DNA of 64,000 bases from Porphyridium purpureum (Eukaryota), in contig VRMN01000001.1 of the NCBI GenBank assembly GCA_008690995.1, positions 806,001-870,000 of the forward strand, read 5' to 3'. The notes beneath the pieces are model-generated. The model worked only from the letters and a program-made list of their open reading frames with translations. It did no database searches and was not told the DNA's origin. Each line of letters begins with the position of its first letter. Positions within the stretch are counted from its first letter, which is position 1. Shown in pieces: positions 1-64,000 of the stretch. The position numbers and the translations under genes were made by a program.

Positions 1-2940
1 GTCGGCATCAGCATAGCCCAAGACGCTTACGTCACCGACCTTCAATGACGTCATCCGCAAATACTCAAGTGGCTCACGAGGAACCTTCAAGTATTGCATG
101 ACGCGAACCAGGAGTCTCTCAGCTGCGACGTTCCAGCTATCCACATACCGAGCCACCACTCCAACTGCGTAGGAGATATCCGGTCTGACCGTCCTGGCCA
201 ACCACAGCAGCCTCCCAACATGCTCGCGTATTTTCAGATGCCCATGTTCGACTTGAACATCCAATACAGCGTCAGCATTCATCTTCTCGCCTGGTGACTT
301 CACTGCTCGCAGCACCTGCCCAAGCTCTTCTTCAAATTCCTTCACCACCAAGGTTTGGTAGTGATCATGATCCAACGAAAACCGTGTCGCCGACTCCGAG
401 ATCATGAGACCTAGGAACCTTAACGGGGCTCCTTCCGAGAGGACTTCTGGCTCCTTCTCAATGAGGAACTCTGACCTCAACTCTCGAAATATCTCACCCC
501 GATCCTTCTCGGCACACGCGAGCAGGCCATCGTCGACATACAAGGCCAAGAGTGCAACAGATGCACTTCCCGCCATCTTTTTCACGTATACGTTCTTCTC
601 GCCGTGAATCAAATCCCACCCGAACTTTTGAAGTCTTCTGCGGGCATCGATGGAAAAGTCAGACCCGCTTCTTGGTAAGCCATAAAGCGCCCTCCTTAAG
701 CGAACGACAAGTCCATCACCTCCTCCTGGAACGTGACGGGGCAACATGGCAAACGTCGGTGGTCCTGACAAGTCAGCGTGTAAGTACGCCGACGTCACAT
801 CGAACGACACGATTTTCAATCCCAGGATCGCGGCCAAAGCTATCAACATTCTGATTGCAGACAGGCCCGCGGGCACCTCATAGTCAAACACATCCTGAGT
901 GACCTTCCCTGAGGCATCCCAAATCCTATTTCCACCAGCAACAAGCCGACACTTGACCTTGCGAAACTCCTCCGGAAGCTCAGCGAACTTCAATCCGAAT
1001 ATAAAGTGTGTCCGCACAAATCGTGCGCCTGGGACCTTGAGAGCTTCTTCCCTTGAAATAGGTTGCTCATCCCATACCTTGAATCGAATCATCAAGTCCA
1101 CTTCTTTTTGCATGGCTTCTCTTCCAGCCGAAGAAGCCAGAGCTTGGCTCGTCTGCAACAAAGTTGTCAAGTTCAATTGCGGTGTTTCTGGAGCAACTCC
1201 TGCGCGTTGCTTCCAATTTTCCTCCGAGAGGCCCATATTATGGGCCCGGGCTCGCACATCCTTTCCGTTTCTTGAATTGCGGAACACTGCCTTGTATTCT
1301 TGCAGAGTTCTTTCCCACTTCCCCCAGCCAAAGAGCCGTAAGCCATCCATGATGGCCTGATCCTCTTCCCGGCTCCAAGCTACACTGGGTTTTCGTTTCC
1401 CCCTTCTTCCAATAGGTAGGGGAACGTCCTCCTCCAAGTTCCCGGACACACGCGCCTCGGCCGTATTCGTAGGCAACACCATAGTCTCTTGACTATCCGG
1501 TTCTTCCTGCCTAGAGTGAAAGTCGATTTCACCCTCACGTGCCGAGACCTCCTCGTCATCCTTTGTTTCCAAAGTCCGCATTGGAAACACTTCAGGGAAC
1601 GCCTTGAAGTCCTGAGTGCGAGTCAGCCTCGGTACCGCACTCGTCCACTCCTCCTGAGGAAGGACCCAGATTGCCAGCGGATGCTCCGCAACTCCAACAA
1701 GGACTCCAATCTTTCCTCTGGGTGCATACTTGTTCTCAGGTTGATCATTCTTGAACACCACCTTGCATCCAAATGGTACTGCTACCTTCCCCCGCTTCCA
1801 TCTCTCACCGTACCTCATTTCATACGGAGACTTCCCAGACCTCTTGTCTGGGTGCAGCCGATTGAACATGAAGACGAAATGCTGAGCGGCATGCAAAAAC
1901 CACCGCTTTCCCAGCCCAGACTGCAGGAGATTTGCTCGTACCCCCTGATTCAAAGTATGATGGAAACGTTCCTGTTCAGCGTGGCTATTTGGTCTATGTG
2001 GGACGCCAATCTCATGCTTCACGAGATTCTCCCGTACCAAATTGCTCACATTTCCCCTGAACTCGTTTCCATCATCTGTCCTCAGTACCTTTGGCCATCC
2101 TCGCCCGGCTTGCACGCTTGTCCAAGCTTCAGCAACCGCCGTATGCGTTTTGGCTCTCAATCCTGCCAGTGTGGCCCACCTCGTCGCTCTATCGATGTGC
2201 GTCAGTATGTACTTTGCTCCATCGGTGGCTTCCACGTTACGTCCGGGCTCCACCAGGTCGATCCCAACTTCGTCATTGAACGACAAAGTGGACAAGTCCT
2301 TCTCCAGCCTTCTTGCTGGTCGGCTCTTGATCTTGGCCACAACACACGTCTCACAATCATCCCGCATCGGCATGTGAGTCAACGCATGTTCCATCCCGGC
2401 CATCTTTCCTTCGACCTCTTCACTGGCACTCTCCTCTTCTCCATCGCACGCTTGATTTCCGCTTGACTCGGAAAGAGCGTCCACGACATTCACCATCGCA
2501 CAATCTTCCACATTTTTAAGTCCCAAGTCCATCGAACCCCTCTGCCAATCAATCCTCGGGTTCACGCGACTCAGCCAGTCCCACCCGAGAATTGCATCCA
2601 TTTGCAGAGGCCCGACATAAAACTTGACCGGCCCTTTCCAGAACCCAAGATCAACATGCTGCAACACCGGGCCATGCACTAAGACACTTTGCCCACCCGC
2701 AAGCTTGACCATTCCGTTCTCGCGCCCTTCAAATCTGCCGACAAAGCGAGATCCAAGAAAATTGTGCGATGCTCCGCTGTCCACCAGAAATTGGACAGAC
2801 TCGCCATCTAAAGTTCCACGCTTGTAGAGCAACCTCGACGCCGCATCAGCGCGCCAGACCTCACCTACAAAGCCCATCCCGGGAGGTTCCGTTCCCCTCG
2901 AGTGCACCTCCCAACTTCTCCCTCGAGGTTTTAGTTTTCC
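1..2940 (-). CDS. pol: Retrotransposon pol polyprotein (protease, integrase, Myb-like domain, RT, start of RNase H), partial; -1 frame relative to gag
   Basis: Manual translation, with all motifs in one frame: PR FLVDSGASHNF...DAILGWDWL; IN EHALTHMPMRDDCETC, GIDLV, LRTDDGNEF, AEQERFHHTL, PFGC; RT EAMQKEVDLM, KCRLVAGGN, FDVTSAYL, LKEALYGL, LYVDDGL (YVDD at 540-529); RNase H GYADAD at 18-1. The track lists no minus-strand ORF here, consistent with a frame that runs off the window. Confidence 0.92.
2879..2940 (-). promoter_or_regulatory. Putative -1 programmed ribosomal frameshift signal: G GAA AAC slippery site plus downstream pseudoknot
   Basis: mRNA reads GGAAAAC-UAAAA-CCUCGAG-GGAGAAGUU-GGGAGGU-GCA-CUCGAGG-GGAACGGA-ACCUCCC. 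Two interleaved 7-bp stems; pol is in the -1 frame. Confidence 0.8.
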
Positions 2941-3887
2941 GGGCCTCCCGCCAAGTGCCCATTCCGCTTTGGGCAATTGGGTTTGATGTGGCCGCGCTGC
3001 CCGCAATGGTAGCATCTGACTTTGCCCACGTCCGCATGCTTGCGCTTCTCCGGCTGGCGTTTCTCCACGACGCCCAAATCCATTGGCGCCGTCCCGGCAT
3101 ACGACGAGCTGTTCCGGTAGTTTGGACTAGAGGCGCCATGAAAAGCCTCCCTCATGTCTCCTCCAAACCTACCAACCTGCTCCGCAGCCAACGCCGCCCT
3201 CAGCGACTCTTCCAGCGTCTTCGTGTCCTGACGCGCCACCTCAAGGCGAAGCTTCTCCTTCAGGCCGAGAGTGAAGATGGTGTTGAGCTCGGCATCCGTC
3301 ACACTATCCACTGACAGGGCCACCATCCTCAGGCGCTGCTCAAACTCAGCAACAGTCATCTTGCCCTGCTTCAGCTGATACAAGTTCGTTCGAGCAGTCA
3401 GGTATGCCTGCGGCGGCTCAAATGCCGTCCGCACGAAGTTCGCGAACGCATTCCAACCGGACTCGGCCAGTGCCATCCTCTGTTCCTCAGGGCGAGCTGC
3501 CCACAACAGCGCGGCATCCTTCTCAAAGAAGCGCGACGCTACGATCACCTTCTGAGACTCCAGCGCTCCAGCTGGCATGCACATGTCCAAGTCTTGCTTC
3601 ATCCTCGACAACCACTCGTTCACAACGAGTTTGTCGCGCTGTCCGTCGTATTTCCTCAAGCTGCGTCCAATCAGCGATGCAACGGTCCTTTCCGTTTCGC
3701 CGGGACCAGCTGACACAGATGCCTGATGCATCACATTCTGCAGCATCTCCTGCAAGAGGCGATTTCCCTCCTGCAGCTGCACAATCATCATTTCTTGTCC
3801 TCCGATACGAGCATGAAGCTGATTGAAAGCTTCAATCCACGACGCGCCGCCCTGCAGGCCCTGCACGTCCATTCCCTCAGAATCCAT
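2931..3887 (-). CDS. gag: Retrotransposon gag (Ty3/gypsy-type capsid with CCHC zinc knuckle)
   Basis: WNAFANFVRTAFEPP...ARTNLYQLKQGKMTVAEFEQR capsid pattern, GTAPMDLG motif, and CYHCGQRGHIKPNC knuckle. Confidence 0.92.
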   Translation of the reverse strand: MDSEGMDVQGLQGGASWIEAFNQLHARIGGQEMMIVQLQEGNRLLQEMLQNVMHQASVSAGPGETERTVASLIGRSLRKYDGQRDKLVVNEWLSRMKQDLDMCMPAGALESQKVIVASRFFEKDAALLWAARPEEQRMALAESGWNAFANFVRTAFEPPQAYLTARTNLYQLKQGKMTVAEFEQRLRMVALSVDSVTDAELNTIFTLGLKEKLRLEVARQDTKTLEESLRAALAAEQVGRFGGDMREAFHGASSPNYRNSSSYAGTAPMDLGVVEKRQPEKRKHADVGKVRCYHCGQRGHIKPNCPKRNGHLAGGPEN

Positions 3888-3901
3888 CTTCGCCGATGCG
3901 A

Positions 3902-3909
3902 TGATACCA
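3902..3909 (-). promoter_or_regulatory. Putative primer binding site (initiator tRNA-Met type)
   Basis: TGGTATCA matches the first 8 nt of the plant-type iMet PBS TGGTATCAGAGC. It lies just upstream of the gag ATG (3887). Confidence 0.6.
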
Positions 3910-4705
3910 CTTTAAATTCTCGCACGCTTGATGATGACAAGCGCACGAGCTCGGATGACACAACCCTTCTCAGATGACCGAACCCCAGCAACACGACGCA
4001 CACGGCACAGAGAACACAACCACACGACGCACACAACACAGACGACGAATACCCGGGGCGTGGAAAATCCAACGTATAGGGCCTCTACTATTGCCTTTCG
4101 CGTCGGCACAGACAGCACCGGTCTCGACAGGGGCAGGGTGTCGTAACGGACAAAGCCGCCGTCTGCCTTCAGTGCTCCAAGAGCACCGAAACCCCCCAGA
4201 CACGATGTGCTGCTGGCTCTGCTACACAGGCTCAGCAAAAGGCCCCACGTCTTCCGACGACCACGCCCAGGCACCCGACACCAAAGAACAACTCTTCCTT
4301 TATTCTCTGTGTCGTACTCCCTTGCCTCTTCTTCTTCCGCTCTAAAGAAAATCCGGGGAACCGCACAGGCCCGCGCCCATTATATACCCCGCCGTCCTTG
4401 CTGTCCTTGACGCGGAAGGGAGAAATTATTTCTCCCAAAAGGCTGGGCTTTCCTCCGTTCGTTCCACGGAACGAAGCCACAGCCAGCCACGTCAGCAAGC
4501 GGCTCAATGGGTGCCGGCCGGCCGCCAAGCGGCTCCTGCTTCCCTCGGACACGCGACTCCGGCTCCTCGGGGCGAAAGACAACAATGCACAAAACCAGAG
4601 GTACAGGGTAAAAAACCACGCGGGCGAAAAAGCCCCTGTACCTCAAAGAATTCCGAGACGCCGTACCTCTAGGTGTACACCCAGGGCGTCTCTCGGACCG
4701 GAACA
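3910..4705 (-). repeat. Putative 5' LTR (~0.8 kb)
   Basis: Lies between the PBS-like site and a TGTT at 4705, and contains TATATAA at 4385-4379 (minus). The second LTR copy is not in the window, so boundaries are unverified. No canonical CA is seen next to the PBS. Confidence 0.5.
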
Positions 4706-4772
4706 CTTTTAATCCATGCGGAAACCGAATTTGGCAAAAGGGTATCGGAATCTGATGGACGTGCGTGGTGGA

Positions 4773-4808
4773 AGAGAGAGAGGGAGAAAAAGAGAGAGAG
4801 AGAGAGAG
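4773..4808 (+). repeat. (GA)n microsatellite upstream of the 4862 gene
   Basis: Interrupted AG run; (AG)9 at 4791-4808. Confidence 0.85.
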
Positions 4809-4861
4809 GGGGACGATCGCATGCGTGTGAGGTCAAGGTGGATGGATAGCGCAGTGGGAGC

Positions 4862-6358
4862 ATGAAGTCGTATACAAAGACGCTGCTGGAGCATTGCAGG
4901 AAGTACCTGACGCCGGTTGTGCTGGTGGTGGTGTTTGTGCTGTACCGGTTGTACGGCGCGCATCAGCAGGTGCGCCACGACGCGCGATGTTATGAGGAGT
5001 GGCACACGCGCTTCACGTTGGACGAGCTGCGCGAGTTTGAGACGCTCGAATGGACCGCGGAGCCGCTCCCTTCAGGGCTTGGTGGAAAGGGAAAGATGAA
5101 GGCGCAGCACGATGGAGGCGACGGCGTTCAGCCCGTTCGGAACCCGTTTGCGACATTGGCCGTGTGTGGCTTCCTCATGGTGGATAAGGCGTACGATCCG
5201 CAGGTGCTCTCGCAGATCAACGCGACCGTGCGGCCCTTGGTCGATGATCCGACCCGCTTTGAGCCGCTCAAAAACACCGCCGGGCTCCGCGGCAAGCGGG
5301 TCGAGTTCAGCGTGCCTCATGAAGCGCCGTTCCTGCAAGCCATTCCGCCACAGCCCGTGATGGACTTTGTGCGCGATTTCGTGTCTGTGTTGGGTGACGG
5401 CCGCGCACTTCGCCAGAAGGAAACCACCGATCCGGAGATGTTTGCCGCTAAATACGACGCTGGTCGCTTTCCGGCGCTCGAGCAATTGACGGTGATTCTG
5501 GCAGAGGCACGCGAGGACACGGATCAGGGCTTACACCCGGATGCTAGCTTCAGATACGGCATGAAAATCCACGTGCCTCTGGTGGACGTGACCGAAGAAA
5601 TGGGACCCGTGCGCATCTACCCGCAATGTCTTGATGACGCGGACGGCGTATTCAATCGCCTCTACGATTGGTACTCATCGCTTTTGAATGTGAGGCCCTC
5701 AGTGCTGGGTACTGTGCCAGTTGGCACAGCGGTCATTTACCAACAGTTTCTTCTTCATCAGGGAACGGGGAACAAGAGCCCGCTGGACCGACCCATTTTG
5801 GATTTCAGCCTGCTCCCCGCACATTACATCAGGGAGCACAACTACACCAAGGAGTTTCCGCAGGATATTTTGCCGCACCTGAAGAAATATCGCCAGGATT
5901 GGCACGCGCGTTTAGTGAATGGCCTGGCTGACCCCAGTGGCCGCCACAAGAAGTTGTTTGAGAGCCTGGTCTCTCGCGACTACTCAATTCGCCCAGAGGA
6001 TCAAAAGCCTCATGCCTGGATTGACGCAGGAAAGCGCAAGAGTTTTTGTGGCCAGAACGTAGACTTGGTGTCGTGCCTCAATCAAACGATCTTAACGCCA
6101 AAGATCATTGCCCTAATCTGCGGTTTCCTATTGATCACAGCAGTTCGTTCGGCGCAGCGCGACTGGGAAGAGGCGTTCACGAAGGAGAAGCGCGCAGCCG
6201 CCGCGGCTGCAACGGCGCCTGCGTTGACCAAGAAGAAAACCAAAGTGAAGAAGACAGCCACGAATGACTCGGTAAAAGGTGTCGTGGCGGGCAAAGGCGG
6301 AGGGCCGCTGGAGGCGGTGGATGATACAGTTTCGGAAGATCAGAAAAAGGCACAGTAA
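4862..6358 (+). CDS. PhyH-like 2OG-Fe(II) dioxygenase with N- and C-terminal hydrophobic segments
   Basis: QGLHPDA (HxD), IHVPLVDVTEEMGP, and HQGTGNKSPLDRPIL (H-x-G-xx-N-x-S-xxx-R) are PhyH-family hallmarks. Confidence 0.75.
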   Translation: MKSYTKTLLEHCRKYLTPVVLVVVFVLYRLYGAHQQVRHDARCYEEWHTRFTLDELREFETLEWTAEPLPSGLGGKGKMKAQHDGGDGVQPVRNPFATLAVCGFLMVDKAYDPQVLSQINATVRPLVDDPTRFEPLKNTAGLRGKRVEFSVPHEAPFLQAIPPQPVMDFVRDFVSVLGDGRALRQKETTDPEMFAAKYDAGRFPALEQLTVILAEAREDTDQGLHPDASFRYGMKIHVPLVDVTEEMGPVRIYPQCLDDADGVFNRLYDWYSSLLNVRPSVLGTVPVGTAVIYQQFLLHQGTGNKSPLDRPILDFSLLPAHYIREHNYTKEFPQDILPHLKKYRQDWHARLVNGLADPSGRHKKLFESLVSRDYSIRPEDQKPHAWIDAGKRKSFCGQNVDLVSCLNQTILTPKIIALICGFLLITAVRSAQRDWEEAFTKEKRAAAAAATAPALTKKKTKVKKTATNDSVKGVVAGKGGGPLEAVDDTVSEDQKKAQ

Positions 6359-6505
6359 GAATGCTTCGATTCCTGGCGTGCGCCAGTGAACAAGCGTGCT
6401 GGACAGGGGCATGTAAAACATGATTTTATCGAGCTTTCACCACGACGTCCGCAGGGCATCGCCATCCTCCTGTCTCTTTGAGCAAGATTCGATGAAACGC
6501 GTCAG

Positions 6506-9334
6506 CTACAACTGCTTGATACCTTTCCCAAGGACAGCCGTGTTTCCCGGATAGGTCAAAGTGATCTGCAAGTCTCCAAGCGTTCGCGTCGCAAAGCCTG
6601 CCTCACAATAACGGAAATAATACTCCCACTTGCGGATAAAATCGTCGTCAAAGCGACCGCCCTCGAGCGCCTTGATGTGGTCTTTGTTCTTCATGAATCG
6701 AGCACACCACTCGTCCAGCGTGCGCGCGTAGTGAATACCGATGTTTTCAACGTGCTCAACCGTGAGCTCTGGCGCGCTACGATTTAGCGCCTCCACCATG
6801 GCCGCAAAGCTTGGACAGCAGCAACCGGGGAATATGTGCTTAGAAATGAAGTCTGCGCTGGTCCGGTAAGCATCGTACCGCACCTCCGGTGTCGTAATAA
6901 CTTGAATCACCGCCACACCAACGCGCGGCTTGAGCAAGCGCTGCACGTTTCCGAAAAACTCACCCAAAAATTCGTGGCCCACGGCCTCAAGCATTTCCAC
7001 CGACACGATTCGGTCAAACGTCTCACCATGCAGTAGGCGATAATCGCACAAGCGCAAGTCAATCAAATGGCTTAGTCCTGCCACTTCGATCCTCTTGTTG
7101 GCCAACTCGAGCTGTTCCACAGAGAGTGTGACGCCTGTCACGCGGCAGCGAAACCGCTCTGCGGCACGAATCGCCAGCGTGCCCCAGCCGCAGCCAATCT
7201 CCAGCAAGTGCATCTCAGAATTTAGACAAAGTTTGTCAAGAATCATGTCCACCTTGCGGTACTGCGCTACATCTAGCTCATCGCTCGTGAGACCAGTACT
7301 GTCTGCTTCAAACAGGGCGCAGGAGTACGTCCATGAGTCTCCCAGAAACATTGAGAATAGGTCATTCGACAAGTCATAGTGAGCAGCAATATTCTTGCGG
7401 GAACCAGACACGGTGTTTCGTTTCCACAAGAGGTGAACCAAGCTGTTGACAAGGGATCCAACCACTGATAGAAACGGGCTCTTCGCGGTACCAGCGCTTG
7501 CGTGCTGATCACGATTGGAAATAAGCAACTCAAAGAGATGCGTCAATTGCCGAGAACCTCCCACAACCTCGAAATCGCCGTAGATATACGCCTCTGCGAG
7601 GCCGATATCTGCAGAAGTCAAAATTCGAACGTAGAAGTCCAGTGGTCGCACGATTCGTAAAATGACGTGCCGTGCGGCGTCTGGATCCTCGCTTTCGAGT
7701 TGAGCGAGCGGCTGGCCACATGAAAAGCTGCAGTCCTCTTCAACAATCGTGAGCCGTCCCACAAAAATGAAAGAGCGCATAAAGGAGCGCACTGAGGATC
7801 GGCAGAAGCGCAACAGAGAAGACCCGCTGGACATTCTATCACGAACATCAGCGCTTGCGTCACATACAAGCTTTCTCACCACTTTGTCTTGCTCTCGATT
7901 ATACTCATAGCCAGTGTCCCACGGAACGGACACACCACAAATTTGCTGTGCCACTGAGAGTCCAGAAATTAGCCCGTCCTCATGGAAGCCGTATCGCGTG
8001 TAAGCGCCACAGTAGTAGACGCCATGCTCGCCCTGAGCGTCAAGCAAAGCTTTCTGTGCGCGAACCGCCGCTACAGTGTACTGCGGGTGGTCGTACTCGA
8101 GCTCCATGAGAACTTTGCTTGCATCAATGGGCCGGATAGGGTTTAGCGTCTCCAGCACATTCATCGTATCAGCGGGAAGATTCTGCAGTCGGTTATTCCA
8201 GTAGGTTACACATATATTGGACTCCAGATTCCCCTCATGAAGGACATTCCAGGACGACCACGCGTGACGCTTCACGGGCAGGAACGATTGATCGGTGTGG
8301 ATCACAATTTTGTTTCTCGAGACCTGGAACGCGGCTAGTGCCCCTCTGGCGCGCGTGAATTCCTTGTGCGTCGCTAGGAGTGAGAGCGCAGTCGGCGCGT
8401 GCGTGGCAACGACAACCCGGTCAAATGTCAGCTCTCTCGTGCCGGCAGGAGGTAGACCATTCGAGTCCAAAGCGTTAGATGCCGCAAGCTTCACGCAAAT
8501 GGAGGTATCGCCAGCACCAGAAGGGGCAATACCCACCACTCGAGTCGAGAGAAGAATTTCTGCTTGGGCCTTGTCAAGCTCCTGACCGACCCGGTCTACG
8601 TAAGCACGTGAGCGGTTCGTGACAGTTCGCCACTGTGGCCTGCCAAAGATTTGCGCAAAGCGATGGTTGTGGAAAAACCGGAACAGCGTGACAACGGGAA
8701 AGTCTGCCGCTATGCTGTATGAGCACGACCACACGGCAGCAATGGTTGGTAGCAAATACCACTCGATAAAGGGCTTTGAGTATCTACCACGCACGAGAAA
8801 TTCACGGAGCGTCGGCACCTCGTCCATGCTGAGCCGACCGGTGTCAAACAAACGAAGCACGCGCACGACCTGTCGATTGAATCGAAGCATATCGAACAGC
8901 ATGAGATAAAATGACGGACGGAACAGATTCTTCCACTGCACCAAAAGGCCTTGGAGTCCTCTCGAGCTCCATTCCATTATCCTGCGGTCAGCCAGGTCAC
9001 CGCTGCGCACCGACACCGACAATGACATTTCTGACGCTTCTGTCTCGACGCCTAGGCGCGCAAACCACTGCACCAGATTGGGATACGTCAGTTCATTATA
9101 TACAATGAATCCTGTATCAACAGGCACCGCCGCACCCCCAGGCAACCCGACTTGCATGCTCTGTGTATTAGCGTGCCCGCCAAGCCTTGCGGCCCGCTCG
9201 ATCAAAGTCACTTGCGCTCCTCCATGCACTTGCAGGTGCCACGCCGCGGCCAAACCGGAAACCCCGCTCCCGATCACCGCCACGCGCAGCTTTCTTCCCA
9301 CCACGGGCCCGGCGGCTGCCTGATCCGTGCCCAT
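6506..9334 (-). CDS. Fusion of an FAD-dependent oxidoreductase (amine oxidase-like) and a cyclopropane-fatty-acyl-phospholipid synthase-like SAM methyltransferase
   Basis: N-terminal VAVIGSGVSGLAAAW, RLGGHA, VDTGFIVYN, GFHEDGL. C-terminal NIAAHYDLSNDLF, LLEIGCGWG, SVEMLEAVG, WEYYFRYCEAGF. Confidence 0.92.
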   Translation of the reverse strand: MGTDQAAAGPVVGRKLRVAVIGSGVSGLAAAWHLQVHGGAQVTLIERAARLGGHANTQSMQVGLPGGAAVPVDTGFIVYNELTYPNLVQWFARLGVETEASEMSLSVSVRSGDLADRRIMEWSSRGLQGLLVQWKNLFRPSFYLMLFDMLRFNRQVVRVLRLFDTGRLSMDEVPTLREFLVRGRYSKPFIEWYLLPTIAAVWSCSYSIAADFPVVTLFRFFHNHRFAQIFGRPQWRTVTNRSRAYVDRVGQELDKAQAEILLSTRVVGIAPSGAGDTSICVKLAASNALDSNGLPPAGTRELTFDRVVVATHAPTALSLLATHKEFTRARGALAAFQVSRNKIVIHTDQSFLPVKRHAWSSWNVLHEGNLESNICVTYWNNRLQNLPADTMNVLETLNPIRPIDASKVLMELEYDHPQYTVAAVRAQKALLDAQGEHGVYYCGAYTRYGFHEDGLISGLSVAQQICGVSVPWDTGYEYNREQDKVVRKLVCDASADVRDRMSSGSSLLRFCRSSVRSFMRSFIFVGRLTIVEEDCSFSCGQPLAQLESEDPDAARHVILRIVRPLDFYVRILTSADIGLAEAYIYGDFEVVGGSRQLTHLFELLISNRDQHASAGTAKSPFLSVVGSLVNSLVHLLWKRNTVSGSRKNIAAHYDLSNDLFSMFLGDSWTYSCALFEADSTGLTSDELDVAQYRKVDMILDKLCLNSEMHLLEIGCGWGTLAIRAAERFRCRVTGVTLSVEQLELANKRIEVAGLSHLIDLRLCDYRLLHGETFDRIVSVEMLEAVGHEFLGEFFGNVQRLLKPRVGVAVIQVITTPEVRYDAYRTSADFISKHIFPGCCCPSFAAMVEALNRSAPELTVEHVENIGIHYARTLDEWCARFMKNKDHIKALEGGRFDDDFIRKWEYYFRYCEAGFATRTLGDLQITLTYPGNTAVLGKGIKQL

Positions 9335-9463
9335 TTTGTCAGGTTCGCTCGTCCCCGCTCCCGATCCCCGTGTCCACCACCTAGACCGTTACCGGACACG
9401 TCCCAACAATTCCTGGTTCGCGTGCAAGAAGAGGGTCGGCTGCTGCTCGGCTGGCTTAACAGC

Positions 9464-10078
9464 ATGCAAACGGCAACCTTTGTAGCGCTCCTGCATGCTA
9501 GTACGACCCGCTTGGTGTACGAATTTGCCGGCGCTGGCGTCGAAGCGTTGAGCGCGCTGCACGCGGTGAGCGGGTCATCTAGGACCGTGCTGGAGGCAAG
9601 CGATTGGTATTCAAAGGCGTCTTTGGAGCTTGCGGTTGGTCAGAAATCGTTGCAAAGTGGTGCAGCGTCTGTTGAGGTAGTCACAGCACTCGCATGGCAT
9701 GCGTATGAGCGTGCCGTGTTGCTCAGCGGTATAGAAGACGCGCGTGTGGCTTCCGAGGATGAGGGTCCTCCGGTGAAGCCTGTACTCGGCGTGGCGTGCG
9801 TAGGTGCCATTGCCACGGACCGTGTGCGTAGAGGTGCAGACCGCGCGCTCGTGGCCATTGCGTCTGGGCCCACACAGCCCCTAAGATTGCGCTCAATTCA
9901 CTTCCCGCCCTCATTTCGAGGCGACCGTCCGGCGCAGGAGCGAGCCGTGAGCGATCTTGTGATTCTTGCGACATGTTGCGAGGCAGGAGTGGTGCCGGCA
10001 GACGCTGTTTTGTCGCACATGTTTGCTGAGCACGGTGAACTCGAACTGCTTCAGACCGAACAGACAGGTTTTATTTGA
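9464..10078 (+). CDS. CinA/PncC-like fold protein
   Basis: FAGAGVEALSALHAVSGSSRTVLEA, GAASVEVVTALA and GVACVGAIATDR resemble the CinA C-terminal fold. Start taken at the first in-frame ATG past the divergent gene. Confidence 0.6.
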   Translation: MQTATFVALLHASTTRLVYEFAGAGVEALSALHAVSGSSRTVLEASDWYSKASLELAVGQKSLQSGAASVEVVTALAWHAYERAVLLSGIEDARVASEDEGPPVKPVLGVACVGAIATDRVRRGADRALVAIASGPTQPLRLRSIHFPPSFRGDRPAQERAVSDLVILATCCEAGVVPADAVLSHMFAEHGELELLQTEQTGFI

Positions 10079-10742
10079 CTCTGCCGCGAATACGTAGACA
10101 GGCATTTGCGAGTGGTGCAGGGCATGGTTTGGGAAGGTCGGTGATCCCGCGCACGAGAAGAATGGGACAGGGCATCCCGTTTTCGTTGTCTCAGGACCTG
10201 TGCACAGACGTAGCGCATCGCGCGTGGTTGATTTCTCGTCTCGCAGCGTGCGGAGGCGTCGCGGAAAGTGCACAGCTTTGACGGGGATCAGGAGATGCAG
10301 GCTGAGTCGCCATGAACTTATTTGGTATTTCTCAATGTTGAAGGTTCGCTATTCGTGTGCACCTTGGATTTAGGTGACGTATGATCGCCACTCCAGTACT
10401 ACTCAATCTTCGCTGTGTCAAGTCCCATGCGAAAGCATGTGGGACGTCGTCAGTCAAGCCTTTTGCGGCAAGCTGTCTGCCTCTCAAGTGGGAATCGGAC
10501 ATGAAGAGTGTCCCAAGTTCTCATTCTCCGTGAACAGTTCTCTGTGCAAGTTTTGTCCAGCGTTGGGTCCACCCCAGGAAATTGCGACTTGAGTCAGAGC
10601 TTCAAAGTTCCGACAGCAACTACTGGCATTTTTGAGAATAAACCGAGATCCAAGATGTGTCCAACGAGCGCATCGGTCCGCGAGATTCTTTTATCACCGT
10701 AAATTTCTCACTAGAGCGCTGATCGGAACACGCGTCGCGCGC

Positions 10743-11024
10743 TTACTGTCCCAGCGCGGCCGACTTCTTGGTGGCCTGCGTGCCCTCGCGGAAGCCGTTC
10801 TTAAACCTGCGCGCGATGAGCTTGACGTATTGCTGGCGACCGGTTCCGGTAGTCCTTCGCCTCTTCGACTTGGCGCCCCAGTTGTACGTTCGCTTGCGCG
10901 CGGCCGGGAACGCGCAGCTGGCGCACCGGCTCTTTTGGATATGGAACGCGCGGCGTCCGCAACGCACGCACAGCGTGTGCGTCTTGGACGTGCGCTTACC
11001 GAAACTCTGCGTACCTTTCGTCAT
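10743..11024 (-). CDS. RPL37: 60S ribosomal protein L37 (eL37)
   Basis: [11 protein letters not shown]...[22 protein letters not shown]...RRRTTGTGR. Confidence 0.98.
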
Positions 11025-11442
11025 CTTTCCCTCGTAACACCCACTACCTTCTCCCGCAAGTCCTTCCTTCCCCTCCCCAACTTCACCACCCCTCTACTCC
11101 CTTCTCGCTCGCCGCCAATCAACTAAACCAACCAAATCCGCAACACTAACAAGAGCGCTTGTCTAGAAACATATGTTTTTTGTTTGACTCGGTCTTGTGT
11201 TCTACTAAACCAGCATCGTTTGACTAGGGCCCCCGCACGCGCGGCGCCGTCGATCGGCGTCGACGCGCGTCCCGCATTCCATTGTCATCTCCAGCTCCCT
11301 TTTCAACACTTTGGTGTGGTACAGTTCCTTGCAATGGGTGTTCACTTTACTTCTATGGACATTGGCGGGTTTGAGCGGGAGTGTAGAGGTTGTGCGAGTG
11401 GAGAAGGGGAAGCGATGTGCATGGTGGAGGAGAGAAGACGGG

Positions 11443-12579
11443 ATGGGGGTCATGTTTGTGTTGGCTCCGAGCGTGAGCACGGCAGTAAGCGTGGCAGGGT
11501 TAGTCCCGCTCGCTAGAGCAAAAGATGGGAGATGCGCGCTACTTCCACAGAAGGCGGCGCTCGGGCAGGTGAATGGTCGAGCGTGCGCTCCGGGAAAGTG
11601 CGTTCGCGTGCGGAATGGTCGGAAGACTGCAGTTGCTGCGCAGGCAGGTGCGGGTGCCGAGGTGGACGACGATGCCAAGCTGAGGGAACAGTGGATCTGG
11701 GTGCAAGGGCAAGGTACTGAGCAGGAGCAGATGGACGCTGTTGACGCGTTTGCAAAGCAGCTTGAGCTCGGATCGGTCAATCCGTGGCCGGTCTTTTTGC
11801 ACGGGCTTATATTTGAGCGGTTTAACAAGGTCGATAATGCACTGGAGCGCTTGCAGAAGGCGATTGAGTGGGGATTTGATTTGCCAGACACACGCAATCA
11901 TCTTGCACTCAATCAGCTTCGGAACGGCGATTTTGCGTCAGCGCGAAAGCATTTTGTTGAGGCACAACGCCACCGCGAACGCGCGCTCGGAAATGAAAAC
12001 CACATCTTGCACGAGTACGACAGTAACTTGAGCCAAGTCACTCCGCCGTGGCCAGCGCAGCCGCTTCCATTCCTCCAGGCGCTTGTACAGTATCGCTTCG
12101 GTGACTATGCTTCCGCGCGCCGCGTGTTGCGGCTGGCGCAAATTGCGGGCACGTTTGCAGAATCAGAGCACAGCGCAGAAGCCACATTGCTGCTGCTCGC
12201 CGCAAGCGCCAGGAATGACCGTACATTGGCCGTCGTCGAAAATGAAGAAATGCAGCGTCAGGTCGAATCCTTGGCCCCATCCTTTGCGCTCGTCGCGCAA
12301 ATGTACACGTGCAACTCCAACGAAATCGAGCATGTCTTTGGTTCAATCCAAAGCCAGATTTCTCAAGCGTCAATGGAGCCAGGCGATGCTGCAACATTAG
12401 GTTTTTTGGTCGCGCTTGCTTGCCACGCCATGCCTGAAAAGACCGCCGCGATTTGCGAGAACGCGTTTGAAAGATCTCGACAAGCGTTGCATCGCGCCAA
12501 GTCTTTGAGAATGCAAGACAACGCCGCACTTGACGTTTACGAGCAGGTGCTTTTGTGGATAGAGAGCGGGAAACAATAA
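11443..12579 (+). CDS. TPR-containing protein, probable plastid transit peptide
   Basis: Helical TPR-like segments (ALERLQKAIE, NHLALNQLRNGDFASARKHF). The MGVMFV...Ala/Arg-rich N-terminus looks like a red-algal transit peptide. Confidence 0.65.
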   Translation: MGVMFVLAPSVSTAVSVAGLVPLARAKDGRCALLPQKAALGQVNGRACAPGKCVRVRNGRKTAVAAQAGAGAEVDDDAKLREQWIWVQGQGTEQEQMDAVDAFAKQLELGSVNPWPVFLHGLIFERFNKVDNALERLQKAIEWGFDLPDTRNHLALNQLRNGDFASARKHFVEAQRHRERALGNENHILHEYDSNLSQVTPPWPAQPLPFLQALVQYRFGDYASARRVLRLAQIAGTFAESEHSAEATLLLLAASARNDRTLAVVENEEMQRQVESLAPSFALVAQMYTCNSNEIEHVFGSIQSQISQASMEPGDAATLGFLVALACHAMPEKTAAICENAFERSRQALHRAKSLRMQDNAALDVYEQVLLWIESGKQ

Positions 12580-12673
12580 CGCAAGGAATACGCGGAAACT
12601 TTTTACCCGACATTCTATAAAGACTCTAAATATACACACTCGAGTCCACAATCCTGTGGACTTTTTCATTCTG

Positions 12674-14830
12674 TTAAGCAACCGGAGCGGTGCTGTGACG
12701 CCCTTCACCAAGCGAAGTGCTAGGGCTCAAGACGCCCTGCCCCACGTCCGTGTGCATGGTGACATGCCTCGTCAAGCTGAATTTGCTTCTGAATTCCTTG
12801 CCACATTCTGCGCATCGATGGGGCATGATTTTCTCGTGAGTTTCGCGAATATGGCGAAGCAGGTTGCTGCGGGTCAAGAACGTAACTGTCCCATCGCAGC
12901 GATCGCATTTAAACTCGTGTCGCCGGCTCGCGCCGTGCGAAACACGAATATGCTGCTGTAGATGATCCCGTACTTTGAAGGCGAGGTCACACTGGTTACA
13001 ACCGAACGGCCGCGCCTCGCTGTGGACGGACTGCATGTGTCGTTTGAGATTGAATCTGCTCGTGAAGTTCTTATCGCACATCAGACACCTTAGACTTGCA
13101 AGATCAGCCCCTTCGAACACGGAAATCTCATGAGACCCTGGCTCTGAACCGCTTGTCGTCATCGAGAACGTGTGGCGGTCAGATTCAGCCGCAGCCTCAA
13201 TCCACAGCTCTTCACTCATCGGCTCAGTATCAGCAAAGGACAAGCTTTCCAAGCTGTTCGACGCACGACCTCGGAGTACAAAGGGGTCCTCCTCCAGCTC
13301 CATTTTATGACTCGCCGAGGATTCTGATTCGTCGGACAGCAGCAGCGCCCGGTCTGACATGGGCGAGTTGATAAACTTCCCCGGTGTTTTGGAGTTCGCG
13401 AAAAGCACTCTGAACAAGTCGGCTTCAACATTCTCAACGGGATGTACGTTCGATACCATCATCTTGTACTCCTCCATCCACAGCCGACCTTTCATGCTGA
13501 AGTTTTGCACACGAAACCATGACAGCGATGCCATTTTTTCGTACGCGTTACACGCCCAAGCAGTCTTGCATTGTTCCGGAATCTTGTTGCTGAGCTTCGC
13601 CAGCAAGATAGAAAGCGCGTTCATATTCCACGGCTGCAATTCTTCAATATCGTATGGTAGCTGTTCCCGCTTTGCTATTAGATCTCGAAACTTCCGGTCA
13701 AGCTCTTTCTCGCACGTTTCGTAGAACAAGTTTGAATGTGCTACTCCACCAAGCGCGAGTTCGTTCCTGGGACATGTGCAAACCTGGTCATTGCGAGTTC
13801 GGCACTCGCAACACTCTGACATATTAATCATGCGCGTGCGCCCGAGCATAACACCGCCATCGGGAAGAAATGATGGACGACCCTTGTAAGCAATAAAGTC
13901 GATTACCAGAGGCGTAGCCACGCCCATGAGGCCGTACACGAGCACAGAATGACCCGTGCTAAACTCAATATACTCCAGCTTGCTGCCCCTTCTTGTGTCT
14001 GCTACGAGTCGACCATTGACGCGTTCAAAGTCATGGATACCAAGCTTGGCGAGGAATGGACCCAGACACACTTCGTCGTTCGAGGCAAATGTTTCTGCAC
14101 AAATCCAGCCCCCAAACACCATGGACGGAGTGCACATGGTGACCGCGCTCAAGCCTTCTACAGTTTTCTGCGGCTGCTGGTACGGCGCGAGAACACTTGC
14201 AGGATCAGCTCGCGGGTAGCGAACACTATCTATCCTCGCCGCGTCTGCCGTGTCCAACGGATCCGGAAGGCGCAAGTCACTGGTGCTGTCCAGGCCGATT
14301 TCTTGCAGGATTTCTTGAGACAACGACTGCGAGACAACCAAGTCTGGCCCAGAGTCCTCTTCATCCATGTCAGAAGAGCATTTTCCGTAGGTGAAACCCG
14401 GATCCCGCCTGACTTCTTTTCGATGCGTGTTCGACTTTGTGTCCGGGGCCAGTGGCGTCGCCACGGCGCAATCAGTCTGTACCGGGTTCGCAATGGAAAA
14501 TCCAAAGTGCTTGGCGCGATGCCCAAGCGACGCGCGCAGCTCCGCGACCTGCTGAGCGCTCACGACTGGCACAGAGAGCTCAAGCGCGACCGGCTTCATC
14601 ATTGGTATTCCCTTGGATATGCTTGGCCCCACGAAGACGCCCGGTCCGGTCGAGGTGACACCGTCAAAGAGAAATGCGCGCAGCACGCTAATATCCAGCA
14701 CCATATCCAGAAACTGCTCCATACTCGACGTATCCCGCACCTGCTTTGGCTGCGCATGCTCTGGCTCTTCCTGCATACCGGCGCCTTCCGCCGCCATGTC
14801 TGCCACGTCCACTTCTACCATCCCAACCAT
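12674..14830 (-). CDS. C2H2 zinc-finger protein (four C-terminal fingers)
   Basis: CLMCDKNFTSRFNLKRHMQSVH, CNQCDLAFKVRDHLQQHIRVSH, CDRC...HIRETH, CAECGKEFRSKFSLTRHVTMH. Start uncertain. Confidence 0.85.
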   Translation of the reverse strand: MVGMVEVDVADMAAEGAGMQEEPEHAQPKQVRDTSSMEQFLDMVLDISVLRAFLFDGVTSTGPGVFVGPSISKGIPMMKPVALELSVPVVSAQQVAELRASLGHRAKHFGFSIANPVQTDCAVATPLAPDTKSNTHRKEVRRDPGFTYGKCSSDMDEEDSGPDLVVSQSLSQEILQEIGLDSTSDLRLPDPLDTADAARIDSVRYPRADPASVLAPYQQPQKTVEGLSAVTMCTPSMVFGGWICAETFASNDEVCLGPFLAKLGIHDFERVNGRLVADTRRGSKLEYIEFSTGHSVLVYGLMGVATPLVIDFIAYKGRPSFLPDGGVMLGRTRMINMSECCECRTRNDQVCTCPRNELALGGVAHSNLFYETCEKELDRKFRDLIAKREQLPYDIEELQPWNMNALSILLAKLSNKIPEQCKTAWACNAYEKMASLSWFRVQNFSMKGRLWMEEYKMMVSNVHPVENVEADLFRVLFANSKTPGKFINSPMSDRALLLSDESESSASHKMELEEDPFVLRGRASNSLESLSFADTEPMSEELWIEAAAESDRHTFSMTTSGSEPGSHEISVFEGADLASLRCLMCDKNFTSRFNLKRHMQSVHSEARPFGCNQCDLAFKVRDHLQQHIRVSHGASRRHEFKCDRCDGTVTFLTRSNLLRHIRETHEKIMPHRCAECGKEFRSKFSLTRHVTMHTDVGQGVLSPSTSLGEGRHSTAPVA

Positions 14831-16037
14831 CCACACCGCATCGAACCTCACGCCCTCCACTCTTCTTCCCGCCACACTTTATGCTTCTTCTCACCGCCAC
14901 TGTGGTCTAAGCTCCTCTCCAACTCCACCATAAGCTTCCTTCTCCTCCTCCTCCATCCGCTCGTCTAGTCAACCTGTCACGTCGTTTATATACACACCCA
15001 CCCCTATCATACTCATACTCACTACGTCTATCTATTGCGTCACACACACATCTCCTTATTATCAATGTGCTGTTCTTTACTCTTAACTACAACTACCGGC
15101 TCAGTTCTAGTCAACCACCACCACCAGTACTTCTCCTAGTCGTTCTTGTTCTTCGTATGATTCGGTTCTATTACAAAAGACGACGATGACCCATCAATCA
15201 GATTTTGAGTGTTAAAAACACACCCAGGAAAAATTAAAGGACCGAACAGAAAAAGAAAAGATTGTTGCTCCCGGGGGGCCGACAGATGTGGAGCCGGAGC
15301 AGTCGCTCGAAAAGAAAGAAAGACGCCAAACAAAAAAAAAAAACGCTGTACGCGGCTTTAAAGTTTTTCGTGCGGCGACCTTTTCTGCGCCCATGTTTGT
15401 TAGTAATTTCTGCCGGTCGGATGGTTGTGGTGGGGAGCGTGGAGTGAGCTGTGTATTGTGTAAGCGTCCGGCCATATACACACAGATTCCTCGCGCGAAT
15501 CAACCGAGCGAATGACCCTTGACCCTGAGATAAGGCGTGGTGGATGGATGGTGGTGGTGGTGTGAGTGGGAATGTGAGAACTGGAGCGCGATGATTCATT
15601 CAGTGAGGATCATGCCGTCACGCGCGGCGGGCAGCGGTGGTGCTGGCATCGGTACCGGCGGTGGTGAGCGCGAGAATGTCGGCGGGGGAAATGCAGTGCG
15701 ACTTGCATACTCACAACGACATCACGCGGGTCAACAACGCTCGGCGTACCGTTCGTCCGTGCGGCATCTCGCGCGACACGATGACCACGTGAATGACCCT
15801 CCGGCAGCTCGTTGCTGGCAGCACCAGGCGGTGTGCTTTTGCGGGCGTAGCACGCTGCTGCAAGGAGGAACGCGCGTCGATCGCGCTGAAACGCATTGCT
15901 GTTTTGGAAGGCGGAAACAAGATGCGAAAATTGGCTGAACGGCTTCGTATTCAACGGCTTGTCGAGCTGGCACGGCGCCGTATCTGTACACTCCCCGCTG
16001 AACAAAGTGGAGAAATAGGCGCGCGAGCAATCTTGCT

Positions 16038-19000
16038 TTACTCTGGCACAAAGTCATCTTCGTCCTCGTCACCCTCCACGCTGCTTGCGTCCGACTCACT
16101 ATCCAGAGCAAGCGCATACTTTGTGGGGCGACGTTCGCGTTTGCTACGCTGCACAGGCGTCACCCCGCGCCGTTGAATGGCTTCCAAGACTTTGGCTTCC
16201 TCGTCGCTGCTCAGCTGGTCGTCGTCCAAATCCGCGTCGCTTTCATCACTGGACACCTCAACGCGCTTCTTCAGCTTGGTGCGCTTTGCTTCAGGTGTCT
16301 TGGTTGATGGCGACTCGTGCACCGCGGCGCCGCTGCTGCTCCCCGCCGCGGCGACCGCCCCTCCATTCGCTTTCTTCTTGGTCATGCCAGCAGCGGCGCG
16401 CGACCGTTTCGGCTGCGCCGCCGTCTTCTTGGCAGCACCTGGCCCTTTCTTTGCCTTGGGAATCGGAATCGCCGCGCCCACCGAACTCATGGAGAATAGC
16501 CCATCATCGTCGACCAGATTCACAACGCCGACATGCTTCTCCTGAGCCTGTTGCACTAGACGTTGGGACAGAGACAAACCGGAGGACGGTGCGGCTTCAG
16601 ACACGGCACCGGCTGCTTTCTTCGGCGCAGCTTTCTTCGCATGCTTCTCTGTAATGGCAATGGACATCACATCATCTGCCAGGACACCGTCAATGCCCAT
16701 CTCCAATGCGCTGTCCATGTCCAATTCTGTACCAGAGACGCCTGTCATTTTGGCTCCCACAATCTTGCTGGGTACTGCACGAGACTTGCGCACAGCCGCC
16801 ATGCGCGCAGAGGGAGCCGGAATCGGCTCCAGCGTCGCCAGTTCGCGCTCCAGATCGACCTTTCCAGTCCCCGAAGACTTGCTCGTCCCTGAAGCAGGCT
16901 TCTTCGATTTTCCTCTCGAAGGAGCAGCCTCAGAGGCCTTCTTGGACTCCTCATACTCTCGCTCATCCTGCTCTAGGGCTATCATCAAGGCATCCAAGTC
17001 TGCATTCCACAGATCTTGCGGGGACAGCATGCGCATGGCCTGCGCCTCGGCAATCTTTGCATCACGCTCCTGGATAAGAGCATTCACTCTCTCAAGCGTC
17101 AGCGACCAGAGTTGCATGCCAAGCAGGTAATCGTATGCACCTGCCCCAACATTGCCGTTGCCGTCGCCTTCTTCATCATCTTGCTCATCGTCCGGTGTCT
17201 GCTCGGCGACCGGAGCCCTTCGTGGAGGAAAAGGCTTGAACTTGAGCTTCACCAAATCATCCAAGATGGCTGCCTTGCTCCGCTTGGACACCTTGAGTTT
17301 ACCTTCGGCAACCATGAGGATGAAGCGCGCCTTGTTCTCCAACTTGGCCTGCTCCATTTCGAGCTCGGCCAGAATCGCGGCCTTGCGCTTCTCGTACATG
17401 CTCAGGCGCAGTGAAAAGTGCTCCAATACAATATCATACGTTGAGTCATACTTGCGGATGCGGCCGCTCGGATCAAAGAAAACCATATTGCTTGTCGCAA
17501 CAGACCCAGACAGGCGCAACTTCTTGAACAGATCCTCAGTGTCGGCCGTAGAGCCAGGAGTCACGGTCACTGTGAAATCAACTTGATCCTCTGTGCTCAG
17601 GTCGCGAATGTCTCGAACAAAGGCACTCTTGGCTTGAGTATTGTCCCCGACGCTTGGTGCGCCCACAACATTACTCTCCAGCCATTCCTTGTACGATGAA
17701 GTCCACGACCGAATGGGCAACTCGACGACGCGGAGCGTGTCCGCGTCAACGCGGTAGACGCGGCCATGCACATCAAATGACGTCGAATTTTCGACAGCAT
17801 GCACGCTGCCCTTGAAGCCGCGGTACCAGGGTACTAGGTCAATCCCATAGATCGTTCGCTGAAGTTGAGTTTCGTCAGTGCTCGACGAAACCGCCAGCAG
17901 AGAGCGTATGATTTTGACAAGATCCCGCGGGTTGTAGCAAGGCACAGACGTTGACCAGCCAGTGCCGATCCCATCAGCACCGTTCACCAGAGCGAGCGGA
18001 ATAATTGGACAGTACCATTTCGGCTCAATGCGCATGCCATCTTCGTCGAGGTACTCCAGAATTTGGTCGTCCTTTTCTGGAAACAAAGCACGCGTGACCT
18101 TGGCCAATCGTGTAAAAATGTAACGCGCCGACGCTGCGTCTTTACCTCCTTGCAGCCGGGTTCCGAATTGACCAGACGGCACAAGCAAGTTAATGTTGTT
18201 GGCACCGACAAAGTTCTGCGCAAGCCCGACGATCGTCGACATGAGTGAAGCCTCGCCGTGATGATAAGCCGCATGCTCCGACACATAACCGGCGAGCTGC
18301 GCCACCTTAATTTCAGTCTTGAGTTTTCTCTTGAAGCACGCGAAGAGCACCTTGCGCTGGCTGGGCTTTAGCCCATCGACAACGCTAGGAATGGAGCGCT
18401 CGTTGTCTGCAAGCGAAAAGAGCACCAGTTCCTTATTGATAAAGTTCGAGTAGGTAAGCTCATCCCGTGCGTAGTCAAGAAATGTGTTCGGCTCGGACTC
18501 CGCGAGCCACACCTTGCGGTCTGCGACGCGTTGCTTCGAAAAAGCCAGGTCAATCATTTGATTGCAATTGGAGCCGGCGTGCTTGAAGGTCAGCAGATGT
18601 GTGTCGAGGTCGCCAAAGTATTGCTTCGCTTCCGAACTCGTGGAGGTACCCAAACCCTTGTAGTACTTGATGTTCCAGCGCGACCGCGCGCCCGAGCCCA
18701 TCTCGGCTTCAAACCAAGTCTTGTACTCTGGCATAGTGAAGAAGATTTTCTGGTCCTGCCCCCGAGTGCACTTGACAATCGGGGTAATAAATTCCTGCAG
18801 GAAGCCAGGCACCTCGAGTAAACTTGGCCAAAAGTGCTCCAGGAAATTGATCAGGAGACCTTTGATGTGACTACCATCGTGGTCTTGGTCCGTCATGATC
18901 AAGACATGACCGTACCGCAACTGCTTCACGCTTTCAGCATCATACGTCTTGTTTTGCTGGAGCCCGAGAATCTTTTTCAGGTTCGACAGCTCTGCATTGT

Positions 19001-20477
19001 CCATGATCTGCTTGTGCGTGGCTTCGCGCACGTTCAGAAGCTTGCCGCGAAGCGGGAACACGCCATAGTAATCGCGACCGATGACCGAAAGGCCTGAAAT
19101 CGCGAGCGCTTTGGCAGAGTCACCCTCCGTCAGAATCAAAGTGCACTTGCAGGACTCGCGAGAGCCGGCCTTGTTTGCATCGTCCAGTTTAGGCACGCCA
19201 AGAACCTTGATCTTCTTGCCGCCGTCTGTCTTGGACAGCTCCTTCTCCTGCTTGAACTTTGCAAATGCCAGGATATTTTCGACGACGCCACTCTTGATGA
19301 CCTTCTTCATGAGTTCTTCGGACAACACGCACTTGCTTCCAAAAGAGCTCGGCTTGGACGTCAGTGTCTCCTTGGTTTGTGAGTCAAAGGCCGGGTTCTC
19401 TACCAAGCAATTCACGAAAATGGACAGGTGGCTCTTGATCTGGAACGGCTTTGGCGCTACAGTCTTGCTCTTTTTGGCGATATGTTCGGACAACTTGGCC
19501 ACGATCTGGTCGGCAACGTGCGTCACGTGCGTTCCACCTTTGATGGTCCAGATTGAGTTGACGAAACTAACTTGGTTGAACTGGCCATCAGATGCAGTAA
19601 CCACTACTTCCCAGCGCTCGCCGCAGCGCTCGTGTACAAGCGGAACGTCCGGCTTTTCGTGCATGTACAGGTTCACATAGTCTTTGAACGTACGAATTGG
19701 AATGCGCTCGCCATTGAACCAGACCTTAATGCCCGGATTCGCACCAGCAATGTCGTATACGCGTTTCTTAAACAATGCGAACGTGTCGGTGTCAAGGTGG
19801 GTCGCGCCAAACTTGGCAAGGTCAGGCGAAAACGACAGCCTGGTCCAGTCCTCTTTTTTGGCACCCATGGACTTGACCGTGGGCGGTTCCTTTTGCTGCA
19901 TGTTATCACGGAACACTTGCCTGTACTTGAGCCCGCGCGCCGAGTCGGCCGTCTCGACCACAAACTTGGTCGAGAAAATATTCGCAAGCTTTGCGCCATA
20001 CCCATTGCGCCCGCCCACCACTTTCTTCTCACTGTCATTGTAATTGGAGGACGTGAGCAGCTGTCCAAAAATCATTTCTGGCACGTACACACCTTCCTTC
20101 TTGTGCATCTCGACCGGAATGCCAGATCCATTGTTAAACACGCTGATAAGGTTGTTCTCCGTGTCTATGTCCACTTTGATCGTATCCAGCGACGCGTCAC
20201 GCTGCTTATGATCAGCCGCATTCACCAGAATCTCGTCAAAGATCTTATACAGCCCAGGGACATAATGCACCTCGCGGTACACCATCTTACCTGCCGGCTC
20301 ATCCCAAACCCACATGGTCTGCGCTACGCGCTCCGCAGATCCAATGTACGTATCTGGACGCAGCAGCACGTGCTCCAGCTGCGACACCTTTTTGTACATC
20401 TCTTCCACATTCTGACCGGGCCCGAGCCGCTTGTTCTGATTCGAGTTGCCAGCCTGCGCTGGATGCAGCGCCTCCAT
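16038..20477 (-). CDS. TOP2: DNA topoisomerase II (type IIA)
   Basis: HVLLRPDTYIGS, GGRNGYGAKL, LILTEGDSA, PLRGK, MTDQDHDGSHIKGL, YYKGLGTS, ASARY active-site Tyr. Confidence 0.99.
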   Translation of the reverse strand: MEALHPAQAGNSNQNKRLGPGQNVEEMYKKVSQLEHVLLRPDTYIGSAERVAQTMWVWDEPAGKMVYREVHYVPGLYKIFDEILVNAADHKQRDASLDTIKVDIDTENNLISVFNNGSGIPVEMHKKEGVYVPEMIFGQLLTSSNYNDSEKKVVGGRNGYGAKLANIFSTKFVVETADSARGLKYRQVFRDNMQQKEPPTVKSMGAKKEDWTRLSFSPDLAKFGATHLDTDTFALFKKRVYDIAGANPGIKVWFNGERIPIRTFKDYVNLYMHEKPDVPLVHERCGERWEVVVTASDGQFNQVSFVNSIWTIKGGTHVTHVADQIVAKLSEHIAKKSKTVAPKPFQIKSHLSIFVNCLVENPAFDSQTKETLTSKPSSFGSKCVLSEELMKKVIKSGVVENILAFAKFKQEKELSKTDGGKKIKVLGVPKLDDANKAGSRESCKCTLILTEGDSAKALAISGLSVIGRDYYGVFPLRGKLLNVREATHKQIMDNAELSNLKKILGLQQNKTYDAESVKQLRYGHVLIMTDQDHDGSHIKGLLINFLEHFWPSLLEVPGFLQEFITPIVKCTRGQDQKIFFTMPEYKTWFEAEMGSGARSRWNIKYYKGLGTSTSSEAKQYFGDLDTHLLTFKHAGSNCNQMIDLAFSKQRVADRKVWLAESEPNTFLDYARDELTYSNFINKELVLFSLADNERSIPSVVDGLKPSQRKVLFACFKRKLKTEIKVAQLAGYVSEHAAYHHGEASLMSTIVGLAQNFVGANNINLLVPSGQFGTRLQGGKDAASARYIFTRLAKVTRALFPEKDDQILEYLDEDGMRIEPKWYCPIIPLALVNGADGIGTGWSTSVPCYNPRDLVKIIRSLLAVSSSTDETQLQRTIYGIDLVPWYRGFKGSVHAVENSTSFDVHGRVYRVDADTLRVVELPIRSWTSSYKEWLESNVVGAPSVGDNTQAKSAFVRDIRDLSTEDQVDFTVTVTPGSTADTEDLFKKLRLSGSVATSNMVFFDPSGRIRKYDSTYDIVLEHFSLRLSMYEKRKAAILAELEMEQAKLENKARFILMVAEGKLKVSKRSKAAILDDLVKLKFKPFPPRRAPVAEQTPDDEQDDEEGDGNGNVGAGAYDYLLGMQLWSLTLERVNALIQERDAKIAEAQAMRMLSPQDLWNADLDALMIALEQDEREYEESKKASEAAPSRGKSKKPASGTSKSSGTGKVDLERELATLEPIPAPSARMAAVRKSRAVPSKIVGAKMTGVSGTELDMDSALEMGIDGVLADDVMSIAITEKHAKKAAPKKAAGAVSEAAPSSGLSLSQRLVQQAQEKHVGVVNLVDDDGLFSMSSVGAAIPIPKAKKGPGAAKKTAAQPKRSRAAAGMTKKKANGGAVAAAGSSSGAAVHESPSTKTPEAKRTKLKKRVEVSSDESDADLDDDQLSSDEEAKVLEAIQRRGVTPVQRSKRERRPTKYALALDSESDASSVEGDEDEDDFVPE

Positions 20478-20871
20478 CCTGGGCACCACGCAATCCAATC
20501 TAATCTGTCACACACAGACGCACTTTCTTTCCCGTTCTTGTCCTCTTTGCCTTGCGTCTTCGACAGCCCTTCTTCGCACCTGATTGTGCAACTCCGTACT
20601 CAATAAGAGCCTCCCTGCAAGACTCCTTCGTCCCTTGCTGCATACCTTTCCGAGCTCCACATGGTGCTGTGCTTCTTCTGTGCATGGCCTCCCTCTGCTC
20701 CTTCCCAGCTCCTGCTTTCAAATTTTCGAATTTTCAAATCGCTCCATCGCCTTTTGAAACCCTCAATCTAACCCGATTGGTGTGAACATCAAACCCTCAT
20801 TCTAACTTGGGGGTCTGCGCCACTGAGTGGATCCCTGGAATGCGATTCGGGTGTGAGCGCGCTCATGCGGC

Positions 20872-22962
20872 ATGGAGACTTCACGGGCGTCAAGGACGGC
20901 CTCGTCGCTTGTCCTGCCGCGATACAATGCACGAAGATGCGCTTCGTGTTCCGGCCTTTTGCCATGGTGGCTCCTGATGGGCGCAATCGTCGCGTCCTTG
21001 GTCGTCCATGTGGACGGCTGGCAATGGCCCTTTCCAGCGCCGTCCGAAGAGCTTGCCCAACTGGAACGTGACGCAGGGCTCTGCATTGACGAGCTAGCGA
21101 ATGCAAGTAGAGCCGCGATCAAAAGGCATGTGTTCAGTGACATCGAGGACGTTGACGATAATGTCGTGCGCGTGCTTGTTGTGATGCCGGGCAAGCCGGC
21201 AAGCATGCGTGACCGGACGCTTTGGGAGTTTGTCGCAGCACTAATTGAACGGAAGGGCTGCACATCTGCAGAATCGCGCACTCAGTCGACACGGCATTTC
21301 CGCGCCATGGTCGCTGTGAGCGGCGCCGATGAGGAAGCGCGAGAATGCGAGCGACTTGCGAGCGAACACGGAGTGGCGCACGCGGTCCAGTGCGTTCCTG
21401 GCGGCGCGATCACCCTCGATACATGTCTATGGCATCGTGACACACGCTTTCGTACTCTGCTGCAAGATGACGCTGCGGATACGCGACTCAAGATTGAGAA
21501 GGAGGCTGTGAGGTCATTTGAGGTGTTGCACGATCTACTCAGAAGCCTAGCCGATCAGGATCTCCTACCGCATCTCGCGCTTGTGGACTCAAAGAGCATT
21601 GGGTCAATCCTCGCATTGCATCAGAAGCTTTCGCCCCGTCAAGTGATTGTTAGTCACGCATCACTATTAGGGGGATTCCGGGAGCCCATGGAGGGCATGT
21701 TTTTGCCCCGCTATCTACCCATTCACGGTCATCTTCGTGAATACCCCATCGGGCTCATGTTTGCACAGCCGACCTTTCATGTGCTTGCGTGGCTGGCACG
21801 ACAATCTCTGCGACGGCATTTGAATTCTGCGTTCCTGAAAGCCAAGGTGGGCAGTGTGGGCGCGTTCGGGTCCGTTGTCGTACCGCCTACTCCAGTTGTA
21901 TCATCGCTCTCCGAGCTGTACAGCAACTCGACGCTGCTTCTGAACACTGTCTTTGGGATTGAATACTGCTTTCCGCAGACGGGACTCGACAACATGATCA
22001 TCACTGGAGCATGGCTGCCGTCTTCGTCACGGCCGCCCGTCATCGACCCACCTAGTCTGCGCGGCGACATCATTGTGTGGTTTCACAGTGAATTGGACAT
22101 GCCCGAATTTATGATTCGTAAAGTGCGTCGGGCAGTCTGCAGCTGGCGCTCCACGGCAAACGACGCACCCCACGTCGTCACCTGGCTGCTGTCCAACTCA
22201 AGTCTAGCAGCATCGGTGTCAGTATTCGAAAGATCGATCGAGGAGCTCTTGCGCGATGGTTCTGAATGCGATGCCTCGAACGTCCGTCTGCAGTTTGAAT
22301 GGCTGAGTCATGTGGAAGACTTGAGCGCGCGACTAGAATTCTGCGCTCCTTCCGTGTTCATCTCATCCTGTGGGTTGGATGCCGCTCATGTAGCGCTCGC
22401 GCAGGCCATCCCGCTGCTGTGCATGCCGCTGGAGAGCGAGCAGTTGGACGTGGCGTTTCGGCTGTACGACGCTGGCGTTGCGGAGATTGCGCGCGTGGAA
22501 GAAGGTACAGAGTCAGCGGAAATAATCTCTTCTTTGAATGTGCTCCGTTCTGTTGATGCCGATACGATGCGTGACCTTGCTCAGCTCCTGACCAACGCAG
22601 ACCCCGTGGGAACATTTCTGTGTGCAGTGGATGAACTGCTGGACGAACCTGATCGGTCCCTTCGCTTACCAGACCATGACGCATGGGGCCGAAGTCACTT
22701 GTCTGTTCCAGCCGCATTACAGGATCGCGTCTGCACGAGGCAACTGCACGGCATCCATGCCGGAAGCCCGCGCTGGTTGCTTTGGTGGACGCTCGGCTGT
22801 GCGGGTCCATTATTCTTCCTCTTCTTTGCTGTGCAGCGGTCTCTGCGCAGATTGTCGCACGACGCCTACACCTGGCTCTCCCGAACGCGCCACAACGTGC
22901 TCGCCTGGCGCGACGCCCGTGTCGTGCGTGCCACGAGCGCACGTGAACGCAAGACCCAATAG
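20872..22962 (+). CDS. UDP-glycosyltransferase (GT1/UGT)-like membrane protein with a divergent signature
   Basis: FISSCGLDAAHVALAQAIPLLCMPLESEQLDVA aligns with the UGT signature FITHGGxNSxxEAxxxGVPxxxxPxxxDQxxNA. Hydrophobic segments at both ends. Confidence 0.6.
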   Translation: METSRASRTASSLVLPRYNARRCASCSGLLPWWLLMGAIVASLVVHVDGWQWPFPAPSEELAQLERDAGLCIDELANASRAAIKRHVFSDIEDVDDNVVRVLVVMPGKPASMRDRTLWEFVAALIERKGCTSAESRTQSTRHFRAMVAVSGADEEARECERLASEHGVAHAVQCVPGGAITLDTCLWHRDTRFRTLLQDDAADTRLKIEKEAVRSFEVLHDLLRSLADQDLLPHLALVDSKSIGSILALHQKLSPRQVIVSHASLLGGFREPMEGMFLPRYLPIHGHLREYPIGLMFAQPTFHVLAWLARQSLRRHLNSAFLKAKVGSVGAFGSVVVPPTPVVSSLSELYSNSTLLLNTVFGIEYCFPQTGLDNMIITGAWLPSSSRPPVIDPPSLRGDIIVWFHSELDMPEFMIRKVRRAVCSWRSTANDAPHVVTWLLSNSSLAASVSVFERSIEELLRDGSECDASNVRLQFEWLSHVEDLSARLEFCAPSVFISSCGLDAAHVALAQAIPLLCMPLESEQLDVAFRLYDAGVAEIARVEEGTESAEIISSLNVLRSVDADTMRDLAQLLTNADPVGTFLCAVDELLDEPDRSLRLPDHDAWGRSHLSVPAALQDRVCTRQLHGIHAGSPRWLLWWTLGCAGPLFFLFFAVQRSLRRLSHDAYTWLSRTRHNVLAWRDARVVRATSARERKTQ

Positions 22963-23291
22963 TCCGACCGAGCTCCAACATTAAATAGTCCAATCTGCGC
23001 CCGCACCTGCACCGTACACACTGTACACCTCACCAAGTTCTATTTTAGGTATTGGAAGCGCGACAGGAACGCCCGACACGCGCGCAGCAGCGTGGGGCCT
23101 CAGTGGACTGCTCTCGAACGAGCGGCAGGGCGAACAAGGGAGCGGGGACGGAGTGTGCGGCTGTTGTCCGGGGGGGAGAGCGCGCGGGGCACTCTCGACG
23201 TTGTACCCCGCCGGCTGAGACAAAGGGCGAGGCGGCTCGCGGGTTGTTGTTGCCGGGCAACCGGGGCGCCGGCGCTCCGCCTGCGGAAAAC

Positions 23292-24977
23292 ATGGAGAGG
23301 AGTATTCTGGACCAGAGCACCTCGACGATGAATGCGAGTTCGTCCTCGATAGGTATGGTCAAGCGGTTTGCGGATCGAGGGGCAGGCATAGAATATGAAG
23401 ACTTTGAGGAAGAGCACCGCGATGATGACGTGCCAGACCCGGTGACGGAGCATGAACCGCTGACGGAACCGCTGATGGAGCCATTGACGGAACCGTTGGC
23501 GGAATCGCTGACGGGACGAATGTCGGAACCACCGTCGGAACCCCCGTCGGAACCCCCGTCAGAACCACCTTCGGAACCCCCGTCGGAACCACCTTCGGAA
23601 CCACCTTCGGAACCACCTTCGGAACCACCGTCGGAACCCGAGACCAAACCACTGCCAGAACCGCAGCCCGAGCCCAAGCCCGAGCCCAAGCCCGAGCCTA
23701 AGCCAGGGCAAGGGCGGGCATCGAATCCGGCAAACCAGGAAGGGCCGCCGGATAGAGGGGACTCAGAGTATCAGCGACAGACGAAGCCTAGGATGAGGTT
23801 GCAAGCAGCGATGCTGTCTCCACACGCACAGAGTCACGGAAGTAGTCTCAACGGCGTGCTAGACGACGAAGAAACTTCCTTTCCGGCGCCCGGTCGAGTG
23901 AGCCTTGACCTCAGAAGCCTGTCCAGTATGCAGCTAGCAGAAAAGGAAGAGCGCTTTGTCGAAATGCTTGCACCTGGACACATCCGTGCTGAGATGGGCA
24001 GTCTTGCGGGCCTGAGGTCACGGCCACAGGCAACGACTGGCTCGTTGGACTCGTCGATCGATAAAGATGCGGGCGAAACAGAGCAAGCAACCAGCGAAAC
24101 ACAACCTCCAGCAGCTGCTGAAGAGGCAGCAGACATCTTGAAACCAGAAGCTGTGCCGACATCAACGCTTAAGTCCAGCGCTTCTCCCGTACCGGATCCT
24201 CCGACGCACGTCGGTGCAGGTGGCACCGCCGGAGACAAAAAGGAAACAATGATTCCGCGATCGAAAAGCAAACCTCGTTCGGAAGCAAGTTTGAGCCGTG
24301 AGAACACAGCTGAGAAAGATGCGAGCACGCCGACGCGGTTGCGCAAACTGACCAAGGTTTTCCGGTCAAAAACGGACGAGGACTTGGCCTCTCGCACGAC
24401 GCACCAGCCAAGCTCTGCGAGTTTGGCCCTCAAAGAAATGCAAAAACAGCAGAAGCGGCGGGAGACTAAGATTCGAAGCATTGATGAGGCGCAGCGAAAC
24501 ACATTTTCGTTTCTGTCCGGGATGACCGCACTGGAAGTGCATGAACACATCAAGCGTATTCTTGGCGAGCTGCATATTGCATTCCTGGCGTCGGATAACA
24601 TGATACGGGCCGCGTTTATGGTGGACGACCACAATCATGAGATGCGCGTTCTTTTCTACATGTCCCCGGCAAAGCTTATGCATGGCGCGGAGCCGCAAAC
24701 CTCCCAGGCGGCCAAGGTGACAAGCGCAGTATCTCGCAAGATGAGCGCCAGGAGCGAAGGTCCGAAAGAGAATTTCGAAGAGGCTGTGGATGCTGTGCGC
24801 GTTGAGTTGCGGAACATGGCCCAAAGCCGGAAAGACGCAGTATACGCTTCATTTCTTGAATTTTACCGCATGTTTCTGAAACACTTCATACAAAGTGATG
24901 AACAGGCCATTTTGGGTCCTGCCACGCAGGGCTCGAAACTGAAGCGGATTGTAACCAATTCAGCCATGCCCATTTGA
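23292..24977 (+). CDS. Low-complexity Pro/Glu-repeat protein with a possible KA1-like C-terminal domain
   Basis: Long ORF with (SEPP)9 and EPKP repeats. The C-terminal MTALEVHEHIKRILGELHI...VELRN...FLEFYRMF resembles KA1 topology (weak). Confidence 0.6.
   Translation: MERSILDQSTSTMNASSSSIGMVKRFADRGAGIEYEDFEEEHRDDDVPDPVTEHEPLTEPLMEPLTEPLAESLTGRMSEPPSEPPSEPPSEPPSEPPSEPPSEPPSEPPSEPPSEPETKPLPEPQPEPKPEPKPEPKPGQGRASNPANQEGPPDRGDSEYQRQTKPRMRLQAAMLSPHAQSHGSSLNGVLDDEETSFPAPGRVSLDLRSLSSMQLAEKEERFVEMLAPGHIRAEMGSLAGLRSRPQATTGSLDSSIDKDAGETEQATSETQPPAAAEEAADILKPEAVPTSTLKSSASPVPDPPTHVGAGGTAGDKKETMIPRSKSKPRSEASLSRENTAEKDASTPTRLRKLTKVFRSKTDEDLASRTTHQPSSASLALKEMQKQQKRRETKIRSIDEAQRNTFSFLSGMTALEVHEHIKRILGELHIAFLASDNMIRAAFMVDDHNHEMRVLFYMSPAKLMHGAEPQTSQAAKVTSAVSRKMSARSEGPKENFEEAVDAVRVELRNMAQSRKDAVYASFLEFYRMFLKHFIQSDEQAILGPATQGSKLKRIVTNSAMPI
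23454..23706 (+). repeat. Coding 12-bp tandem repeat (EPLT-like, SEPP x9, EPKP)
   Basis: Unit TCGGAACCNCCN at 23523-23639, flanked by related 12-bp units. Confidence 0.95.
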
Positions 24978-25218
24978 TGCGTGTCGTCGAACGTCACCGA
25001 AAGAGCCGGCGAGGCAGAATAGTCCTGCAACGAACGGCTTTGAGCAAAAGTTGGACGATCAAAATCAAGCTGCCTTGGAGGCACGTTTCTGCCTCACAGA
25101 CTCTATTATGAACCCTGTAACCCATCTCGACGAAGGACGGTGTAAAGTCAACTTTGTTTATTGCAGAACGTCTTCCACTACAATGGTCCGCTCACGCGGT
25201 TTTGTGTGCGTGCAAAAC

Positions 25219-27417
25219 TTAGGACAACAGTTTCGCAAACTCCTTGATCTGATCTGGACCACGCACTTCGAGTGGCAACAGTGGCACCCGCGTAACGTGA
25301 AAATCTGAGCCCGGATACAATTCGTCCACTTGGTGCAAATACTTGGCCTGCATCTTTGCGCGCGTCTCAAGCAATGGGATTTTGTCTTCTGTTTTTCTCG
25401 CGACCATCAATTGATTTACAACAACGTTGCGAATATCCAGATCCAGCTCGGCAAGCTGCTGGATCAGGCGCTCAGTTTCATAAACCGACAGCAGTTCGGC
25501 GATGGATACTGCCACGAAGGTGCATCTATCCGGATCGCTTAGCTGGCGGCTAACATCTTCCACCGTGGACTTGAGCTCGCGGATCTTAGAACTGGCAAAA
25601 TCAATAGACGCAGCACCGTTCTGGCCCGGGGGCGCACCTCCCATCGACCCGGCCATCATGGCTATCATCGGACCCATAGGCTCCATAGCGGCGCGCAGAC
25701 TCTCCAGCTTGTCTAGTGCCTGTTCGAGCAGGGCCGGGAACTGCAATAATCGAAGCGTATGTCCAGTCGGCGCAGTATCAAAGACAATCTTCGCGAATTC
25801 CATGTCTGCCACCAACTGCAGCATATGAGCAAACGCAATGGCTTCGTCAATGCCCGGAACAGAAGATGCAATTTCACGCACCGTGTCCTCACCGACGAGC
25901 TGGGGCGGGAGCACCTGGGCCATCAGCATGGCAGCCGACTCCCCGGCTTCGATTTCGAGGGCGTACAGTCGGTCCAGGCCAGACAATTTTTTGGGCGTCG
26001 CACCCACTGCGATTTCTTCCGCAAAGGCGTCCGATAGGTTGTGCGCGGGATCTGTTGAGATAATCAGCACCTTGCCCTGCGTTTCCTCCAGCTGATCGTG
26101 CAGAGCAACCGCCAGGCTGCAACTGGTCGTGGTCTTGCCAACTCCGCCCTTGCCACCAACAAAAATCCACCGCAGTGACTCTTGCTCGACAAGGTTATGC
26201 AGCGATGGCTCGAACATGATGTCATCTGGAGACGGCACATTCGTGCCGCCGGTCATCAGGCAGGTACCAAACTCGCGTAAGCTCGTAATCCCACGCACCT
26301 CGTTGTCAAAAATGGGCACCTGCGTCACGTGAAAGTCTTCGCCATACAATTCGAGCAACTGCGAGACGTACTTCTGCTGTATAGCAACGCGGGCGTCACA
26401 CAGCGCCATGAGCTGCAGATCACGCTGCCGCGCGTCGTTCGCTGTGCGGGAGGCTACGAGCTCCATCGACTCGCCCAGGATCTGATTCAGCACGATGTTC
26501 TTCACATCAATACCGAGCTTGCCGAGCTGCCGAATCATGCGCTCCGTTTCAAAAACAGAGAGATACTCTGGAATTGCCACGGCCACAAAAGTGGTCTTCT
26601 GCGGATCGCGAAACTGGCCCACAACTTCGTCCACAAGCGCGGAGATCTCATTCAGCCGTGATGCGAGCGTTTCCTGCATACTTGGTATCCCCGACGCTCC
26701 GCCTGCACCTCCACCAGCAAGCGCCGAAAGAGACGACATCATCGGTCCGTACTGGTCGTGCAGACTGCGCAGCTTTCTGACAGCCTTCTGAAGAAGCGAC
26801 GGGAAAGCGAGTAGGCGTAACGTGTGGCCAGTAGGTGCAGTGTCGAACAAAAAGCGCTCAAAGTCCATCTTGAGCACACTCTGCATAAGGCCGGCAAAGG
26901 CCAACGCCTCGTCTATGCCAGGCACCATGTCCAGTAACTGGTTCATCATAGACACGGCGCCCTGGTCGCCTGCACCGAGCAGCTGCTGCAGCTCTGGGGG
27001 CAAGATTGCCATCATCTGCTGCCTCTGAGTGTCCGACACGTCTGACCATGTGGAAGCAGTCATACTAGACGCCGCGCCGCCATTTGCGTTGCCATTCATG
27101 AGCCCTGCAGCCGCGCTACGAGTCCCGGCGCGATCAATCTCCACCTCCATAGCACTCAGGCCCGGTACACCTGCCACCGGCGTAGGTGTTGTGCCCATGC
27201 GCTGCGCAAATGCGTCAGACACATTGTGTGCAGGGTCGGTGGAGATCAACAACGTCTTGCGCCCCTTTGAAACTGCGAGGGCATATGCCAGCGAGCACGA
27301 CGTCGTCGTCTTGCCGACCCCGCCCTTCCCTCCGACGAAAATCCACCGTAGCGTTTCCTTGTTCAGAATATTCTCAAGCGTCGCGGCACGCATTGCGCCG
27401 TCTATGGGTGACCCCAT
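25219..27417 (-). CDS. GET3: Tandem (two-domain) GET3/ArsA-family ATPase
   Basis: Two copies each of WIFVGGKGGVGKTTTSCSLA, ISTDPAHN, PGIDEA, FDTAPTGHTLRLL. Confidence 0.93.
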   Translation of the reverse strand: MGSPIDGAMRAATLENILNKETLRWIFVGGKGGVGKTTTSCSLAYALAVSKGRKTLLISTDPAHNVSDAFAQRMGTTPTPVAGVPGLSAMEVEIDRAGTRSAAAGLMNGNANGGAASSMTASTWSDVSDTQRQQMMAILPPELQQLLGAGDQGAVSMMNQLLDMVPGIDEALAFAGLMQSVLKMDFERFLFDTAPTGHTLRLLAFPSLLQKAVRKLRSLHDQYGPMMSSLSALAGGGAGGASGIPSMQETLASRLNEISALVDEVVGQFRDPQKTTFVAVAIPEYLSVFETERMIRQLGKLGIDVKNIVLNQILGESMELVASRTANDARQRDLQLMALCDARVAIQQKYVSQLLELYGEDFHVTQVPIFDNEVRGITSLREFGTCLMTGGTNVPSPDDIMFEPSLHNLVEQESLRWIFVGGKGGVGKTTTSCSLAVALHDQLEETQGKVLIISTDPAHNLSDAFAEEIAVGATPKKLSGLDRLYALEIEAGESAAMLMAQVLPPQLVGEDTVREIASSVPGIDEAIAFAHMLQLVADMEFAKIVFDTAPTGHTLRLLQFPALLEQALDKLESLRAAMEPMGPMIAMMAGSMGGAPPGQNGAASIDFASSKIRELKSTVEDVSRQLSDPDRCTFVAVSIAELLSVYETERLIQQLAELDLDIRNVVVNQLMVARKTEDKIPLLETRAKMQAKYLHQVDELYPGSDFHVTRVPLLPLEVRGPDQIKEFAKLLS

Positions 27418-27555
27418 CGTCTCACGCAACTCAGGCACAGACACACACTTCTACCCCTTCGACAACTCCGCCCTGCCCTCAAAGGGTTTGAAGTCGTGGA
27501 GAACTCGAGCGTGCTGGCGCAAGTTGGCAGCGTTGAAACGCGAGTATTGGTTGCG

Positions 27556-28659
27556 ATGGGAGATAACGAGCGAGTGGCAGAGCACTATAATCGCGTGGAG
27601 CAGCGCGGGCTGAGGGAGCGGCGTGAATCGCGGATCATCCGGCTGCGGAAATTTAACAATTGGGTGAAGGACGTGTTAATCCAGCAATACTCGCGACCGG
27701 GCTACACGGTGCTGGACTTTGCGTGTGGCAAGGGCGGCGACTTGCTCAAATGGCAACGCGCAATGGCGCTGCACTATGTCGGCTGCGACACGGCGTTGGT
27801 GTCTCTACAACAAGCAGTGGGCAGATATAGCGAGATAACGGGGCCAAAGTTTACGTGCTCGCTATTGTGGGGTGATTGCTTTGCGGTGGATTTGGACTCG
27901 TATCTTGAGCCGGGGCTGACCTTTGATCTCGTGAGCTGCCAGTTTGCAATCCACTATGCGTTTGAGAATGAGGCACGCGTACGCCAAATGCTGACAAATG
28001 CGACTGCTCGACTCAAAAAGGGCGGGTACTTTCTGGGCACGACCACAGACTCGAATGTACTGCTCCGCAAACTATACGCGGTGCAACATCTGACATTTGG
28101 AAATCCGGTATACGCGGTCCGTTTTACCGATGAAAATGCGAGAAAGTGCTTTCGGAAGGATCAGCCGTTTGGGCACAAGTATTTCTTCACGTTGGATGAA
28201 CAAGTTGAAGATTGCCCAGAGTTTGTTGTCCACATGCCAGCATTCGCCCGCATTGCCGAGGAATACGGCCTCAAGCTAATCGAGGCAAAGAACCTTCACC
28301 AATTTTGGGTGGATCAGCAAACTGTCGACGCCTCTATGAAAAGTTTTGAGCGGAACAAGGTTCTAGGCCATGACCGCAGTTTTCCTTGCGACGAGTGGGA
28401 CGCAATTTATTTGTACACAACGTTTGTCTTCCAGAAGACTGGTGACATGGCGCCGCTTGGTCTCGGTGCTGTTGATGCTCTGCAGAGGCTCTCTGATTTA
28501 AATGAAGACAAACTCCGCCTGGAGCCGTCTCAGATCATCCGTATGACAGTGCAAGGGTCTATGACAGTCGACGACACCGTGGACAGTGTACCACAAGTGA
28601 ATGCCATGTCGGACTCGCGAGACTCGCCAGAATCGCCGGACTCGAGCAGTAGACCTTGA
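27556..28659 (+). CDS. RNMT: mRNA cap guanine-N7 methyltransferase
   Basis: VAEHYN, SRIIRLRKFNNWVK, VLDFACGKGGDLLKW, SCQFAIHYAFE. Confidence 0.96.
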   Translation: MGDNERVAEHYNRVEQRGLRERRESRIIRLRKFNNWVKDVLIQQYSRPGYTVLDFACGKGGDLLKWQRAMALHYVGCDTALVSLQQAVGRYSEITGPKFTCSLLWGDCFAVDLDSYLEPGLTFDLVSCQFAIHYAFENEARVRQMLTNATARLKKGGYFLGTTTDSNVLLRKLYAVQHLTFGNPVYAVRFTDENARKCFRKDQPFGHKYFFTLDEQVEDCPEFVVHMPAFARIAEEYGLKLIEAKNLHQFWVDQQTVDASMKSFERNKVLGHDRSFPCDEWDAIYLYTTFVFQKTGDMAPLGLGAVDALQRLSDLNEDKLRLEPSQIIRMTVQGSMTVDDTVDSVPQVNAMSDSRDSPESPDSSSRP

Positions 28660-28717
28660 CCGATAGGAGACTCGACATGGTAAAAGCTTTGCGGAAGTAC
28701 ACTTTCACCGCCGCAGA

Positions 28718-29536
28718 TCAACGTGATCGTAGAATTTCTCGCGTGGAGTGTGAAGCGTTGGATTCCACGCTCGAGTACGTAAAACGCCACACACTCAACC
28801 TCTCGATGCCTGTCGTGCGCGTCTCAATGCACTCACCTTGGAAGCCATTCGCCTTCATGAGTTCTGCAATTTGCAGCGGCCGATTCACATCGAGCATCAG
28901 CAAGTACACAAGCCCGCCGTCAGCCATAACGTTCGCGATTTGTTGGACGAAGCGCAGGATCACCTGCGCACCGTTCTCGCCACCAGCCCATGATGCATAG
29001 ATGTCGCGCTGCTCCAGTGCATGAGCAAACTCCTGCTGGTCTGTTGCCACGTAGGGCGGATTGAAGACCAGCACATCAAGTTGCACATGACGTTCAAGTG
29101 AGACACACGATGCAGAACCTGCGCCTGCGCTTGCAACCGCAGACTGGGGCGCTGCCCAGAACTCGAGCAGATCAGCCTGCACAAGCTCTACGTCAGTGAG
29201 CTGGCAGCGACACTGCATCTCACGGAGCTTCGCCATGGCGGCCGAATTGACATCTGTGGCAAAAAACAGTGGGCGGCACTGCGTCAGCTCATCATCGAGC
29301 AGGCGCGCTCGACACTCGTCCGGTGGAGCGCCGCAGGTGCGCTGGGTACACGCCAACGCATGCAGCACAGCGCCCGAACCGCTTCCAAGTTCTACGATCA
29401 CGCTCGCGCCCACGGGCCGAGCACGGCAAGTGGCGCGCAGGCGTGCAAGATCAGCACGGAGCGCGTCGATGAGGAGGTCTGTGTCCTCGCTGGGCGGGTA
29501 AAATTCGGCGGTTTCGTAGGACACACTGTCGCCCAT
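28718..29536 (-). CDS. N6AMT1: HemK-family eRF1 glutamine methyltransferase (N6AMT1/Mtq2)
   Basis: YPPSEDTDLLIDAL, VELGSGSG, VFNPPYV, SWAGGENG. Confidence 0.9.
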   Translation of the reverse strand: MGDSVSYETAEFYPPSEDTDLLIDALRADLARLRATCRARPVGASVIVELGSGSGAVLHALACTQRTCGAPPDECRARLLDDELTQCRPLFFATDVNSAAMAKLREMQCRCQLTDVELVQADLLEFWAAPQSAVASAGAGSASCVSLERHVQLDVLVFNPPYVATDQQEFAHALEQRDIYASWAGGENGAQVILRFVQQIANVMADGGLVYLLMLDVNRPLQIAELMKANGFQGECIETRTTGIERLSVWRFTYSSVESNASHSTREILRSR

Positions 29537-29762
29537 TGCGGTTGCTGGGCGTGCTGCTTTAAATGTTCTCCAAAAGGAAATTTTTGGGACTAGACCGTGA
29601 TGATGTAGAAGGAACCGATAGATAGCTGGCCTTTCCAGCTCCGGCAGAGAAAAGCAGGCCGCAAGTCTCGCAACTCCGATTGCTACACAGTTGGAGGTGT
29701 CGCCGGAACGTCAGGCCAACAAAGGAATAATAGGGAGCTCAAGATTAAGTAACTGTGTGAAT

Positions 29763-30986
29763 CTACACCCAGTCGACCGGGTTTTTCATGCACTCGAGCG
29801 TCTTGGCTTCCCACGAGCCCTCCTCGGGATGGTGGTCGTACTCCCACCGCGCAGTTTCGGGGAGCGACATGAGAATCGATTCAATGCGCCCACCGGTCTT
29901 GAGCCCGAAAATAGTACCGCGATCGTACACCAGATTGAATTCGACGTAACGGCCACGGCGTATTTGCTGCCACTCTTTCTGCTTTGGCGAGTACTCCAAG
30001 TCCTTGCGGCGCTGCACGATGGGAACATACGCGTCCAGAAACGCGTTGCAAGCGTCGGTTGAGAACGCCAGATGCTGCTCCGGGCTGCGGTCGTTGAAGT
30101 CGTCGAAGAAAATCCCGCCCATGCCGCGCATTTCACCGCGATGCGTGATGGTGAAGTATCGGTCGCACCATGCCTTGAACTTGGGGAAGAGCTCCGGATC
30201 ATGCTTGTCGCACACCTTCTTGTACGTTCCGTGGAAATGTTTGATATCGTCCTCGAACAAATACGACGGCGTGAGATCAGTTCCACCGCCAAACCACCAC
30301 ACTCCGCCGTCGGTCTCAAAGTAGCGATAATTAAAGTGGACCGTCGGCGCCATCGGGTTGCGCGGGTGCATCACAGACGAAATGCCGCACGCGAAATAGG
30401 GCACTGGCTCACCCTCCTTGAAGCCTGCATCGCGCGCAACGCCACGTTCGGTCGCGGCCTTGATGGCCTCTGGCGGCATGACGCCGTACACGACACTTAC
30501 GTTGACTCCTGCTTTTTCGAACACGGCGCCATCGGTGAGTACGCGCGCGATTCCGCCGCCGCCGCCGCTGCGCGACCACGCGTCTTGGCGGAACTTGGCC
30601 TTGCCGTCGAGCTTTTCAATGGCGGCGCAGATCTCGTCCTGCGCGGTGCGGATCATACGCTCGAAGCGCACGCGCATGCTCTGCGCGTCTTCCGAGCCAC
30701 TCGCAAGCAGCTCTGGCACCTCATGCGGAGCCAAGTAGGTGTGGTTGCTGAAGAATGCGGCGGATTTCTTGCTCGCGTCTGGCTGCGCGTCGGCGTGCTT
30801 CCCCGCAGACGAGGCGGGCGACGACGTTGTCATCGCGAGGTCCCGCACCGCCGCCTTTCTGCACGTCCGACCGGCGGCCACGCCGACACGCACGGCGCCA
30901 TTCTGACTTGGACCTTGCGCCGAGCGAACCACCGGGCGGACGCACGCACCAGAGCTCACGCCCACAAACCCAACTGGCGTCTTCAT
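29763..30986 (-). CDS. hemF: Oxygen-dependent coproporphyrinogen III oxidase, plastid-targeted
   Basis: [62 protein letters not shown] transit peptide. Confidence 0.98.
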
Positions 30987-31865
30987 CTTCTCTGATCGCT
31001 CTCCTTCCAAATATCTCGCTCACACAGAATAATCCCCTTGCCCCACGTTTCTGCTGCACCCCCACCTCCCAATCTCACAGAGACAAGTGGACCCACCCAC
31101 ACACGTCACTTGCCCTTCAGCGCAGAACCAGTCACCAACTCGCGACCGGTAAGCCTCTACCTCGCTGTCGTCGTCGTCGCGGTGACTGCGTTGCGATATC
31201 TCGTGCCTGTCTGTGTGTATCAACCGCGGCATCACCTCCGCAGACGACATGGCCGCGCGCACGAGCTCACACCCACACACGCGCTTATTGCGGCGCACGG
31301 AAGGAAGCGCGTGTAACCAACATCACAAACTGAGCTCAAAAAACATACAAGCACAAAACGAACAGTACACAAAAGTACACGGAGTCTCTGCAATGCGGCA
31401 TGCAAAAGACATTCCGCATTCCGAACACCGCGCGCTCTTTGTGTCACTCCATTCTGTGCACTTCCTATGAAAAAACAGCAACTGGATTAGGTCAAAACGA
31501 CGCACTGTACACCCCTCTGAGGCATGATCCGCTCGATGCCCAAACTGTGCGACCGGATCGACTTTGATACAGAAACAGAGCGGTTTTGTTATGAGGCGAG
31601 GTGGTTGATAAGGGACGCTGCTGTACTTTTTGAGTGCGGTTTGTTGGTCAAGGGGGAAAACCAAGGTGGGGCTTGATGTGGGGAGGGAGGCGGGTTTGAA
31701 CGGAAGAAGAGCGAACGAGCAGGAAGAGGAGAAGCGGGAAGCGAGTGGGAGTTTGGGAGGGAGGGGAGGGGAGTAGCACGAGTGGAGCGCTGAGGTAGGG
31801 TACGGCGACAAGGTGTGTGTTTGTGATTTTGTGTGTGACACGGGTACTGAGAAGGGGTGCCCCGG

Positions 31866-34739
31866 ATGATTGGAGCGATCCGCGGTCTGATGGGACAGAA
31901 GGGACAACAAGGTAAGGTGACCGTGATTCTCCGCATTCATTATTATGCAGAGTTTGGGAGTTCGCTGGTCGCCGTGGGCCCACACCCGGCGTTCGGGAAG
32001 AATGATGTAGACCAGGCGCTCAAGCTGCACTTCAAGGAGGGAGGGTATTGGGAGGGCTCCACCGAAATTTCGCTCGCTCTCGCGCAGCCCAATGACCGGC
32101 TCGTGTACAAGTACGTCGTCGTGTGGCCGCACAAGAAACGGTACGAGGCCGTGCAGACAATTCGGTACGCCTCGCTGCAGGGATTGCAGGACGGCGACGT
32201 GCTCGAGTCTCACGACTCGTTCCGCGCGCCGGACACCAACGTATTTGTAACCACATGCTTCACAGATGCCATTTTCGGTCCGCACGGTATTCCCAAGATG
32301 GACTCGATGCTCGGGGACAAGTCGCTCGGCAACCATTGGCGCCAACGCGGTGCATTTCCGGAAGGCGTGGTCGCGGTGCGATTCGTGGTGCTCGTGCCGC
32401 GGCTCATGCACGGGCATACCGTCCACATTACAGGAGGGCACGACGTTGTCGGTAATTGGAATCCAGACCTCAAAATACACATGCTCAATTTGGGCCAGCA
32501 CCTGTACGGCTGCGTTTTGTACTTTCCTCGGGAGGAAATGGACTTTGAGTACAAGTACGCCGTGTTCGACGAAAAGGACGAGCTCGTGTTCCGTGAGCGA
32601 GGCACAGCGCGCCACATGACGCCGCCTCGGAATCCAAAGACAAACTGTCTCAATATTGACGAGACATTCGAGTACGCGCATCCTTGGAAGGGTTCCGGCA
32701 TCGCAGTACCGGTCTTCTCATTGCGTTCCGAGCGCTCCATGGGCGTCGGTGAATTCCTCGACCTGCAGGAAATGGTAGATTGGTGCGTCCTCACAGGCAA
32801 CAAGATCATCCAGGTCCTCCCAGTCAATGACACGGGTGACGACCCTTCCCCATACTCGGCGAATTCCGTGTTTGCCCTTCACCCAATCTATATGCGCATT
32901 CTTGAGACAGCGATAGTTGCGTACAGTGGCGGACCAACCGGTGGATCGCTGAAGCGCTCCGCTTCCAATGTGCACCGCTTCGCTCATCTGGACAAGCCGG
33001 ACCTCAGTAGCGTGCCTCCGGAACTCGTGACTGAAATTGAAGCAGCCGTGCAAACACTCAACCAGGCGCCAGAGGTCGAGTATACTGACGTGATTCGAAC
33101 AAAGCTGTTGCTTTTGCATCGCATTTATCGTGACACATGGCAAGAAACGGCGCGCTCTGCGGACTTTCGAAACTGGTGGAGCAAAAATATGGACTGGCTG
33201 CCGGCGTATGCAACTTGGAAGGCTCTGCTGGATCAGACAGGCGAGTGGAATTTCACCAAGTGGTCAAAAACAGTCAAGGACGTGCCGGAACTGATTGAAG
33301 AAAAGTCATCGTTGTATGACAAGATTTGCTTGCACTATTTTGTGCAGTATCATCTGCATCTTCAGCTCAAACGCGCTTCGGACTATGCGCGCGATCGCGG
33401 GATCTCAATCAAGGGCGACCTTCCAATTGGTGTTGCGCGTTACTCGGCAGACACGTGGACAAACCCAAAGAACTTTTTGATGGATTGGTCGGCCGGCGCG
33501 CCTGCATTCATGGGCAGCGCGCAGAACTGGGACTTTCCGCTGTATGACTGGGACGCCATGGCAGAGGACAAGTATTCCTGGTGGCGTAAACGACTCAGCC
33601 ACATGGCGCAGTATTTCCAGGCGTTCCGCATTGATCACGTTCTAGGTTTCTTCCGAATATGGGCCATTCCGGCGCACAATTGGACAGGCATGCTGGGTCA
33701 TCTGGAGCCTTGCAAGCCTGTGCACATTTCGGAGCTTCACAGTTGTGGTGTTCACGATATGGATCGCATAACCAAGCCCTATATTCGTTGGTGGATGCTG
33801 GAGAAGGCGTTTGGCAACGAGGCGGCTGAGGTTGCCAAAATGTTCATGGTTGACGCTGGATCTGGCGTGTTTCATTTTAAGCCAGAGTTCAGCACGGTCG
33901 CGGCCATAGGCGAAGCACTGCCCGTGAGCAGTCTGCCGCCTGAGCGCGCAGAGGAAGGGAAGCGCAATCAGCACTGGAGAAATGAGCTTTGGGGTCTGGT
34001 GGATAATGTGATTGCAATTCCTTCAGAGAAGAATCCAAAGACGGAATTTTATCTGACCTGCCATATGTATCACACATCGTCGTACCACCATTTTGGGCCG
34101 CAAGAGGCCAAAGACCGACTGGCTGGGTTGTGGCACAACTTCTTCTGGGAGCGGCAGAACTGGCGCAAGGAAGGTGAAACGCGGCTGGGTGCTTTGCAAG
34201 ACGCAGCCAAGATGATGGTGTGCGCAGAAGATCTTGGCGCTGTTCCACCCGAGGCGTACGAGGTTCTGGACGAGCTCGGGATTTTGGGCCTGCGCATTCA
34301 GCGCTGGCCAAAGGACGGAAGCTTTGGCGACCCTGCGCGTTACTCGTATCTCACCGTCGCAACGCCTTCGTGTCACGACTGCTCTACCGTACGGGGATGG
34401 TGGACCGAGGACCGCGGGCGTTGTGAAGAGTTTTACCGTACCTTTTTTGGGTCAAACCCGCCCGCTCAGTGCGAGAGCTGGGTTTCGCGCAAGGTCGTCG
34501 AGCAGCACCTGAAGAGCTCGTCGATGTGGGCCATCTTCCCCATCCAGGACTTGATGGACATGGAACCAGCGCTGCGCACAAAGGACCCGCTCAAGGACGC
34601 CATCAATCGACCGGGCGAGAAGGACGGGTGCTGGCGGTACCGCATGCCCCACAGCATTCGAAGTTTGATTGAGAACACCGAGTTCACGAAATCACTTGAG
34701 GCCATGATTATTGCGCTTGGCCGCGCGAGTACGTACTGA
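31866..34739 (+). CDS. DPE2: 4-alpha-glucanotransferase (GH77) with N-terminal CBM20 domains
   Basis: GIAVPVFSLRS, LPVNDT, SPYSANSVFALHP, KGDLPIGV, FRIDHVLGFFRIW, CAEDLG, SCHD. Confidence 0.96.
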   Translation: MIGAIRGLMGQKGQQGKVTVILRIHYYAEFGSSLVAVGPHPAFGKNDVDQALKLHFKEGGYWEGSTEISLALAQPNDRLVYKYVVVWPHKKRYEAVQTIRYASLQGLQDGDVLESHDSFRAPDTNVFVTTCFTDAIFGPHGIPKMDSMLGDKSLGNHWRQRGAFPEGVVAVRFVVLVPRLMHGHTVHITGGHDVVGNWNPDLKIHMLNLGQHLYGCVLYFPREEMDFEYKYAVFDEKDELVFRERGTARHMTPPRNPKTNCLNIDETFEYAHPWKGSGIAVPVFSLRSERSMGVGEFLDLQEMVDWCVLTGNKIIQVLPVNDTGDDPSPYSANSVFALHPIYMRILETAIVAYSGGPTGGSLKRSASNVHRFAHLDKPDLSSVPPELVTEIEAAVQTLNQAPEVEYTDVIRTKLLLLHRIYRDTWQETARSADFRNWWSKNMDWLPAYATWKALLDQTGEWNFTKWSKTVKDVPELIEEKSSLYDKICLHYFVQYHLHLQLKRASDYARDRGISIKGDLPIGVARYSADTWTNPKNFLMDWSAGAPAFMGSAQNWDFPLYDWDAMAEDKYSWWRKRLSHMAQYFQAFRIDHVLGFFRIWAIPAHNWTGMLGHLEPCKPVHISELHSCGVHDMDRITKPYIRWWMLEKAFGNEAAEVAKMFMVDAGSGVFHFKPEFSTVAAIGEALPVSSLPPERAEEGKRNQHWRNELWGLVDNVIAIPSEKNPKTEFYLTCHMYHTSSYHHFGPQEAKDRLAGLWHNFFWERQNWRKEGETRLGALQDAAKMMVCAEDLGAVPPEAYEVLDELGILGLRIQRWPKDGSFGDPARYSYLTVATPSCHDCSTVRGWWTEDRGRCEEFYRTFFGSNPPAQCESWVSRKVVEQHLKSSSMWAIFPIQDLMDMEPALRTKDPLKDAINRPGEKDGCWRYRMPHSIRSLIENTEFTKSLEAMIIALGRASTY

Positions 34740-34900
34740 GTGAGCTAGCATGAAAACAAGGCACCTCGAATTGGTGATTACGATTGTTGTGCCGAGATTT
34801 ATGTACCATAAGGATGTCGCGTCCTATAGCTTTTCCCGTTTATAATCAACAGAATCGTACGTGATCTGTGAAGGTGTTCTCCCTTCGGCTTGCTCCAGCC

Positions 34901-37900
34901 TCATCTCCTGCTTGATAGAAAGAGAGTCGTGGTCGTATTCTCAGTCGCACGCGCATTGTAGATCATCATGTTCTGGCGCATCAGCGTATTTTTGAGTGTG
35001 CGTGTCTTTGACGTTTGCGCTGCGAGCACGCTTTCCAAGCGATTCGCCATGGAGATGTAGTCGATTTGCGGACGATCAGCAGGGTTATCCTGTTTCCTTT
35101 CCAAACCCTTGATAACCTGTCGAATAGCCTCGGTCAGCTGCACCTGCTCCTCGTCGTCTTCGTCGTCCATGTCGCTCCCCTCACCAAGGCAACTGATTTC
35201 CAGCATCTCATCCATGATCCGAGCCAGAGCCTTTGCGTCACGATCAAAGTACCAGTTGTGAGACTCGCGAGCATACTTGAAGCGGGTGCTGGTGTCAAAT
35301 AACGTCACGTCAATGGCACGGTGGAAGTCATCCAAGATCAGACCCTTTGACCACCAGCCTGATCGTTCCTGCGGCTCCCATGCACCCCATTCACGCGTGG
35401 ATATCGACTGATTTCTTACAATGAAGCTTCCGAGGTTGAGCCCGGTGTGGATGATGGAACATCTTTGCAACGTGTCAGCCACGCGCAGCATCTCAATGGC
35501 ATAAAAGGCCACGAGTGCCGGTGGCATGTGGCGCTGTTCTTGCACGTACAGATCAAGTGCGAATTGCAGAGAACACTGCTCGCCGCTCAGGCTCGTCAAG
35601 AGGTATGACGCAGACTCCGAGTCGTAATGCGCCTCGGGACGAGGAAATCTCTGTGCCATCGATGCAGAAAATGCGTCCTTGGCCGATCCACTTCCCATGC
35701 GGTTATGAAGCATGCTGAGCACGTAAAACTCCCAGGCAGAATTACCTCGCACCACCTTCATTCGTAGCGAGGCATCTGACGCCAGTCCTGACGTGCCGTG
35801 GTCGTCGACCGAGGCATCGACATCCATCATCATGACGTCGTCGACTTTCTCTACCGCGTAGAGCGCGTGCGACGCTTTGTCTCCAGACGCCGCTTCATCC
35901 AACTTGCGATGCACAAAGTACGTCGAGTTCGGCTTGTCATCACGATCCATCACAACCAACTCGCCAACGAGAAGTGCCGGTGAGCCTTCAATTAGCTTGT
36001 ACGCGTGCTGCTCCGCAAACCACGGCGTGATTTTTTCCTCCACTGCATAGCTCACCTCCTCATTTTGAGGGTCAATAGTCTTCACGAGGCTGGGATTACC
36101 GCTGCTGCTCCTGCTGCTCGTCTCCATCGGCAGCGCCGCCTGCTCTGCTGCTCTCATGGTCGGCGCATTGTTGCAAGGTTGCTGGTTTCTGAACGGAAGC
36201 GGGGGCTTCGCACCAAAGGTCCCTGCCACAGCCGGATTTCCTGCATGCGAAAAGGGTTGTGACTGAGGCGGCTGTTCCATAAGAGCCTTGCGCGCAGAAG
36301 ATGGTGGCAGAGGTGGTCGCGCTGAATTCGCTTGCTGTCGTTCTTGATATTCTCGCTCCAGCTGCTGAGGGGCCTGTTGTGGTGGTATTGCCGTCCACGT
36401 TAAGTCGTCCTGCGTGACGTCATCTGCGGCATGCTCGAAAGGAAGAGGTGAACTGAACATGGCCTCGATCTCCTGCATTGCTTCCTTGGTATTAATGGTC
36501 GGCTCGCTGACATCAAACGCAAGCTTGCGCGCCAGTGGCGTGTTCTTGACACCCGGAGCAGGCGGTTGTGAACGCGTATCGGGACAGTCGTGACCATTCT
36601 CTGCTTTTGGTGTCTCGACGACAGGTCCGGGTGGATACGCTTCAGGTCGTAGTTGATCACCTTGTTCACTGTGTGATTTGAGACCCATTCGAGATACTTC
36701 TGCAACCAGCTCATCACCGGGTGTCTTTTGTGAACTTGACAATCTCGCAGGAGACGGTTCAGGTAGCCGGACTTCAATCTTCTCAGGCTCTTCGGTTCGA
36801 ACTTTGAGCACCGAAGTGTTCCGCACACTTCCCGTTCCAGCGCCGGAACCTTGTGAGAAACTTGAGGGCACCGTCGAGTCTGTGTAAATTTGGAAGGATG
36901 CTGCCGGAGGAGGTTCCACACGACCACTACGGACGCCAGACCCCGCTCTCGACGAGAGGTTTGGGGTGGTAGCGGCATCTTCAAAGCCCTCATTCCACTT
37001 TGTCGGTAATGCAGAATTTTCTTTGGCCGACAAGGAAACCGCTGGAAATCCTGCGCGCGGATTCTTTACGTGCACTTGTGGGACTTGAACCTCACTGGCT
37101 GCAGCCGAATCGTGAAAGATCTGGAAACCACCAGCGCTGCCATCACGGGGCCCAGAAACTGCGGGTTGCACTGAGGTCCTTGACTGAGCATGCCTGGCGT
37201 GGTTCGCTGACGCAACCGTTCCGCGCGCATTGCTATTGCTCATAGTGCTGCTTCCGCGACCGGCGGAGCGCTGAAGTTCTTCTAATGCCGTTGTACCGTT
37301 CCTTGATGCCGGCGGCTCGGCGTATGCCGCCAGTCTTTTCTGCTCATTCTGCCGCTCCACGCGCAATGCCATTCGATGTTGAAATTCCTTGTGTCGATTC
37401 TCGAGGCGCTCAGGCGGCTTGGCGCTGCGCGCAATGCCTTCTTGGTATAATTTGTCTGCCATGGCATACTGTCGCTTCTTCTCTAGGACGATGGCGTAAG
37501 CCTCGTAGAACAGCGCAAGGTCGAGTCCAATCTGATTCGAGTACATGTACGCAAAGATATCCGAAGGATCAGGCGATGCAAGGTCAGCGTACAAGATCCA
37601 AATCCGGAGGTAACGGATATCATTGGCGACTTGCGCGTCATGTGCGAAGTACTTGGTGCATCTTTCGAGCAGCTTGATGGTTGCAATGTCGCCAGCTGGA
37701 TGCTCGTCCTGTGACCACTTTATGTACTCCCTCCATATGGCCAAAATGCTCTCGCTGGGCTGCCTGCTGCTGGTGGCGATATCGATACGATGCTCGAACG
37801 CCGCTCGGGCGGCAGCGCGTGCTTTCTCCTCAGACCTCCCGGTGCCCTGGTGCTGTGCGGGCGTTCCTACATTGGGCGCGAGCTTTTCGTTCAGGACCTG

Positions 37901-37966
37901 CACGTCCCTTCCGCGTGCCAGCGGCATCACATTCTCCTTGCTCAGCTCCCACTGATGGCTATCCAT
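34901..37966 (-). CDS. BUB1: BUB1/BubR1 (MadBub) spindle checkpoint protein with a degenerate kinase domain
   Basis: WELSKENVMPLARGR KEN box, TPR domain (RYLRIWILYA, IGLDLALFYEAYA), ABBA-like FQIFHD and FQIYTD, PTINTKEAMQEIEAMF, WEFYV, WWSKGLILDDFHRAID. Confidence 0.92.
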   Translation of the reverse strand: MDSHQWELSKENVMPLARGRDVQVLNEKLAPNVGTPAQHQGTGRSEEKARAAARAAFEHRIDIATSSRQPSESILAIWREYIKWSQDEHPAGDIATIKLLERCTKYFAHDAQVANDIRYLRIWILYADLASPDPSDIFAYMYSNQIGLDLALFYEAYAIVLEKKRQYAMADKLYQEGIARSAKPPERLENRHKEFQHRMALRVERQNEQKRLAAYAEPPASRNGTTALEELQRSAGRGSSTMSNSNARGTVASANHARHAQSRTSVQPAVSGPRDGSAGGFQIFHDSAAASEVQVPQVHVKNPRAGFPAVSLSAKENSALPTKWNEGFEDAATTPNLSSRAGSGVRSGRVEPPPAASFQIYTDSTVPSSFSQGSGAGTGSVRNTSVLKVRTEEPEKIEVRLPEPSPARLSSSQKTPGDELVAEVSRMGLKSHSEQGDQLRPEAYPPGPVVETPKAENGHDCPDTRSQPPAPGVKNTPLARKLAFDVSEPTINTKEAMQEIEAMFSSPLPFEHAADDVTQDDLTWTAIPPQQAPQQLEREYQERQQANSARPPLPPSSARKALMEQPPQSQPFSHAGNPAVAGTFGAKPPLPFRNQQPCNNAPTMRAAEQAALPMETSSRSSSGNPSLVKTIDPQNEEVSYAVEEKITPWFAEQHAYKLIEGSPALLVGELVVMDRDDKPNSTYFVHRKLDEAASGDKASHALYAVEKVDDVMMMDVDASVDDHGTSGLASDASLRMKVVRGNSAWEFYVLSMLHNRMGSGSAKDAFSASMAQRFPRPEAHYDSESASYLLTSLSGEQCSLQFALDLYVQEQRHMPPALVAFYAIEMLRVADTLQRCSIIHTGLNLGSFIVRNQSISTREWGAWEPQERSGWWSKGLILDDFHRAIDVTLFDTSTRFKYARESHNWYFDRDAKALARIMDEMLEISCLGEGSDMDDEDDEEQVQLTEAIRQVIKGLERKQDNPADRPQIDYISMANRLESVLAAQTSKTRTLKNTLMRQNMMIYNARATENTTTTLFLSSRR

Positions 37967-38428
37967 ATCACCTGCTCTGCAGAGCGCCCGTCAATGCCTC
38001 GTCGCAGGACCGCGTGTGTTGCCCAGCCTCACGTAGGCGCAGCCGTCATCGGCGGTACAGATCCAGTCTTCGGCCACGAGCTTATACCCTACCAACGTGG
38101 TCTACACCCGCTTGCATGCGAGCTCTTCTTCCGCTCAAAGCACATCTCTGCTCGACATGCACTGCCGCCATGGCGCATTTCTTATTTTGAAAATTCAAAC
38201 ACAACCGGCTTCTCGCTGCAGGTTTATGAGCCAGATGGCCGGGAAGTGAAACGGTCATTTTTGCTGCGATGTTCGCTGTACCCTTGTGTGTAAGGTACAC
38301 TCTACTGTACTTGCTTCTTCTCCACCGCAGAGTCTCCAGAGCGTAGAATCTGGGACACTGGTGTCGGAGGGTGGGTGGGTCAGTCGCGTGACGTGACGAA
38401 AAGGTGGGGTAGCGGAGAGGACCCGAGG

Positions 38429-39295
38429 ATGACAATGACGACGAGGCGTGCGAGGCGCTGCGTCCCGTGGCTGTCGGCGCTGCTGGTCGCGCTATTGACG
38501 GTGAATGTGGTGGACGCGCAGGATGTGGAAATGTGTGTATACAATGGCGGGTCTTGCGTGGCCAGATCAGGGGAACCCCAACCAAAGTGCTACTCGGAGA
38601 CAGAGTTCTTGGACAATAAGGCGTGCATGACGCCACCGGAGAAGAACCAAAATAGTATTCGGGTGCTTGCGTATGACTGCCCGTCCGCAAACGATAGCAG
38701 CAGGGCTTTTTATCAGTATGAATGGACGGCATTCAACGATAATTGCAGAGAGTCCAATTCGGATGGCAGAAGCCGGTATGACGAGGAGAACGGATTCGCG
38801 TTCACCCGTCACAAGACGCCGACTGGAGAAATTTGCGTGCGACTTTCATGTGATGGGATTCCGAACGACGTGCCCGACCCGGTTTGCGTGGACGCCGAGT
38901 GGATCGAGGCGCGTGGGCTTGAGAAAGTGCACGTTTCCGATGGTGTTGGGAAGCTGTTGTGTATTTCGGCACTGGGCGACCTGCCATGCGGCACGCCCGA
39001 TCATGTGCTGGAAATGGCGTCTGGCAGCCTGCGCACGTATGCGGAAGTGTGCGCAGAACGCGAGTGTACGAGTAAGGTCGGGCGCTTCAACGGCGTGCTG
39101 CACTCGGATGCGCACATGATGCCAAGCCAGGACGGGCTGCGCGTGACCACGGTATCCCATCGCGGAACGTGGTGGAGCGGCGTGGAGAACCGTCTTGTGG
39201 TGAGCTTACAAAAGCTGCGCATTCGTCACATCGACAGTGCGCTAGCATACATGCAGCGCAAGAACAGTGTGTCGTACCTGTCTCGCGAACGGTAG
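38429..39295 (+). CDS. Secreted cysteine-rich protein
   Basis: Signal peptide WLSALLVALLTVNVVDA followed by a Cys-rich mature region. C-terminal module begins CVDAEW and contains CGTPDH. Confidence 0.75.
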   Translation: MTMTTRRARRCVPWLSALLVALLTVNVVDAQDVEMCVYNGGSCVARSGEPQPKCYSETEFLDNKACMTPPEKNQNSIRVLAYDCPSANDSSRAFYQYEWTAFNDNCRESNSDGRSRYDEENGFAFTRHKTPTGEICVRLSCDGIPNDVPDPVCVDAEWIEARGLEKVHVSDGVGKLLCISALGDLPCGTPDHVLEMASGSLRTYAEVCAERECTSKVGRFNGVLHSDAHMMPSQDGLRVTTVSHRGTWWSGVENRLVVSLQKLRIRHIDSALAYMQRKNSVSYLSRER

Positions 39296-39843
39296 GAACT
39301 TTCACCGATGCCGCACTGCACTCGCTGAGTTGACGAATGCGCGGTCGATGTGCGCTGAATGCTGTTTCTATTGCGCAAGTGCGAGATGGGGTGTACTGGA
39401 ACGTAGTCGTGTCACTGCACGCGAGAGCCACCAGCCACCACATCGGCAGCGGTTTGTGCGCGGTGCGGCGTGGAGCCAACACACCCCTTTATCCTTTCGA
39501 AACGCTACGGTGTCTCTCGCATTGGGTTGACAACACCGCACCAACGCTAGTAATGAACCGGACACCACCACCACCACCACCACTGCTACTACTCCAGTGG
39601 CCCCCCTGCCCTTATTTTCAAGTGTAGGTTTCCTAATAAAACGAATTATTTTGATATCGCGCTTGTGTTCTAGGCGAAGCAACAGCGACTTGCTCTTTTG
39701 GTTGCGGTGTGATCTGACAATCGCAGTAAGGGGTGTATCTAGGAGAAAGTAGGGAGAGAAAAAGGTGTGAGCAGGGCGAAGGAACAGCGAGGCAGTAAGC
39801 GGGGTGACGGTGGTGCGGGCTCGCGCACCAAAGGAAGAGGGCT

Positions 39844-41802
39844 ATGAAGGGGGTGGCGGACGCGCGTCGCCGGTCGCTTCGTCGTGCGGTGGTTGTGTGC
39901 GTGTGGGTCGCGGCCGTGTGCACGGCAGGGTGGGCGGGTCGCGCGGCGCATGTGCACGCAGCCGCGGCGGCCGCTGCATACGACGACGCCGCCTCGGCGT
40001 CGCCAGCAACAGCAGCAGAAGTAGGAGCAGAGACTGCGGCTACCTGTGCAGTCGATGCATCGAGTGCTCAGCGCTGCACAGAGGATGCCGCCAGGAGGTC
40101 CGGTGGAAGTGTCTCGGATGATGAAAAGTCGGCCGGGGTCGAATCGTTGTCGCCGCACATTGACCTAGCACCCCCGTTAAACGACGCAGGCGCCTCCAAG
40201 TCGGGAACAAGCGATACAGGCGCCGATCAGAAAAGAAATTTGCAGGGATCCGGGGCAATACAGGGTGGAGAAGAAGAAACGACGTACGAGCGTTTGAGTG
40301 CTGCGCTCGTGCATACGTTGGCATCGGCAGAGGCCTATTGGACACAGAGCGTGTACCCGTTGACACTTGAATTAATTGGGCCTCGCCTGACACCCGTGAA
40401 GTCCCTTGCCGCGTGCTTCTACGACTGCGTGGCAACAAGCAAAATAGGTTGGGGTTTGAAGGACGCCTGCCTGCCATGCTTTGGCGGGCAGGAAGCAGGC
40501 GCCAAAAAAGCAAAGACCAAGAAGTCCAAGAAAAAGAAGTCAAAGCGGAAACCCAAAGCAGAGCCCGCGCCGCCGAGTGGCAGGGAAGGCGAAGACTTGG
40601 AAGGCCCTCTCCCGTCAGTGATATCTGTTCTTCGCGATGCGTCTGAGTTTTGGAGCGATGAAGAAAGTGGCGACAACGATTTTCTGGAAGGCGACGCGCC
40701 TGACGTGCGCGTAATGACCGTGTACAAACGCCCGCCAGGGGCCATCATGTATGACCCGCACGGATCTGGGCCCAAGGGCACTCCGTCATCCGACATGGAA
40801 GAGCGGCTCGAATCGGGAGGGCAGGCGTCTGTGGCCAGAGTGTATAAGGACATCCATGCTCGTTCACCCGTCAGCACATGGGATTATGATCGCTTGCAGA
40901 TCATTTGGGCGAGTCCGGAGCCGTACACAGTGGTGAACAAGCTTGGCAGCGGGAAGTACTCGGACGTGTATGAGGTTTGGGATAAGCTCAACAATCGCAA
41001 GGCGGTCGCGAAAATATTGCAGCCTGTGAAGAAAAAGAAGTACAAGCGCGAAATTCGCATTCTGGAGGAGCTGAGAGGCGGCCCGAATATTATTGAGCTG
41101 TACAACGCGGTGATGGATCGGGAGAAAAAGGTACCCGTGCTCATTTTTGAGTACGTCGACAACCACCCGTTCCGCAACTATTATCCGAAAATGCAGCTTA
41201 GAGACCTGCAGTACTACATGTACCAGGTCCTGAGAGCGCTCGAATTTGCGCATTCCAAAGGCATCATACACCGTGATATCAAGCCGCATAATATCATGAT
41301 TGACTCGTCGACTAAGCAGGTGCGCGTGGCTGACTGGGGTCTTTCGGAATTTTATCACGAGGGTAAGGAATACAACGTGCGTGTCGCGTCGCGGTACTTC
41401 AAGCCACCTGAGCTGCTTCTAAATTTGCGTGACTACGACTACTCTCTCGACATGTGGAGCCTCGGCTGTGTTTTGGCGCAAATGATGTTTGGACGGGATC
41501 CCATGTTCAAAGGTGCAGATAATGATGACCAGTTGGTCAAAATTGTTGCTGTCAAGGGAATAGATGCGTTTGAAAATTACATGGACAAGTATGGACTTGC
41601 AATGAGCGAGAAGCAGTGGAATAGAATACCTGATACCCCTGGTCGTACCTGGAAGAGCTTTGTGACGGCAAATAACGAGCATCTTGTTTCTGACGCTGGG
41701 CTTGATCTGCTGGATATGATGCTTCAGTTTGATCACCAAGACCGTGTTACTGCCAAAGATGCCATGCAGCACCCGTTCTTTGACCTTGTGAGAGATCTCT
41801 AG
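39844..41802 (+). CDS. CKA: Casein kinase II alpha-like kinase with a ~330-aa N-terminal extension
   Basis: LGSGKYSDVY, KILQPVKKKKYKREI, HRDIKPHN, DWGLSEFYH, YNVRVASRYFKPPELL. Confidence 0.95.
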   Translation: MKGVADARRRSLRRAVVVCVWVAAVCTAGWAGRAAHVHAAAAAAAYDDAASASPATAAEVGAETAATCAVDASSAQRCTEDAARRSGGSVSDDEKSAGVESLSPHIDLAPPLNDAGASKSGTSDTGADQKRNLQGSGAIQGGEEETTYERLSAALVHTLASAEAYWTQSVYPLTLELIGPRLTPVKSLAACFYDCVATSKIGWGLKDACLPCFGGQEAGAKKAKTKKSKKKKSKRKPKAEPAPPSGREGEDLEGPLPSVISVLRDASEFWSDEESGDNDFLEGDAPDVRVMTVYKRPPGAIMYDPHGSGPKGTPSSDMEERLESGGQASVARVYKDIHARSPVSTWDYDRLQIIWASPEPYTVVNKLGSGKYSDVYEVWDKLNNRKAVAKILQPVKKKKYKREIRILEELRGGPNIIELYNAVMDREKKVPVLIFEYVDNHPFRNYYPKMQLRDLQYYMYQVLRALEFAHSKGIIHRDIKPHNIMIDSSTKQVRVADWGLSEFYHEGKEYNVRVASRYFKPPELLLNLRDYDYSLDMWSLGCVLAQMMFGRDPMFKGADNDDQLVKIVAVKGIDAFENYMDKYGLAMSEKQWNRIPDTPGRTWKSFVTANNEHLVSDAGLDLLDMMLQFDHQDRVTAKDAMQHPFFDLVRDL

Positions 41803-42247
41803 GGTATGCTCGGGCTTTCTCATCCAGGCTACGAAAAGAGTTGTGTGACGGCGCGAGAATAGGAGACTTGGACATGACGGGTGAGCCTTTCCGCACCTTT
41901 GTGGAAGCCGCATCTGCGTGCGTGTGTGTGTCTGCAATCTGAAAAGGACAGGACCAGCGACTAGTAAGCAAGCCAGAGCACAGTAGGAATGTTTAACTTT
42001 CGGTCACGCGGAGTGTCGGAAGCTTCTAATACAGCGGCTCGATGCCCAAGGACGCAAACAGGAAAAAAGATACATCCAAATCACGATTGACCTCTCAGAC
42101 GATCTGAATTATGTGTTTTATGTTTTGTTAGAGGAAGAAGAGGAGAGCACTCAGCACAAGACATTGTACGTCGGGAAAGACATACGAGTGTGAGAAGGAA
42201 GACTGAGTGTGCCGAACTCCAAGCATATATATCGACGCGGACACTGG

Positions 42248-43072
42248 TCATTCGCTCAGTATCTCATCTTCTTTGTCCACGACGGGAGGGTACTTGGAAA
42301 ATGCGTCAATCAAAGGAAGGATCCCTGCGCGTTGCTTGTCGTACTGTTTTTCTGCGGTTTTCAAAGCCATGTTAGTCTTCATCTTGCCCAGCATACCACC
42401 AGACCTCTTTTTCTCCACTCCGTCGGCCATGGCCTTATCGCCTAGGAAATTGACCAATCCAATGTCCTTTCCGTAAAATTCCTGCAGACACTTTTCTAGG
42501 CGCTTCAAATCCTCATCTTCCTTGCCGTGGTGAAACAGAAGCATCGCCTCGTTGCGCTCTTCGGAGCGTAAATTATCAAGCGCAAGCAAAAGAAAATTGG
42601 TGCTGACGCGCTCGAGCTCGGACGCCACCTTGTGCGGCTTCTTCGCCCCGACGAGCGCCTCCACGGCGCGTACCTTGTTCAACTTTAGGCCGACCTGTAT
42701 ATGATCATCTTCGGAGGGCAGCGACTTTGGGCGCGGCTGGATTTTGCTCTTCAGATTTGGAAACACGTTCATCTCCTCGAACTCGAGGTGCTGGATAAAG
42801 ACGCGCTCGAAATGCTTGAACCACTCGAAGAACGCGCGAATGAGTTCATCTGTGGCGTCCTTCTTCATCCGCCGCAAACCCGTGACAGCATGGTACATAT
42901 CCTGCAGCTCCAGGCGAATGCCATTATGCAAGTATGCCCACCACGCCAGCGCCCAATTGCCCTTGCCCTCGCACATGCTGAAATCGACGCCGCGCTCCAT
43001 CATCTCCAATTGCTCCATGCCCTTCTGTAGCCGCGCGTCCAGCACTTCCGGCTTATCCTCCGTCGCCGCCAT
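42248..43072 (-). CDS. Hemerythrin-like four-helix bundle protein
   Basis: HNGIRLEL, QHLEFEEMNVFP (HxxxEE), EDDH; the second repeat is degenerate (NLRSEER). Confidence 0.6.
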   Translation of the reverse strand: MAATEDKPEVLDARLQKGMEQLEMMERGVDFSMCEGKGNWALAWWAYLHNGIRLELQDMYHAVTGLRRMKKDATDELIRAFFEWFKHFERVFIQHLEFEEMNVFPNLKSKIQPRPKSLPSEDDHIQVGLKLNKVRAVEALVGAKKPHKVASELERVSTNFLLLALDNLRSEERNEAMLLFHHGKEDEDLKRLEKCLQEFYGKDIGLVNFLGDKAMADGVEKKRSGGMLGKMKTNMALKTAEKQYDKQRAGILPLIDAFSKYPPVVDKEDEILSE

Positions 43073-44936
43073 GCTGAGTACCGGATGCTTTACCACCCCG
43101 CCCGCTTCAACCCCACCTCCGCCCCGTCCGTCCCTCCCCTCAACCACCCACTCCGTACTCCCACGATCATTCCTCCCCTCAACCTTCCCCACCCACCAAA
43201 GAAACAGACCGGCGCCATCAGTTCCACCCGTTGTGCTGACAGGAAGTCAGAAATTGCGCTTGAGCATAGGCACATACAGTGTACCCACTGTACTGAGATC
43301 CCAACATCGACTGCGACACCAGGAAACAAGGCACGGTGCCATGCTGGTCACTGGGGTGGTGCGTGCCATGGTGAGCGAGGCAAATGCCGGCGTCGGCAGC
43401 GACGTGGAACATCATGGTGTCGCGCTAGGTTATGCCGCAGCCAATAGGCACGCACGTGGTGTCCCAGCTGGAAAACGTGGTCTTCCTGGCGGACAAAGGT
43501 GGCCCGCAAGCCATGCGGTCTGACCCCCGTCAGCCGAGTCTCTTACTGGAGCACCAGTTCTTGCTTGAATGAGTTACCCGCCAATTCATGAGGATAGCGA
43601 GACGCGTGACGTTTGGATCAGCCGCAATCACATTTACTGGTCATCCTGCGGAGAAAGATACTCGGCGCTGATTCGGCGCTGCGAGAACGCCGGCAGGCCG
43701 TTCACACGCGCCAAGCGCGTCGCCTGCACAGACCACAAGGGCTGGCTCTCGATGAAGCTCCACGTGATGCCACGGTGCGCCGACGCGGCTAAACGATGGC
43801 TATCTTGAGCGGGAAGCAAGTATACGTCCGAGTGCACCATCCTGTTGAAGCGGCCAGACTTGGTCTTGCCGTCACGCTCGGTACGCACCTCGGCGTGCGT
43901 GCGCTTGCATTTAACTACTCTATGCTTCCACCTCGGTCGCGTGGTCTGGCTTGTCGCACGGCATCTGGCGAAGACCTCTGATGCATGGCAGCGCGCAAAC
44001 CCTGTCACTGGTGTGCACTCTCCCGCAATCCGCGTGCTTGGATCGACTCATCACCCATGCAAACGGGAGTCGAGGCCGACGTCGGAATCTAGAGCTGGCC
44101 GATGGAGCAGCTGTCGGTTGGTCAGCACAACAGTTGGACACGAGCATTTCGCGGACCTGCTGGTTCTGGTCTTCACTGGCGCGGAACGCTGCTACAATTG
44201 AGCACCATATATTCCAGTGGCCTTGGTGCATGCCATCTTTGAAAGTTACCTCACGCTCGCGATGCACTCCGCCGGACCCTAGCGCGCCTCGCACGAGACT
44301 GACACTTTTGACAAGCGCAGTTGCGGTCGGATCTGCGCATGCAAAGTCCTCACTGCCGGTGCCATCTCAACCGAGAGGCCTGATGCATCCTTCATAACCC
44401 CTCTGCGGGTGCACCCCAACCCTCGCGAATTGGGCACTCATCTCTCTCTCGCCACCAGCAGCACAAGCACACCGCATCAGCGTCCAGTTCCGCTCGACCA
44501 ACCACTCAGCGTCCAGACCCCGCTCGCCTCGCAACGCCAGGCACTTATCACGACCGCTGCATCTCGCAGGACACACCCACTCTCTCTGCGTGTCTGTCTC
44601 GATGCACAGCCTGCCGCTCTCCCGCCCTTCAGCTCGCGTTGCAAATCCACACACATCGACCATCAAGCTCGACGGCTCCGCCACTTTCCCGGCGCCGGTT
44701 TGGTTTTGAGCCGGTTTTTTTTTCAGTGATTCATTGCCGGGTGTACAGTGTGTACAGGATCACTGTACATGAGGTACAGTGTATGTCTCTAAGCAACGGC
44801 GCGGCCGCGAGGACCAGAGAAGGAAGCATGGCGGAAGAAGGTGGCAGTGGAGCGCAGGGCGGGGAAGGGGGAGTGGAGTGAGGAAAGGGGCGGGAGGAGT
44901 GTTCTGGGGGTTGGTGGTGGATGGTTTGTGTATGCG

Positions 44937-45887
44937 ATGATTCCCGTGACGAATGATGGGGGCGTGCGGAAGAGCGTCGTGACCAAGGCCGAGGGCAGCA
45001 CGCGGCCGGGATTGGGCAGCCGCGTGTGGTTGTGGTACACGCTGCGCCTGCAGGACGACAGTGTGCTGGAGAGCTGCCAGGAGACAGACGCCGCCGCGGA
45101 GCACAGGCGGCGGCCGTTCTCGTTTCGGATTGGGAGCAAGACTGTGATCCGGGGGTTGGAGCTCGCGGTCATGTCGATGAGCGTCGGCGAGGCGAGCGAG
45201 TTTGTGCTCGAGCCAGACTATGCGTTTGGACAGCGCGGCAAGGGGCATGTGATTCCACCCGACGCAGCAGTCAAGCTCGACATCAGGCTGTTGAAGACAG
45301 AAGGCGGGGATCAGACCCAGAACCTCATGGCCATGAGCCCGCAGGAGCGGTTCCAGCTTGCCTTGACGCTAAAGGAGGCCGGCAACGAAAAGTTCAAATG
45401 CACAGACTATGCCGCGGCGGCCGAGTGCTACGAACAAGCGCTTAATGCGGTCAGCTATGTCCGAATGCACGTACAGGACCAGGACTCATACTATGCGAGT
45501 GCGAAGAACGACGCAGAGGTAGATCACAAGGTCGACATGGAAGGCGTGGTCATTCCAGACGAGGACGTGCAGCAGTTGCGCCTAGCGTGTCTCAATAATC
45601 TTGCGTTGTGCAATTTCAAGGAAGGAGACCACGCACAGGCCGAAGAAATCGCATCCAAGGCGCTCAGTATCGATCCCGAAAATGCAAAGGGTTTCTTTTA
45701 TCGAGGGCGGGCTCGATACGCGTCCGGAAAGTTCAGCGAAGCTCGTGACGATTTGCGCGAGGCGGCGCAGCGGAACCCTGACAACAAGGGCATCCGGTTA
45801 GAGCTGGACCGCGTCGAGAAGAAACTATCCGCACAATCGCACCAAGAACGACGGGTTTACGGAGCCATGTTTAGCGGAAGGGCTTAG
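44937..45887 (+). CDS. FKBP-type peptidyl-prolyl isomerase with TPR domain
   Basis: DGGVRK, PFSFRIGSKTVIRGLELAVMSMSVGE, PDYAFG, IPPDA; TPRs LKEAGNEKFK, NNLALC, KGFFYRGRA. Start uncertain (an upstream ATG at 44828 is out of frame). Confidence 0.92.
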   Translation: MIPVTNDGGVRKSVVTKAEGSTRPGLGSRVWLWYTLRLQDDSVLESCQETDAAAEHRRRPFSFRIGSKTVIRGLELAVMSMSVGEASEFVLEPDYAFGQRGKGHVIPPDAAVKLDIRLLKTEGGDQTQNLMAMSPQERFQLALTLKEAGNEKFKCTDYAAAAECYEQALNAVSYVRMHVQDQDSYYASAKNDAEVDHKVDMEGVVIPDEDVQQLRLACLNNLALCNFKEGDHAQAEEIASKALSIDPENAKGFFYRGRARYASGKFSEARDDLREAAQRNPDNKGIRLELDRVEKKLSAQSHQERRVYGAMFSGRA

Positions 45888-46032
45888 CCGTGCCCCAAGT
45901 TGTAGTCCAGCTGAGGTATCTGTATTTCAAGCATGCGCATTTGCTGTGCAGAAAAGAAGGCTGCTGATTCTCTCTCTCCTTTTTGGCTAGATCCGACACT
46001 CGATCAGAGCAAGAAAGCGCAGGGACTTGTTT

Positions 46033-49000
46033 CTATGGACTGGACGCGTCGGGCTCGAGACCCTCCAGTGTGCGGATGTCAACGTCATTTGGCACGAGAA
46101 AGTCCTCAAGATCCTCATACTCATCCTCGCTAGAATGCCCATCACTCTCCAGGCACGCTCGAATGTACTCGTGGCGGGTTGATACGTGACGCCGTTTCCG
46201 CTTTCGAGCCTTGCGCAGATTCCCGGCGTCCGATTCGTCCGAACCACTTGTCGGAGCGTTGTGCGAAGCCGCGGGCTCGTCCATTTGTGGATCTTCCGCA
46301 TCTACTTCGACATGCGCTCCGTACACAAGTTTCCATTGATCCGAGCCATTCTTGACGGCCTCCAACAAAGCCAAGAGGCTGGCGCACCGCGTGCGCCCAA
46401 GCTGCGCACTTAGTCCGTCGACAAAGTCCTTCTGACAAGCTAATTCAGCAGCAGCCAAGCACAGTCGCGAGCCTAGGCGCAAAAGAGCCCCTCGCAGACG
46501 AGGCATAGAGTGCTCAAATCTAGACACAGTGTCCTCTCCAGTTCCGGAAAACAGGGAACAAACAGCCGCCATGTTGGCCAAGTGTTCGGTTGCTGACAAA
46601 ATCAACTCTGCCGTCGACATGGTTGGAGACTCCCAATTCTTGGCTTCTTTAGTCGCGCGCAATATCAGCGCACAGACATCCTCGCCGAACAATCCCAGAC
46701 GAACCACGACGCCTTCGAGGGTCAGCCAGGCCTGAGGGGGAAGCACAACTTTCAGAGCCTTTTGTCGCGATCCAATCCAGGCCGACGCCGAGCGACCTGT
46801 TTTGCGCGCCTTGCTTTTTCGCAGCTGAGCCTTGGCGGGACCCTTTCGACGTGTGGCAGCAGTCAATACCTCATTCTCATGCTGAAAAAGTCCTGTCAGA
46901 ATCTGTAACACAATCTTCCAGCACACATCATTCCGGCGTCCCACGTCCCTTCTGCCCAGAACATTAGACAACTCTTTGCCATGACGTACTCGCAGATCGT
47001 TCCGGGGTAGCCCAATCAAGTCCGTAACGACACAGTTCGATATGACGTCAAAAGCCACACACAATGCCATTTGCCGTACATGTTCACTTCGCAGAAGGCC
47101 CATGTCTCTGACCGTATTTCTGATTGCACTCGAGTCACGGGCCTCTCCACCTACGACCTTTTCCTGGTCGGGCGCGGCTGCACGATCAGATGAAGCGATT
47201 CCCATGTCCAGCTCCTCTGCCCATTCAAGAATTTCGTCATCAAACTCATTGACACCTGTCCGAAGTTTTCCTGTCGATGAATGTGCATGCTCTCCTTCAC
47301 TGGCATCGGAGTCGTCGCTTCTTCGGACTGAGCGCATCGTGCGCTCAGCGTCTGCCAGTTTGCAACTGTCAATGATGCTGCGACAAGCCTCAAGCGCAAA
47401 TGTTGGCTCTGAGGAGAACAAGAGCACACGGAGAGCACATTGCAGTACCTGCGCGTCTGTAATCACGCATGCAGTTAGAACGTTTTGAAAAACGCATGCA
47501 ATCGCATCTGCTACGCGATCTGCCTCCGTACCCATAGATGCGGATTTCTTCAAGTGGCGCAGGATCAGCTCAGTGTACGCGCGAGCCATTTTCGCTGAGC
47601 AGGACGAGGAAGAGCGCATGTCAAAGACAAAACACGAGGCTGTCCACGCGGCCACAAAGCGCGAATCTGACAGCGTTGCCTGTCTCGGTGTGCTTCTCTT
47701 GCACGCATGCGACGATGGTGTAAATTTCTCATGGTTATGGTGATCAAAGACGTTTGCACTCAACGCTTGGCATACATCGACAGAAAACGATCCGACGCAT
47801 ACCTCCAGATGACAAGCGCCGTCCCTGGGACAGGCTTCTTGTCCACAGAGCATCGAAAGCCATGCAAGACTTTCTTCTCGCGCCTGCGAGAGCCAAGTCG
47901 GCTCGAGCGATAGGGACAGCGCGGAGGAAGTCCCCGTCTTCTTTGCGCGCAATGAGGAAATGTCCACTTCCAGCACATAGCGAGCCGCGACTGCGCACCA
48001 ATCTGCCTCTCCATCCTGAGATGGAGGTAAATTCACTTTTGTTGTCTCACCCAGATCTTTCAAGTACCGGAGCCTTCGCTCCGTGTAGACCATGGTTTGC
48101 AAGCACAACGATGCCATGGTGTGGCGCTGATCACGACTCAGACGGCCATTGCAAAAGCGACGCAGAATTTGCATCAAAGGTGCAACATAGTACATGTTCA
48201 GATACTGCCCGCGATGCAGGTCGCACGATTCGAGTAACGCTGACGAGACCGCAAGCAGAGCATCAATGATACGCGTCACAAGATCAACATGCAACCCATA
48301 GGTGTCCTGAGTGACTGGAATACTTCTGACCGACGTCGATACATACGGAGGCACATACGCAGCAACGCAGCCGTTCTCAAGCTGGTTTGCAAGTAATGCA
48401 CAGACGTACAAGAGCGAAGGCACTGCCGTAATCGATGCCTTTTCGAGCTGTGCAAAAAACAAAGCCATGCATGCAATATCGTTCACTGCTGGATACCCCG
48501 AAAATAATTGCTTCTGATTTGGAAGATGCGGTGTCAGACCCGCCAGCCACTCAAGGCAAAAGACAAGGCAAGCATGGAGCGACTTGAATTCACGTGGAGA
48601 ATTGCCCGCCGTTGAGATGCCGAAGCACGTAAGGACATGTCGAATGGACAAGCAGTGTTCCGACACGTTCAAGATATGCCGGTGCGCCGTCGCCGCATGC
48701 GGGCATGAATATGCCACTTGCAAAATAAGACTAGTCAGGCCGGGACTGAACGATACAGGCAGGTACGCGAAAGACCGGTCCAGCTTCACAATGCTGTTCA
48801 TGTCCGAGACCTTCTCATTCTCCTTCCTCAAAATACTGGCAAAGAGTCGCACAAGATCAGCTACGATTTGCTCTGAGTGAGCACCCTCCTTGCCACAGAG
48901 TGGGCCACACCGGCTCTTTGAAGTGGACGAGGATGCGCTCGCGCCGCCCGCCTTTTGATGAGTTTGTGAGTTAGCATCTACCATGGTATCCAGCAAACAA

Positions 49001-50856
49001 GCGAGAGCAAAGCGAGTCACCCGGTCACCATCCTTTGACGAGAAGTTGTTTAGATTCTTCTTCAGCGTGATGCTTATTTCGGAAGGCACAGTGCTGGATG
49101 TTACGCCACCAAGTGCCAAGAGCTCTGAGAAACCAGCCACCGCCGCCAAGTCGAAGTACAGGGCGCTCATGTGCGCAAGCTTTCTTAAACGAATTTCCAA
49201 CGTACTGAGCAACGTCTTGTTAGCCAAAAGAAGTGGCCGCAGACTGCGAAGCACGTGTCGCATAGCGCTGAGCTCGTCCCAGTCTTCCATGTCCATTTCT
49301 TCACGCAAGAGATTATCCGAATCCCGTTCGCGCAAACAGCTAGCGAACAGAAAGCGCTCAATGAGACTCACATGCTGACTGATGCTGGAGAGTTGTTTTG
49401 AGCACAGTGAAAGCAACACAGCGCCACAAGGACCAGCAATGCTCCAGTCGCAACTTGAATGCGCATCTTTGAAATCAAATTTGAACATTCGAGATAGCAC
49501 GAAATTCAGGATTTCAGACTGGGACCAGTGTGGCCCCTGCAGGAAGCAGTCTTCCATAAGCGCTTTGCCTGCCAACATCAGGGTCTCTTTTCCTGTGCGC
49601 CACCACTGTTCAATTATCATAATTGTGCCACCAATGAAATTTTCGTTGGACACAATCGCGGCAACGCACGAAAGGAAGCCACGCCTTGACTGAGGGAATC
49701 TTAACTCGGGACGCATGGCGAGCACGCAACTCACCATGTGAGAAACGAGTCCGAAGCCGCGAGCTCTATCGCGCGTGCTTGCGTTCCGAAGACCTCTCAG
49801 CATGGATACGAGTAATGCAAAGTCCTCCGGATGGACGCGATACAAAACATCATTTTCATCATGGCTTTGGCGCATGGCTGGGACGTGGTTCGTTCTCTGC
49901 CAGAGCGTGTAGTAGCGACGAAGCAGTGTTTCCACAACGAGGTTTGAATTGTTGAACGACGACGGTGATTTTGCAAAATTCGCAGAGCTATACCCGTCCA
50001 TCATTTCGAAGTCTAATATCACAAAGGCATCCTGCAGAAGGTTTCGATCACGGAACGATCGAATCGCCGTTCGAAGAAAGCAAAACCAGATGTCTACGTT
50101 TGCTGTACTTGCCTGCGAGCTCCCATCAAAACGCACTAGAAGTCTGATCAAAGACCGCCACAACGCTAAAATGTCTTCAGCGGAACCCGGCGCTCGCATC
50201 GCAGACGCCACTAATGCACTCATCGACCTAAGCTCCGCAGCATCTTGGCTGAGCACGTACGCTGCCAACATACTGTGAAGCTGTATTGATTCGTCTGCAA
50301 ACAAAGGCAACGCATATCTCAGCGCTGCCGGAAATTGAGACAAAAATGTGAAATGTAAAGCGCGCTCCACGGTCTGCTTGACCGCGACGTCGAGCTCGTG
50401 TCGCACATGTTCAAAATCGCCTTGTTCGAGCTGCGTCGTGGCTTGCTGCAGCTCTGGAAGAAGCGCTGTTTGAACCAAGGAACACAACCTTAGCGCGAGA
50501 AAGATTAGCCGCCTCGTCGCGTCATCCAGCAACTGCAGCTGTCGTGGTTCCTTTTGCACGGAGCGAAAATTCCTCACCAGAACCTCTAGCTCAAAGGTAT
50601 CCAGCAGAGCGCGTACGTGAGCGGCCCGCTTCTTCGCAGCCGAGGCGGTTCCCTTTCCCGTGCGTTCAAACAGCCTCAATAGCTCGTCGCCGGTCGGCCA
50701 TGCACCATTCGCACTGCGAATGTCCCCATCATCACAAAGGGCCGGCGTCTCACACAAGGCACGAAGCGCGCGCAGTTTACCCAGCAACTGCTGAAAGTGT
50801 CCTTCCTCACCGTGGCGAGGATTACAAAGCGTGCCTGCCCTGCGTATCGTCATCAT
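46033..50856 (-). CDS. FANCI: FANCI-like alpha-solenoid protein (~1600 aa)
   Basis: QSEILNFVLSRM and LRSLRPLLLANKTLLSTLEIRLRKLAHMSALYFDLAAVAGFSELL parallel the FANCI segment QPLLK...LILVLRKAMF...AVAGFLLLL as I recall it. Start uncertain. Confidence 0.65.
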   Translation of the reverse strand: MMTIRRAGTLCNPRHGEEGHFQQLLGKLRALRALCETPALCDDGDIRSANGAWPTGDELLRLFERTGKGTASAAKKRAAHVRALLDTFELEVLVRNFRSVQKEPRQLQLLDDATRRLIFLALRLCSLVQTALLPELQQATTQLEQGDFEHVRHELDVAVKQTVERALHFTFLSQFPAALRYALPLFADESIQLHSMLAAYVLSQDAAELRSMSALVASAMRAPGSAEDILALWRSLIRLLVRFDGSSQASTANVDIWFCFLRTAIRSFRDRNLLQDAFVILDFEMMDGYSSANFAKSPSSFNNSNLVVETLLRRYYTLWQRTNHVPAMRQSHDENDVLYRVHPEDFALLVSMLRGLRNASTRDRARGFGLVSHMVSCVLAMRPELRFPQSRRGFLSCVAAIVSNENFIGGTIMIIEQWWRTGKETLMLAGKALMEDCFLQGPHWSQSEILNFVLSRMFKFDFKDAHSSCDWSIAGPCGAVLLSLCSKQLSSISQHVSLIERFLFASCLRERDSDNLLREEMDMEDWDELSAMRHVLRSLRPLLLANKTLLSTLEIRLRKLAHMSALYFDLAAVAGFSELLALGGVTSSTVPSEISITLKKNLNNFSSKDGDRVTRFALACLLDTMVDANSQTHQKAGGASASSSTSKSRCGPLCGKEGAHSEQIVADLVRLFASILRKENEKVSDMNSIVKLDRSFAYLPVSFSPGLTSLILQVAYSCPHAATAHRHILNVSEHCLSIRHVLTCFGISTAGNSPREFKSLHACLVFCLEWLAGLTPHLPNQKQLFSGYPAVNDIACMALFFAQLEKASITAVPSLLYVCALLANQLENGCVAAYVPPYVSTSVRSIPVTQDTYGLHVDLVTRIIDALLAVSSALLESCDLHRGQYLNMYYVAPLMQILRRFCNGRLSRDQRHTMASLCLQTMVYTERRLRYLKDLGETTKVNLPPSQDGEADWCAVAARYVLEVDISSLRAKKTGTSSALSLSLEPTWLSQAREESLAWLSMLCGQEACPRDGACHLEVCVGSFSVDVCQALSANVFDHHNHEKFTPSSHACKRSTPRQATLSDSRFVAAWTASCFVFDMRSSSSCSAKMARAYTELILRHLKKSASMGTEADRVADAIACVFQNVLTACVITDAQVLQCALRVLLFSSEPTFALEACRSIIDSCKLADAERTMRSVRRSDDSDASEGEHAHSSTGKLRTGVNEFDDEILEWAEELDMGIASSDRAAAPDQEKVVGGEARDSSAIRNTVRDMGLLRSEHVRQMALCVAFDVISNCVVTDLIGLPRNDLRVRHGKELSNVLGRRDVGRRNDVCWKIVLQILTGLFQHENEVLTAATRRKGPAKAQLRKSKARKTGRSASAWIGSRQKALKVVLPPQAWLTLEGVVVRLGLFGEDVCALILRATKEAKNWESPTMSTAELILSATEHLANMAAVCSLFSGTGEDTVSRFEHSMPRLRGALLRLGSRLCLAAAELACQKDFVDGLSAQLGRTRCASLLALLEAVKNGSDQWKLVYGAHVEVDAEDPQMDEPAASHNAPTSGSDESDAGNLRKARKRKRRHVSTRHEYIRACLESDGHSSEDEYEDLEDFLVPNDVDIRTLEGLEPDASSP

Positions 50857-51793
50857 GATGATGTGCGTAAGACCGACAGTCCATACGCCTGCCGCGCTGC
50901 GCTGGGCGCTTTTGCTCTCTCGCTTTTCGCGAGCTTCATCTACTTCATCGAGCGCGCCGGGTGGTCCGACTGCAGGGAACGAGCAAGTGCAGCATGTGAT
51001 TGCGGTAGCGTCCGGAAAGGGCGGCGTGGGCAAGTCGACCGTGGCAGTGAATCTGGCTGTAGCCCTAGCGCAGCGCGGGCTGCGTACCGGACTGCTGGAT
51101 GCAGATGTATACGGGCCCTCGGTGCCTGCGATGATGGGTGTTGAAGGAAAGCCCGAACTGACGGCGGACGGCAGGCTTATGATTCCGAAGACCGGGCATG
51201 AGGGCGTCAAGGTCATGTCAGTTGGCTTGTTACTGCCGGGAAAGGCAGAAGGAGATAAACACGGCGACCAGCCGGTCGTGTGGCGGGCGCCATTAGCGCT
51301 GAAACTGCTCGACCAGATGGTGAGGCAAGTGGATTGGGGCCCTTTGGATATCATGGTGATAGACATGCCGCCTGGCACTGGCGATATCCAATTATCCATG
51401 TCGCAGCGCGTATCGCTCAGCGGTGCGCTCGTGGTGTCGACTCCGCAGGAAATTGCACTGCTGGACGCGCGGAAGGCGGTGAACATGTTTCGCCGCGTCG
51501 ACGTGCCCGTGCTGGGCTTTGTCGAAAACATGAACCGATTTGTGTGCAGCAAGTGCGGCGAAGAGGAGTACATCTTTGGCAGCGATGGACTGCAAGCTGA
51601 CGCTTTACGGCTTCAAGTCGAACTACTGGCCAGTATTCCGCTGTCCACCGGACTGCGAAAGGCATGCGACCAAGGGGTACCCACAGTCGTTTCAGACCCA
51701 CAGGGACCGGTCGCCCATGAGTTCCGGGAGCTCGCGCGCAAAGCATTTTTAAATCTTGGCCTTCATGCCGGCCTCGCACCACATGTCCAATAA
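50855..51793 (+). CDS. NUBPL: Mrp/NBP35-family Fe-S scaffold ATPase, mitochondrial IND1/NUBPL-like
   Basis: VASGKGGVGKST, DADVYGPS, VVWRAP, DMPPGTGD, VENM..FVCSKC; Arg/Ser-rich presequence. Confidence 0.93.
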   Translation: MMMCVRPTVHTPAALRWALLLSRFSRASSTSSSAPGGPTAGNEQVQHVIAVASGKGGVGKSTVAVNLAVALAQRGLRTGLLDADVYGPSVPAMMGVEGKPELTADGRLMIPKTGHEGVKVMSVGLLLPGKAEGDKHGDQPVVWRAPLALKLLDQMVRQVDWGPLDIMVIDMPPGTGDIQLSMSQRVSLSGALVVSTPQEIALLDARKAVNMFRRVDVPVLGFVENMNRFVCSKCGEEEYIFGSDGLQADALRLQVELLASIPLSTGLRKACDQGVPTVVSDPQGPVAHEFRELARKAFLNLGLHAGLAPHVQ

Positions 51794-52049
51794 AGCATTT
51801 GCACAGAGGAAAGAGGTAGCCGGCTACACAGGCGATCAGGTTGGACGGAGCAGCGCTGCACGATACGTGAGCATTCGCATCCTCCTGTCCGCGTTCAAGC
51901 GGGACACCAGGACACTGACATTCGAACGCTGGCGCACACTGGCAAGGAGCTTGCGCACCGAGATTCAGAACCACTCATCAATCCAAACGCAATTTGCAGT
52001 TCCGCGCTTCACGGCAGGTTTCGCGGTGGCCATTCTCTCTTGATCCGAG

Positions 52050-52775
52050 ATGGAGGTTGCGAGGAGTCAGATGGTGCCATTGTTTGTTTCGGTGTTTGGT
52101 GCGCGTGCAAGCACATGGTTACTGTTGCCGCCGCAAGTGCGGCTAAGGCGACGGCTCTATGCCAATGAGATAACGTTGCGCCGAGCTAATGCCGTGAGCG
52201 TTCGCATGGCGCTGCCGCGCCTTTTCGTACAAATTGCAGAGCTCGCGTTCCCTCATTCTCGGCGGGGGGCCGTGCAGGTCCTTTCTGAAGACGGACGCGT
52301 GTACGATATTCTCAAATCTCATTTGCCGCGTGTGCCCGCGGACTCGTCCTCGCCGTGTGGCTGTGGCAGCGGCGCGTCGTATCGGTCGTGTTGCGAACCG
52401 TTTCATTCGGGCACCGTGGTGGAGCGAACTGCGGCCGATGTGTTGCGTGCGCGCTTCTGTGCGTACAAGTATAGGCTTGTGCGCTACCTGATCAAGTCAG
52501 TTTCGCCTTCAAGTCTGCTGGCCAAGCAACAAACGCCGCGACGGTGGGCGGCCGAGATCGCTTCGTTCTGTGATGACTACCAATTTGTCGAGCTCGAGGT
52601 ACTGGAGACCAAGGTCGCTGGTCCGCGTACTACCTTTATCGTGTTCCGGGCAAACCTCTTGAGCTCGGGCGAGCCGGTCAGCTTCACAGAGAACGCACAG
52701 TTCGTCGAGCTGAATGGACGGTGGTATTACGATAATGGCTACTTGTTCGACGTGGATGCTGGCGACGCGTTCTAA
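52050..52775 (+). CDS. SEC-C motif / UPF0225 (YchJ-like) protein, probably organelle-targeted
   Basis: PCGCGSGASYRSCCEPFH, TAADVLRARFCAY, FTENAQF...RWYYDNG. Confidence 0.85.
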   Translation: MEVARSQMVPLFVSVFGARASTWLLLPPQVRLRRRLYANEITLRRANAVSVRMALPRLFVQIAELAFPHSRRGAVQVLSEDGRVYDILKSHLPRVPADSSSPCGCGSGASYRSCCEPFHSGTVVERTAADVLRARFCAYKYRLVRYLIKSVSPSSLLAKQQTPRRWAAEIASFCDDYQFVELEVLETKVAGPRTTFIVFRANLLSSGEPVSFTENAQFVELNGRWYYDNGYLFDVDAGDAF

Positions 52776-53001
52776 TGACGCTGGTGGTGCACTGCGTGCG
52801 CATGCCGCGCATTCTTTACTAATAGCTCTTATTGAGCAGGATGACATCATGAACTCAAAAGCCCTGTTTTCGGCGGACACACAGCCGTCCAGAGCTCGTA
52901 ATCCATTGGACTTCAAAGTATGATTGTAATTTCACAGCACCTGGCGAATTCCGAAGGGTATCAGGACGGCTACTTCGTGCATTCCAGATGGTTTCTTTCT
53001 C

Positions 53002-55815
53002 TCAAGCCATAGTAATTCCTTGAACCTCAATACGGGAGGGCATCATGGCAGCGAGCTCGGACCTGAAGCCGTGGACATAGTTTGTAGGCTTTCCGTCCCT
53101 CGACAAAATCGGCAAGGACGCATGGGTCCAAGCAATCATTCCTCCCTTGAGCACTTTGATCTCCATGTCGCCTGGCTTGACATGTTCCGAATGCTTCAGG
53201 TTCTTGGTAAATTCTGCGGCAAAAATACCGGCGCGCCCTCCCGCGGTACAACAGAATACCACTGTCTTGTTCACGTAATCGACAGTGGAAGCACGGAAAT
53301 ACTCGACTGGGATTGCTCCGGGCAGTCTGCTCACATCACTCTCTTCACGAGCGCGCACATCCACCAACACCCACTCAGACTCTCCTCCTGCATCAAGACG
53401 GTGTGTGAGCACGTCCTGTACATTCACATCAGCAATGTTAGGGAAACGAGAAGCCTTGACCTTATCGTAAAGAGCAAAGCAGGCGTCGAGACGATCCGCG
53501 TTGTCGTCGGCCGTCATTGCTGGCACGGAAGCCTCCGCCACAGCCGTCGAAGAGACGGGCTTTCTGTGACTTCCTTCTGCAATTGACCTTGAGGCCGAGC
53601 GCGGCGTGCACAGCGAGCTCAGCAGCTTTGAAAGACTTCTTCTTTTCGTGGATTGTGGAGCTTCCATTGCGTTCGGGTCGCTGCGCAATTGAACATAAGC
53701 TCCGTCAACCCAGTGCGACTCCCGAATTGAGCTACGCTCAATAAGTTCGAGCAGCGCTTGCTCATCATACGTTATATTCTGCTGGCCAAAGCGCAGCACA
53801 ATGATGGTCTGCTTTGCACGAACCATCGTTGGTGCGCGAGACAACAGATCTTCTGTGGGCGAGTACTTCTTTGGAACCACCAATATTGGCACCGATGCCA
53901 TTTCTCGAGCGATATCGAAATCAAGCATACCTTTCCGAATAGCGGGAACGGCGTCCGCCGGCAACATTGAGCTAAACAGCTCGCGATGTTCGTCGTTGTC
54001 GAAAGTCTTGTCTGGGAGGTGATAGGTAGGGTCGCAAACTTTTTCTGTGACAGCTTGGAGCGTAAGGTATGCATCACGCATGGCAGTCACAAAAATTGTC
54101 CGGGATGCGTCTTTTGTATGATTGGACACAAATTCCATCGCACCGGTGTCATACTTGATATCGTGAAGTGTTCGAATGAGGTTTAGATCTGCAACCTGGC
54201 TCCTGCCATACCTGTACGACCACATTCCAGTCTTCACATTGAGCGAGTACTCTGGAAGAAAGCGCCAACCATGCCGCGCAACAAAGATAACAGCATCAAT
54301 AATGTAGTCGGCGATGAAATCCGTGAAAAAGTACTGAAAATTGATACGGAACCAGCCCAGCTTAAATGCCGCCGATGACGAGGACAATTCCATACACCGC
54401 ATACCCTTGGCCTGATCGATACGTAAGAGGCGCAATGCGTACGGTCCTGCACAGTTGCATCCGCCACGTGCCTGAATACCAAACAGATCATTCAGGAGTG
54501 CGACAACAAAGTTGTAGTGTAGGCCGTCAATCACCATGCTCACAATGCCCACGCGCTTCGCGTCGCACACACCTGGGCCTAGCATGTGCAAATTGGGCAC
54601 CTTCTTCCAGCGGTCAAACGCACGCTGCAAAAAGTGTTCTTCCGCTTCCTCAATGTTGCGAGCACCAACGGCGTCTTTGAGCTGAAAAACCAGTCCGCAC
54701 CGAATAGACTCTATTATCGCCGGTGTACCGGCTTCCTCACGCTCGTCGTGCCTGTTCACATACAGGCAAGTGGTGTCTGTCACTAATTGCACTGTGCCAC
54801 CACCAGGGATGGTTGGTTTCTTGCCTTCAAACATGTGCTTTTTGGCAATCAGCACACCAGGTGTCTGTGGCCCGCCAATGAACTTGTGCGGCGAAATAAA
54901 CACTGCATCCTTATGTGCGCCAGGAAAGCGCACGCCCTTGTCATCCACGGGATTCATTTCGAACCGTACATATGGACCTGCAGCAGCAAAGTCCCACCAA
55001 CTCAATGCTGAATACTTGTGCAGCAACTGCGCAATCTTCACTGTGTCTGCCATCACGCCAGTTACATTCGACGCCGCACTGAACGAGCCAATTTTGAGCG
55101 GATGGTCCTTGTACTCGTCCAACTTGAGCTCAAGGGTCCGCTGGTCCAGCTGCCCAAACTCGTCCTCCTCGACCTTGACCACAATCGCAGCCGACTCGCG
55201 CCATATCAACTCGTTAGAATGGTGTTCGTACGGACCAATGAACACCACTGGCCGCTCCTTGTAGGGAATTTTGGCTATGAAATCATACTTGTCGGTGAGC
55301 TTGTGCGGCAGAAGCAGCTCCATCAGCTGAGCCGCCTTGTAAATTGCGGCGGTTGCTCCCGAGCCAGTAAATACGGTCACATCCTCGTGCGGGTCCGCGC
55401 CGCACGAACGCGCCACCAACTCACGCGCCTGCTCGCGGAACATGGTGGTCTGCTTGCCTGTGTATGATGCCTCAGTGTGGCTGTTGGCGTACAATGGCAT
55501 TACCTCCGTGCGGATGTAGTCCTCAATGAAGGAAAGCGGCCGGCCACTCGCGGTGTAGTCACAGTACACCATGCGCCGCATCCCAAATGGCGTCGTGATC
55601 ATCTCAGAATCCCCAATGACGCTGTTGCGAATAGTCTTGAGCAGCGGAATGCGACCATCGAACGGGTGCACATCCACAAGCTCGACGCATGCGCCGAGAT
55701 CCTCCATGTCGAACGGCGAGTCGCCTAGCACACCCACTTCAGCAAGGTGCGAGGCCGCGCTCTGCGTGGGCGTCAACGCGGGTTCCAGCCGCTCCATCGC
55801 TGCCGGCTCTGTCAT
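53002..55815 (-). CDS. Class-V PLP enzyme (cysteine desulfurase-like) fused to a C-terminal rhodanese domain
   Basis: YCDYTASGR, EHHSN, SAASNVTG, DFAAAGPY, SPHKF (PLP Lys), RGGCNCAGPY; C-terminal VLVDVR...SRLPGAI...FCCTAGGRA...LKGGMIAW. Confidence 0.9.
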   Translation of the reverse strand: MTEPAAMERLEPALTPTQSAASHLAEVGVLGDSPFDMEDLGACVELVDVHPFDGRIPLLKTIRNSVIGDSEMITTPFGMRRMVYCDYTASGRPLSFIEDYIRTEVMPLYANSHTEASYTGKQTTMFREQARELVARSCGADPHEDVTVFTGSGATAAIYKAAQLMELLLPHKLTDKYDFIAKIPYKERPVVFIGPYEHHSNELIWRESAAIVVKVEEDEFGQLDQRTLELKLDEYKDHPLKIGSFSAASNVTGVMADTVKIAQLLHKYSALSWWDFAAAGPYVRFEMNPVDDKGVRFPGAHKDAVFISPHKFIGGPQTPGVLIAKKHMFEGKKPTIPGGGTVQLVTDTTCLYVNRHDEREEAGTPAIIESIRCGLVFQLKDAVGARNIEEAEEHFLQRAFDRWKKVPNLHMLGPGVCDAKRVGIVSMVIDGLHYNFVVALLNDLFGIQARGGCNCAGPYALRLLRIDQAKGMRCMELSSSSAAFKLGWFRINFQYFFTDFIADYIIDAVIFVARHGWRFLPEYSLNVKTGMWSYRYGRSQVADLNLIRTLHDIKYDTGAMEFVSNHTKDASRTIFVTAMRDAYLTLQAVTEKVCDPTYHLPDKTFDNDEHRELFSSMLPADAVPAIRKGMLDFDIAREMASVPILVVPKKYSPTEDLLSRAPTMVRAKQTIIVLRFGQQNITYDEQALLELIERSSIRESHWVDGAYVQLRSDPNAMEAPQSTKRRSLSKLLSSLCTPRSASRSIAEGSHRKPVSSTAVAEASVPAMTADDNADRLDACFALYDKVKASRFPNIADVNVQDVLTHRLDAGGESEWVLVDVRAREESDVSRLPGAIPVEYFRASTVDYVNKTVVFCCTAGGRAGIFAAEFTKNLKHSEHVKPGDMEIKVLKGGMIAWTHASLPILSRDGKPTNYVHGFRSELAAMMPSRIEVQGITMA

Positions 55816-57732
55816 CACGCCACCAGTCCCCGTGCCGCTCGAACTCTCTTCACCGCCAGAAACCCGACCACCGTCCGCACTTGCAGGCTCCTTCTCTCGA
55901 CACCACGCAGACGCACCACTGCTCCAACTTACCTCGCGCGCACCAGCCAACTTGCTTGCGGAACACCGTGTTATATCTAGCCCATGCCTCTCACACCTTC
56001 ATGCACCATGCCGTCTGTCACACCAACACGCGCACACACATGCACATGTCCGCAGACACCACACACGCAGCCGAGCCACATGCGGATCGCCTCTCACGAT
56101 CCTCAATTTTTTCGCTTTTTTTTCAGGTTTTACAGCGCGTTTCTTTTTTTTTTTGTTTTTTGTTTTTTTACACGCGCATGTGGAATGTCTGAAAGTCCGA
56201 GCAGCAACACGGCAAGGACTTTAAGATTCGCGCCCAACTTTGTTCTTTCTTCCTTTTTAATTTTTTTTTGGTGGGGGCTGGATGGAACGTGGAGTATTGT
56301 AGATTGATCAATAACGAAATGCACACAAACACATGAGCACGCAGGCGCCGATCTTTTCGCACTTTATTGGCGGTGGTGGCGGCGGTGACGGCGGTGGCAG
56401 CAGCTGCAGTGTTGACGTACAGTAACCACAAGAGACGAAGAGAGAGAGTCGAACACAAACGCACGTTCAAAGACCGCCCCACGGAAAGGGTCCTGCTCGG
56501 GCTCATGGGTTTAACGTCACCAATTGTTATCCGATGCGTTGTGTGAAAGACAAGCACGTATGGCAGAACTTTTGACAATCTTTTCGCAGCCCGCCCGGTT
56601 TTTCGTCCTCCGTGTCGAGTGGAAGCTGCATTTGGACTTGCCCGGTCCTCTTTCTCAGCTCGCCCGAAAGGCGCGTGCCGCACGCCGCTCTAATGGTCGC
56701 GGCACTAGACAAAATCCTGGAGATAGTTTACTACATTACGCCCGCACAAACAGTCTGGTACTACAGCAATGATAGCGCTCCAGTCGTCTTCGATCGTACG
56801 AAATTCAACTTTCGGACGCGGACCCTTCTCCCAGCGTTTGCAATCGGCGGATTCGCAGACCGTCTACCGCTAGTCAACAAAAGGGCTCAAAGTATACGCG
56901 ACAGCAAGTCTTGGAAACCACCGAGCCTGCCAACACAAGCTGCTTCATGACTGGCGGCAGTATCTCCGTGGAACAGGCATACGCTTGGTGCATAAAACGC
57001 CTGTGCCGGCATACGTTCGACTGCACCTAGCATCCCAAGTGCTCTTGCCAAAGCGCTCCGCTTGTGTTTTTTTGCCAGCCGCATTCGAATTTGACAACGT
57101 ATGTGAAAATTATCCGGGTCTTCGCATTTGACTGGGAGTGTGACGCGCAGTGTGCGATCGATTTATTCCGCACGCCTGCTTCACAGAATACACAAAGCGT
57201 GCTCTGCACTTGCTTGCCAGTGCCAACGTCTCTGCCAGCTCGGCTCTTGCAATCCAGCAAGGTGAGGTAATGCACATGTGTGGAAGCTTTATTCACAAAG
57301 TAATCCAGGAAAATTTATGCACAGTTCCAAGCCAGCACCCATTGGACAAGCATGATGGCTGCAATGAGAACTGTGACGCAAGAATCCGGCCACCGCGGGA
57401 CGCTCGCTGCGCCTCACGTAGTAGGATAAATCGGGCGGTCGGAACCCTTCCTTCATAATGTACCACGTAGCTTCTTAAAGATCGCAGGTGAAAGTAGCCA
57501 TTGTTCTTCTGTCATGAATGCCTGTGACCCGCCATCGTCCGGGGCTTGCTGCCACGCCAATGCGCGCACGCGGCGAACCCGATTGCGCCTCAAAGGACAC
57601 TATTGACATCCATTTTCACATTAAACGTCCCCGTTTCAACAGGAAGATCCGCAGGACCAAACAGGAGAACGCTGCGATGGCACGCTTTGAACAAGCTCGC
57701 TTGAACGAGCCGCACAGCAAGTGGATGCGACG

Positions 57733-59832
57733 TCAGCGAGCTGACACGACGATGGAAACAGTCGCTTGATGGTCTGACGCCTGGTTCTCAGTCTGTTTCC
57801 GGTTCCGAGTCTCATTCTGGCCTTGAACATCAGTCCTTGGATGGGAAACGGTGAGAATGAGCATCGGCGAGGCACTGCTGCTTGCCGGGTCTTCAGCAAA
57901 CTCTACACCGTGTGTCAGCTTGAGCATTGAGGCCGGTTCGACCGACACGGATACTCGTAGGGCTTGTCTGTCTGGAAAATGGACGCTGGGCAGCTGGATT
58001 TGCGTCTGACAGCCACCGAAAGAGGCGTCCGTTTTGTAAGCGTAGTGCAGCGTGCTCCTCTTGATGTTAAAGCTCCATGAGCGCGGAGAGCCCGCCGTTA
58101 CAAGCGGCACTGGCCGCGCGAGAGCCTTTAATGCACGCCCGGGCTCACCGTGGCTGCTGGAGCACACCGAAAGATCCTCACCGCACCAGTGGTCGCCGTG
58201 TTCGTAAGTATTACTCGGCACATAAGTCCACCAGCAGAAATTTAGGAGACTGCTTTCCATGGCGTTCATGTGCGCGTCGATTTGCACCGTCTGGACACTG
58301 TAGTCATTGCGCCGAAAGCCCTCGCCGTTGTTGCGCAGATCGTACGGAATACCGATTTCACCGATCATGCACGGGTGGTTTCCAATGCGCTGCAACCCCG
58401 TTGCCTTGAGGTATGCCATGGACTGAGCAAATACACGCCGAATCCCAAAAGAGCCGACCCCAAAGGCACGAAACAATACAAAGTCGAGCACGTTCGCCGA
58501 ATGGTGAGCGATTTTGGTCAGGTCTGCGTTGAATGGAAGCCATCTTTTCGCCGCCAGGGTCGCACCGTCATACCAATGAGGACAGTACACTATACGCTGC
58601 TCATGACCCTTTGTTTCCTCATCCGGCGAGTAAATTGGGGGCATCTCAAATGGTTCGGGTTCAAGGAACATGATGGCTCTGGGGTGGAATATGCGCAAAG
58701 CGCGCGCAAAACGATGCGCAAACGGGAGCCAAAAATCGGCATGAAAATCAACCGGTTGACCCTTTTTGGCGCTCTCACGTTGGAATACCGAGAAGTAGTT
58801 TGGCTTGAGCAGGGTGCGAGTTTGAGCATCCCACACGCCATGTTGTGCCCATATGCAAGACCGACCATCGCTCCACGCTCGAACGTTCGACGCGTTCAGC
58901 TGCATTTTGCCCTTGGTAAAGCGACCATACCATTCAGTTTGGTATACTGTACAAGACTGCTCGATGCCTTCACCGAGAAGCATGCCCTGAAATAAAGACG
59001 GCGTGGGGCCCACGCGGTACGCCTGCTTGGCGTGAAACCCGGCCAGGTCTCGGACGCCAACATAGCCGCAGCTTGGCTCATTCAGTGTATCATATCCAAG
59101 TACAACATCATCGTGGAGCCCCGCTTGGACTATCTGCTGCACCAGTGCGCCCACGGCGTTGATATAGTGATCCTGAAGGTACTGCTGGAAGCTACGTCCA
59201 TCCGGCGCGCGCGCGTCTGGTGCAAACTCGTCACCCGCGAAGAACAAGGTAAACATGGTAGCACACGCAAGGCGAAATAAGTTAGTGGACCAGCACATTC
59301 TTGGGTAGATTTTGGACTGGTTATGCACGACCGCTGCTTCTGCTGCGACCAGATTCCGAACTTCGAATCCTACGATCTCCAAAGTCCATCCTGGTGCGCC
59401 CGACCCGCCCGTAAAGCGACTCCACACATCTTGGTGGGGATCCACGAAGCACTTGAATCCGTGTGCCTTCACCTTATGCAGCATCTGAACCACATACTCA
59501 ATGTATGCATGGTCATACACACCGGGCGCCTCGTGTTCGATCGCCTCCCAGATGATGACGAAGCGCAGGTAATTGAATCCCCAGCTACGCAGTCGGTGCA
59601 AGTGCACATCAGCCTCTTCGAGCTCCAGAGGCCGCCCCACGAAGTTTACCCTTCTGTGGTCGAAAAACAGCTCCAGGTTGCTTTCGTACGTCGTCACTTC
59701 GGGGTGCTTAGGAAGCTTGCTGATCCCAGACAGATTCATGCCACGGAACAGCCGCGCACATCCGCGAGCATCCCGGAAAAACTCGCCGTCAACTGCCAGC
59801 TCATCATGAGCCTCGGAGCTCCCCATCATCAT
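57733..59832 (-). CDS. GH5 endoglycoceramidase-related (EGCrP-like) glycosidase
   Basis: WEAIEHEAPGVYD, DPHQDVWSRFTGGSGAPGW, DTLNEP (acid/base), PHWYD, IGEIG (nucleophile), GDHWCGEDLS. Confidence 0.92.
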   Translation of the reverse strand: MMMGSSEAHDELAVDGEFFRDARGCARLFRGMNLSGISKLPKHPEVTTYESNLELFFDHRRVNFVGRPLELEEADVHLHRLRSWGFNYLRFVIIWEAIEHEAPGVYDHAYIEYVVQMLHKVKAHGFKCFVDPHQDVWSRFTGGSGAPGWTLEIVGFEVRNLVAAEAAVVHNQSKIYPRMCWSTNLFRLACATMFTLFFAGDEFAPDARAPDGRSFQQYLQDHYINAVGALVQQIVQAGLHDDVVLGYDTLNEPSCGYVGVRDLAGFHAKQAYRVGPTPSLFQGMLLGEGIEQSCTVYQTEWYGRFTKGKMQLNASNVRAWSDGRSCIWAQHGVWDAQTRTLLKPNYFSVFQRESAKKGQPVDFHADFWLPFAHRFARALRIFHPRAIMFLEPEPFEMPPIYSPDEETKGHEQRIVYCPHWYDGATLAAKRWLPFNADLTKIAHHSANVLDFVLFRAFGVGSFGIRRVFAQSMAYLKATGLQRIGNHPCMIGEIGIPYDLRNNGEGFRRNDYSVQTVQIDAHMNAMESSLLNFCWWTYVPSNTYEHGDHWCGEDLSVCSSSHGEPGRALKALARPVPLVTAGSPRSWSFNIKRSTLHYAYKTDASFGGCQTQIQLPSVHFPDRQALRVSVSVEPASMLKLTHGVEFAEDPASSSASPMLILTVSHPRTDVQGQNETRNRKQTENQASDHQATVSIVVSAR

Positions 59833-59836
59833 CCGT

Positions 59837-59862
59837 TCTCTCTCTCTCTCTCTCTCTCTCTC
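59837..59862 (+). repeat. (TC)13 microsatellite immediately upstream of the GH5 start codon
   Basis: Direct reading. Confidence 0.95.
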
Positions 59863-60059
59863 TTTCGTCGCGGTGATATAGTGCCGGCTACCGGCTACTG
59901 CTGCCCGTGTTCATGAACCCGCAAAACGGAAAAACATGAACTTTTTCCTTTGCGGTTCAACGGTTTAACGGTCTATCAGCTTATCGGTTTGATTTGAAAA
60001 GACTGCGCGCTCGGCCCAAAGGAAGAGCGCGGTTCAAGCGTGACAGACACAAATGGCAC

Positions 60060-60992
60060 ATGCGTGGCGCAACAGGAGCAGCGGGTTTGGACGTCTGGAA
60101 GGATAAAATGGAACCCAGCAAAGCGTCACGATCGCTGCCGCGAGCAGTTGCGCTGGATGATGATGCCTGGATGGCCGGACTGACACCATACGAGCACACG
60201 CGCGACGCGCCGGGCTTGCACCAGTGCACGCTGTCTGCGTTTTTTGTCAACTCGTGCATGCTGATGCTGGGTGTGACCGTCATTATCAACACGTACAGCT
60301 ACCAAGGCCGAGCAGATCGCGTACTCGTCGATGCGATTAATAATGACGTCCAGTTCGAGTTGTTTTATGCGACTGGCACGTTCGTGCTCGGCACCGGCGT
60401 GATTGGCTACTTTGTGTCGTGTTTCCAGCGCTACCACTGGACATGGTTCCTGCTCCTGTTCACCGCTCTCGGGCTGCAGATTGCGCTCATTCTCAATGCA
60501 GCTCTGTACAAGGTACCAACCACTGAAGAATTGCAAAATGGTTGGAGCAGGCTACTGGCCGAGAATCCCGAGAAATTGTGCAGTATCGAGGCACAGTCAA
60601 GTTGCGCTGGTTTGTTTGACTTGGATTGCTTTGCTTGTGCGATAGAGTATGCAGACGATTGTATTGCGCTTAATATAACAAACCCCACCGGAGAGCCATG
60701 CGGAGGCGTGTTCGGAACGTGCACGGCCCCCAATGTTACGAATTGCCCGGTTATATCCGGGCGCCTAAAAAATCAGGAGCCCAATGTTTTTCAGGCCGAG
60801 GTCGCAATTTGTCTTTTTGACGAAATGACGCGATGGAACGGGTGTTCCGATCATGTTATTGATAACGCTGCCTATTTTGTGCGAGTGAACTTGTGGGTAA
60901 CGATCTCGTCCCTGATCGTAAGTGTCGGCTGGATCTTAATCACGATGCTTACTCGATGCGTCTCTTTTCGAGGCGCGTACGCGTCGTTCTAG
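60060..60992 (+). CDS. Tetraspanin-like four-TM protein
   Basis: Three N-terminal hydrophobic segments, a large Cys-rich loop (IEAQSSCAG at the CCG position), and a fourth TM near the C-terminus. Confidence 0.7.
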   Translation: MRGATGAAGLDVWKDKMEPSKASRSLPRAVALDDDAWMAGLTPYEHTRDAPGLHQCTLSAFFVNSCMLMLGVTVIINTYSYQGRADRVLVDAINNDVQFELFYATGTFVLGTGVIGYFVSCFQRYHWTWFLLLFTALGLQIALILNAALYKVPTTEELQNGWSRLLAENPEKLCSIEAQSSCAGLFDLDCFACAIEYADDCIALNITNPTGEPCGGVFGTCTAPNVTNCPVISGRLKNQEPNVFQAEVAICLFDEMTRWNGCSDHVIDNAAYFVRVNLWVTISSLIVSVGWILITMLTRCVSFRGAYASF

Positions 60993-61035
60993 ACCGTATG
61001 TCGTGTTTAGTTAATGTAAAAATACGGGTGAGGGA

Positions 61036-63312
61036 TCACGATGCCCACACATCGCGCTGGTACCGATGTTCCTTTTCCAGACCTGCCATGTACATTTCAG
61101 CACCGACCTGCGACATCTCGCCGTGCTGCTTAAAGATATCCAGAAGAGCGGTATGCACGTCTGCAGCCATTTTACCAGCATCGCCGCACACATAAACGTG
61201 CGCGCGTCCCGTGTCAATTTCCTTCCACAATGCAAGTCCGTGTTCTTTCAATCGATCCTGCACGTAAACTTTTCGGTCTGCCTGGTCGCGAGAAAACGCC
61301 GTGACAAGGCGCAATCCTCCTGATCGTTCGTACGCCAGCAGCTCATCCGCGTACAGAAAATCCCGCGCCTCGTGGCGGCAACCGAAGAAAAGCCAGTTGC
61401 TTGCCTGAATTGTGGCGCTGCTACTCTCAGAAGCTCCGTTCTCAGAACCATATGCGCCAAAAACAGACTTGCCCTGTGGGGCAAGCGGAGCTGGGCCCAA
61501 CCGCTCTTGGAGGAAAGCGCGGAAAGGCGCTACACCTGTGCCAGGCCCTATCATGATCACAGGGACGCTTGGGCTCGCGGGGAGCCTGAAATCCATGTTG
61601 CGGGATACAAAAATGGGCACCTTGCCGCCAACCTGCACACGGTCTGCCAAGAACGTCGTGGCAACGCCCTTGCGCTGCCTGCCCAGCGTTTCGTATTTCA
61701 GAACGGCAACCGTCGCAGCCAGACGTGCAGGCAGCTGTGTTGGTATAGCCGCACTGTGATCCAGGGCTGCTCGCGGCGCGCTCGATATGGAATAGTATCG
61801 CGGAAGTAGGGGTTTCAGGTATGGAACCAAATCTCCTAGCTGCAAGTTTGCCGAAGAAAAATCTGCAAGCACATCACCAATCTCGCGCTCATGCAAATAC
61901 GAAAGAACCTTTTCGGACTTCCCATGGGGGTCCGCACCGTCCAATAAATCATCCAGCAAAGCGCGTTGCGTACTGTTTACGCGCGTGCGGATGAACAAGA
62001 GCAAGTCTGGTTTCAGATTTTTCAGGTCAAAGTGGAAGGTGAGAGCTTCCTGCACAGACATTTCCTCTCCGTTCCGCATTTGAATTGTGTCATGGCTGTT
62101 CGCAGCGAGCTCGACCAAGAGATCCGTAACAATGTCGGGGCAATTTGCAGGTAGGACACCCACGGCGTCACCACAACGATAATCCAGTCCGGAGTTGCCC
62201 AAATCAAATTCAATGTGGACAGTTTCCTTGTCGCCATGTTCCAACACTTTTGTGAGCATTCTGCGCTCTGCCACGGCGGCGATATAAGGCCGGCTTCTTG
62301 TGTAGTTCACCGCGAGCTCTGCGGGATTGTCATTTGCAAATGCTGATTTGGATACAGAAGTTTTGGCCGTGGAACTCGAGTCCAGCTCAAGAACCGAAGA
62401 CAAAAGATAGTCGTCATCATCGCCCTGACGCAGTACCGGCTCTTTGTCCAACGCACAGACCAACGAATCTATCCACGCGTCAATAGCGGACCAATCCTCC
62501 TGGTTAATCATGCCTGTCGAAACCAATGGCGAGCTGGATGTGTGTGCTCTGAACAGCCGCTCGAAAACGAGGCCCCCCCGACAGTAATGTGCGTATGCTC
62601 GGTCGCCGAGTGCAATTACTGCAAACTTGTTCTGCTCGCTCATGCCTTTAAAGAGGGGGTTCGCCTGATGCTTGTCGCATCGAGGGGCCGCGCTCTGGGT
62701 ATCGTCGGCCATTTTCTCGGCCGCCTCGGACGGCATGGCGATCACCTCTTCTTCGACGCCGGCGCTCATGGCCTCGTGCAAGTCACGAGCGTCATTGGGC
62801 ACGACGCCGTCGCCCGTTGTGGAGCAGGCCATAACAATAACGTTCTCTCTAGCCGGCTCAAGAACGTTGAAAAATGCCGTTGACAAAACGCGCGGGGCGC
62901 AGTCCGCTACTCGTTCCGCAAGTGTCTCTGCAATTTTCCGCGCCACTTCCTTGGAGAATCCGTACTCGGTTCCGTACAAGACAAGCACGCGCCGAGTGCC
63001 TTCGCCGTGTGTGTCTGAGTAGTCGTGCGGGCAGAATTCGAGCGCTTCCTTTAGCACTCTCTGGCCGCGTGACGTCTGCTTCATCCGCCGCGCGGAGCGC
63101 TGCTCCATTGCCAACTTGGCGCGCGCTTCGGCTTCGACGCCGCGCGCCCTTTCGTTTTCATTCTTGGAGACATTACCGGCGAGCCAGCCCCAAACCGAGA
63201 AAGGCGCACTGTGCGATTCCGCTGGCGGCGAGCCGTTCTTCCTCCCTCGTGACACAACCACAAGTGCCCAAACCAGTAATAGCGCGAGCGCCACGGGCAA
63301 TGCCAACCCCAT
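61036..63312 (-). CDS. Membrane-anchored diflavin (FMN/FAD) NADPH reductase, CysJ/cytochrome P450 reductase-like
   Basis: VLYGTEYGFS, STTGDG, LGDRAY, RYYSISS, MIGPGTGVAPFR, LFFGCR, AFSRDQ, YVCGDA, RYQRDVW; N-terminal TM. Confidence 0.92.
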   Translation of the reverse strand: MGLALPVALALLLVWALVVVSRGRKNGSPPAESHSAPFSVWGWLAGNVSKNENERARGVEAEARAKLAMEQRSARRMKQTSRGQRVLKEALEFCPHDYSDTHGEGTRRVLVLYGTEYGFSKEVARKIAETLAERVADCAPRVLSTAFFNVLEPARENVIVMACSTTGDGVVPNDARDLHEAMSAGVEEEVIAMPSEAAEKMADDTQSAAPRCDKHQANPLFKGMSEQNKFAVIALGDRAYAHYCRGGLVFERLFRAHTSSSPLVSTGMINQEDWSAIDAWIDSLVCALDKEPVLRQGDDDDYLLSSVLELDSSSTAKTSVSKSAFANDNPAELAVNYTRSRPYIAAVAERRMLTKVLEHGDKETVHIEFDLGNSGLDYRCGDAVGVLPANCPDIVTDLLVELAANSHDTIQMRNGEEMSVQEALTFHFDLKNLKPDLLLFIRTRVNSTQRALLDDLLDGADPHGKSEKVLSYLHEREIGDVLADFSSANLQLGDLVPYLKPLLPRYYSISSAPRAALDHSAAIPTQLPARLAATVAVLKYETLGRQRKGVATTFLADRVQVGGKVPIFVSRNMDFRLPASPSVPVIMIGPGTGVAPFRAFLQERLGPAPLAPQGKSVFGAYGSENGASESSSATIQASNWLFFGCRHEARDFLYADELLAYERSGGLRLVTAFSRDQADRKVYVQDRLKEHGLALWKEIDTGRAHVYVCGDAGKMAADVHTALLDIFKQHGEMSQVGAEMYMAGLEKEHRYQRDVWAS

Positions 63313-63835
63313 GGGACAAACGCCACTCCTTTCTTCTCTGCTTCGCTGGCTCAATCAAAACGAAACAAGTTGTCTCGTGCCGGTCAATGCAGCCGAAAGC
63401 CGTGCGCACTTCCTTGGAGCCAAGACCAACGCCCAAAGAACGCTGGTGCGGGATGCACAACTCTGGACGTCTGGCCGAGACGAGACGAGACGTGACGTGA
63501 GGACGCGCGCAACAGACTGCTCTGCGCGATGGCCTTTCCGAAGCGCCTTTGCGCAAGCCCGTGCTCTCACGCCCCACCGCAAACGTCCGCACTGCCCACC
63601 TCTGCTGGGTGTGCGCTCCACGCAAAAAATTGTGCGGCTTGGGCGAACCCTGTACCTAACCCGTTCCCCGCAGTTAGATCCAGGGTTCCGGCGTTCGTTG
63701 TCGGTTGGGCCGTTCTCGCTGCCGGTACAGTGGTGCCGCGCATAGGTACAGTTTCTGCCTGCACTGTGTTTTGTGGCCGGCAGCGAGCATGCTGTGTTTG
63801 GGCCAATCTGCGCACGCAGCATCGCACGTGCTCTT

Positions 63836-63855
63836 TGTGTGTGTGTGTGTGTGTG
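63836..63855 (+). repeat. (TG)10 microsatellite
   Basis: Direct reading. Confidence 0.9.
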
Positions 63856-64000
63856 ATCTGTTCTAGGTAAATGGTCCCATTTTAGACGATGCGTGCGTGG
63901 ATACTGGTGTGCGGGCGGGTTGGCGGTGGCTTGCGGCTGTTGTTGTTTTGTGATTGTGTGATTGCGGAATAGAGGCGCACATGTGAGATCATTTTTGGAC

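Follow-up and report, generated by a model that had tools for sequence, protein, structure and literature searches.

Targeting domains borne by the integrase have been described in LTR retrotransposons, namely the chromodomain and the Ty5-Sir4 system (PMC12477314, PMC5537684), and the targeting modules described for LTR elements read chromatin marks or host proteins. Myb domains are reported in the non-LTR elements R2, R4/Dong and TRAS (PMC13586686, PMC7998251, PMC5537684), with Myb-guided targeting described for R2 and TRAS (PMC13586686, PMC5537684), and Myb-guided DNA recognition has so far been described for non-LTR elements. PIF/Harbinger DNA transposons encode a SANT/Myb protein (PMC8616336). 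No Pol protein of an LTR element carrying a Myb domain was found in the literature searched (subscription journals, Repbase, GyDB and REXdb lay outside its scope), in agreement with the earlier note on this DNA, which had known of no described integrase-Myb fusion in LTR elements; a Myb domain in the slot between integrase and reverse transcriptase (RT) of such a Pol is apparently undescribed.

A Myb/SANT domain of 61 codons was present in this slot in the window (the whole 64,000-nucleotide stretch of DNA analysed, from Porphyridium purpureum contig VRMN01000001.1), at window:1228-1410:-, with a translation identical to the peptide given in the earlier note. The P. purpureum genome measures 22 Mb and contains 8% LTR DNA, recently expanded, and the main text of the genome paper leaves the LTR families undescribed (PMC6811547). 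The element that hosts it is an LTR retrotransposon with copia order, young and present in multiple copies in P. purpureum, with the following features:

4719..4861, no strand: insertion flank of 143 bp that contains a GA tract and lies upstream of a divergent host ORF, whose ATG is at 4862.
3910..4718, minus strand: 5' LTR of 809 bp, which starts CATGG and ends TTTAAAG (not TG...CA), from the sequence and the contigs of other copies.
3898..3909, minus strand: primer-binding site TGGTATCATCGC, abutting the LTR, from the sequence.
2931..3887, minus strand: gag ORF with a Ty3/gypsy-type capsid and one CCHC knuckle, from Pfam and the ORF.
2934..2940, minus strand: likely -1 frameshift site G GAA AAC, right before the gag stop, judged from the frames.
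2566..2817, minus strand: aspartyl protease of gypsy/retroviral type (PF13975, PF13650, E 2.5e-5).
1567..2388, minus strand: integrase with a short zinc motif (H-x3-H-x-P-x4-C-x2-C), catalytic core and SH3-like region, from Pfam.
1411..1566, minus strand: acidic linker without the Cys/His module of relatives, from linker comparison.
1228..1410, minus strand: Myb/SANT domain with a basic N-terminal arm, from Pfam, alignment, AlphaFold2 and VIA.
1153..1173, minus strand: hydrophobic LNLTTLL motif, which precedes RT clade-wide and likely marks the integrase/RT cleavage region.
1..1152, minus strand: divergent RT of copia type, followed by the beginning of RNase H, continuing off the window (RVT_2, E 3.6e-16).

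The pol frame was stop-free over 1042 codons of the minus strand, from 3126 to <1 (past the left end of the window), with the Pfam order protease, integrase core, SH3-like region, Myb_DNA-binding and RVT_2. It lies in the -1 frame relative to gag, and no stable hairpin was found downstream of the putative frameshift site (z +0.61). The gag ORF matched PF03732 (E 1.2e-10), PF19259 (E 2.3e-8) and PF00098 (E 7.6e-5), and the integrase matched rve (E 1.6e-4), SH3_retrovirus (E 0.029) and an IS481-like DDE core (E 4e-14). The primer-binding site is presumably of the initiator-Met type; no tRNA genes were found in the 64-kb window. Contigs of other copies diverged from the window directly after 4718 and directly before 3910 and showed a purine tract ahead of the 3' LTR, P0005, as well as contigs in which 4719 is joined to 1, showed the full end of the element, and a poly(A) at 4282, within the LTR, was seen in one run guessed to be RNA. 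The Myb domain lies after the SH3-like region of the integrase and ahead of the RT leader LNLTTLL, so on the side of the integrase, as had been claimed from the sequence. Its position before RT also stood; the start of RT had been set at EAMQKEV, and this part was corrected, the conserved lead-in being LNLTTLL, 18 residues past the Myb domain and about 20 residues ahead of EAMQKEV.

The pol ORF of the window was 98% identical to a named P. purpureum protein, and one cluster member was identical to the window in all eight segments compared. The family comprised 17+3 cluster members, 18 of them listed. Fourteen of the listed copies spanned the linker between integrase and RT, and 12 of these, one being the window itself, kept the whole Myb domain with at most 3 substitutions, which bears out, among those listed, the retention in intact copies on which the earlier note had made its claim depend. 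The other four listed members were fragments, one ending at the start of the Myb domain and one starting inside it. The two remaining linker-spanning protein models skip 56 Myb residues (168 nt, bounded by GT...AG), and this skip, together with a sister family that does without the domain (below), could be taken to mean that the Myb is a passive captured host fragment, or an artefact of gene models or assembly. The skip is probably a predicted intron, because of its GT...AG bounds and because no listed joint skips that stretch among the contigs, which cover the Myb region in 4 of 4 runs. The frame is moreover open in the DNA, and conservation at the level of RT across nine families, with an invariant core despite variable linkers (below), also counts against a passenger or artefact, a very improbable reading that is largely refuted.

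The isolated Myb peptide matched PF00249 with 28.9 bits (E 1.2e-6), above the curated cut-off of 24.4; in a search with the whole ORF the score was 22.6 bits, under that cut-off. The top match of the peptide in the ESM Atlas (0.92) was a Myb cluster, and 10 of the 10 best family matches concurred; NCBIfam gave no match to the isolated peptide. AlphaFold2, run on a 9-row alignment, modelled three helices (18-31, 36-42 and 53-62); of the five models, the best had a mean pLDDT of 76.5 and the remaining four reached 52-55. The top rows for this model in both Foldseek and VIA were Myb domains: the TRF1 DNA-binding domain was the top VIA match (Z 7.8, rmsd 1.4 over 51 residues), and the TRF1 family ranked first in Foldseek with E values of at least 0.43, which are not significant. 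Because of the PF00249 score, the ESM Atlas agreement and the three-helix model, the match goes beyond chance, and the Myb/SANT domain is real and in frame; the profile search and the structure prediction, run as the earlier note had proposed, gave the Pfam match and the three-helix fold that its Myb/SANT identification called for. Two Trp codons (1377-1375 and 1317-1315, minus strand) were invariant, both Trp being present in 9 of the 9 carrier families described below; the third Trp is replaced by Ala in the window (1245-1243) and in 7 of the 9 carriers, as in Tbf1.

The best single-domain PDB match of the profile was Schizosaccharomyces pombe Tbf1, with 33 bits where c-Myb repeats reached about 20; Tbf1 shares the third-Trp to Ala change and R-N...A-R/H-N-M with the window Myb. 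VIA gave Z values of 7.8-6.0 for domains of the TRF/Tbf1 type vs. 5.6 for others, margins that are small, and 4.5-5.6 for SANT domains (CoREST, Ada2 and others). TRF1 and Tbf1 appear, by these small margins, to be the nearest solved relatives, in line with the TRF likeness noted earlier, and these sequence and structure matches would favour a true telobox that, as the TRAS Myb does, directs the element to telomeric repeats or to interstitial telomeric ones. In TRF1, W383, R415 and R423 are reported to contact phosphates (PMC2377444), and K421, D422 and R425 to read bases (PMC2377444, PMC8867601). In the register taken from the Tbf1 profile alignment and the VIA ranges (model 12-65 on TRF1 379-429), the equivalents of the phosphate contacts were kept (W383 as W, R415 as R/K and R423 as R/K, each in 9 of 9 carrier Mybs), and the partner of the E387-R415 bridge was E in 7 of 9. 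The equivalents of the base readers were R-A-H in the window, and the full triad occurred in 0 of 9 rows. An alternative ungapped register matches K and D, R425 then falling on Ala and the core Leu and Trp becoming Gly and Arg; the triad is replaced in either register. Helix 3 (R-x-G-K-x-x-R-x-R-x-H-N) agrees with repeat 2 of B-Myb/c-Myb at 7 of these positions, and lies equally near B-Myb repeat 2. Judged from these alignments, the domain would work like a TRF-type scaffold, yet it is not filed as a telobox, because K421/D422/R425 are replaced and helix 3 is like Myb repeat 2; the telobox membership proposed at first was not supported.

The flanks of the insertions argue against telomere targeting and are too few to show any other bias. 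Among those listed, seven flanks of 30 nt each were readable (six single-contig flanks plus this copy; six merged rows were unreadable). None of the seven contained TTAGGG or a tandem repeat, bearing in mind that the host's own telomere repeat may differ from TTAGGG, and no evident motif was shared among them. Human-type and Cyanidioschyzon-type telomere probes are reported to give no signal in the host (PMC3622300). TTAGGG was also absent from the element and within 1.3 kb of it, the 15 listed copies were spread over 11 contigs, and in the window, which is gene-dense, 143 bp separate this copy from the start codon of a divergent ORF. With the base readers replaced as well, aiming at telomeric repeats by a true telobox is hardly credible, and the telomere targeting suggested in the earlier note was not supported. 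Selection alone leaves surviving insertions between genes in a gene-dense genome, a point against targeting of any kind.

The search for relatives covered 1.8 billion representatives, and the best 150 of 8651 matches were considered. Among these, eight further carriers were found, in which a homologous domain occupies the slot between integrase and RT (P0080, P0083, P0084, P0087, P0092, P0110, P0111 and P0176), all of them P. purpureum proteins; the seed profile matched P0084 and P0092 least well, at E 0.03-0.05. P0131 was rejected as a carrier (E 0.03-0.09, while reversed controls reach 0.2-0.4). PF00249 matched 8 of the 9 aligned carrier rows at E <= 1. The RT leader pattern was detected in 8 of the 9 carriers, with the Myb ahead of the leader in all 8. 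The Myb core of the eight carriers was 29-47% identical to that of the window, vs. 36-41% for RT and 29-37% for integrase, and the Myb pair scores exceeded all 1000 shuffles in seven cases and 999 in the eighth. As its cross-family identity equals the level of RT, the Myb seems constrained like an enzyme domain; linker lengths varied widely across carriers and the Myb core residues were invariant.

No carriers from other organisms were found among the 194 relatives listed with the nine-row profile, in which the scores of the carriers and the window's family are self-hits by construction. The isolated Myb and the 9-row profile, compared with longer proteins in the search for a host donor gene, retrieved only P. 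purpureum Pol proteins, which is a weak negative, and no second Myb was found in the 64-kb window. No ESM Atlas cluster combined Myb and RT (best 0.79; clusters of at least 50 only), the LTR-end pattern had 0 matches in metagenomes, viral contigs and prokaryote genomes contained 0 relatives, and metagenomes yielded 3 short RT fragments with little upstream sequence and no Myb match.

Within the RT clade of the carriers, at least five P. purpureum families lack Myb (P0004, P0081, P0086, P0095 and P0112). The nearest sister family (70% identity in RT, 73% in integrase; 16+2 members) has a coiled-coil-like stretch in the Myb slot; it multiplied without the domain, which is therefore unneeded for transposition, and its multiplication also speaks against a targeting role. 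A zf-CW domain occupied the same slot in a distant relative (P0123, E 9e-4, under cut-off). As far as the sequences go, the Myb is not a one-off capture and is a lineage trait of nine families on two chassis.

The RT tree (164 rows; 16 of 180 matches were left out as too short) separated a divergent clade of 53 rows from canonical copia with a support of 100, and all Myb carriers with a usable RT fell in one subclade of 19 rows, on three branches. Two CxxC motifs before RT were present in 29 of the 53 divergent-clade rows and in 0 of the 111 other rows. As CxxC pairs are confined to the divergent clade, the slot seems to have held a Cys/His module ancestrally, with an apparent loss in the family of the window; P0084 has both the Cys/His module and Myb. 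The slot may be a swappable module bay, holding the Cys/His module in most of the clade, with Myb added in Porphyridium, the coiled-coil-like stretch in the sister family and zf-CW in the one distant relative.

In the carrier families P0233/P0110 and P0235/P0092, Gag, protease and integrase are all of the canonical copia kind. A 28-row RT tree placed ten rows, including six carriers, on one side with a support of only 24; the same ten rows as a clade in the integrase tree were rejected (p-AU 2e-76), and the direction of the swap was left unfixed by the RT data (p-AU 0.36). Either the Myb accompanied the RT lineage on both Gag-protease-integrase blocks, or co-resident families exchanged it. A domain that stays with the RT lineage on both types of integrase might serve the element itself, by binding its own cDNA ends, LTR or RNA, by aiding RT, or in nuclear import. 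The LTR ends, atypical here and usually TG...CA, would fit such a role, as would the arm GRRGKRKP, which we take to resemble a nuclear import signal. This role is unlikely: the helix-3 signature is common to families whose RTs are 36-41% alike, which would call for a common LTR motif; the sister family probably shares part of the LTR yet is without Myb; and nuclear import could be signalled without a folded Myb core.

Seven of the 9 Myb domains, including that of the window, were basic (net +3 to +7, pI 9.7-11.7) and two were acidic (net -6, pI 4.5-4.6); the acidic pair belongs to the canonical-copia chassis and the seven basic domains, where visible, to the chassis with the short zinc motif. 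The two acidic domains are unlike DNA binders and speak against a DNA-binding tail. TERB1 shows that replacement of the triad in a TRF-like Myb can go along with a complete loss of DNA binding (PMC8867601), a precedent that likewise speaks against such a tail. Both points would suit a SANT-like contact with a protein or histone tail, by which the integration complex would be anchored on a host chromatin factor, as in Ty5-Sir4, and so would the Z values reached by the SANT domains and the histone-reader-type zf-CW in the slot of P0123. The strongly basic charge and basic arms of the other seven domains, their phosphate-contact residues, and top structural rows consisting of DNA-binding TRF/Tbf1 domains run counter to a tether, which we regard as improbable.

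The reading that we prefer, and to which we give about an even chance, is that the Myb acts as a DNA-binding tail of the integrase, biasing insertion towards open intergenic DNA and not towards telomeric repeats. Gag-Pol would be made by -1 frameshifting and cut by the protease at the hydrophobic RT leader, leaving integrase-linker-Myb; the Myb would likely stay on the integrase after cleavage and bind target DNA, so that target choice would be biased towards open, intergenic or promoter DNA, a bias that may be of benefit in a compact genome. Basic charge, conserved fold, phosphate-contact residues and retention across nine families are consistent with a DNA-binding tail. The start codon 143 bp from this copy and the described precedents of targeting by integrase-borne or Myb domains count in its favour as well, and the lack of an evident motif common to the seven flanks counts against it. 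More tentatively, and with clearly less than an even chance, a captured TRF/Tbf1-like Myb with a rewired recognition helix might let the integrase home on DNA by its sequence, with a device that the element itself encodes. Such a device would have survived the Gag-protease-integrase swap and split into basic forms that read DNA and acidic forms that read chromatin; if so, an LTR element would pick its target DNA directly, without a borrowed host factor. The genome offers a built-in comparison, with nine Myb families vs. at least five without, including the 70%-identical sister of similar copy number, and a Myb-guided integrase, if true, would be a natural way to aim an integrase.

Among described systems, the element resembles Ty1/copia in its PR-IN-RT-RH order, RVT_2-type RT, LTRs, primer-binding site and purine tract, and differs in its Ty3-type Gag, gypsy-like protease, -1-frame pol, short zinc motif, LTR ends (CA...AG) and an RT in the 53-row clade apart from canonical copia. 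The copia-type Gag and protease domains (Retrotran_gag_2, Pol_BBD) were not in the window, where Retrotrans_gag/Ty3_capsid and gag-asp_proteas were found instead; the relatives P0233 and P0235 have copia-type Gag and protease. Named algal copia clades include CoDi and GalEa/PyRE10G/CoPorcru (PMC2806351, PMC3587641); identity of the window element with the PyRE10G type, which is described as GalEa-like (PMC3587641), was unsupported.

For the domain itself, the TRF1/TRF2 and Tbf1 teloboxes (PDB 1w0t, 1ity, 8ynu, 8x6d) are alike in fold, in helix 1-2 sequence and in backbone-contact residues, Tbf1 also in the Ala at the third-Trp position, and the window Myb differs from them by the replaced base-reading K-D-x-x-R and the helix 3 like Myb repeat 2. 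PIF/Harbinger transposons are similar in encoding a Myb-like protein beside a DDE enzyme (PMC8616336), there as a separate ORF of a DNA transposon and here as a Pol fusion. R2, R4/Dong and TRAS also fuse a single Myb to a transposition protein, and the R2 Myb is reported to bind target DNA (PMC13586686); those elements use target-primed reverse transcription at one fixed site, whereas the window element is of the LTR type, encodes a DDE integrase and has flanks that are dispersed and unlike one another. Chromoviruses and Ty5 likewise extend the integrase at its C-terminus with an accessory module, for which a role in directing insertion has been proposed (PMC12477314, PMC5537684); here the integrase precedes RT and no chromodomain matched at E <= 1, and the module is a Myb/SANT repeat in a copia-type order, inside Pol before RT, with a putative targeting role. 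A Myb on a DDE integrase, if it works in this way, would join both targeting strategies.

The region at window 2566-3887 encodes a Ty3-type Gag and a gypsy-like protease, with pol in the -1 frame. Downstream of these, at window 1-2388, the integrase and reverse transcriptase follow in copia order, and the element is a chimeric design with a Ty3/gypsy-type front and a copia-order IN-RT. The same RT lineage was found behind a canonical copia Gag-PR-IN in relatives from the same genome.

The LTR (window 3910-4718; minus-strand element) begins with CA and ends with AG on the element strand, not TG...CA. These exact ends are the points where independent flanks diverge; the PBS and the PPT adjoin them, and the pol frame stops within the 3' LTR. 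The 3' ends that become joined would each be a G. In several sequencing runs, a single foreign sequence was joined at window 4626 to the outer ~90 bases of the LTR, which would represent a truncated, nested or non-autonomous derivative. Run X1, which is only guessed to be RNA, had poly(A) loose ends at window 4282, within the LTR, and at window 3531, inside gag, suggesting a short, prematurely ended transcript.

Two further reading frames in the window were tentatively identified from their motifs:

6506-9334, minus strand: 942-aa ORF that resembles a fusion of an FAD oxidoreductase with a methyltransferase of the cyclopropane fatty-acid synthase type.
25219-27417, minus strand: putative protein which we take to be a tandem two-domain ArsA/GET3-like ATPase.

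In the P0004 family, the nearest, Myb-less sister, a heptad-like stretch replaces the Myb domain in the IN-RT linker; this stretch was near-invariant in all the linker-reaching members among those listed. Contigs 88% alike across window 4067-4286 may represent the LTR of this sister family. P0057, a copy of the window's own family, ends precisely where the Myb starts; its accession is adjacent to that of a protein of the sister family, both on one contig, and it may be a nested insertion.

Other modules were observed in more distant Pol proteins: P0006 has an AAA_28 NTPase domain fused behind RNase H (residues 1213-1375), and P0123 showed a below-cut-off match to a zf-CW finger (residues 333-362; E 9e-4), located in the same IN-RT slot. 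A Cys/His module (C-x2-C...C-x2-C...H...C-x4-C-x-C), without Pfam match in the proteins scanned, was present in the IN-RT linker of P0081, P0082, P0084-P0086, P0088-P0091 and others. This module is a mark of the divergent RT clade: two CxxC motifs were found in the linker of 29 of its 53 rows, vs. none of the 111 canonical copia rows.
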